Below are positions 1 through 32,000 of a stretch of 32,000 nt of DNA, piece after piece. Within the stretch, counting starts at the first letter, position 1. Every line of letters begins with the position of its first letter. The stretch is taken from the NCBI RefSeq assembly GCF_001548275.1, contig NZ_AP014945.1, positions 1,140,001 through 1,172,000 of the forward strand. The letters run 5' to 3'. The notes beneath the pieces are model-generated. The model did not search any database. It was given only the letters and a program-made list of their open reading frames with translations, and was not told the DNA's origin. This DNA comes from Caldimicrobium thiodismutans (GTDB lineage Bacteria > Desulfobacterota > Thermodesulfobacteria > Thermodesulfobacteriales > Thermodesulfobacteriaceae). A program made the translations under genes and the position numbers.

Positions 1-547
1 ACCCGTAACTCCAAACTGGGGTTACGCAGAAAGGCCTATGGAGGCCCTCTTATGTTAAATCCTTGGTATGTAACAGGACTTTGTGAGGGAGAAGCCTCTT
101 TTAGTGTAAGTTTTAATTTAAGAAATAAGTTAAATGTTGGTATAGAGACCAAGCCTTCCTTTTCCATAACCTTAAATCGAAGAGATTTAGAGCTTATAAA
201 AGAAATTTATAAGTTTTTTGGTTGTGGAGGGATAAGGTATTCAAGGCCTGATAGATGTTATAAATATGAGGTTAGGTCTGTTAATGACCTTGTAGAAAAA
301 ATTATTCCGCATTTTGAGGAGTATCCTTTACAAGGAGCTAAAAAAAGGGATTTTGAGCTATTTAAAAAAATATGTCTTATGGTAAGAGCGAATTTACATC
401 TTTCTTTTAAGTATTTACCTGAAATTATTGATTTTGCTTATCAAATGAATGAGAGTGGTAGAAGAAGGTATACTAAGGAGGATCTCCTAAGGGTTCTTGG
501 TGGTGTGAAGGGATAGTCTACCCCTTGCCGAAAGGCTTGAGAGGGTG
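1..547 (+). mobile_element. 3' portion of an intron (group I-type, inferred) interrupting the 23S rRNA gene; 5' part lies upstream of the window
   Basis: Positions 1-547 have no 23S colinearity and are AT-rich apart from short structured ends: CGTAAC/GTTACG hairpin at 4-26 and a GCC-GAAA-GGC tetraloop hairpin at about 527-536. The segment contains a LAGLIDADG ORF. Base 547 is G (expected terminal G of a group I intron). Conserved 23S sequence AAGTTCCGACCTGCATGAATGGCGTAACGA starts at 548. Confidence 0.65.
52..516 (+). CDS. LAGLIDADG-family homing endonuclease, single-motif (homodimer-type), intron-encoded
   Basis: 154-aa ORF with ATG at 52. It has an N-terminal LAGLIDADG-type motif WYVTGLCEGEASFSV and the downstream pattern IIPHFEEYPLQGAKKRDFELFKKI typical of rRNA-intron endonucleases. 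It is embedded in the non-rRNA insertion within the 23S gene. Confidence 0.85.
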   Translation: MLNPWYVTGLCEGEASFSVSFNLRNKLNVGIETKPSFSITLNRRDLELIKEIYKFFGCGGIRYSRPDRCYKYEVRSVNDLVEKIIPHFEEYPLQGAKKRDFELFKKICLMVRANLHLSFKYLPEIIDFAYQMNESGRRRYTKEDLLRVLGGVKG

Positions 548-1505
<958 letters not shown>

Positions 1506-1562
1506 AGTACCAGCTTAAATCCTTCAAAGACTCCCTATTCACTTGTATAAAATTTATAGATT

Positions 1563-1682
1563 TCCCGGGTGCCCATACCGGAGGGGAAACACCCGTTCCC
1601 ATTCCGAACACGGTCGTTAAGCCCTCCAGGGCCGATGGTACTGGGCGGTTACCCGCCTGGGAGAGTAGGTCGGTGCCCGGGG
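1563..1682 (+). rRNA. rrf: 5S rRNA
   Basis: CCCGGGTGCCCATACC...CCCATTCCGAACACGG...GCCGATGGTACTGGG...GGGAGAGTAGGTCGGTGCCCGGGG matches conserved 5S blocks, and the terminal helix pairs CCCGGG/CCCGGG. It lies about 58 nt after the 23S end. Ends are +/- 2 nt. Confidence 0.92.
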
Positions 1683-1689
1683 TTTTTTA
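1671..1689 (+). terminator. Possible rrn operon terminator (5S terminal helix followed by a T6 run)
   Basis: GGTGCCCGGGG is followed directly by TTTTTT at 1683-1688. Confidence 0.35.
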
Positions 1690-1732
1690 TGTCTTGAAAT
1701 TTTTTCAACCCTTAGTAAATTATCTCTTCTAA

Positions 1733-3613
1733 ATGAATTCCACCTTAAAAATAATCGGTCTTTTCTTTTTGATTTTTATTCTTTTTTTAAGTACTTTAGT
1801 TCTTATACTTTTTCTTTATCTCAAAATATCCCTCCCCAGCATCTCAAAGCTTAAAAGTTATAGGCCCAAGCAGGTTAATCTCATTGTAGATCGCAATGAT
1901 AAAATAATTGGTTATTTAGGAGAGGAAAGGAGAATCTTTGTTCCTTTAAAAAAGATACCTCCCCATGTGGTAAGGGCCTTTCTTGCTGCTGAAGATGCCA
2001 ATTTTTATAAGCATAAAGGGATTGATTTCTTTAGCCTGTTAAGAGCCCTATTTAAAAATGTTATATCTGGGAAAATTGTTCAGGGGGGAAGTACTATTAC
2101 TCAACAGGTAGCTAAATCCCTACTTTTATCTCCAGAAAGAACCTTTTCCAGAAAATTTAAAGAGATGATACTTGCCTGGCAGATGGAGAAATACTTGACC
2201 AAAGATGAGATTTTGACACTCTATTTAAATCACATTTATCTGGGAGAGGGAGCTTACGGAGTTGAAGCAGCAGCACTGACCTATTTTAATAAACATGTCT
2301 GGGAGCTTGATTTACTTGAGGCTGCAACTTTAGCTGGGCTTCCTCCAGGACCTTCAAGGTTTAGTCCTGTTGATAATCCTCAGGCTGCCCTTCAGAGGAG
2401 AAATTATGTCTTGAGGAGAATGGCGGAGGTTGGTTTTATATCTGAGGGGCTTGCTAATCAGTTAGTTACAAAGCCTCTCCTTGTGAATCCAAAAAATGTG
2501 AATATTCCAGCTCATAGTGCTTATTTTATAGACCTTGTAAAGGCAGAGATTGAGAAATTACTGCCTAAGGAGGCCTTAGAACAGGGTGGTTATAGAATAA
2601 AGACAACCCTTGATCTGGAATGGCAAAAGAAGGGTTACGAAAATCTTATAAATGCATTGAGGGGTCTTTCCAAAAAAGATCCACCCGAGGTAGCTGCGGT
2701 CTGCTTGGCTAATGCAGATGGAGGAGTTAGATTTTTACTGGGAGGAAGAAATTATTTAGAATCAACCTATAATAGGGCTATCTTAGGAAAAAGGCAGGCA
2801 GGCTCTGCCTTTAAACCCTTTATTTGGGCAGAGGCTTTAGAAAAGGGAGTGCTTAATCCTAATGCGATTCTTCCAGATGAACCTATTACTCTGCCTGGTG
2901 CAGATGCAGGGAAGGATTGGAGCCCAGGAAATTATGATGGCAAATACATGGGGCCTGTAAGTTTAAAGGAGGCCCTTGCCCATTCAAGAAATACAGTTGC
3001 GGTTAGGATAGCTCTTCTTTTAGGAATTGATAGGCTTACTGATTTGGTAAGGCGTCTTGAATTGAAGTTTCCTCTTCCTATTAATTTAAGCATAGCTCTT
3101 GGCACCTATGAGGTTTCTCCACTTGAGCTCACCTCGGCTTTTTCTGTTTTTCCAACCCTCGGACAAAAGGTAACACCCCGGTTTGTTGAGACTATCTATG
3201 ATCAGATTTTTGACGGTAAGGTAATATATCAGAGTGAGCCCCAGAGCAAAGAGGTCTTTTCTCCTCAGACAGCCTCCATTATGAATGATTTTCTTCAGGA
3301 AGTAGTAAGAGCTGGAACGGGAAGGTGTGCCGTTGCCCTTAGAGTACCTGTGGGAGGAAAAACAGGAACCACTCAAGAATACAAGGATGCCTGGTTTGTA
3401 GGATTTACAGCTGATTATACCTGTGGTGTATGGGTTGGGTATGATAAAGGAAGAACCTTGGGGAAAGGAGAAACAGGAGGTAAGATTGCCTGTCCTCTCT
3501 GGCTTAGCCTGATGCAGGGGACCAGTCACACACCCAAACCCCTTCCCTTTTACATCCCTCCTCAGGATGTCACTAATTCAACATCTCCGTCCTCAGAAAT
3601 TTCTCCTCAATAA
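1733..3613 (+). CDS. Class A penicillin-binding protein (PBP1A-type bifunctional glycosyltransferase/transpeptidase)
   Basis: 626 aa with an N-terminal TM anchor. GT51 motifs EDANFYKHKGID, GGSTITQQ and RKFKE are present, as are transpeptidase motifs SAFKP (SxxK), SRN and KTGTT. No obvious SD sequence precedes the ATG. Confidence 0.9.
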   Translation: MNSTLKIIGLFFLIFILFLSTLVLILFLYLKISLPSISKLKSYRPKQVNLIVDRNDKIIGYLGEERRIFVPLKKIPPHVVRAFLAAEDANFYKHKGIDFFSLLRALFKNVISGKIVQGGSTITQQVAKSLLLSPERTFSRKFKEMILAWQMEKYLTKDEILTLYLNHIYLGEGAYGVEAAALTYFNKHVWELDLLEAATLAGLPPGPSRFSPVDNPQAALQRRNYVLRRMAEVGFISEGLANQLVTKPLLVNPKNVNIPAHSAYFIDLVKAEIEKLLPKEALEQGGYRIKTTLDLEWQKKGYENLINALRGLSKKDPPEVAAVCLANADGGVRFLLGGRNYLESTYNRAILGKRQAGSAFKPFIWAEALEKGVLNPNAILPDEPITLPGADAGKDWSPGNYDGKYMGPVSLKEALAHSRNTVAVRIALLLGIDRLTDLVRRLELKFPLPINLSIALGTYEVSPLELTSAFSVFPTLGQKVTPRFVETIYDQIFDGKVIYQSEPQSKEVFSPQTASIMNDFLQEVVRAGTGRCAVALRVPVGGKTGTTQEYKDAWFVGFTADYTCGVWVGYDKGRTLGKGETGGKIACPLWLSLMQGTSHTPKPLPFYIPPQDVTNSTSPSSEISPQ

Positions 3614-3634
3614 TTGGTTTATCTGGGTGTTTTT

Positions 3635-3659
3635 GCATAAGGGTGCATCCTTACCAGAA
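3635..3659 (+). repeat. Dispersed intergenic repeat, degenerate module-1 copy (A1)
   Basis: GCATAAGGGTGCATCCTTACCAGAA compared with module-1 GCATAAGTTCAGATCCTTACAAGAA. Confidence 0.4.
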
Positions 3660-3718
3660 TTCATTATTCCCCTCTGCACAGGCAGGGGAATTATTTGGGG
3701 GTTTTAAACATTTATAAT

Positions 3719-3787
3719 GCATAAGTTCAGATTCCTACAAGAAAAAGGAAGGGTGGAAAAGGGGAAAAGGTGAGAGGGGGGTTGACT
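3719..3787 (+). repeat. Dispersed intergenic repeat, copy A2 (module 1 only, ends in a -35 box)
   Basis: GCATAAGTTCAGATTCCTACAAGAAAAAGGAAGGGTGGAAAAGG...GGGTTGAC. Confidence 0.7.
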
Positions 3788-3810
3788 TGTAAAGAAAAAG
3801 CTTTTAAAGT
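3782..3810 (+). promoter_or_regulatory. Candidate sigma70-type promoter (TTGACT-17-TAAAGT) for the flavin reductase-like gene
   Basis: TTGACT at 3782-3787, a 17-nt spacer and TAAAGT at 3805-3810, about 30 nt upstream of the ATG at 3840. The -35 box sits at the end of repeat copy A2. Confidence 0.4.
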
Positions 3811-3839
3811 AAAAGAAAAGCCCTTGAGGAGGTGAAAAG

Positions 3840-4319
3840 ATGGGTTTGCAAAAATTAATTAGCACTTATATTTCCCAGGGAGTTTTTGTGATTACATCGC
3901 AGGCAAATGGAAAACTTAATGGCATGACAGCCGCCTGGGTTTCTCAGGTTTCCTTTAAACCTCGGCTTTTAGGAGTAGCTATTGCCCCTCAGAGATATAC
4001 CTTTGAGCTAATTGAAAAGTCTAAGGTCTTTTGTATAAATGTCCTCTCGGAAGAGCAGATTGACCTTGCCAAACATTTTGGCTTTCATAGTGGTAGAAAA
4101 GTCAATAAATTTGAAAACATACCTTATAAGTTTGCTCTTAAGGGCTCTCCAGTAATTCTGTCAGCAATAGCCTATTTTGAGTGCGAGGTAACCCATCTTT
4201 ACGAAACGGGAGATCATATTATAGTTGTGGGAGAGGTGGGAGATTACGAAATTATTAGGCCAGAGGCCAAGCCACTGATTTTTAAATGGGATGATTATTT
4301 TGGAGGGGTTGAGGGATAA
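3840..4319 (+). CDS. Flavin reductase-like domain protein (FMN-binding split barrel)
   Basis: 159 aa with the pattern NGMTAAWVSQVSFKPRLLGVAI typical of the flavin reductase-like domain. A GGAGGTG RBS lies upstream. Confidence 0.7.
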   Translation: MGLQKLISTYISQGVFVITSQANGKLNGMTAAWVSQVSFKPRLLGVAIAPQRYTFELIEKSKVFCINVLSEEQIDLAKHFGFHSGRKVNKFENIPYKFALKGSPVILSAIAYFECEVTHLYETGDHIIVVGEVGDYEIIRPEAKPLIFKWDDYFGGVEG

Positions 4320-4927
4320 TGGAAGATGATAAATTATTAAGGTTTCACGAAAGATTAAAGGATTTTCTCCAAAAAAATCTTACTAAATTATTAAATTTAG
4401 TCTTATTTTTCGTTATTATTATTGCCCTTTCAGGGGGCTGGTTTTTTTATCAGAAAAACAAGGAAAAAAGGGCCTTTGAAAAGTTCGTTGAGATTATTCA
4501 CAAGCAGGGTGATTTAAAGACCTTAGAGGATTTTGTTAAAAAATATGGAGGCACACAGGCAGGGCTTCAGGCCTCCTTGATTTTATGGGATACCTTACAA
4601 AAAGGGGGAACTCCTCATCAACTTAATGAGGGGCTGAACACTCTTAAAAAAGTCTATCCCAGAAAGCTTGAAGGCTTAATACTTTATGCACAGGCAAAAG
4701 TTTTTGAGGACTCGGGAAAAAGGGCAGAGGCCATATCTATCTATCAAAAACTTTTAGATAAAGACCCCAATCTTAAAGATCAAGTTTTAATGGATCTGGC
4801 AAGGTTATCAGCCTCAACACAAAAAGATGTGGCTATCAAGTATTATCAGGAAATCCAAAAGAATTATCCTCAATTTTACGGTAAAGGGCTTGCAGAATAT
4901 AAGCTTTATGAATTAAAGAGAAAGTGA
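4319..4927 (+). CDS. Membrane-anchored TPR-like protein (YfgM-like architecture), function unknown
   Basis: 202 aa with a TAATG overlap with the upstream gene. It has a single N-terminal TM helix (LLNLVLFFVIIIALSGGWFFY) followed by helical-repeat sequence (AEAISIYQKLLDKDPN...). Confidence 0.45.
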   Translation: MEDDKLLRFHERLKDFLQKNLTKLLNLVLFFVIIIALSGGWFFYQKNKEKRAFEKFVEIIHKQGDLKTLEDFVKKYGGTQAGLQASLILWDTLQKGGTPHQLNEGLNTLKKVYPRKLEGLILYAQAKVFEDSGKRAEAISIYQKLLDKDPNLKDQVLMDLARLSASTQKDVAIKYYQEIQKNYPQFYGKGLAEYKLYELKRK

Positions 4928-4936
4928 GGTAGGTCC

Positions 4937-5407
4937 GTGCCTTTTAGTATTTTTAAAAAATTAGCAGAAGAGCGCATACGGGAGGCTATGGAAAGAGGAG
5001 AATTTAATGATCTGGAATTAAAGGGCAAACCTGTGGAATTAAAGGAGGATCCCTTTGTCCCTGAGGAGTTGAGAATAGCCTACCGCATGCTTAAAAATGC
5101 TGGGTTTTTACCCAAGGAGGTAGAATTAAGAAAAGAAATCGCTGAACTTGAGGCCTATCTTGATGAAGAGCATCAAGATGCATATGGAAAGATAAAAAAG
5201 CTGAGTGCCCTTCTCTTTCATTTAAATCAGATAAGAAGTAAGCCTCTCCAGGTGGAAGATGAAGAGTATTATGCCAAAATCGTAGAGAAGATCAGGATCT
5301 ATAAAAAAGAGGCCTTTCCAAAAGAAAGAAAAGAACCCCAAAAGATAGATTTTTCAAAATTACAGACACTACTTTCAGTTAAATCCTTTTATCGCAAGAA
5401 AAGATAA
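4937..5407 (+). CDS. DUF1992 / DnaJC28-like family protein
   Basis: 156 aa with a GTG start. The N-terminus LAEERIREAMERGEFNDLELKGKPV matches the conserved DUF1992 signature (IAE..I..A...G.FDNL.G.GKPL). Confidence 0.6.
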   Translation: MPFSIFKKLAEERIREAMERGEFNDLELKGKPVELKEDPFVPEELRIAYRMLKNAGFLPKEVELRKEIAELEAYLDEEHQDAYGKIKKLSALLFHLNQIRSKPLQVEDEEYYAKIVEKIRIYKKEAFPKERKEPQKIDFSKLQTLLSVKSFYRKKR

Positions 5408-5416
5408 AATTCCAAG

Positions 5417-6556
5417 ATGCCTTTAAAGTCAGATGAATTTTATATATTGAAGGCTATAAAAGCTGCCCACAAGGGATTGGGAAAGACCTCTCCTAATCCA
5501 CCTGTGGGGGCAGTGGTAGTTGATCCCCAAAGCGGTGAGATTATAGCTAAGGGATATCACAGAGCTTATGGTAAACCCCATGCCGAGAGAGAGGCCTTAG
5601 CTAAGGCAGGAAAAAGGGCAAGGGGAGCCTTTCTGTATGTAACTCTTGAACCCTGTTGCCATTATGGGAAAACTCCTCCTTGCACAGAGGCTATCCTTGA
5701 AGCAGGTATAAAAAGGGTCGTTTGTGGAATCCGGGATCCCAATCCTATTGCCTGCAACGGCTTGAACCTGCTTAAGGAAAAAGGAGTTGATGTAAAGGTT
5801 GGTGTTTGTTCCTCTGAAGTAAAATACCTTACGCGTTTTTTTTTGAGCAAAATCTTAAGAGGAAGGCCCTGGATTATAGTAAAATCAGCTCAAAGCTTAG
5901 ATGGAAGAATTGCCGTTTCAAGTGGAGACTCTAAGTGGATTTCAGGGGAAAAGGCCTTGAAATTTTCCCATAAATTAAGGGCTCAGGTTGATGCCATTGT
6001 GGTTGGTAAAAAGACTGTGCTTGCAGATAATCCCGAACTTACTACCAGGTTTGTAAAGGGTAAAAATCCCCTAAGGATAATCCTTGATTCCAAGGTCAGC
6101 CTTGATCCTGACCTTAAAGTTTTTGAAGTTTCCCGGGACAAAAGAACTATACTTGTATGCGGAGAGGAAGTGCCTGAGGAAAAGATTCAACCCTTTCTTA
6201 AAAGGGGGGTTGAGATATGGAAAATCCCTCTTATCGAGGGAAAGATAAATTTAAAAGCCTTTGTGGAGAAGGCTCTAAAGGAAAATATTCTTTCCATACT
6301 TGTTGAGGGTGGCGGAAACCTTCAGGGGGCATTTTTAAGGGAAGGACTTATTGATGAAGTCTTTGTAGCTATAGCTCCAATGCTTATTGGAGACTCAGAG
6401 GGTATCTTCAGCTTTTCAGCCCGGCCTTTAAAAACACTCTCTCAGGCTACGAAATTATATAATTCTACCATAAAAAAACTTGGGAAAGACTTTCTTTTTC
6501 ACGGTTTTACTCAAGAGGGATATAAGCTTTTGAATACTCCTTTAGAATCTCTTTAA
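5417..6556 (+). CDS. ribD: Bifunctional riboflavin biosynthesis protein RibD (pyrimidine deaminase / uracil reductase)
   Basis: 379 aa with deaminase zinc motifs HAEREAL and TLEPCCHYGKTPPC, plus a C-terminal reductase domain (KSAQSLDGRIA, VEGGGNL). Confidence 0.92.
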   Translation: MPLKSDEFYILKAIKAAHKGLGKTSPNPPVGAVVVDPQSGEIIAKGYHRAYGKPHAEREALAKAGKRARGAFLYVTLEPCCHYGKTPPCTEAILEAGIKRVVCGIRDPNPIACNGLNLLKEKGVDVKVGVCSSEVKYLTRFFLSKILRGRPWIIVKSAQSLDGRIAVSSGDSKWISGEKALKFSHKLRAQVDAIVVGKKTVLADNPELTTRFVKGKNPLRIILDSKVSLDPDLKVFEVSRDKRTILVCGEEVPEEKIQPFLKRGVEIWKIPLIEGKINLKAFVEKALKENILSILVEGGGNLQGAFLREGLIDEVFVAIAPMLIGDSEGIFSFSARPLKTLSQATKLYNSTIKKLGKDFLFHGFTQEGYKLLNTPLESL

Positions 6557-7109
6557 GTTCCCTTTCCAGTTCAGCAAGAGATTTTTCCGAAGAAAAGATT
6601 TTATGAGCTCTTTTTTCTTTTTCTTTAAGAGGGATTTGAAAGCTTAAGAGTTTAATTAATTCTGGCTCTCTCAATTTATAAATTCTTTCTCTTTGAGTTT
6701 CTTCAGAAGAGCTGATAACCCAGATTTCATCAAAATATTTTTCCCAGGCTACTTCAAAGAGAAGAGGCACTTCAACAAAGACTAACCTTTCCCCTCTCCT
6801 TTCTAACCCTTCAAAAAAGTGCATGATTTCCCTCAGAACCTCAGGGTGAAGTAGTTCTTCAAGTTTTTGCTTAAGAGAAGGAGAATCAATAATTTTTTTT
6901 AATATAATCTTTTTATTAATATGGCCCTCTTTAGATAGGACCTTTTTACCAAAAAGCTCAATTATTTTTTCTTGAATATCCTTTCGCTTATAAAGATTTT
7001 CCACAATTTCATCACAGGAAAGAGCAGGAAAGCCAAGTTTTTTCAGAATCTTAAGGAGGGTTGTTTTACCGGTGGCTATACCCCCTGTTATAGCAATCTT
7101 TTTAAGCAT
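6507..7109 (-). CDS. coaE: Dephospho-CoA kinase
   Basis: The track ORF 6507..7292 is trimmed to the internal ATG at 7109-7107, giving MLKKIAITGGIATGKTT (P-loop at the N-terminus, about 200 aa, typical CoaE). This start overlaps the rluD stop. Confidence 0.85.
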   Translation of the reverse strand: MLKKIAITGGIATGKTTLLKILKKLGFPALSCDEIVENLYKRKDIQEKIIELFGKKVLSKEGHINKKIILKKIIDSPSLKQKLEELLHPEVLREIMHFFEGLERRGERLVFVEVPLLFEVAWEKYFDEIWVISSSEETQRERIYKLREPELIKLLSFQIPLKEKEKRAHKIFSSEKSLAELERELKEILKEYSKAYIPLE

Positions 7110-8034
7110 AATCCTCAAGGATTTTAATGTATTTTTCAAAGTCTTCAGGTGGTTCCTTTGTAAAGGAGAATATTTTACCTGTGCTGGGGTGCTCAAAGGA
7201 GATGGACCTGGCATGAAGCATAAGCCTTTCTGGTTTGGGAAGGTCAGGTTTAAGCCCACCATAAAGGGGATCCCCCAAGATGGGATGCCCAAGGGAGCTA
7301 AAGTGAACCCTTAGTTGATGTGTTCTTCCTGTAACAGGCTTAGCAAGGACAAGGGAGGCCTTTTTAAAATATCTCAAGACCTCATAATGAGTAATGGCTT
7401 CTTTTCCTCCTTTTACCACTGCCATTTTTTTTCTATGCAAAGGATGTCTCCCAATGGAGCTTTCAATTTTTCCTTGAGTTGGTGTGATCTTGCCATAGAG
7501 AATAGCCAGATATTGTTTCTGGATCTTTCTATCTTTAAAGGCTTTTACTAAAGCCTGATGGGCAGCGTCATTTTTAGCAACAAGCATAAGCCCTGAGGTA
7601 TCTTTATCTAAGCGATGGACAATTCCGGGGCGAAGTTTTCCTCCAATTCCTGAGAGGTCTTTTAACTTTTTTAAGAGGCCGTGAACCAAGGTGCCCTCTC
7701 TATGGCCAGGAGCAGGATGCACAACTATACCTGCTGGCTTGTAAATTACTGCAAGGTCTTCATCTTCATAAAGGATCTCAAAGGGCACTTCCTCTGGCTT
7801 AAGGGCAAGGGGTTCTTCAGGAGGGATTTTTACAATGATCCTTTGCCCACCCCTTACTTTTTGACTGGCCTTAGGTCTTTTCAGGTCAAGAGTTACATTG
7901 CCCTTTTCAATCAATTTCTGAATTCTTGAACGGGTAAACTCTGGCAACTTTTCTTTTAGAAAATGATCCAGACGGAGCCCTGCTTTTTCTTCCTCCACCC
8001 TGAAAATAAAGATCTCTTCTTGAGAAGATTTCAT
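7102..8034 (-). CDS. rluD: 23S rRNA pseudouridine synthase, RluD/RluA family
   Basis: N-terminal S4 domain (RLDHFLKEKLPEFTRSRIQKLIEKGNVTLD) and catalytic motif HRLDKDTSG. The start is trimmed to the ATG at 8034 (MKSSQEE...), which forms an ATGA overlap with the mutM stop. Confidence 0.85.
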   Translation of the reverse strand: MKSSQEEIFIFRVEEEKAGLRLDHFLKEKLPEFTRSRIQKLIEKGNVTLDLKRPKASQKVRGGQRIIVKIPPEEPLALKPEEVPFEILYEDEDLAVIYKPAGIVVHPAPGHREGTLVHGLLKKLKDLSGIGGKLRPGIVHRLDKDTSGLMLVAKNDAAHQALVKAFKDRKIQKQYLAILYGKITPTQGKIESSIGRHPLHRKKMAVVKGGKEAITHYEVLRYFKKASLVLAKPVTGRTHQLRVHFSSLGHPILGDPLYGGLKPDLPKPERLMLHARSISFEHPSTGKIFSFTKEPPEDFEKYIKILEDYA

Positions 8035-8840
8035 TTCTGACAATTGGGACAATAAGTAGTTCCCCTTTGGGCAATTATAGTTCGCTTTAAAATAGTTTGG
8101 CAGATAGGGCAAGGGGTCCCAGATTTTCCATAAACCAGGTGTTTCTCTTGAAAGCGTCCCTTTTTCCCTTCACTATCCACATAATCACGAATGGAAGACC
8201 CTCTTAAGGCAATTGCTTCAGCCAAAAGGCTTTGCATCTCCTGATAAAGCCGATATATTTCTTCCTCAGAAAGCTCCATTCCCCGGCGAAAGGGGCTTAT
8301 TTTAGCTCTAAAAAGAAGTTCATCTGTATAGATGTTTCCAAGACCTGCAATAATCCTTTGGTTAAGAAGTAAGTTTTTAACTCTACCCCTGTGTCCCTGA
8401 AGAATTTTTTTTAATTCCTCAAAAGTTAGCTCAAGGGCATCAACTCCTAAGTGATTTAAAAAGGTTGAGAGATCATCCATAGATAAGAGAAAAACTTTAC
8501 CAAATTTGCGGGGGTCTCTAAAAAGAAGTTCCCCTTGGTCAAAGATTAAGGAAAAAATGTTATGCGGGGAAGGAGAACTATTTTTGGAATTTAAAAGCAG
8601 GGACCCCGTTAGGCCAAGATGTAAAATTAGGGCCCTCTCTTTAAAGAGGAGAGCAAGAAACTTTCCTTTCCTTAAAAAGGAATTTAAGCGCTCCCCTTCA
8701 AGAGATTTAAACTCCTGAAGAGAGAGATTATTTTTTTCTAAAAACCTCAGATTGTAAGGAATAATCTTTTTCAGGATTGCACCAGTTAATATCTTTTCAA
8801 GATCCCTTTTTATAGTTTCCACTTCAGGGAGTTCAGGCAT
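8031..8840 (-). CDS. mutM: Formamidopyrimidine-DNA glycosylase (Fpg/MutM)
   Basis: The start is trimmed to MPELPEVE (canonical Fpg N-terminus with catalytic Pro2). A C-terminal zinc finger CPICQ...CPNCQK is present. Confidence 0.9.
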   Translation of the reverse strand: MPELPEVETIKRDLEKILTGAILKKIIPYNLRFLEKNNLSLQEFKSLEGERLNSFLRKGKFLALLFKERALILHLGLTGSLLLNSKNSSPSPHNIFSLIFDQGELLFRDPRKFGKVFLLSMDDLSTFLNHLGVDALELTFEELKKILQGHRGRVKNLLLNQRIIAGLGNIYTDELLFRAKISPFRRGMELSEEEIYRLYQEMQSLLAEAIALRGSSIRDYVDSEGKKGRFQEKHLVYGKSGTPCPICQTILKRTIIAQRGTTYCPNCQK

Positions 8841-8844
8841 ACTT

Positions 8845-9924
8845 TCAAGACTGAGAATTATTACTTTCCTCAAGAGGAGAGAGCCATTTGGTTTTATAGA
8901 TTTCAAGAATAGATAGAAAGAGGCCAAGAATTAGGGGGCCAAGAAATAGCCCGGTTAAGCCAAAGCGGGTAATACCACCAAGAACCGCAAAGAACATAAG
9001 AAGATTGTGAATCTTGGTTTTTCCGCCTATAAGAAAGGGTTTAATAAGATTATCAACCTGGGCAACACTTAAGGCGCAGAAAAGGATTAAGAGAGAGCCC
9101 TTGAGATAGTCTCCTATGATAAATAAATAGATGGATAAGGGTAGCCAGATTAGAGCTGTCCCAAGAAAGGGCATAAATGAGGCAAGCATGGTTAAAAAAG
9201 CAAAAAAAACATATTGAGGTATCCCGAGAAGAAAGTAAATGATCAAAGAAAGGATCCCTTGAATCAAAGCGGTTAAAAGGTTGCCATAAAGGACCCCGTT
9301 AAGAACTATAGAGATTCTTTTTAAAATCTTTTCTTTTTCTTCTTTTTGGCCTGGAATTAGTTCCTTTAAGGCATGGATAATCTTTTCTCCATCAACTAAG
9401 AAATAATAGAGGGTAAAAATGGTGAAGGCAATTTTTAAAATAAATCCAAAGGTTCCAAAAACAATGGAACTCAGAGATTGAAGTAAGCCTTCTATTATTT
9501 TGGATATGCTTTGAGGGAGATTCTTTTGTAAGTTTTCAAGATAAGGGGCAAGATATGGGTAAATCTTGGAGAGGATTATTTTTTCTTTAAGTTTATCTAA
9601 ATAACTAAAAAGATTTTGAAGGGTATCTAAATTTATTTTTTCAAGGAGATTACCAACCTGTGAATAAAAGAGAAGCCCAAGAAAGGCAAGAGGTATTAAA
9701 ATAAAAAAGATAAAAATACTAATGGTGATAAGAGCTGAAAGCCCCTTTTGGCCCTTTAAAAAGAGATTTATTTTCTGGTAAAGGGGATAAAAGAAATAGC
9801 TAAGAACTGCTCCCCAGAAGAGAACCATTATAAAAGGAAGTAAAACATAGACAAAAAGGCCAAGAATAAAGAGAGAAATTGTAAGAATAATGTAAAGATT
9901 GAGAGGAAAGGAATTCCTTTTCAT
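8845..9924 (-). CDS. AI-2E family transporter (UPF0118/PerM-like permease)
   Basis: Polytopic membrane protein of about 360 aa with an architecture and C-terminal pattern (PFLIGGKTKIH...LGGI..FG..G...GP) typical of the family. I prefer the ATG at 9924 because the TTG at 9978 lies inside the upstream terminator hairpin. Confidence 0.6.
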   Translation of the reverse strand: MKRNSFPLNLYIILTISLFILGLFVYVLLPFIMVLFWGAVLSYFFYPLYQKINLFLKGQKGLSALITISIFIFFILIPLAFLGLLFYSQVGNLLEKINLDTLQNLFSYLDKLKEKIILSKIYPYLAPYLENLQKNLPQSISKIIEGLLQSLSSIVFGTFGFILKIAFTIFTLYYFLVDGEKIIHALKELIPGQKEEKEKILKRISIVLNGVLYGNLLTALIQGILSLIIYFLLGIPQYVFFAFLTMLASFMPFLGTALIWLPLSIYLFIIGDYLKGSLLILFCALSVAQVDNLIKPFLIGGKTKIHNLLMFFAVLGGITRFGLTGLFLGPLILGLFLSILEIYKTKWLSPLEESNNSQS

Positions 9925-9947
9925 CAAATCTAAGTATAATATTTTCC

Positions 9948-9986
9948 GAGAAAAAAGAAAGAGATACCCCCTCTCCAAAAGGGGGT
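9948..9986 (-). terminator. Rho-independent terminator after the 399-aa membrane protein gene
   Basis: On the minus strand: ACCCCC-TTTTGGAGA-GGGGGT followed by ATCTCTTTCTTTTTTC. Confidence 0.55.
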
Positions 9987-9996
9987 TATCTCTTAT

Positions 9997-11196
9997 TTAG
10001 AAGAGGGCTCCGTTTTTAAGGGATATGTAAACTCCAAGGATAACCATTATCACAATCCAGAGCCACATAAGAATAACGGAGAACTTTCCAAGCCCTTGAG
10101 CACCAACCTCTTTTATACCTTTCCCTGCTCTATAAGCAACTAAGGCTGTATAATAGAGAACTATTAAGCCCATAAGAAAGGTAAGTAAGAAGAGAACAAG
10201 GGATCCTAAGGAAAGATTTACAGGATAATCAGCAAAAGTATATCCAACCCCTTTAAAATAACTCATTCTCAGGACCTCACGGGCCAAACTCATCACAAGC
10301 ACGGTTATACCGAGGAACAAGGCTGTTGAAACCGCATACCGGGAGGGATTTTTCTGAATATAAAAAAGAAAAGCAATAAATAAAAGAGCCACAATAAGGG
10401 CCAAAATAAAATAGGGATTGGTCATGAAATTGAGATCCTTCGGGAGAGTAATCAACCAGAGAAATCCAGACACAGCTTGAAGAAGGGAAAAAATAAGAAC
10501 AAGCTTGGCACCAAGTCTTTCTACCCAATTAAGATAGTTAGAATCATACTTTCTTCTAAAATATCTGGAATAGAAAATCAGCCATACTCCGGTTACTGCA
10601 AGAGCAGGGAACATAAAATGCAGGAATCTAAAGATTTCAAAACCATGGAGATATTTTCCACTTGAGATATAGGTATGGTTAAGGGTTGCAAAGTTTGGCC
10701 ATTTTTCTGGATATAGCTGGGTAACTGCAAGAGAATGCATAACTATTCCTGCAAAAAGGAGCAATGCAAGAGAAAGTATTGGCCAGATAATTTGCCCTCT
10801 TCCTTTATAACCACCTCCAAGGTAAAAGAAATAGGCAAAAACAAAGGCAAGGGCAATGAAGGCAAGAAAAGCAAGAGCCCAGACCGCAGAAAGGGTATTG
10901 GCAGTATACCAGAAAGGATCATAAATGACCTGAATAAAAAGTAAAGGAGCAACTCCAAGAACAATGGCCCAGGAAATTGAATTTACCACAAGTCTTGAAA
11001 GGGAAGAAGAAAGTTTTATCCAGTAATCTTCATTTTTTATTTTTCCCCAGATAATAAGAGCAAGGGATCCAATAACAAGATTGACAAGTAAAATGTGAAG
11101 GGCAAAGGTTAAAACAAGAAAAAAATCAAAAACAATGGGTGGAGAAGGAAGCCCTGCAACATCTCTCATTGCTTTGATATATTCTCCTATAGCCAT
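9997..11196 (-). CDS. Polytopic integral membrane protein, unknown function; probable partner subunit of the upstream bd-like/cytochrome c protein
   Basis: 399 aa and almost entirely hydrophobic helices. It starts 11 nt after the upstream stop with a TAAGGAGG RBS, which implies co-translation. I recognise no motif. Confidence 0.5.
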   Translation of the reverse strand: MAIGEYIKAMRDVAGLPSPPIVFDFFLVLTFALHILLVNLVIGSLALIIWGKIKNEDYWIKLSSSLSRLVVNSISWAIVLGVAPLLFIQVIYDPFWYTANTLSAVWALAFLAFIALAFVFAYFFYLGGGYKGRGQIIWPILSLALLLFAGIVMHSLAVTQLYPEKWPNFATLNHTYISSGKYLHGFEIFRFLHFMFPALAVTGVWLIFYSRYFRRKYDSNYLNWVERLGAKLVLIFSLLQAVSGFLWLITLPKDLNFMTNPYFILALIVALLFIAFLFYIQKNPSRYAVSTALFLGITVLVMSLAREVLRMSYFKGVGYTFADYPVNLSLGSLVLFLLTFLMGLIVLYYTALVAYRAGKGIKEVGAQGLGKFSVILMWLWIVIMVILGVYISLKNGALF

Positions 11197-11207
11197 GGCT
11201 TACCTCC

Positions 11208-12524
11208 TTATTTTTTAATTAAGGTAAAAAGATATTCTGCAGCCACTTTTCTTTCTTCATCATTGCCAGCAAAGGGTGGCATATATGGAAAGGAACCAAG
11301 GGCAGAAAGAAAGGCATCAATATCCTCAGGACTCTGAGGAGAAAGTTTGCCAAAAAGTGCAGGAAGAGGTCTTATTCCCTTTTGCGTAAAAGCATGACAA
11401 TTGGCACAATTGTGAAGGGCAATGATTCTTCCTACTTCCAAACGATTTTCTGGGGTAATTTTTCTCAGGGATTCAGGTAAATAACCAAGTCTTGGAAGAA
11501 GCCCCTCTTTTTGAATTATTTCTATTTCTGCTTTGATATTTTTGGCAGGAAGATCCTTTGCTACAACTTGATGTCCATACATGAAATAATTGATAATATA
11601 GGGTCTTCTCAATCCCTCTCTAATTCCCTCGGCACAAAGAATTCCAAGGAAGGCAATAATAATCATAAGAAAAGAAAGTAAAAAATTATTAAGCCTTGGG
11701 ATCAAAAAACCTGTAAGGATAAAATAAAAACTCAAAATCAGGTAACTTGCCAAAGCATACTTTCCAAGTTTAACCAGATAGGGAAGACCGCTGTAAATAT
11801 CTTTCATATTTTGGGGAAGTTTAGAAGAATACCATATAATAAAAAGACCTCCCAGAATCATTCCAACAAGGGAAATTCGTGAGATAATTTTGGTAAGATC
11901 TGATTTGGTATTTTCTTTAAGGGTGGAGGTAATAACAAGACCGTAAATTCCTGCAACCCCAAACATCAAGAAAGTTCTTGCAAAAAGTTGAGGAAAATAT
12001 GTAGGATTGAAGAAACCATCAAAGAAGTCACCTGTTTCAAGCCATTTTCCAGGGGTTAACATAAAGGCAAGAATTCCCGTGATAATAATCATGCTGATCC
12101 AGGCTGCAATGGCATAAAGATAACCTATGCGGATATGAGTTTTTGGATCAACTTTTCCAAGGGTATAATAGTAAGCATAGATGGTTGCAATCTCAATAAG
12201 GAAAAAGACCCATTCTGTTGCCCAACCCCAGACATAGTTGTGAATCAGCCCTGATATTCCCCTTGGACTTGAGACAGTTGCAGAATACCAGATACCAATT
12301 CCTGAAAGGGAACCAAAGATGAAGCTGAAGATTAAAAGTAAAAGGGTAAAGCGTTTGACAAAATCAAGGTAATCAAGCCGATTCCGTGCGTAGGCAAGCT
12401 TCTCTATGAAAACTGTTACCCATAGAGCTGCAACTGCAAGATGGGAAGGCAAAACATGAAAAGAGGCAATAAGCCCTATAACTAAAGCTGAACTTAAATA
12501 GGGCACTTCCCATATTGGATACAT
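11208..12524 (-). CDS. Cytochrome bd subunit I (CydA)-like membrane protein fused to a C-terminal monohaem cytochrome c domain
   Basis: 438 aa. The N-terminal helices align by eye with E. coli CydA: ALVIGLIASFHVLP vs ALTAMYHFLFVP (His19 position), ATEWVFFLIEIA vs AIEGLMAFFLES, and THIRIGYLYAIAAW vs VQHMCVTWLVALG. The C-terminal roughly 90 aa carry CANCH (CxxCH) and a downstream YMPPF candidate Met ligand. Confidence 0.5.
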   Translation of the reverse strand: MYPIWEVPYLSSALVIGLIASFHVLPSHLAVAALWVTVFIEKLAYARNRLDYLDFVKRFTLLLLIFSFIFGSLSGIGIWYSATVSSPRGISGLIHNYVWGWATEWVFFLIEIATIYAYYYTLGKVDPKTHIRIGYLYAIAAWISMIIITGILAFMLTPGKWLETGDFFDGFFNPTYFPQLFARTFLMFGVAGIYGLVITSTLKENTKSDLTKIISRISLVGMILGGLFIIWYSSKLPQNMKDIYSGLPYLVKLGKYALASYLILSFYFILTGFLIPRLNNFLLSFLMIIIAFLGILCAEGIREGLRRPYIINYFMYGHQVVAKDLPAKNIKAEIEIIQKEGLLPRLGYLPESLRKITPENRLEVGRIIALHNCANCHAFTQKGIRPLPALFGKLSPQSPEDIDAFLSALGSFPYMPPFAGNDEERKVAAEYLFTLIKK

Positions 12525-12570
12525 ACCCCCCCTCCTTTTAAAGGAATTATTTGATTAAAAATTGTATAGA

Positions 12571-12599
12571 AATTTAAGAATGTAGTCAAGGGTAAATTT
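12571..12599 (-). promoter_or_regulatory. Candidate promoter (TTGACT-17-TACAAT) for the bd-like two-gene module
   Basis: Minus-strand TTGACT (12599-12594), a 17-nt spacer and TACAAT (12576-12571), located between the peroxiredoxin terminator and the ATG at 12524. Confidence 0.45.
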
Positions 12600-12607
12600 T
12601 TAAAATG

Positions 12608-12630
12608 AGAAAAAAGGGGGGATAACCCCC
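12608..12630 (-). terminator. Rho-independent terminator of the peroxiredoxin gene
   Basis: On the minus strand: GGGGG-TTAT-CCCCCC followed by TTTTTTCTC, 12 nt after the stop codon. Confidence 0.65.
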
Positions 12631-12641
12631 AAAGATCTTCC

Positions 12642-13256
12642 TTAGTTATCAAGTTCAGAAGGATTCCAGGTATCAGCTACTTTTCCAGCAAGCTCGGGTG
12701 AGGGTTTAAGAGTGGTTTTTCCTGGTCTCCAGTTAGCAGGACAGGCCTCAGCCCCACCTGTTGCCCTAATGTGCTGTGCTGCCTCAATCATTCTTACAAG
12801 CTCATCAAAATTTCTTCCCACCGGGGCATCGTAAATGTGGCTAATTCTAATTATTCCATCAGGATCTATGAGGAAGGTTCCTCTTAAATTAATACCTATT
12901 TTTTCATCATAAACACCATAAAGGGTTCCAATTTTCCCTCCCAGGTCTGAAGCCATGGGGAAGGGGAATCCTCCTGGAATGAGTTTAGAGAGTTCTGTTT
13001 CCTGCCAGACCTTATGAACAAAGACCGTATCAATGCTAATAGCCAGAAGTTCGGTGTTCAATCTTTTCAGATCTTCAGCCTTGGCAGCAACTGCTGCCAT
13101 TTCTGTGGGTCAGACAAAGGTAAAGTCAGCTGGATAAAAGAAAAGAACCAGCCATTTGCCTTTGTAATCGGAAAGCTTAACAGGTTTAATACCTCCATCC
13201 CTAAAATAGGCCTGAGTCTCAAACTCTGGAGCTTGAGTGCCGGGTCTCACACACAT
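12642..13256 (-). CDS. Typical 2-Cys peroxiredoxin (AhpC/Prx1 type) with selenocysteine (in-frame TGA at 13112-13110) at the peroxidatic position
   Basis: My translation from ATG 13256 (GAGGAGG RBS 6 nt upstream) reads [61 protein letters not shown]... This is in frame with track ORF 12642..13100 (156 nt = 52 codons). The TGA sits exactly where the conserved FTFVCPTE peroxidatic Cys belongs. The resolving-Cys motif [10 protein letters not shown] is present. Confidence 0.8.
13082..13099 (-). promoter_or_regulatory. Candidate bacterial SECIS hairpin for the peroxiredoxin UGA
   Basis: The mRNA reads UGA-CCCACAGAAA-UGGCAGC-AGUU-GCUGCCA: a perfect 7-bp stem and a 4-nt loop containing GU, starting 10 nt after the UGA. 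Confidence 0.6.
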
Positions 13257-13285
13257 ACCACACCTCCTCAAAAGTGTTTTTATTT

Positions 13286-13313
13286 AATATAAGTTCTTTA
13301 AATAAAAGTTCAA
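13286..13313 (-). promoter_or_regulatory. Candidate promoter (TTGAAC-16-TATATT) for the peroxiredoxin gene
   Basis: Minus-strand TTGAAC (13313-13308) and TATATT (13291-13286), about 30 nt upstream of the ATG at 13256. Confidence 0.35.
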
Positions 13314-13361
13314 TACTCATTAGTATATTTAATAAAAAAGACCTTTTAAGAGGTAAAAAAG

Positions 13362-13507
13362 GCATAAGTTCAGATCCTTACAAGAAGAAGGAATGGCGGA
13401 AAAGGGTGCAAAATATTGTAAAATGTGATAAGAGGATAATCATTTTGTCTACCAAAAGAGGCAGATTTCAAGTCTCAAAAGATATGGACTTATACAGAGG
13501 GTTGACA
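13362..13507 (+). repeat. Dispersed intergenic repeat, copy B (module 1 + variable middle + module 2, ends in a -35 box)
   Basis: GCATAAGTTCAGATCCTTACAAGAAGAAGGAATGGCGGAAAAGG ... GCAGATTTCAAGTCTCAAAAGATATGGACTTATACAGAGGGTTGACA. Confidence 0.7.
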
Positions 13508-13530
13508 AGTATTAAAAACTGATTATATTT
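13502..13530 (+). promoter_or_regulatory. Candidate promoter (TTGACA-16-TATATT) for tRNA-fMet and downstream genes
   Basis: Consensus TTGACA at 13502-13507 and TATATT at 13524-13529, about 20 nt before the tRNA 5' end. The -35 box sits at the end of repeat copy B. Confidence 0.5.
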
Positions 13531-13550
13531 TAAGCAGATCTTTAAAAGGA

Positions 13551-13624
<74 letters not shown>

Positions 13625-13675
13625 CTTTTCAATAGAAATTTTCTTCCTCCTTTAAAATCTATATGAGGTATTTAG

Positions 13676-14716
13676 GTGAAAAATTTAGAACGCATAAAAA
13701 AACAGATATTAAGGATACTTGTCAAAAAGCCATCTACCTTTTGGGAACTTATCAATTTCCAAGACGCCCATCTTTCTCTTTTTTTAGAGGCCCTCAAAGA
13801 TCTTCTTGATGAAGGCAAAATTATTTACGATAAACCCCTTTTTAAACTAAAAAAAAATCTTCCTGATATTAAGAAATTTTCTGATCCAGGCTGTCTTTTC
13901 TGCAAACCCTTTGATAACGATCCCTTTTGGAGGATCCTTTTAGAAGATTTTAAAGCTCTCACGCAGGATAGACCTCTTCCTACCAGTGATTATGATCAGG
14001 GTTTTATCCGACCCGAGGATACCCTTAAGAGAACCGCCTTTATTTATTTAAGGGGAGATCTTGAGGATGCAGAGGTATTTATTTTGGGGGATGACGATCT
14101 TATTTCTCTGGCCATGGCCCTGACAGGGCTCCCTAAAAGGGTGGTTGTGGTAGAAATTGATGAGAGAATTAACACCTTCATAAAAGAAACAGTTAAAAAA
14201 ATTGGGTTTAAAAATCTTGAGGTGTATAACTACAATGTGATTGAAAGTCTTCCTGAGGATTTGAAAGGGAGTTTTGATATCTTTGTAACGGATCCGGTGG
14301 AGACAAAAAAGGGGTTAAAACTTTTTGTTGCACGCTGTATAAGTAGTCTAAAAGGACCTGGTTCAGCTGGATATATGGGGTTTACCCATCGGGAGGCCTC
14401 TTTGGAGAAGTGGCGAGAATTCCAAAGCTTTCTGCTTGACTCAGGGTTTGTTATCACAGATATACTTAGAGATTTTACTACCTATCCTGAGGAGGAAAAT
14501 GCCTGGGAGGATTTCTATAGAACCTACAGGATTATGAAGGAATTTGACCTTGATCTCCCCGAGGTAGACTGGTATAAGTCCTGTTTTATACGTTTTGAGG
14601 TAGTTGAGGGTCCTCATTTACTTGAGATTACTCCTCCTAAGGATTTAGAGGAGCTTTACTTTGATGAAGAGGCCTGGGCTACTCCTCTTCCCTCTTACCT
14701 TGAAAAAGAATCTTAA
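13676..14716 (+). CDS. bpsA: BpsA-like aminopropyltransferase (DUF43 family; N4-bis(aminopropyl)spermidine / branched-chain polyamine synthase homologue)
   Basis: 346 aa with a GTG start and an AGGT RBS. It is colinear, from memory, with Thermococcus kodakarensis BpsA: RGDLEDAEVFILGDDDLISLAMALTGLPKRVVVVEIDER, FVTDPVET, LKGPGSAGYMGFTHREASLEKWREFQ and DWYKSCFIRFE. Confidence 0.75.
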   Translation: MKNLERIKKQILRILVKKPSTFWELINFQDAHLSLFLEALKDLLDEGKIIYDKPLFKLKKNLPDIKKFSDPGCLFCKPFDNDPFWRILLEDFKALTQDRPLPTSDYDQGFIRPEDTLKRTAFIYLRGDLEDAEVFILGDDDLISLAMALTGLPKRVVVVEIDERINTFIKETVKKIGFKNLEVYNYNVIESLPEDLKGSFDIFVTDPVETKKGLKLFVARCISSLKGPGSAGYMGFTHREASLEKWREFQSFLLDSGFVITDILRDFTTYPEEENAWEDFYRTYRIMKEFDLDLPEVDWYKSCFIRFEVVEGPHLLEITPPKDLEELYFDEEAWATPLPSYLEKES

Positions 14717-14729
14717 AGGAGGATATGCA

Positions 14730-15293
14730 ATGGCTTACACAACTTCTGATTTCAGACGGGGACTTAAGATTGAATGGGAAGGAAAACCCTATGAAGTAAT
14801 TGATTTTCAGCATTCTAAGGTGGCTCAAGGGCAGGCCACAGTTCGCACAAGACTTAGAGATCTTACCACTGGAAGGGTTTTTGAAGTGAACTTTCGCTCT
14901 GGAGAAAAATTTGAAAAACCTGATCTTCAGGAAAAGGAAATCCAATATCTCTATAGGGAAGGAGATAGATTTGTTTTTATGGATCTTGAAGATTATGATC
15001 AGATTTATGTCACAGAAGCAGAGGTTGGAGAGGCTGCTAAATTTCTGGTAGAAAATCTTCAGGTAAAGGTTCTTTATTACAAGGGAAGGGTAATTGGAAT
15101 TGAGTTACCGAAGACAGTTGAGCTTAAGGTAGTCCACACAGAACCCGGTATTAAGGGAGACACCGTTAGTGCAGTTACAAAACCAGCAACCTTAGAGACT
15201 GGAGCAGTGATTCAGGTCCCTCTTTTTGTAAAGGAAGGAGATGTGATCAAGGTTGATACACGAACTGGTGAATATTTAGAAAGGGCGTCTTAA
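14730..15293 (+). CDS. efp: Translation elongation factor P
   Basis: The start is trimmed to ATG 14730 (AAAGGAGG RBS at 14716-14723), giving MAYTTSDFRRGLKIEWEGKPYEVIDFQH... The C-terminal signature is GIKGDTVSAVTKPATLETGAVIQVPLFVKEGDVIKVDTRTGEYLERA. The loop sequence is unusual (see findings). Confidence 0.92.
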   Translation: MAYTTSDFRRGLKIEWEGKPYEVIDFQHSKVAQGQATVRTRLRDLTTGRVFEVNFRSGEKFEKPDLQEKEIQYLYREGDRFVFMDLEDYDQIYVTEAEVGEAAKFLVENLQVKVLYYKGRVIGIELPKTVELKVVHTEPGIKGDTVSAVTKPATLETGAVIQVPLFVKEGDVIKVDTRTGEYLERAS

Positions 15294-15502
15294 TGTTAAC
15301 CCTCAAGAAGTTACAGGAGTTTAAAGAATACCTGGAAAGCGGAGCCTTTATTGAAGATATGGAGATGAGACCTCCAGACGGACAGGCTGAGATGCTGGAT
15401 ATGATAGATCTTCTCTTTGAGATCTGTGAAAAGGCTGATGAAATTCTAAGCAGACACTTTTATAAAAAATGGGGGGAAGGGGTTTTTAAAAAAGAGACTT
15501 AG
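15293..15502 (+). CDS. Hypothetical small acidic protein (69 aa)
   Basis: The ATG overlaps the efp stop (TAATG). I recognise no motif. Coding status is supported only by the tight coupling and the ORF length. Confidence 0.4.
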   Translation: MLTLKKLQEFKEYLESGAFIEDMEMRPPDGQAEMLDMIDLLFEICEKADEILSRHFYKKWGEGVFKKET

Positions 15503-15859
15503 ATGGTCTATTTTATTCGTGCTCGCACCCACTTTCAATATGCCGAATCCCTTTTTAAGGAATTGATGTCCGGTCAGAGGGTTTTATCCATTAAAGCCCT
15601 TCAGGAGGTCTTTCTTCAGGGACTAAAGGCTCTCCATGCCTTAACTATTCTCTCACCCCCAGAAAAACCTCTCTCCTCAGAGGAACTCTTCAAAAGAATA
15701 CTTCCAACTCTCTCTGACTCTGAAAGGGAATATCTCTTAAGACTTAAGAACTTGCTTTTTTCAGCAAAGGATTATAATAAAGATGATCTATTAGTTTTAT
15801 TAACAGAACTAAAAGGATATATTACATTCCTTAAAGAATGTCTGAAGCCCATACTGTAG
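15503..15859 (+). CDS. Hypothetical helical protein (118 aa)
   Basis: It starts immediately after the upstream stop (TAGATG). It is predicted to be all-helical by composition, with no catalytic motif recognised. Confidence 0.4.
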   Translation: MVYFIRARTHFQYAESLFKELMSGQRVLSIKALQEVFLQGLKALHALTILSPPEKPLSSEELFKRILPTLSDSEREYLLRLKNLLFSAKDYNKDDLLVLLTELKGYITFLKECLKPIL

Positions 15860-16719
15860 AAGATCTTTTTGATCTGAATAGCTTTTTTACCCTTCTGGAT
15901 AATTTAGTGTGCGCCCTTATTATAATTGATACGGAGAAAAGGATTAAATTAGTTAACCAAAAAGCTTTGTCATTAACAGGATATAAGAAGGAGGAGCTTC
16001 TTGGGAAAAAACCTCATGAATTTCTCTTTGCTCTACTTTCTCAGGAGGGCTGTGCTTTTGAAAAAATTTTAGCTGGTGGTCAATGTGAATTTGATGCCCT
16101 CCTTAAAAGAAAGGATGGAGGGGAATTTTTTGCCCATCTGAATGTTACACTACTAAGGTTGAAAGAGGAAAAGGACTTTGTGGTTATTACCTTTATAGAT
16201 ATAACTGAGAGAAAAGAGCTTGAAAAACGCTTGCTTGAAGCTGCCATGACAGATCACCTGACAGGTCTTTATAATCGCAGATTTATGGACGAGGCTTTGA
16301 AAAGAGAAAAGGCAATTGCAGATAGGTATGGGGTTCCCTTGAGTCTCATCCTTATGGATCTTGATAACTTTAAGACGATTAATGATATTTATGGACATGA
16401 TATAGGAGATAGGGTGCTTAATTCCATATCCAATCTTCTCAAAGAAAAATTGCGTAAAACAGATGTTTCAGCAAGATGGGGAGGTGAGGAGTTTTTGATT
16501 TTACTTAGAAATACCAATCTTCCTCAAGCCTTAAAGGTTGCAGAAAAGTTGAAAAACCTTATTTGTGGTTTGAAGGTGCCTCCTGTTGAAGATGTTTCTG
16601 CAAGTTTTGGAGTGGTTGAGTATATTAAGGGTGAATCTATTGATGATATCCTTAAAAGGGTAGATCTTGCCCTTTATAGAGCCAAAGCTGTTGGGAAAAA
16701 TTGCGTAATTTCCTTTTAG
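15838..16719 (+). CDS. PAS-domain diguanylate cyclase (GGDEF domain with I-site)
   Basis: 293 aa with an N-terminal PAS-like region (KRIKLVNQKALSLTGYKKEELLGKKPHEF). The GGDEF domain has DHLTGLYNRR, an active site GGEEF, and RKTD (RxxD I-site) five residues upstream. Confidence 0.88.
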   Translation: MSEAHTVEDLFDLNSFFTLLDNLVCALIIIDTEKRIKLVNQKALSLTGYKKEELLGKKPHEFLFALLSQEGCAFEKILAGGQCEFDALLKRKDGGEFFAHLNVTLLRLKEEKDFVVITFIDITERKELEKRLLEAAMTDHLTGLYNRRFMDEALKREKAIADRYGVPLSLILMDLDNFKTINDIYGHDIGDRVLNSISNLLKEKLRKTDVSARWGGEEFLILLRNTNLPQALKVAEKLKNLICGLKVPPVEDVSASFGVVEYIKGESIDDILKRVDLALYRAKAVGKNCVISF

Positions 16720-16734
16720 GATTACAATAAAAAC

Positions 16735-16935
16735 ATGCAAAGGGAAAGAATTGATGCCTATCTTGAGGTGCTTGCCTGTCCCCAGTGTAAAGGAGATCTG
16801 GAGTATAAAGAGGATAGATCTCAAGGGATAAAGGGTTTTTTTTGTAAAAAGTGTAGACTTCTCTATCCCATCTTTGAAGATATCCCTGTTATGTTACCAG
16901 AAGAAGCTATATCTATAACTAATGAGTCATCCTAA
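16735..16935 (+). CDS. Trm112-family small zinc-ribbon protein (UPF0434/YcaR-like)
   Basis: 66 aa with CPQCKGDL...[22 protein letters not shown], the characteristic Trm112/YcaR pattern. Confidence 0.75.
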
Positions 16936-17455
16936 AAAGGTTGAGCCTGTTCTTTTTTTCATTGCCCTTATGGAAAGAGAATATAACTCTTTTAAAAGGA
17001 TAAAAGATATCTTAGAAAAAGATCTTGGAATGGTGCTTCTTCAGAGTCAGACTTTTGATTTTTCTAAATTTACGGACTATTATATAGAAGAGATGGGTAG
17101 TCCCCTTTGGAAGACCTTTTACTTCTTTGAATATCTTAAGGAACCTGAGTTTTTGGTTGAGCTAAAACATATCTGTTATAGCTTAGAGAGAGAAACAGCG
17201 GATTTGGATGGAAAGAGAAACCTTAATCTTGACCCTGGATATCTTACCCTATCCAAGGTTGTCCTTGCTACCTTCAAGGATTATGCGCATAGGATCTATT
17301 TGGGAAGGTCTGTTTTTGCTGAGGTAACTCTTATTTACAGAAGCGGAGGCTTTCAAAGTTTACCCTGGACCTATCCAGATTATAAAGAAAAGATGACCCT
17401 TGAATATTTTAATCGGGCAAGAGCCCTTTATAAGGATAGACTTCGTGCTCATTGA
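16922..17455 (+). CDS. DUF4416-like protein, function unknown
   Basis: 177 aa. The pattern PVLFFIAL...[27 protein letters not shown]...AEVTLIY...WTYPDY recalls DUF4416. It has a 14-nt overlap with the upstream gene. Confidence 0.5.
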
Positions 17456-18404
17456 TAATTACGGAAGAAAAATTGAATATCTTAGGATTTCTGTAACAGA
17501 TAGATGTAATTTTAGATGTATTTATTGCCAGAGTAGAGAACCTATTAAATTTATCCCTCATGAAGAGCTTCTTACCTATGAGGAGATCGAAGAGGTGGTA
17601 AGAACAGCAGTTGAACTTGGAGTAAAAAGAGTCAGGCTTACAGGGGGGGAACCCTTAGGTAGAAAGGGTATTGAGGGCTTAGTGGAAAGATTATCAAAAA
17701 TAGAGGGACTTCAGGATTTGAGTCTAACTACCAATGGATACCTTCTTTTGGAAAAGGCTGAAATTCTAAAAAGGGCAGGCCTTAAAAGATTGAATATAAG
17801 TCTTGATACCCTTAAAGAAGAAAAGTTTGAAAAGATTACCGGTGGATTTAGTTTTGATAAAATCTGGAAAGGAGTATTAAAGGCCCTGGAGGTAGGTTTT
17901 GAACCCTTAAAGATTAACATGGTAGTAATCAGGGGTCTGAATGATGATGAGATTATTGATATGGCTAAGTTGACTTTGAGGTATCCCTGGGAGATAAGGT
18001 TTATAGAGTTTATGCCAATTGGGGGGAGTGTGCTCTGGAATGAAGAAAATGTCGTATCTATAAGCGAGATTAAGAAAATCTTAGAAACCTTTTTCCCCCT
18101 TGAACCTGTATCCTCCTTTGGAGGAGGGCCAGCGCGGGTTTTTAAGTGGAAGGATGCTGTCGGAAAGCTTGGATTTATCTCTCCCCTCAGTGAGCATTTT
18201 TGTAATAAATGTAATCGCTTCAGAATTACTGCCAATGGCATGCTCAGGACTTGTCTTTTTTCAGATGAAGAAATAAATTTGAAGGATTATTTAAGGGGGG
18301 GTAAGGGGTCTCTTAAAGAGGCTTTTTTCCTTGCTTTACAAAGAAAACCTGAAAAAAGGCTTCTAAAGCCTACACAAAGGCCAATGAGAGCCATTGGAGG
18401 ATAA
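17445..18404 (+). CDS. moaA: GTP 3',8-cyclase MoaA (radical SAM, molybdenum cofactor biosynthesis)
   Basis: The track ORF begins at TTG 17400. I prefer GTG 17445, which gives [28 protein letters not shown] (canonical MoaA N-terminus with the CxxxCxxC cluster). C-terminal cluster cysteines CNKCNRFRITANGMLRTC and a terminal GG are present. Confidence 0.88.
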   Translation: MLIDNYGRKIEYLRISVTDRCNFRCIYCQSREPIKFIPHEELLTYEEIEEVVRTAVELGVKRVRLTGGEPLGRKGIEGLVERLSKIEGLQDLSLTTNGYLLLEKAEILKRAGLKRLNISLDTLKEEKFEKITGGFSFDKIWKGVLKALEVGFEPLKINMVVIRGLNDDEIIDMAKLTLRYPWEIRFIEFMPIGGSVLWNEENVVSISEIKKILETFFPLEPVSSFGGGPARVFKWKDAVGKLGFISPLSEHFCNKCNRFRITANGMLRTCLFSDEEINLKDYLRGGKGSLKEAFFLALQRKPEKRLLKPTQRPMRAIGG

Positions 18405-18407
18405 TTC

Positions 18408-19268
18408 ATGGAAGAGGAAAATAGGGAGATCTATCTTGCCTTTGGGGTCTTAAAACCTGATAGACCCGACAGAATTCTTAAACTTACAAAGCCTGTTAGC
18501 CGGGGGTCCTTTGTCTTGGTTGAGTTTCCTGAAGGAAGAAAGGAGGTGTTTATAATAAAAGATTATTGCTATCGCTTTCCCTTTGATTTGAAAGATCTTC
18601 CTGTAGTTTTACGCAAGGCCAACCCTAAGGAAATTTCTGCTTTTGAAAAGAGGCGTGAGCTTGAGGCAAAAGGTAAGGAACTCTGTGAGACCTTTGCAAA
18701 GGAGCTTGCCCTTGAGATGAATTTGGTAGATGTGGAGTGTTATTTTGATAAGAGTAAGATTATCTTTTATTATACAGCTGAAGGCCGTATTGACTTTAGA
18801 GAGCTCGTGAAACAACTTGCCAGGGCTCTCAGAATGAGGATAGAGATGCGCCAGATTGGGGTAAGGAACGAGACCGCTTTAATTGGAGGCCTTGGAATCT
18901 GTGGAAAGGAGTTTTGCTGTGCCCAGTTTTTAAAAAATTTTGCCTCTCTTTCAATTAAAATGGCCAAGGATCAGGGTCTAATTCTTGATCCTAATAAGAT
19001 ATCAGGACCCTGTGGAAGATTACTCTGCTGTCTCTCCTATGAAGAAGCTCTTTATCAAGAGTTTCTATCTGATCTTCCCAGGGCAGGAAGTAAGATAAGT
19101 CTCTCGGGGAGAAACTTCAGGGTAATTAAATACAATTTTTTTCAAGCTACAGCTACCCTTGAAAGCGAAGAGGGAGGCTTTTACACAGTTCCCATTACAG
19201 AACTGAAAAATTATATTATTATGGAGACTGATGACTCTGAAGAAGGAGTAAAGGAGTGGCAGGGGTAA
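18408..19268 (+). CDS. PSP1 domain protein (YaaT/RicT-like)
   Basis: 286 aa with the PSP1 C-terminal domain signature IIFYYTAEGRIDFRELVKQLARALRMRIEMRQIGVRNE...GICGKEFCCAQFL...PCGRLLCCLSYE. Confidence 0.8.
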   Translation: MEEENREIYLAFGVLKPDRPDRILKLTKPVSRGSFVLVEFPEGRKEVFIIKDYCYRFPFDLKDLPVVLRKANPKEISAFEKRRELEAKGKELCETFAKELALEMNLVDVECYFDKSKIIFYYTAEGRIDFRELVKQLARALRMRIEMRQIGVRNETALIGGLGICGKEFCCAQFLKNFASLSIKMAKDQGLILDPNKISGPCGRLLCCLSYEEALYQEFLSDLPRAGSKISLSGRNFRVIKYNFFQATATLESEEGGFYTVPITELKNYIIMETDDSEEGVKEWQG

Positions 19269-21175
19269 AAATCTATCTTACTACGCCCATTTACTATGTA
19301 AATAGCTATCCTCATCTTGGACATGCCTATACCACTATAGTTGCCGATGCCTTAGCCAGATTTTATCGCCAGAAAGGATATGAGGTCTTTTTTTTAACTG
19401 GCACTGATGAGCATGGAGATAAAATTGTCAAGGCGGCTCAGGAAAGGGGTAAGAGCCCGAAGGAATTTGTAGATGATGTAGCAGGAGCCTTTAAAAAAAC
19501 CTGGAACGCCCTTGGTTTAACCTATAATCATTTTATTCGCACCACAGACCTTGAGCATAAAAAAACTGTTCAATATATCCTCCAGACCCTTTATGAAAAA
19601 GGGGAGTTTTACCTTGATGAGTATGAGGGGGCTTATTGCTTTGGATGTGAGAGGTTTTTAACCTCTAAGGAGCTTGATGAAAGGGGATATTGTAGGGACC
19701 ACCAGAGGGCACCTGTGTGGCTTAGGGAAAAGAATTATTTCTTCAATCTGGAGAAATATCGTCCTTGGCTCAGAGATTACCTTCAGCAGGAAGACTTAAT
19801 TTATCCCTCCTTTTACAAAGAGGAGGTGCTAAATCTTCTGGATGAGCCCCTTCCTCCCCTTTGTATATCAAGACCTAAGAGCAGACTGGCTTGGGGTATT
19901 GAACTACCCTTTGACCGGGACTATGTGACTTATGTTTGGTTTGATGCCCTGATTAATTATCTCTCAGGGATTGGGTTTCCTGAAAATCCCGATTGGAAAG
20001 CTCTCTGGAAGGAAAGTCATCACTTTATTGCTAAGGACATTCTCAAGCCCCATGCCATTTACTGGCCTATTATCCTCAAGGCCCTTGGGCTCCCCATTTA
20101 TAAAAAGCTTTATGTGCATGGCTACTGGCTTATACACAAGATAAAGATGTCCAAGTCCTTAGGCAATGTAGTTGAGCCTCTTGAGCTTTCTAAACAATTT
20201 GGGAATGACCCCTTGAGATATTTTTTACTCAGGGAGATGGCCTTTGGTTATGATGCTGAATTTAGTCTTGAACAGTTTTTTATTCGTTATAATGCTGATT
20301 TAGCCAATGATTATGGAAATCTCGTTTACAGAACCCTCAACCTTGTAGAGAAATACTTCCGGGGAGAGGTCCCGCCTTATGAAAGTTTGCAAACTGAAGA
20401 TTATGAGTTGAGAGAAAAGGTGGAATCTGCAGTAAATAAGTATTTTAGTCTTTTTGAAAACCTGCAATTTCATTTGGCTATTGAAGAACTTTTTCAGGCT
20501 ATTCGGTTTGCCAATGTTTATATTGATCGGACAGCTCCTTGGAAGGAGATGAAGGAGGGGAGAAGGTCACGGGCTGGTACAATCTTGAGAAATCTGCTTT
20601 CAGCTATAAGGAGCTTTGCTCTTGCCTTAAGCCCGGTTTTACCAGAAAGTTCAAGTAAACTTTTGGAAAACCTTTCTCTAAATCCGACAGAAATCTCCTT
20701 TAAGGAGATATTTGATTGGTCACTGCCAAAGACCGGGTCTATAGTTAAAAAGGGGGAGCCCCTTTTTCCAAGACTTGAAAAGCAGCCAAGTAAATCTGAA
20801 CCTGAAGAGGAGGCAAAAATAATGGACCTACCAGTGCAGACAGGGGAAAAGATTGAGCTTTTTTCTATTGAGGAGTTCAGAAAATGGGATCTCAGGATTG
20901 GAAAAATTGTCTCTGCTGAAAAGGTAGAAGGGACAGATAAGTTGTTAAAACTTGAGGTTCTTTGTCCTGAAAAAAGACAAATTGTTTCAGGGATAGCTCA
21001 ATTTTATAAGCCTGAAGAGCTTGTGGGAAAGGAGGTTGTGCTTGTCTTGAATCTCAAGCCTGCTAAAATTCGTGGAGTAATTTCCGAGGGTATGCTTCTT
21101 GCCTCGCATGATGAAAAGGGGCTTACTCTTCTTATTCCTGAAAGAGAGGTCTCACCGGGAGCTAAGGTTTCTTAA
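19256..21175 (+). CDS. metG: Methionine--tRNA ligase with C-terminal tRNA-binding (EMAP/Trbp111-like) domain
   Basis: 639 aa with a GTG start and an AAGGAG RBS 7 nt upstream. It has the HIGH motif (YPHLGHAY), KMSKS, a zinc knuckle CFGCERF...CRDH, and a C-terminal WDLRIGKIVSAEKVEGTDKLLKLEV. Confidence 0.93.
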   Translation: MAGVKIYLTTPIYYVNSYPHLGHAYTTIVADALARFYRQKGYEVFFLTGTDEHGDKIVKAAQERGKSPKEFVDDVAGAFKKTWNALGLTYNHFIRTTDLEHKKTVQYILQTLYEKGEFYLDEYEGAYCFGCERFLTSKELDERGYCRDHQRAPVWLREKNYFFNLEKYRPWLRDYLQQEDLIYPSFYKEEVLNLLDEPLPPLCISRPKSRLAWGIELPFDRDYVTYVWFDALINYLSGIGFPENPDWKALWKESHHFIAKDILKPHAIYWPIILKALGLPIYKKLYVHGYWLIHKIKMSKSLGNVVEPLELSKQFGNDPLRYFLLREMAFGYDAEFSLEQFFIRYNADLANDYGNLVYRTLNLVEKYFRGEVPPYESLQTEDYELREKVESAVNKYFSLFENLQFHLAIEELFQAIRFANVYIDRTAPWKEMKEGRRSRAGTILRNLLSAIRSFALALSPVLPESSSKLLENLSLNPTEISFKEIFDWSLPKTGSIVKKGEPLFPRLEKQPSKSEPEEEAKIMDLPVQTGEKIELFSIEEFRKWDLRIGKIVSAEKVEGTDKLLKLEVLCPEKRQIVSGIAQFYKPEELVGKEVVLVLNLKPAKIRGVISEGMLLASHDEKGLTLLIPEREVSPGAKVS

Positions 21176-21185
21176 GGAAGTTAAT

Positions 21186-21788
21186 ATGAGCTATTTTAAT
21201 CCCTTTGAGCTAAGTTTTGAAGCCCTTCTTGAGATCTGCAAGGAAAGACACGGACATCTTTGTGCCGGTCAGGTGCTGGGAGCAAGACTTGCCTTACTTG
21301 GTTTGGACTTAATTGGAATTAAAGATCCCTATGGAAAAGATAGAAAAAAATTTCTCGTCTATGTGGAAATTGATAGATGTGCAACAGATGCTATTCAGAC
21401 GGTTACCGGAGCCTCTCTTGGTAAAAGAACTATGAAATATTTAGACTTTGGGATTATGGCAGCAACTTTTTTAAATCTTGAGACAGGAAAGGCCTTTAGA
21501 GTCATAGCAAAGGAGGAGGCAAAAGAGAGTGCCAAAAGGTATTTTCCTGACCTTGAAAGTCCAGCCTTAAGAGAGCTTTCAGCTTATAAGATAATGCCCC
21601 TTGAGGAGCTTTTTGAGGTTAAAGAGGTAAAAGTCAAACTTAGGGAGGTTGATCTTCCCGGGAAGCCTCGTCAAAAGGTTATCTGTGAAGCCTGTGGAAT
21701 AGTAGTGCGCGATGGAAGACAGGTTGAAAAAGAGGGAAAAGTCTTCTGTAAAATCTGTGCAGGTTTGGGCTATTTTGAAGAGGTTTAG
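21186..21788 (+). CDS. FmdE-family protein with C-terminal zinc ribbon
   Basis: The start is trimmed to ATG 21186 (TAAGGAAG upstream), because the track ORF start at 21099 overlaps metG. It has an HGHLCAGQVLGARLA motif and a C-terminal CEACG...CKIC. Confidence 0.65.
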   Translation: MSYFNPFELSFEALLEICKERHGHLCAGQVLGARLALLGLDLIGIKDPYGKDRKKFLVYVEIDRCATDAIQTVTGASLGKRTMKYLDFGIMAATFLNLETGKAFRVIAKEEAKESAKRYFPDLESPALRELSAYKIMPLEELFEVKEVKVKLREVDLPGKPRQKVICEACGIVVRDGRQVEKEGKVFCKICAGLGYFEEV

Positions 21789-21791
21789 AGT

Positions 21792-22133
21792 TTAGCCAGG
21801 AGGCCATTCCATAGGTCTTCCCGCAAGCACATGAAAATGCACATGAAAGACTGTTTGCCCAGCCTCTTCTTTGCAATTTACCACTACCCGATAACCCCTC
21901 TCAGCAAAACCAAGCTCCTTTGCAATTTTATTTATCACCCCATAGATATGTCCAATTAGGACTTTATCCTCTTCTGTTAATTCCAAAAGAGTTGAAATAT
22001 GTTTTTTAGGAATAACCAGAATGTGATAGGGAGCCTGAGGGTTTATATCGTGAAAGGCAAGGACAAGGTCATCTTCATAAATCTGATTGGCTGGGATCTC
22101 TTTGTTAATAATTCTACAGAAGATGCAACTCAT
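21792..22133 (-). CDS. HIT-family (HinT-like) nucleotide hydrolase
   Basis: 113 aa with a CIFCRI N-terminus and the histidine triad HVHFHVLAG. A GGAGGG RBS is present. Confidence 0.9.
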   Translation of the reverse strand: MSCIFCRIINKEIPANQIYEDDLVLAFHDINPQAPYHILVIPKKHISTLLELTEEDKVLIGHIYGVINKIAKELGFAERGYRVVVNCKEEAGQTVFHVHFHVLAGRPMEWPPG

Positions 22134-22191
22134 TTTTCCCTCCTTCTAATTGAAGTTAAATTGAAAATTCTTAATCAGGGATACCTTTTTT

Positions 22192-22220
22192 AATATATCT
22201 TGAAAACTCTTTTTCGTCAA
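22192..22220 (-). promoter_or_regulatory. Candidate promoter (TTGACG-17-TATATT) for the HIT gene
   Basis: Minus-strand TTGACG (22220-22215), a 17-nt spacer and TATATT (22197-22192). The -35 box sits at the end of repeat copy C. Confidence 0.45.
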
Positions 22221-22366
22221 GTGTATGTATGCGTCCATATCTTTTGAGACTTTATAGGATTTTTTCTTAGGGCGCAACGCAAATGAAATCTCTCCACATA
22301 CCCATTCCCCTTCGGAAAGAGGAGCTTTTTTACCACCCTTCCTTTTTCTTGTAAGGATCTGCATGC
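22215..22366 (-). repeat. Dispersed intergenic repeat, copy C (module 1 + variable middle + module 2, ends in a -35 box)
   Basis: The reverse complement reads GCATGCAGATCCTTACAAGAAAAAGGAAGGGTGGTAAAAAAG ... AAAGTCTCAAAAGATATGGACGCATACATACACTTGACG. Confidence 0.7.
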
Positions 22367-22394
22367 GTCCAAATTTTTTGAAAGTGAAATCTGC
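22367..22394 (-). repeat. Extra module-2-like copy directly upstream of copy C
   Basis: The reverse complement GCAGATTTCACTTTCAAAAAATTTGGAC compares with copy B GCAGATTTCAAGTCTCAAAAGATATGGAC. Confidence 0.5.
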
Positions 22395-22472
22395 ATTTTT
22401 TAGCAGGTAAACTGGCGTAATTGCTCAACTTACTTTAGCTTTTCTAAACTCCAAAATAAATCTACCTAAAAT

Positions 22473-22512
22473 CTTTTTACCACTTTTTTCTTTTTAGAAT
22501 GCGACCATCTGC
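22473..22512 (-). repeat. Degenerate partial repeat copy further upstream
   Basis: The reverse complement GCAGATGGTCGCATTCTAAAAAGAAAAAAGTGGTAAAAAG resembles ...GGACGCATGCAGATCCTTACAAGAAAAAGGAAGGGTGGTAAAAAAG. Confidence 0.3.
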
Positions 22513-22590
22513 TTTTTTGGCATTTGGTAGGCAGAGAGGAAGAATCTTATTTATAAAAGAATATCTATTAATCTTATAGAAAAAATTTAT

Positions 22591-22619
22591 TTGACTTTTC
22601 ATAACTAAATCATTAATAT
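22591..22619 (+). promoter_or_regulatory. Candidate promoter (TTGACT-17-TAATAT) for the rhodanese selenoprotein gene
   Basis: TTGACT at 22591-22596, a 17-nt spacer and TAATAT at 22614-22619, about 40 nt upstream of ATG 22661 (RBS AAGGGGGTG). Confidence 0.45.
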
Positions 22620-22660
22620 CTTGATAAGATTATAACAATTTTAATTAAGGGGGTGTTTTT

Positions 22661-24028
22661 ATGGGAAGTAAGATCCTTATGAGGTTAGGTTTAATTGGAG
22701 GGTTACTTGGGAGTTCCTTTTTACTTTCGCAGGGGCTTAGTTCCTCTCAAAGTCCACAACTTCCAAGTATCCACAAAAGTTGTGGAATTGCAGGCTGTCA
22801 TAAGGCAGCTCCTTCTGAGTTCCGTGGAAATATAGTCTCTGTATCAGGAAAGGCTGAACTTATTCAAATTGACACAGGCCAGGTTATTGAGGTTAAATTT
22901 GATGATAATACCAAAGTAGTCAACTGGAATCAGCCTTTAAATAAGATTGGAAGGGGAACTCCCGTTAAGATAGTCTATACCCAGAAAGAAGGGAAGTATT
23001 ATGCCACTCTCGTGAGTGTAAAGCCACCCATGAGTGTCCCACCTGACCAGAGGATAAGTCTTGAAGATCTTAAGACAATCTGGGCTAATAAAGAAGGCCT
23101 AATTGTGGATGTTCGTCCTAAAGCTAAGTATGATGAGGGTCACATTCCTAGCTCAATTAATATCTTTATGGCTGATATGGATAAACACCTTGATAAGCTT
23201 CCCCAGGATAAAAAGGCTCTAATTGTATTTTACTGTGAAGGCCCGAGGTGAGCCCTTACTCCTGGGGCTGTCCGTAGGGCAGCTGGTTTTGGTTATACCA
23301 ATGTTAAGGGCTTTATTGAGGGGATTCCTGCTTGGCAAAAAGCCGGGCTTCCTGTAGCAATAACCTCAGATTACATTAAAAAATTTCTCAAGGAGGATAT
23401 GCCCTTTGTGCTTATTGATTTAAGGGAAAAGAAGGTAGCAGAAAAAGAACATCTCCCTAGTGCTATCAATATTCCCCTTAAAGAACTTGAAAAGTATAAA
23501 GACAAATTTCCAACCCATAAAAAAGCCCCTATTATAGTTTATGCAGATAGTGATGAACTTGCTATAAAGGGATTTAACATAGTTAGAAACTGGGGATATG
23601 AGCATACCGCTTATCTGCCCGGGGGAATCTCTGCTTGGAAACAGGCAGGAGGGCAGATTCTTGCAGGAGCTCTAAAAAAAGAAATTGTATATGTTCCTAA
23701 ACCCAAGCCAGGATCTTTTCCAGTAGAGGAGTTTAAAAAACTTGTGGCTTCACCTGAAATGTCAGACAAATACTTTATTATTGATGTCCGGGAGGCTGAT
23801 GAATATGCCACAGGGGCTTTTAAATACGCTAAAAATATCCCCCTTTCTCAACTTGAAGGAAGCCTTAATGAAATCCCCAAGGATAAAGAAATCATCCTTT
23901 ACTGTGCAACAGGTGTGAGATCTGAAATGGCCTATAATACCCTTAAAAAAGCAGGATTTAAGGTTTATTTTGTAGATGCAAAAATAGAATTTCAAAATGG
24001 AAAATATGAAATAATATCTAATCAGTAG
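22661..24028 (+). CDS. Exported triple-rhodanese-domain protein with selenocysteine (in-frame TGA at 23249-23251) in the first active-site loop (C-E-G-P-R-U)
   Basis: Track ORFs 22661..23251 and 23399..24028 are in the same frame, and the 147 nt between them have no stop. Read-through gives ...LIVFYCEGPR-TGA-ALTPGAVRRAAGFGYTNVKGFIEGIPAWQKAGLPVAI..., which completes a canonical rhodanese C-terminal half. Domain 2 lacks Cys (VYADSDE). Domain 3 has YCATGVRS. The N-terminus is signal-peptide-like (MGSKILMRLGLIGGLLGSSFLLSQG). Confidence 0.75.
23266..23284 (+). promoter_or_regulatory. Candidate bacterial SECIS hairpin for the rhodanese UGA
   Basis: GGCUGUCC-GUA-GGGCAGCU forms a 7-8 bp stem including G:U pairs, with an apical GUA loop. 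It starts about 15 nt after the UGA. Confidence 0.5.
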
Positions 24029-24040
24029 AATCCTATGTAA

Positions 24041-24078
24041 CCCCGGCCGGTTAATTTTTTTTCGGTCGGGGTTTTTTT
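24041..24078 (+). terminator. Rho-independent terminator of the rhodanese gene
   Basis: CCCCGGCCG-(13-nt loop)-CGGTCGGGG followed by TTTTTTT, 12 nt after the stop. Confidence 0.7.
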
Positions 24079-24086
24079 ATCAGATG

Positions 24087-24158
24087 TGGAGATGAGGGGA
24101 TTTGAACCCCCGACCTCCGGAGTGCGATTCCGGCGCTCTCCCTCTGAGCTACATCCCC
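24087..24158 (-). tRNA. tRNA-Ala (anticodon CGC), CCA not encoded
   Basis: The reverse complement is GGGGATGTAGCTCAGAGGGAGAGCGCCGGAATCGCACTCCGGAGGTCGGGGGTTCAAATCCCCTCATCTCCA. It folds as a cloverleaf with the G3:U70 Ala identity pair and anticodon loop AUCGCAC. Confidence 0.88.
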
Positions 24159-24168
24159 AAACTTTAAC

Positions 24169-24465
24169 TTAGGCTTCTGCCACAGTCTGAACTGAGGTCT
24201 TAATTTTGGCTTGATTAAGTTTGGAAAATAGCTCGGAGATCTTATTCCCTGCCTTGTTTTTGTGAAAAATGCCCTTGCTTACTCCTTTTTGTAAAAGGCT
24301 CTGGGCTACTCTTAATTGTCTTTCAGCAGCATCAAGATCATTATTTTCAAGAAGGCTTAAAAATTTTTTGATTTCTGTTTTAACCCGGCTTTTAAAAGTG
24401 CGATTACGCAATCTTCTTCTTTCACTTTGTCTTAATTCCTTTTCAGCTGATTTGTGTTGAGGCAC
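24169..24465 (-). CDS. rpsT: 30S ribosomal protein S20
   Basis: 98 aa starting MPQHKSAEKELRQSERRRLRNRTFKSRVKT, the typical S20 N-terminus. An AGGAGGG RBS is present. Confidence 0.92.
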   Translation of the reverse strand: MPQHKSAEKELRQSERRRLRNRTFKSRVKTEIKKFLSLLENNDLDAAERQLRVAQSLLQKGVSKGIFHKNKAGNKISELFSKLNQAKIKTSVQTVAEA

Positions 24466-24493
24466 CCTTTCCCTCCTAAAAAAGTTTTTTGTA

Positions 24494-24542
24494 AATTTAA
24501 TACCTTTTTTATGGTTGTCAACTTCTAATAAAATGGTATATT
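24494..24542. promoter_or_regulatory. Back-to-back divergent promoters for rpsT (-) and purL (+) sharing a palindromic -35 region
   Basis: Plus strand: TTGTCA (24515-24520), a 16-nt spacer and TATATT (24537-24542). Minus strand: TTGACA (24522-24517), a 17-nt spacer and TAAATT (24499-24494). Both -35 boxes lie in GGTTGTCAACT. Confidence 0.45.
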
Positions 24543-24551
24543 CCTAAACAT

Positions 24552-27500
24552 ATGAGAGTTAATCGCATAGAGGTCAGTCTTAAGCCTGAGTTTAATGATA
24601 CTCATGCCCAAAAAATTATAAAGAAAATCCAAAGAGACTTAGCACTTAACCTTGAAGATCTTCATTACTTCAGGGTTTACCTTGTGGAAGGGGATTTTAC
24701 TGATGATCTCCTTAAGATATTTGCAGAATCCGCTCTTTCAGATCCAGTTATTGAGACCTATTCCCTTAATGAACCCCTTTATTTAAAACTTGGTATTACT
24801 TTTGATTGGGCTTTAGAAATAGGGTTTCGTCCTGGAGTAACGGATAATGAAGGAAAAACTGCTGAGGAAGCTCTTTCCTATATCCTTGAGCGCCACCTTA
24901 TTCCTGAAAAAGAAGGGGTCTATTTTGCAAAGCTTTTGTTAATTAAGGGAGAGCTTACTAAGGCAGAGATTGAAAGAATTGCCAGGGATTTACTGGCTAA
25001 TGAACTTATTGAAAGATGGTTTATCCTTTCCTTTGCTGAGGCCCAAAAGAGATGGTTTGATTATCCAGCTCCAAGGGTTACAGAGTATTTTCCCCCTTTA
25101 GTTGAGACCTTTGATCTTTCAAGTTTTTCTGATGATGAACTACTTAAACTATCCAGGGAAAGGCTTCTTGCCCTGAATCTTGAAGAAATGAAGGCCATTC
25201 AGAAGTTTTTTACCAAGGAGGATTTTATCAAATTAAGGGAAAAATATGGTCTTTCAAGGGAGATAACAGATGTTGAGCTTGAAAGCCTTGCTCAGACCTG
25301 GTCTGAGCACTGTAAACATAAGATCTTTAATGCCGAAATTCATTATAGGGATCTTGAAAAGGGCACCGAAACCAAAATAGATAGTCTTTTTAAGACCTAT
25401 ATCAAAGGTGCAACGGACAAAGTTCGCAAGAGTAAGGGAGAAAGGGATTTTTGTCTTTCGGTTTTTGTGGATAATGCAGGGGTTATTAAATTAGATGATA
25501 AGTGGGCCCTTGCCTTTAAGGTTGAGACTCATAATAGTCCCTCAGCCCTTGACCCTTATGGAGGGGCTCTAACTGGTATTGTGGGAGTAAACCGTGACCC
25601 TTTGGGAACAGGTAAGGGTGCAAAGCTTATTTTTAACACCGATGTTTTTTGTTTTGCCCCACCCAATTGGGATAAACCCCTTCCTCCCCGAATCCTTCAT
25701 CCCAAGAGAATCTTTGAGGGGGTAAGAGAGGGGGTTGAGCATGGAGGAAATCAAAGTGGAATACCCACAGTGAACGGATCCATTGTTTTTGACCCAAGAT
25801 ATCTTGGAAAACCCCTTGTCTATTGTGGAACAGGAGGGCTTATTCCCCTTGAGGTGGCGGGAAAACCAGGCTGGGAAAAGAAGGCCTGCCCTGGGGATAT
25901 TATTGTTATGGTAGGAGGAAAAATCGGAAAAGATGGTATTCACGGTGCAACCTTTTCCTCCGAGGCTTTGCACGAAGGTTCTCCTGCCACGGCTGTTCAG
26001 ATAGGAGACCCTATTACCCAGAAGAGAATGATAGATTTTCTCCTTAAGGCAAGAGATTTAGGGCTTTATACCTCCATTACGGATAATGGCGCAGGAGGGC
26101 TTTCTTCCTCGGTAGGTGAAATGGCAAAAGAGGCAGGGGGAGCTGAGATTGATCTTTCTAAGGCCCCTCTTAAATATCCCGGGCTTAGACCCTGGGAAAT
26201 ACTTGTCTCAGAAAGTCAGGAGAGAATGACTGTAGCCGTGCCTCCTGAAAAACTTCAGGAATTTCTTAAGCTTTCAGAAAAAATGGGTGTTCTTTCAACT
26301 CCCCTGGGAAGATTTACTAATTCTGGCTATTTTCATATTCTCTATGATGGAAAAACTGTTGGGCTTTTACCCCTTGAGTTTCTTCATGAAGGAGTGCCTC
26401 AGCTAAAACTCTCAGCAGAATGGAAGAGACCAGAGCTTCCTGAAAAAGTAGATGTGCCCTATCCTGAGGACTTTAAAGAGCTCTTAAAGGGGTTACTTAG
26501 AAGTTTTAATATCTGCTCCAAAGAATATGTTGTGCGTCAATACGATCACGAGGTGCAAGGAGGAAGTGTTATTAAACCCCTTTGTGGAAAAGGAGAAGAT
26601 GGTCCAAGTGATGCAGCGGTCCTGAGATATGACCTTCAAAGTAACGCAGGGATTGTGATTTCCCATGGAATTTGTCCCAAGTTTTCAGACTATGATACCT
26701 ATTATATGGTAGCCAATGCAATAGATGAGGCTGTGAGAAACTCGGTCTCCGTTGGTGGAGATCCTGAATTTATGGCTGGTCTTGATAATTTTTGCTGGTG
26801 TGATCCCGTAGAAAGTGAAAAGACACCCGATGGAAGATATAAACTTGCCCAGCTCGTGAGAGCCAATCAAGCCCTTTATGACTATACTACTGCCTTTAGT
26901 ATCCCTCTTATTTCTGGAAAGGACTCCATGAAAAATGATTATCACATGGCTCTTTCCCTTAACCCCTCTACGGTGAATCCCTATGGGGTAGGGGTGATTT
27001 TGCCTGATGGGAGTCTAAAGATATCTATTCCTCCTACCCTTCTTTTTTCTTTAATTTCAAAGATTCCAAATGTAGAGCTTGCTCAGACAATGGAGATAAA
27101 GAGAGCAGGGGCTTTAGTTTACCTCCTTGGACAGACGAGGGAAGAGCTTGCAGGTTCTGAATACTTCAATCTCCTGGGTCTAAGAGGAGGGAAGGTTCCA
27201 AGGCCCAATCCTGAGCTTAATAAAAAAATTTATCTCTGTCTCAGAGATGCCATATATGCCAGACTGGTTGATTCAGCACATGATCTTTCCGACGGGGGCT
27301 TGGGAGTAGCTTTGGCAGAAAAGGCCTTTTCTGGAGGTTTTGGCCTTTTCATTGACCTTTCAGCCATTCCTTTTGAGGGCGAAAAAAGGGAGGATTTTCT
27401 TCTTTTTTCAGAAAGTGCCGGAAGAATTGTAGTAACAGTTCCAAAGGACAGACAAAGGGACTTTGAAAGTCTTTTCAGATGGGGGCCCTGTTATCTCATA

Positions 27501-27617
27501 GGGGAGACCCTAAATGAGCCAGTTCTTGAGATAAAGGGCTTTTCAGGTAGTCTTATCCTCTCAGCAGATCTTGATGAGCTTAAAAAGGCCTGGCAGGAGC
27601 CTTTTGCTAACTGGTAA
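24552..27617 (+). CDS. purL: Phosphoribosylformylglycinamidine synthase, PurS-PurS-PurL fusion (no glutaminase domain)
   Basis: 1021 aa. The N-terminal roughly 170 aa contain two PurS-like repeats (RIEVSLKPEFNDTHAQ...; LEIGFRPGVTDNEGKTAE...). The PurL core follows (TWSEHCKHKIF, VETHNSPSALDPYGGA, ITDNGAGGLSS, SESQERM). The protein ends without a PurQ-like triad domain. Confidence 0.88.
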   Translation: MRVNRIEVSLKPEFNDTHAQKIIKKIQRDLALNLEDLHYFRVYLVEGDFTDDLLKIFAESALSDPVIETYSLNEPLYLKLGITFDWALEIGFRPGVTDNEGKTAEEALSYILERHLIPEKEGVYFAKLLLIKGELTKAEIERIARDLLANELIERWFILSFAEAQKRWFDYPAPRVTEYFPPLVETFDLSSFSDDELLKLSRERLLALNLEEMKAIQKFFTKEDFIKLREKYGLSREITDVELESLAQTWSEHCKHKIFNAEIHYRDLEKGTETKIDSLFKTYIKGATDKVRKSKGERDFCLSVFVDNAGVIKLDDKWALAFKVETHNSPSALDPYGGALTGIVGVNRDPLGTGKGAKLIFNTDVFCFAPPNWDKPLPPRILHPKRIFEGVREGVEHGGNQSGIPTVNGSIVFDPRYLGKPLVYCGTGGLIPLEVAGKPGWEKKACPGDIIVMVGGKIGKDGIHGATFSSEALHEGSPATAVQIGDPITQKRMIDFLLKARDLGLYTSITDNGAGGLSSSVGEMAKEAGGAEIDLSKAPLKYPGLRPWEILVSESQERMTVAVPPEKLQEFLKLSEKMGVLSTPLGRFTNSGYFHILYDGKTVGLLPLEFLHEGVPQLKLSAEWKRPELPEKVDVPYPEDFKELLKGLLRSFNICSKEYVVRQYDHEVQGGSVIKPLCGKGEDGPSDAAVLRYDLQSNAGIVISHGICPKFSDYDTYYMVANAIDEAVRNSVSVGGDPEFMAGLDNFCWCDPVESEKTPDGRYKLAQLVRANQALYDYTTAFSIPLISGKDSMKNDYHMALSLNPSTVNPYGVGVILPDGSLKISIPPTLLFSLISKIPNVELAQTMEIKRAGALVYLLGQTREELAGSEYFNLLGLRGGKVPRPNPELNKKIYLCLRDAIYARLVDSAHDLSDGGLGVALAEKAFSGGFGLFIDLSAIPFEGEKREDFLLFSESAGRIVVTVPKDRQRDFESLFRWGPCYLIGETLNEPVLEIKGFSGSLILSADLDELKKAWQEPFANW

Positions 27618-27620
27618 GCT

Positions 27621-28934
27621 ATGTTGCGAGTTTTGAAGTATCCCTCTCCAAGGGCAGAGAGATTTTTAAAAAGACTTCTTCAAAGGATTGAGGAATATCC
27701 TAAAAAGATTGAGAGATATGTGGAAAAGATTGGACAAGAGGTAAGAAGAAAAGGAGATAGAGCCTTAATTGAGTATACCTCAAAATTTGACGGGGTTATT
27801 CTTGAGAGGGAAGAGCTTAAAGTTAGTGAAGGGGAGATTGAGAAAGCCTATGATAAAATAGATAAAAGCCTTCTTTCTGCAATCCAGCATTCCATTCAAA
27901 AGGTTAAAAGTTTTCATGAAAAGGCCCTTCCCTTAAGCTGGTTTGATTCCAAGGCTCCAGGAATCACCCTGGGACAGGTTGTAAGGCCTGTTGAATCAGC
28001 GGGGCTTTACATTCCAGGGGGGAAAGGAGGGGAGACCCCTCTTATTTCAACTGTTATTATGACCGCTGTTCCTGCTAAAATTGCAGGTGTAAAAAATATC
28101 TTTCTTGTCTCACCTCCCAGGAAGGATAAATCTCTACATCCTGCTTTGCTGGTTGCAGGAAGAGAGGCTGGAGTGGATGCTATTTTTCGCATAGGAGGCC
28201 CATGGAGTATCTTTGCCTTGGCCTATGGCACAGAAAGCATCCCCAAGGTTGAGATCATCTGTGGTCCTGGGAATATCTATGTGACCTTAGCCAAAAAACT
28301 TGTCTCCTTTCAGGTGGGGATTGACTTTCTCGCTGGCCCAAGTGAGGTGTTAATTATAGCGGATAATTCAGCAGATCCAGAATTTGTAGTCTGGGATCTT
28401 TTGGCACAGGCTGAACACGATCCCCTCAGTATGAGCCTCCTTATAACTACCTCAAAGAAACTTTTAAAAGAGGTGAAAAGGCTTATTCCTCAGGCCTTAA
28501 ACAAGGGGTTTCGCAGAGAAATTGCTGAGGAATCTTTGAGAAAAAGAGGGGCCCTCATTCTTGTTGACTCCATAGATTCGGCCTTTGAACTTGCTAATCT
28601 GATTGCCCCTGAACATTTAGAGATAATGACTCAAAATCCCTTTGAGCATCTTTCAAAAGTGAAAAATGCTGGTGCGGTTTTTCTTGGAGCTTATACCCCA
28701 GAGGCTATTGGAGATTATATGGCTGGTCCTAATCATGTCCTGCCCACTATGGGTCTTGCCAGATTTACAAGTGCACTTTCTACGGAAAAATTTCTGAAAA
28801 AGATAAATTTCATGCAATATACACCTTCAGCGCTCTTTGCTGAGGCAGAAAAGGTAATCACTCTTGCTGAAGCGGAAAATCTTCCCTCCCATGCGGAAGC
28901 CGTTAAGATTAGATTAAAAAGGAGGGAGGCATGA
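27621..28934 (+). CDS. hisD: Histidinol dehydrogenase
   Basis: 437 aa with YIPGGKGGETPLISTVIMTAVPAKIAGV, AQAEHDP, IAPEHLE and NHVLPT, which are typical HisD blocks. Confidence 0.9.
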   Translation: MLRVLKYPSPRAERFLKRLLQRIEEYPKKIERYVEKIGQEVRRKGDRALIEYTSKFDGVILEREELKVSEGEIEKAYDKIDKSLLSAIQHSIQKVKSFHEKALPLSWFDSKAPGITLGQVVRPVESAGLYIPGGKGGETPLISTVIMTAVPAKIAGVKNIFLVSPPRKDKSLHPALLVAGREAGVDAIFRIGGPWSIFALAYGTESIPKVEIICGPGNIYVTLAKKLVSFQVGIDFLAGPSEVLIIADNSADPEFVVWDLLAQAEHDPLSMSLLITTSKKLLKEVKRLIPQALNKGFRREIAEESLRKRGALILVDSIDSAFELANLIAPEHLEIMTQNPFEHLSKVKNAGAVFLGAYTPEAIGDYMAGPNHVLPTMGLARFTSALSTEKFLKKINFMQYTPSALFAEAEKVITLAEAENLPSHAEAVKIRLKRREA

Positions 28935-30280
28935 AGGATTACTGTGATCCCTTAGAGTTTGCAGAAGAGATTTCTGTTGATATTGATACGGAGATTGAAT
29001 CTCTTGGTAGGGCTAAGATTCCAAGCCCTGTAAATCTGCCATCTCAGTGCTTTGTGAATGAGGAGCACAGGGTTACTTTAAGGGTAAATTATCAATACCT
29101 CAAAGGGGTTTTATCTGAAGGCAAAGAAGCCCCTTCCCTTGAACTTGCCGGGCCAAGGCCTTTTATCTATTTTGACCCCTCCAAGGTTAAAGTTGGGATT
29201 GTGACCTGTGGAGGTCTCTGCCCGGGTATAAATGATGTGATTAGAAGCATAGTTATGACCCTTTTTTATTCCTATGGGGTGAATAAAATCCTTGGATTTC
29301 AGTATGGCTTGCAGGGTTTTATCCCTAAGTATGGTCATCCAGTGATTGAGTTAACTCCTGAGGTGGTTAAAGACATCCATACTCAGGGTGGGACCTTTCT
29401 TGGGACTTCCAGGGGGCATCAGCCTGTTGAAGAGATTGTTGATACCCTGGAAAGGCTTAATATTCAGATTCTTTTTATGATAGGGGGAGATGGAACCTTT
29501 AGGGCTGCCAATAAAATTAAGGATGAGATTGCTAAAAGAGGTCTTAAAATAGCGGTGATTGCAATTCCTAAGACCATTGATAACGATATATGGCTTGTTT
29601 CTAAGACCTTTGGATTTGATACTGCTGTTGAGCTTGCCTGTGAGGCCATAAGATGCGCCCATACGGAGGCACGAGCTGTGCCCTATGGTATAGGGCTGGT
29701 TAAACTTATGGGAAGGCATTCAGGCTTTATTGCAGCAGCAGCAACGCTGGCTACGAAGGAAGTTAACTTCTGCCTTGTCCCGGAGATGGACTTTGATTTA
29801 GAGGGTGAGCAGGGTTTTTTGGCAGAGCTTGAGAAGAGGCTTCTTGCCAGAAAACATGCGGTAATTGTTATAGCTGAAGGGGCAGGACAAAAATATGTGA
29901 TTAAAGATCCCCCTGAATATGATGCCTCAGGTAATGTGAAATTGGGGGACATTGGAAAATTCGTTAAAGAAAAGATTGAAGAGTATTTTAAGAAAAGGGG
30001 GCTTGAGATTGTTATCCGTTATATTGATCCAAGCTACATTATAAGAAGTGTGCCTGCAAATGTGGAAGACCGGATTTACTGCGGATTTCTGGGACAATAT
30101 GCGGTGCATGCAGGAATGGCCGGTAAAACAGGCCTTATGATCAGTTATCTCAATGAGCAGTTTGTGCACATTCCTCTTAAAGAGGCGGTAAAAAAAAGGA
30201 AACAGATTAATCTTCATAGTAGATTCTGGCTCTCAGTCCTTGAGTCAACTGGACAGAGGGGCTTAAAGAATCCTTCATGA
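28931..30280 (+). CDS. 6-phosphofructokinase, PFK-A family long form (phosphoryl donor not resolved from sequence)
   Basis: 449 aa with an ATGA overlap with hisD. Motifs are GGLCPGINDVIR, GGDGTFR, IPKTIDNDI and MGRHSGF. It has Gly at the E. coli G104 position (ATP-like) but Lys at the G124 position (PPi-like). Confidence 0.85.
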   Translation: MKDYCDPLEFAEEISVDIDTEIESLGRAKIPSPVNLPSQCFVNEEHRVTLRVNYQYLKGVLSEGKEAPSLELAGPRPFIYFDPSKVKVGIVTCGGLCPGINDVIRSIVMTLFYSYGVNKILGFQYGLQGFIPKYGHPVIELTPEVVKDIHTQGGTFLGTSRGHQPVEEIVDTLERLNIQILFMIGGDGTFRAANKIKDEIAKRGLKIAVIAIPKTIDNDIWLVSKTFGFDTAVELACEAIRCAHTEARAVPYGIGLVKLMGRHSGFIAAAATLATKEVNFCLVPEMDFDLEGEQGFLAELEKRLLARKHAVIVIAEGAGQKYVIKDPPEYDASGNVKLGDIGKFVKEKIEEYFKKRGLEIVIRYIDPSYIIRSVPANVEDRIYCGFLGQYAVHAGMAGKTGLMISYLNEQFVHIPLKEAVKKRKQINLHSRFWLSVLESTGQRGLKNPS

Positions 30281-32000
30281 ATCAGATTCAGCGCCTTTTA
30301 CTTTTTTTTAGTCTCTTCATCTTGCTTGTTCTTGGATACTATTTTCTCCAAAGCACAATTACTGCTCCTGAAAAACTCAGTTATTATGAATTCAAGGTAT
30401 TATTGCGAAGGGGGCAGGTTGAAAAGTTAGTTCTCAAAAAAAATGAGATAACCGGAGCTTTTAAGGAAGGTGCCTCTGAAACCTTACATGAACTCAGAAA
30501 AAGGCCTGTTAAAATCCCTCCATATTTTAAAACCTATCGGGCTGAGGATCCAGAACTCATTAAGCTTCTTGAGGAAAAGGGAGTTAATTATGAGGTGAAA
30601 CCTGATGGAAGCCTCTGGATAAATGTCCTTTCCTGGATTTTGCCGGTAATACTTCTAATTGCCTTCTGGATTTTTATATTTAGGCGTTTTGTATCCCCGG
30701 AAGGGGGTATTATGAGTGTGGGGAAGAGTAAGGCCCGAATTTATGTAGAGAATGAGATAACAGTTAATTTTAAAGATGTGGCTGGGGTTGATGAAGCTGT
30801 TGAAGAGCTGAAGGAGATAATAGAGTTTTTAAGGCATCCTCAAAAGTTTGTGGCCCTTGGGGCAAAAATCCCCAAAGGTGTTTTACTTGTTGGCCCACCT
30901 GGAACTGGAAAGACTTTACTTGCAAGGGCTGTAGCAGGAGAGGCAGGTGTGCCCTTTATATCCATCTCGGGGTCCTCCTTTGTAGAGATGTTTGTGGGGG
31001 TGGGTGCAGCAAGGGTTAGAGATCTCTTTGCTCAAGCTGAGAAAATGGCCCCTTGCATTATTTTCATTGATGAGATTGATGCGGTGGGTAGAATTAGAGG
31101 GATAACACCAGCTGGTGGAACTGAGGAAAGGGAGCATACCCTGACACAGCTCCTTACAGAAATGGATGGCTTTGACCCTAAAAAGGGAGTTATAATTATT
31201 GCGGCAACCAATCGTCCAGAAGTCCTTGATCCTGCTCTTTTGCGACCAGGAAGATTTGATCGTGTGGTAGTGGTAGATAGGCCAGATCTGAAGGGGAGAG
31301 AGGCAATTTTAAAAATCCATACCAAACATATCAAACTTGCTCAAGATGTGGATTTAAAAGTTATTGCTGCAAGAACTCCGGGCATGGTGGGGGCAGATCT
31401 TGCAAACATTGTTAATGAGGCTGCTCTTCTTGCAGCAAGAAAGGGAAAAAGCTTTGTTGAGATGGAGGACTTTGAGGAGGCTATAGATAGGGTTATAGCA
31501 GGGCTTGCCCGTAAAAGCAGGTTTCTTACCCCTGAGGAGAAAAAACGCATTGCCTACCATGAGGCCGGGCATGCTATTGTTGCAGGGGTCTTAACCCCCA
31601 AGGAGAGGGTGCATAGGGTCTCTATCATACCCAGAGGTGTGGCTGCCCTTGGTTATACCCTCCAGCTTCCAGAAGAAGAAAGATACCTTGTCACTAAAGA
31701 GGAATTGCTGGCTAAGATTACGGTTCTTTTTGGTGGAAGGGTTGCAGAAGAATTAGTTTTTAAAGAGGTATCCACTGGGGCTCAGAATGACTTAGAGAAA
31801 GCCACGGAGCTTGCCAGAGCCATGGTTATGGATTACGGAATGAGTGAACTCCTCGGTCCACAGACCTTCAGACGCCGAGAAGCCCTTTTCTTGGATATTC
31901 CCTATAGGGAAAGAGAGCTTGTCTCAGAAGAGACTGCCAGACTTATTGATAGTGAAATTGCCAAAATACTCAAAACCTGCTATGATAAAGCAAAAGAGGT
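30277..32000 (+). CDS. ftsH: ATP-dependent zinc metalloprotease FtsH (5' part; continues past the window end)
   Basis: It is absent from the track because there is no stop in the window. My translation from ATG 30277 (ATGA overlap with the pfk stop) gives two TM helices, Walker A GPPGTGKT, Walker [10 protein letters not shown], an SRH region [20 protein letters not shown] and the zinc motif HEAGHA. Confidence 0.92.

Follow-up and report, generated by a model that had tools for sequence, protein, structure and literature searches.

Positions 22661 to 24028 (plus strand) of the 32,000-nucleotide stretch of Caldimicrobium thiodismutans DNA analysed here, hereafter called the window, raise the question of whether two adjacent open reading frames encode two proteins or are parts of one gene in which a UGA codon is read as selenocysteine (Sec). 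Translation of 22661-24028 gave one frame of 455 codons and a final stop, with the TGA at 23249-23251 (codon 197) as the sole internal stop. The ORFs 22661-23251 and 23399-24028 share this frame, no stop occurs in the 147 nt between them, and the peptide read through the TGA is ...ALIVFYCEGPR-*-ALTPGAVRRAAGFGYTNVKGF..., all as described in an earlier note made from the sequence alone. The annotation of assembly GCA_017880035.1 splits the gene into two CDS of 196 and 209 amino acids. The evidence set out below indicates, with a probability of roughly 0.85, that 22661-24028 constitutes a single gene, the product being an exported selenoprotein of about 50 kDa in which UGA codon 197 is read as Sec by means of a SECIS element within the coding sequence. 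The hairpin at 23266-23284 would direct this decoding, with SelB and tRNA-Sec as the presumed mediators. The features of the coding sequence around the TGA are as follows.

22661 to 24028, plus strand: probable single CDS of 455 codons including Sec197 (one frame, one TGA; full-length Cys homologues of about 450 aa)
23063 to 23344, plus strand: rhodanese domain 1, residues 135-228, with the UGA inside (Pfam PF00581, profile positions 3-102 of 102)
23234 to 23236, plus strand: TGT, Cys192, the canonical rhodanese active-site Cys, which opens the loop C-E-G-P-R-U (sequence and homologue alignment)
23249 to 23251, plus strand: TGA, predicted Sec197, loop position 6 and start of the motif U-A-L-T-P (codon comparison at 93 sites)

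The match of rhodanese domain 1 to its profile is continuous over the TGA, in agreement with the earlier claim that the upstream ORF is incomplete as a domain. The invariant residues G211, Y212, G221 and W225 follow the TGA, in the part that none of the annotated ORFs includes. Differences from three orthologues within the 147-nt gap fell mainly at codon position 3 (18/6/26, 20/9/27 and 15/6/31 at positions 1/2/3). TGA is the ordinary stop of 6 of the 26 ORFs in the window, and a global reassignment of this codon was therefore rejected; the genetic code is not reassigned.

At 93 distinct homologous sites, the codon in the Sec column was TGA in 48, TGC or TGT in 44 and CGA in one. The column is thus Cys in homologues without Sec, and these do not terminate at it, full-length proteins of about 450 amino acids being common; both comparisons had been proposed as checks in the earlier note. 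TGA forms occur in Caldimicrobium, Thermodesulfobacterium hveragerdense, Thermodesulfovibrionales and Dissulfurispiraceae, as well as in Geomonas, Desulfosediminicola, Desulfobacterales and Rokuibacteriota. The isolate genome of the cultured T. hveragerdense, GCA_000423845.1, has an orthologue with the same TGA, likewise split into two CDS, and its protein P0014, traced back to DNA, is a gene call lying 3' of the in-frame TGA. Geomonas diazotrophica strain Red69 also carries a Sec form. Matches of 250-261 amino acids were gene calls starting within about 10 residues after the Sec column. Such C-terminal fragments, starting no more than about 10 residues past the column, made up 18 of the best 120 protein clusters, and the relatives of the Geomonas protein included at least 120 fragments from the N-terminal side, about 204 amino acids long, the organisms named for these being Geomonas and Geoanaerobacter. 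Members of the family are widespread, and their annotation is usually wrong.

The motif at the column is U-x-[LM]-[ST]-P in the orthologues, mostly U-x-[LM]-S, and U-A-L-T in the window gene. The vicinal Cys is conserved in every Sec form examined. Across the homologues the Sec-aligned Cys is better conserved than the canonical "catalytic" Cys, and in 12 homologue clusters it is retained despite replacement of the canonical Cys by G, D or S. The active-site loop with C-x4-U spacing, as first proposed, is present, but the residue treated there as catalytic is the less conserved of the two.

A hairpin follows the UGA, with the arm GCUGUCC beginning 15 nt past it as noted earlier.

23266 to 23284, plus strand: predicted bacterial SECIS hairpin, 8-bp stem, apical loop GUA, 22 nt from UGA to loop (folding and comparison of orthologues)

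Its arms and loop are GGCUGUCC/GUA/GGGCAGCU. Folded alone (25 nt), it had an energy of −11.9 kcal/mol (z = −2.7), and 2 of 200 shuffled sequences were as stable; the fold of the wider 62-nt stretch after the UGA was not unusual compared with shuffles (z = −0.33). The putative signal is carried by the local hairpin, and its main support is the comparison with other genomes. The published bacterial SECIS model allows a loop of 3-9 nt with G within its first two positions, a stem of 4-16 bp, a spacing of 16-37 nt and a minimum free energy of −7.5 kcal/mol or lower, and the hairpin at 23266-23284 falls within all of these limits. The Rfam search of the window at gathering thresholds returned rRNA and tRNA only, and no SECIS family.

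In all 48 distinct TGA sites the hairpin was found in identical register. In-register pairs averaged 6.5 of 7 at TGA sites compared with 4.6 of 7 at Cys sites, and the hairpin energy was −11.0 and −2.7 kcal/mol, respectively (Mann-Whitney p ~1e-12, the sequences being related, so that the p-values overstate their independence). Compensatory changes, with both sides altered, occurred in five of the eight stem pairs, values which none of 500 shuffles reached, and 85 % of cells were paired in the true register compared with 40-50 % in slid controls. The loop nucleotide G26 is conserved at 90 % or more. The conserved S-A...A-E peptide, coded by UCNGCN...GCNGAR, itself favours part of the stem, which accounts for the 4.6 pairs still seen in Cys forms. 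The hairpin pointed out in the earlier note is thus supported as a selenocysteine signal both by the SECIS constraints and by covariation across orthologues.

The signals that flank the gene were read from the window as follows.

22591 to 22619, plus strand: weak candidate for a sigma-70-like promoter, TTGACT-17-TAATAT, about 40 nt upstream of the start codon (consensus scan, 9/12 matches)
22648 to 22655, plus strand: ribosome-binding site AAGGGGGT, preceding the ATG at 22661 (direct reading of the sequence)
24039 to 24078, plus strand: intrinsic terminator, 12-bp stem followed by a U-run, 11 nt past the TAG stop (folding)

The terminator at 24039-24078 (−21 kcal/mol, z = −4.35, none of 200 shuffles as stable) is strong and stands after the second ORF only, which was counted as support for one transcript. 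The hairpin at 23266-23284 is followed in the window by GGTTTTGGTT, and a simple scan scores the two together as terminator-like. It was rejected as a terminator, since it is kept in orthologues without a T-run, with tails such as AAACUCGG.

This bears on the reading in which two separate genes are divided by a true stop at the TGA, and the hairpin plus T-rich tail would act between them as an intrinsic terminator or an attenuator. Such an arrangement is very improbable, even with two CDS annotated in both GCA_017880035.1 and the T. hveragerdense record and with the outcome of the terminator scan. The 196-aa product of a separate first gene would stop inside a rhodanese domain, the supposed 147-nt spacer codes for invariant family residues and has evolved as coding sequence, and full-length Cys forms are common. 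The sequence AAGGAGG, immediately ahead of the ATG at 23399, might be taken in favour of a second start, but it lies 2 nt from the ATG and merely represents K-E-D codons, and the Met at that position is not conserved among homologues. A pseudogene or a sequencing error would need a change of only one base, from TGT or TGC to TGA, and GCA_017880035.1 is a metagenome-derived assembly. The chance of this is practically negligible, however, as the same TGA is found at the 48 sites in many phyla, an isolate genome included, the specific hairpin goes with TGA and not with Cys codons, and the sequence 3' of the TGA is intact and conserved.

The UGA might also be recoded otherwise, either as Cys, with a non-canonical tRNA cooperating with SelB, or as Trp or Cys through near-cognate read-through. 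SelB-dependent insertion of Cys at UGA has reportedly been observed, and neither selA, selB, selD nor tRNA-Sec was found within the window or within positions 2046-30533 (about 28 kb) of the 72-kb contig JAEDZT010003224.1 of GCA_017880035.1. The hairpin nevertheless matches the Sec-specific SECIS model, and TGA elsewhere in the window acts as a stop. Moreover, the peroxiredoxin gene in the window has a TGA at the peroxidatic Cys (FTFV-U-PTE), the classic Sec position of peroxiredoxins, with a hairpin of its own. This second UGA gene was counted as indirect support for the use of Sec in the organism, and recoding to another amino acid is quite improbable.

With the UGA read as Sec, the single product would consist of an N-terminal region, with a putative export signal, and three rhodanese domains. 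The N-terminal features are as follows.

22661 to 22741, plus strand: signal-peptide-like N-terminus, residues 1 to about 27 (basic n-region, then a hydrophobic stretch)
22781 to 22801, plus strand: motif C41-G-I-A-G-C46-H47 (alignment of homologues)
22817 to 23023, plus strand: predicted OB-fold beta-barrel domain, residues about 53-121 (AlphaFold2 model)

The N-terminus reads MGSKILMR, LGLIGGLLGSSFLL and SQGLSSS in that order, with two basic residues before the hydrophobic residues 9-22, and similar N-termini are present in homologues. It resembles a signal peptide, as had been proposed, and the location would accordingly be periplasmic. The residues C41, C46 and H47 are invariant across 56 full-length sequences; no other column of the N-domain alignment is invariant. 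Most homologues have the motif as CXXCH, the window protein as CX4CH. Exported proteins canonically bind haem c through CxxCH, and C41-x4-C46-H47 would probably serve as a covalent attachment site for haem c, a Cys2His metal site being the less likely alternative. The c-type assignment is weakened by the OB barrel fold and by the distal ligand, no conserved His or Met having been found for it in the homologue alignments. The AlphaFold2 model of residues 36-128, made from the window's own sequence, had a pLDDT of 91.3 and six strands. In this model the short helix bearing C-x4-C-H is predicted to pack on the OB-fold barrel. The best PDB matches of the domain were CusF and SilF (TM 0.51-0.70), and not a cytochrome fold. 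Geobacter members gave a weak, below-threshold Pfam match to DUF7283. The beta-rich domain of about 90 amino acids in the earlier description can thus be specified as a six-stranded OB barrel, whereas the invariant C-x4-C-H motif had not been mentioned there.

The domains downstream of rhodanese 1 are as follows.

23378 to 23650, plus strand: rhodanese domain 2, residues about 240-330, boundaries approximate (Pfam; NCBIfam PspE-type match to residues 252-324)
23714 to 23986, plus strand: rhodanese domain 3, residues about 352-442, boundaries approximate (Pfam; NCBIfam matches to residues 363-434)

Pfam reported rhodanese only, with 156.1 bits for PF00581 in three stretches (gathering cut-off 22.2). 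Rhodanese 2 has no Cys at its active-site position (IVYADSDE), and is for this reason presumably non-catalytic. Rhodanese 3 has the classical loop YC415ATGVRS, with TGT at 23903-23905; none of 56 homologues departs from C415 or G418. The structure of the rhodanese part was taken from the Cys orthologue P0003, the AlphaFold2 model of which had a pLDDT of 91.6 and matched rhodaneses in fold. Pfam and the structure model together uphold the architecture first deduced by eye, of one rhodanese with Cys and Sec, one with YADSDE and no Cys, and one with YCATGVRS.

Rhodanese selenoproteins were said in the earlier note to have appeared in computational surveys, and the literature agrees: proteins of such type have already been predicted by computer, and none has been studied experimentally. 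Form 1 of the rhodanese-like selenoproteins is reportedly due to Zhang and Gladyshev 2005, to whom reviews attribute it. It is described as belonging to PF00581, with the motif UxxS and the representative WP_010941598.1 of Geobacter sulfurreducens (PMC13188914, PMC9312934). Compared by motif only, UxxS and the U-x-[LM]-[ST]-P of the window family are compatible, and both are predicted in silico. Very many Sec forms of the window family are from Geobacterales, and G. sulfurreducens is the host of the form 1 representative; no G. sulfurreducens member was found among the matches listed. TsoB (NCBIfam NF045694, UxxxxU, similar to a rhodanese/DsbD fusion) also has two chalcogen residues four apart. 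Rhodanese 1 aligned with positions 46-164 of the 572 of this model (E = 4.6e-19), but membership was rejected, as the score of 67.9 bits is below the cut-off of 805, only the rhodanese part was aligned, and Pfam found no DsbD part. TsoB has two Sec and a DsbD-like membrane part, whereas the window protein has Cys and Sec, the C..CH/OB domain and two further rhodaneses. In rhodanese_LYCAU (NCBIfam NF041203, CxU, "form 3") Sec lies near the canonical Cys as it does in the window protein, but two residues after it instead of five, in a single domain of about 126 amino acids. Membership was rejected here also (68.9 bits, cut-off 115; motif C-x4-U and not C-x-U).

The best-matching solved single-domain structure (E ~1e-8) was that of BH2092 from Bacillus halodurans (PDB 3NHV, 3O3W), the loop of which, YCWGPAC, has the same C-x-G-P-x-C arrangement as the window family. 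BH2092 is a Cys form with a single domain from a Gram-positive host, in contrast to the Sec form with three rhodaneses described here. The PDB table gives it merely as 'BH2092 protein' and no function, and we take the entries to be structural-genomics deposits without a described function. E. coli YnjE (PDB 2WLR/3IPO) is akin to the window protein in being periplasmic with three rhodaneses, and has one classical active Cys; the overall TM-score was only about 0.25, and the domain arrangement differs. Sud, SbdP and PspE are exported periplasmic rhodanese sulfur carriers. Neither these nor YnjE have Sec, a second loop Cys or the C..CH/OB domain.

In Thermodesulfovibrio and Geomonas, a membrane-anchored cytochrome of about 630 amino acids with 8-9 CxxCH motifs is encoded directly downstream of the orthologue, so that multihaem cytochrome genes stand beside orthologues in two phyla. 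The Geomonas Sec orthologue adjoins a nine-haem cytochrome distinct from extIJKL. Some distant relatives, which match without the N-terminal domain, adjoin an octahaem cytochrome c (PF11783) and cytochrome b561, and others of this kind adjoin molybdopterin oxidoreductases. One recurrent "neighbour" cluster was discarded, as it consisted of ORFs antisense to the gene. Beside the window gene, neither a cytochrome nor a reductase is encoded. The rhodanese-like lipoprotein ExtH (about 49 kDa), encoded beside MccSep in extHIJKL of G. sulfurreducens, is a possible Cys-form relative.

The recently characterised MccSep (ExtKL) of G. sulfurreducens is a periplasmic pentahaem selenoprotein polysulfide reductase, encoded by two ORFs joined by an in-frame UGA, in which haem c, Cys and Sec act on polysulfide and selenite (PMC13510729). 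It served as the working analogy for a mechanism, but differs from the window protein in having a multihaem cytochrome fold and the Sec context GUPTP. We infer a periplasmic redox role in sulfane-sulfur handling, with Cys-Sec chemistry. The mechanism suggested, tentatively and at less than even odds, is that of a periplasmic redox or sulfur-relay module based on Sec197, and not of a plain sulfurtransferase. Sec197 would lie at the end of the anion-binding loop and the N-terminus of the next helix, in a U-x-x-T/S-P motif, and would act as the nucleophile of rhodanese 1. Its targets would be sulfane sulfur (of polysulfide, thiosulfate, tetrathionate or derived from S8) or selenite, and the adduct would be resolved with the adjacent Cys192 as a selenenylsulfide. 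The Cys192/Sec197 pair would be re-reduced via the haem of the N-terminal domain together with a multihaem cytochrome partner, and rhodanese 3 would be an ordinary persulfide carrier.

The same selenoprotein might instead be a non-redox periplasmic carrier of sulfur or selenium as persulfide or perselenide, comparable to Sud, SbdP and PspE, its C..CH/OB part being a CusF-like metal site or a disulfide. This is rather unlikely, but a serious candidate: the nearest folds of the N-domain are the metallochaperones CusF and SilF, no distal haem ligand is conserved in the homologues, rhodanese domains are classically transferases, and no redox partner lies beside the window gene. Set against it are the canonical haem c character of CxxCH in an exported protein, the synteny with multihaem cytochromes in two phyla, the vicinal Cys of all Sec forms examined, and the literature, according to which Sec is almost always at redox sites.

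A wider reading, which is speculative and doubtful, would make the family a periplasmic redox enzyme built on rhodanese domains, and not a sulfurtransferase, in which the nucleophile has shifted to loop position 6, forms a selenenylsulfide with the old Cys and is wired to a haem c borne on the OB domain. In such an enzyme the Cys/Sec may supply the missing distal haem ligand, by analogy with Cys in TsdA, SoxAX and MccSep, and polysulfide, thiosulfate or selenite may be reduced or activated by the protein, which would either serve multihaem cytochrome partners or act in their stead. If true, sulfur-disproportionating and sulfur- or sulfate-reducing thermophiles would possess a novel kind of catalytic module combining haem, selenium and sulfur.

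No NCBIfam model was matched at its cut-off, so that no selenoprotein-specific model rescues the split annotation; Sec is used at about half of the examined sites, and the fragment proteins at the column fit the same split call. As the gene is split by annotation, metabolic reconstructions of sulfur-cycling anaerobes probably miss a full-length exported protein, the groups affected being Nitrospirota, Thermodesulfobacteriota, Geobacterales and Desulfobacterales. The Sec forms carried by T. hveragerdense and G. diazotrophica Red69 make the question accessible to experiment. The conservation pattern suggests that loop position 6 is under selection, and not the textbook Cys, which points to a chemistry unlike classical persulfide transfer, and the family would be linked to periplasmic sulfur or selenium respiration by its invariant motif of haem type and by the multihaem cytochromes that recur beside it.

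The candidate selenoprotein gene at 22661-24028 (forward strand of the window) occupies one frame of 455 codons, in which the TGA at 23249-23251 (codon 197) is the sole internal stop. As the earlier note had read them, the mechanically called ORFs 22661-23251 and 23399-24028 share this frame, and the 147 nt between them contain no stop. In assembly GCA_017880035.1 (contig JAEDZT010003224.1) the annotation splits the gene into CDS of 196 and 209 amino acids. Pfam places three rhodanese stretches in the read-through product, the best of which (residues 135-228, profile positions 3-102 of 102) crosses the TGA, so that the 196-amino-acid product would stop in mid-domain and the upstream ORF is, as had been proposed, an incomplete domain. 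The family-invariant residues G211, Y212, G221 and W225 of the homologue alignment are all encoded between the TGA and the next ATG, and differences from three orthologues within this stretch fall mainly at codon position 3 and least often at position 2; on both counts the stretch is translated sequence. The signals around and within the gene are the following.

5' of the ATG at 22661, forward strand: ribosome-binding site, AAGGGGGT
23266-23284, forward strand: predicted SECIS hairpin, GGCUGUCC/GUA/GGGCAGCU, 8-bp stem, loop GUA
24039-24078, forward strand: strong intrinsic terminator, 12-bp stem and U-run, -21 kcal/mol, z = -4.35

The intrinsic terminator is present only after the second ORF. 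A simple terminator scan also scored 23266-23293, the SECIS hairpin followed by GGTTTTGGTT, as terminator-like, a score which could count as support for two genes in automated pipelines.

A protein search with the read-through sequence gave many full-length homologues of about 450 amino acids (31-64 % identity), in the alignment of which Cys occupies the TGA column, as part of Y-C-x-G-x-x-C-x-[LM]-[ST]-P. Proteins of 250-261 amino acids, starting no more than about 10 residues past the column, made up 18 of the 120 best clusters, and are the typical gene-caller product 3' of an in-frame TGA. With the N-terminal fragment of a Geomonas protein as query, at least 120 clusters of about 204 amino acids were obtained, and all end at the TGA column. 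In the DNA of Thermodesulfobacterium hveragerdense (GCA_000423845.1) the orthologue reads VVYCEGPR-TGA-ALTPAAV across two annotated genes of 197 and 250 amino acids. A scan of one genome per species added 80 further loci, and all loci together with the window comprised 93 distinct motif-bearing sites, at which the codon was TGA (48 sites), TGC or TGT (44) or CGA (1), answering in the affirmative the earlier question of whether homologues have Cys here. Sec forms occur in Caldimicrobium, Thermodesulfovibrionales and other Nitrospirota, Dissulfurispiraceae, Geomonas/Geobacter, Desulfosediminicola, Desulfobacterales and Rokuibacteriota; in the Betaproteobacteria, Cys forms predominate.

The hairpin with GU at its apex, noticed earlier downstream of the UGA, has a folding energy of -11.9 kcal/mol when folded alone (z = -2.7), and folding of the surrounding 62 nt taken whole is not unusual (z = -0.33). 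The bacterial SECIS consensus (PMC13188914) has an apical loop of 3-9 nt, with G within the first two loop positions and then usually G or U, a stem of 4-16 bp, a UGA-to-loop distance of 16-37 nt and a minimum free energy of -7.5 kcal/mol or lower; the window hairpin agrees with it in all four respects (stem 8 bp, loop GUA, spacing 22 nt, -11.9 kcal/mol). Since the sites are codon-aligned, the identical hairpin register could be scored at every site. In-register pairs numbered 6.5 of 7 at the 48 TGA sites and 4.6 at the 44 Cys sites, and the energy of the fixed structure was -11.0 and -2.7 kcal/mol, respectively (Mann-Whitney p ~1e-12, which is not a true probability because the sequences are related). 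Part of the conserved peptide, S-A...A-E, uses partly self-complementary codons, which accounts for the leftover pairing in the Cys forms. In the alignment of the 48 TGA sequences 85 % of the cells were paired, compared with 40-50 % when the 3' partner was slid by 1-3 columns; five of the eight hairpin pairs had changes on both sides, none of 500 shuffles reached the observed pairing or covariation score, and loop nucleotide 26 was G in at least 90 %. The stems are lineage-specific (GCUGUCC in the window, AGCGGUC in T. hveragerdense, CUCUGCC in Nitrospirota and CUCCGCC in Geomonas) and all four fold at -11.5 to -16 kcal/mol. By sequence criteria, the hairpin at 23266-23284 is thus predicted to be a bacterial SECIS.

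At position 4538 of locus L015, a TGC site in a Nitrospirae MAG, there is a strong in-register hairpin, CUUCCGCC/AAUAA/GGCGGGAAG, with no G in its loop, which looks like a recent Sec-to-Cys conversion. Two Desulfobacterales loci, L077 (726, 1038) and L078 (4157, 4469), have two tandem rhodanese domains, with C-x4-U in both and a hairpin downstream of either Sec codon, and would code for double-Sec proteins.

No tRNA-Sec was found in the window, and none of selA, selB, selD and tRNA-Sec in positions 2046-30533 of the 72-kb contig JAEDZT010003224.1. The window contains a second predicted selenoprotein gene, for a 2-Cys peroxiredoxin (12642 to ~13262, reverse strand), in which a TGA at 13112-13110 replaces the peroxidatic Cys codon, with a hairpin, GGCAGCA/GUUG/UGCUGCC, 13 nt downstream of it; this gene, too, is split in annotation (CDS of 48 and 152 amino acids) and adjoins cytochrome bd oxidase genes (9997-12524, reverse strand). 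Reassignment of TGA in the genetic code was rejected, because TGA is an ordinary stop in 6 of the 26 window ORFs. The peroxiredoxin UGA and the unreassigned TGA may be taken as indirect support for Sec use by the organism. Sec at codon 197 is considered highly probable, and the reading of the locus as one gene coding for an exported selenoprotein with SECIS-directed Sec197 is given a probability of about 0.85.

Sec is encoded at the sixth position of the rhodanese 1 loop, C192-E-G-P-R-U197, five residues after the loop Cys as first described, and is the first residue of the motif U-x-[LM]-[ST]-P. In the Cys-form homologues the second, Sec-aligned Cys is always kept, whereas 12 protein clusters (P0023, P0050, P0067, P0073, P0074, P0081, P0082, P0085, P0086, P0088, P0094 and P0101) have Gly, Asp or Ser in place of the canonical first Cys, which argues that the Sec-aligned residue is the primary target of selection. 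In established rhodanese structures, the residue at loop position 6 turns its side chain towards the sulfur of the catalytic Cys, and the next helix begins there; by analogy, Cys192 and Sec197 may be in contact and form a bond. BH2092 (PDB 3NHV, 3O3W) is a solved Cys-form single domain with the same loop, YCWGPAC.

The domain order proposed earlier was upheld: a signal-peptide-like N-terminus (residues 1 to ~27), a beta-rich domain and three rhodaneses, the second of which has no active-site Cys (YADSDE). In rhodanese 3 the loop is classical and invariant, C415-x-x-G418-x-R, and the chain combines a classical rhodanese domain with the N-terminal domain. In the AlphaFold2 model of the latter (pLDDT 91.3) a short helix precedes an OB barrel of six strands, and its best solved matches are the periplasmic Cu/Ag chaperones CusF and SilF (TM 0.51-0.70); Pfam gave only a sub-threshold DUF7283 match, in Geobacter members alone. 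C41, C46 and H47 (C41-x4-C46-H47) are invariant in 56 full-length sequences and are the sole invariant columns of the N-domain alignment, the motif being CXXCH in most lineages and CX4CH in the Thermodesulfobacterium and Thermodesulfovibrio group. In exported proteins CxxCH is canonically where haem c is attached, and a haem c site is the more likely reading of the motif. The domain lacks a cytochrome fold and a conserved distal His or Met, however, so that a Cys2His metal site is also possible. The model of a full-length Cys orthologue, P0003 (pLDDT 91.6, pTM 0.80), has multi-rhodanese proteins as solved neighbours (Pseudomonas aeruginosa 1YT8, EanB and periplasmic YnjE), from which its domain arrangement differs, as the overall TM is low.

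The closest homologue (L003, JGI Ga0370516_045332, 199-1440; 64 % identity) is the site with CGA (Arg) at the Sec/Cys column; it has C-A-M-P-G-Y-H instead of C-x4-C-H, and its SECIS hairpin is intact. This joint loss of two otherwise invariant sites, on a single 1.5-kb metagenome contig, could reflect a decaying copy or a sequencing artefact, or could hint at cooperation between the two sites.

The window gene is solitary: it is flanked upstream by a HIT-family gene of the opposite strand and downstream by tRNA-Ala and rpsT. Ribosomal RNA genes stand at the start of the window (1-1681), a 23S gene of which the 3' part is present and a 5S gene, followed by a 626-amino-acid ORF whose exact product has no gene-collection record, probably because a different start was called. 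In Thermodesulfovibrio (L005, L006, L009) and Geomonas (L046), homologous cytochrome c genes (L005 2270-4171; L006 4850-6937; L009 5393-7288; L046 5353-7224) follow the orthologue after 40-80 nt, a pair conserved across two phyla. The cytochrome (~630 amino acids) has an N-terminal hydrophobic stretch, 8-9 CxxCH motifs in intact copies and only weak cytochrome c7/c3/c552-type Pfam matches. Small exported single-domain rhodaneses adjoin the Thermodesulfovibrio orthologue. In 19 loci (including L012, L013, L016, L018, L019, L021, L024 and L026) the gene has a sigma-54-dependent activator with a PAS sensor domain nearby, mostly just upstream on the opposite strand, suggesting that these lineages regulate the gene and do not express it constitutively; no such activator adjoins the window gene. 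More distant relatives match without the N-terminal domain; 3' of some lie genes for an octahaem cytochrome c (PF11783, "Cytochrome c bacterial") and a cytochrome b561, and 5' of others one for a molybdopterin oxidoreductase. Such recurrent neighbours suggest a role in the periplasmic respiration of sulfur or selenium compounds.

The recently described MccSep of G. sulfurreducens (PMC13510729) can serve as a working model, by analogy and not by relationship. This pentahaem selenoprotein of the periplasm reduces polysulfide and selenite by means of a Sec and a Cys that ligates haem, and is likewise encoded by two ORFs joined by UGA. In the corresponding scheme Sec197 would attack sulfane sulfur or selenite, Cys192 would resolve the adduct to a selenenylsulfide, electrons would be supplied via the N-terminal haem and a partner cytochrome, and rhodanese 3 would shuttle persulfide sulfur. 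As a whole this relay is tentative, if plausible; its main rival, a plain carrier of the Sud, SbdP or PspE type whose N-domain would be a metal site, is considered only slightly less likely.

Rhodanese selenoproteins have been predicted since 2005, in agreement with the earlier statement that they appear in computational surveys, and a 2026 review recognizes five forms: form 1, UxxS (PF00581, WP_010941598.1 of G. sulfurreducens); forms 2 and 4, UxxG, with Sec, on our reading of the motif, most likely at the canonical Cys position; form 3, CxU (NF041203); and form 5, UxxxxU (TsoB, NF045694), whose two Sec residues are spaced as the C-x4-U of the window family. Membership of NF041203 (68.9 bits, cut-off 115) or TsoB (67.9 bits, cut-off 805) was rejected, the scores being under both cut-offs. 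No NCBIfam model covers the family, which fits the split annotations. The family reads U-x-x-S/T and so fits form 1, and since Geobacterales carry very many of its Sec forms, it is likely to be form 1. What appears to be added here is the invariant C..CH/OB domain, the better conservation of the Sec-aligned than of the canonical Cys, the cytochrome synteny, the breadth of Sec use and the systematic mis-annotation. The gene belongs to a class already on specialists' lists, and is real, widespread, mis-annotated and experimentally tractable, with an unusual active-site arrangement.
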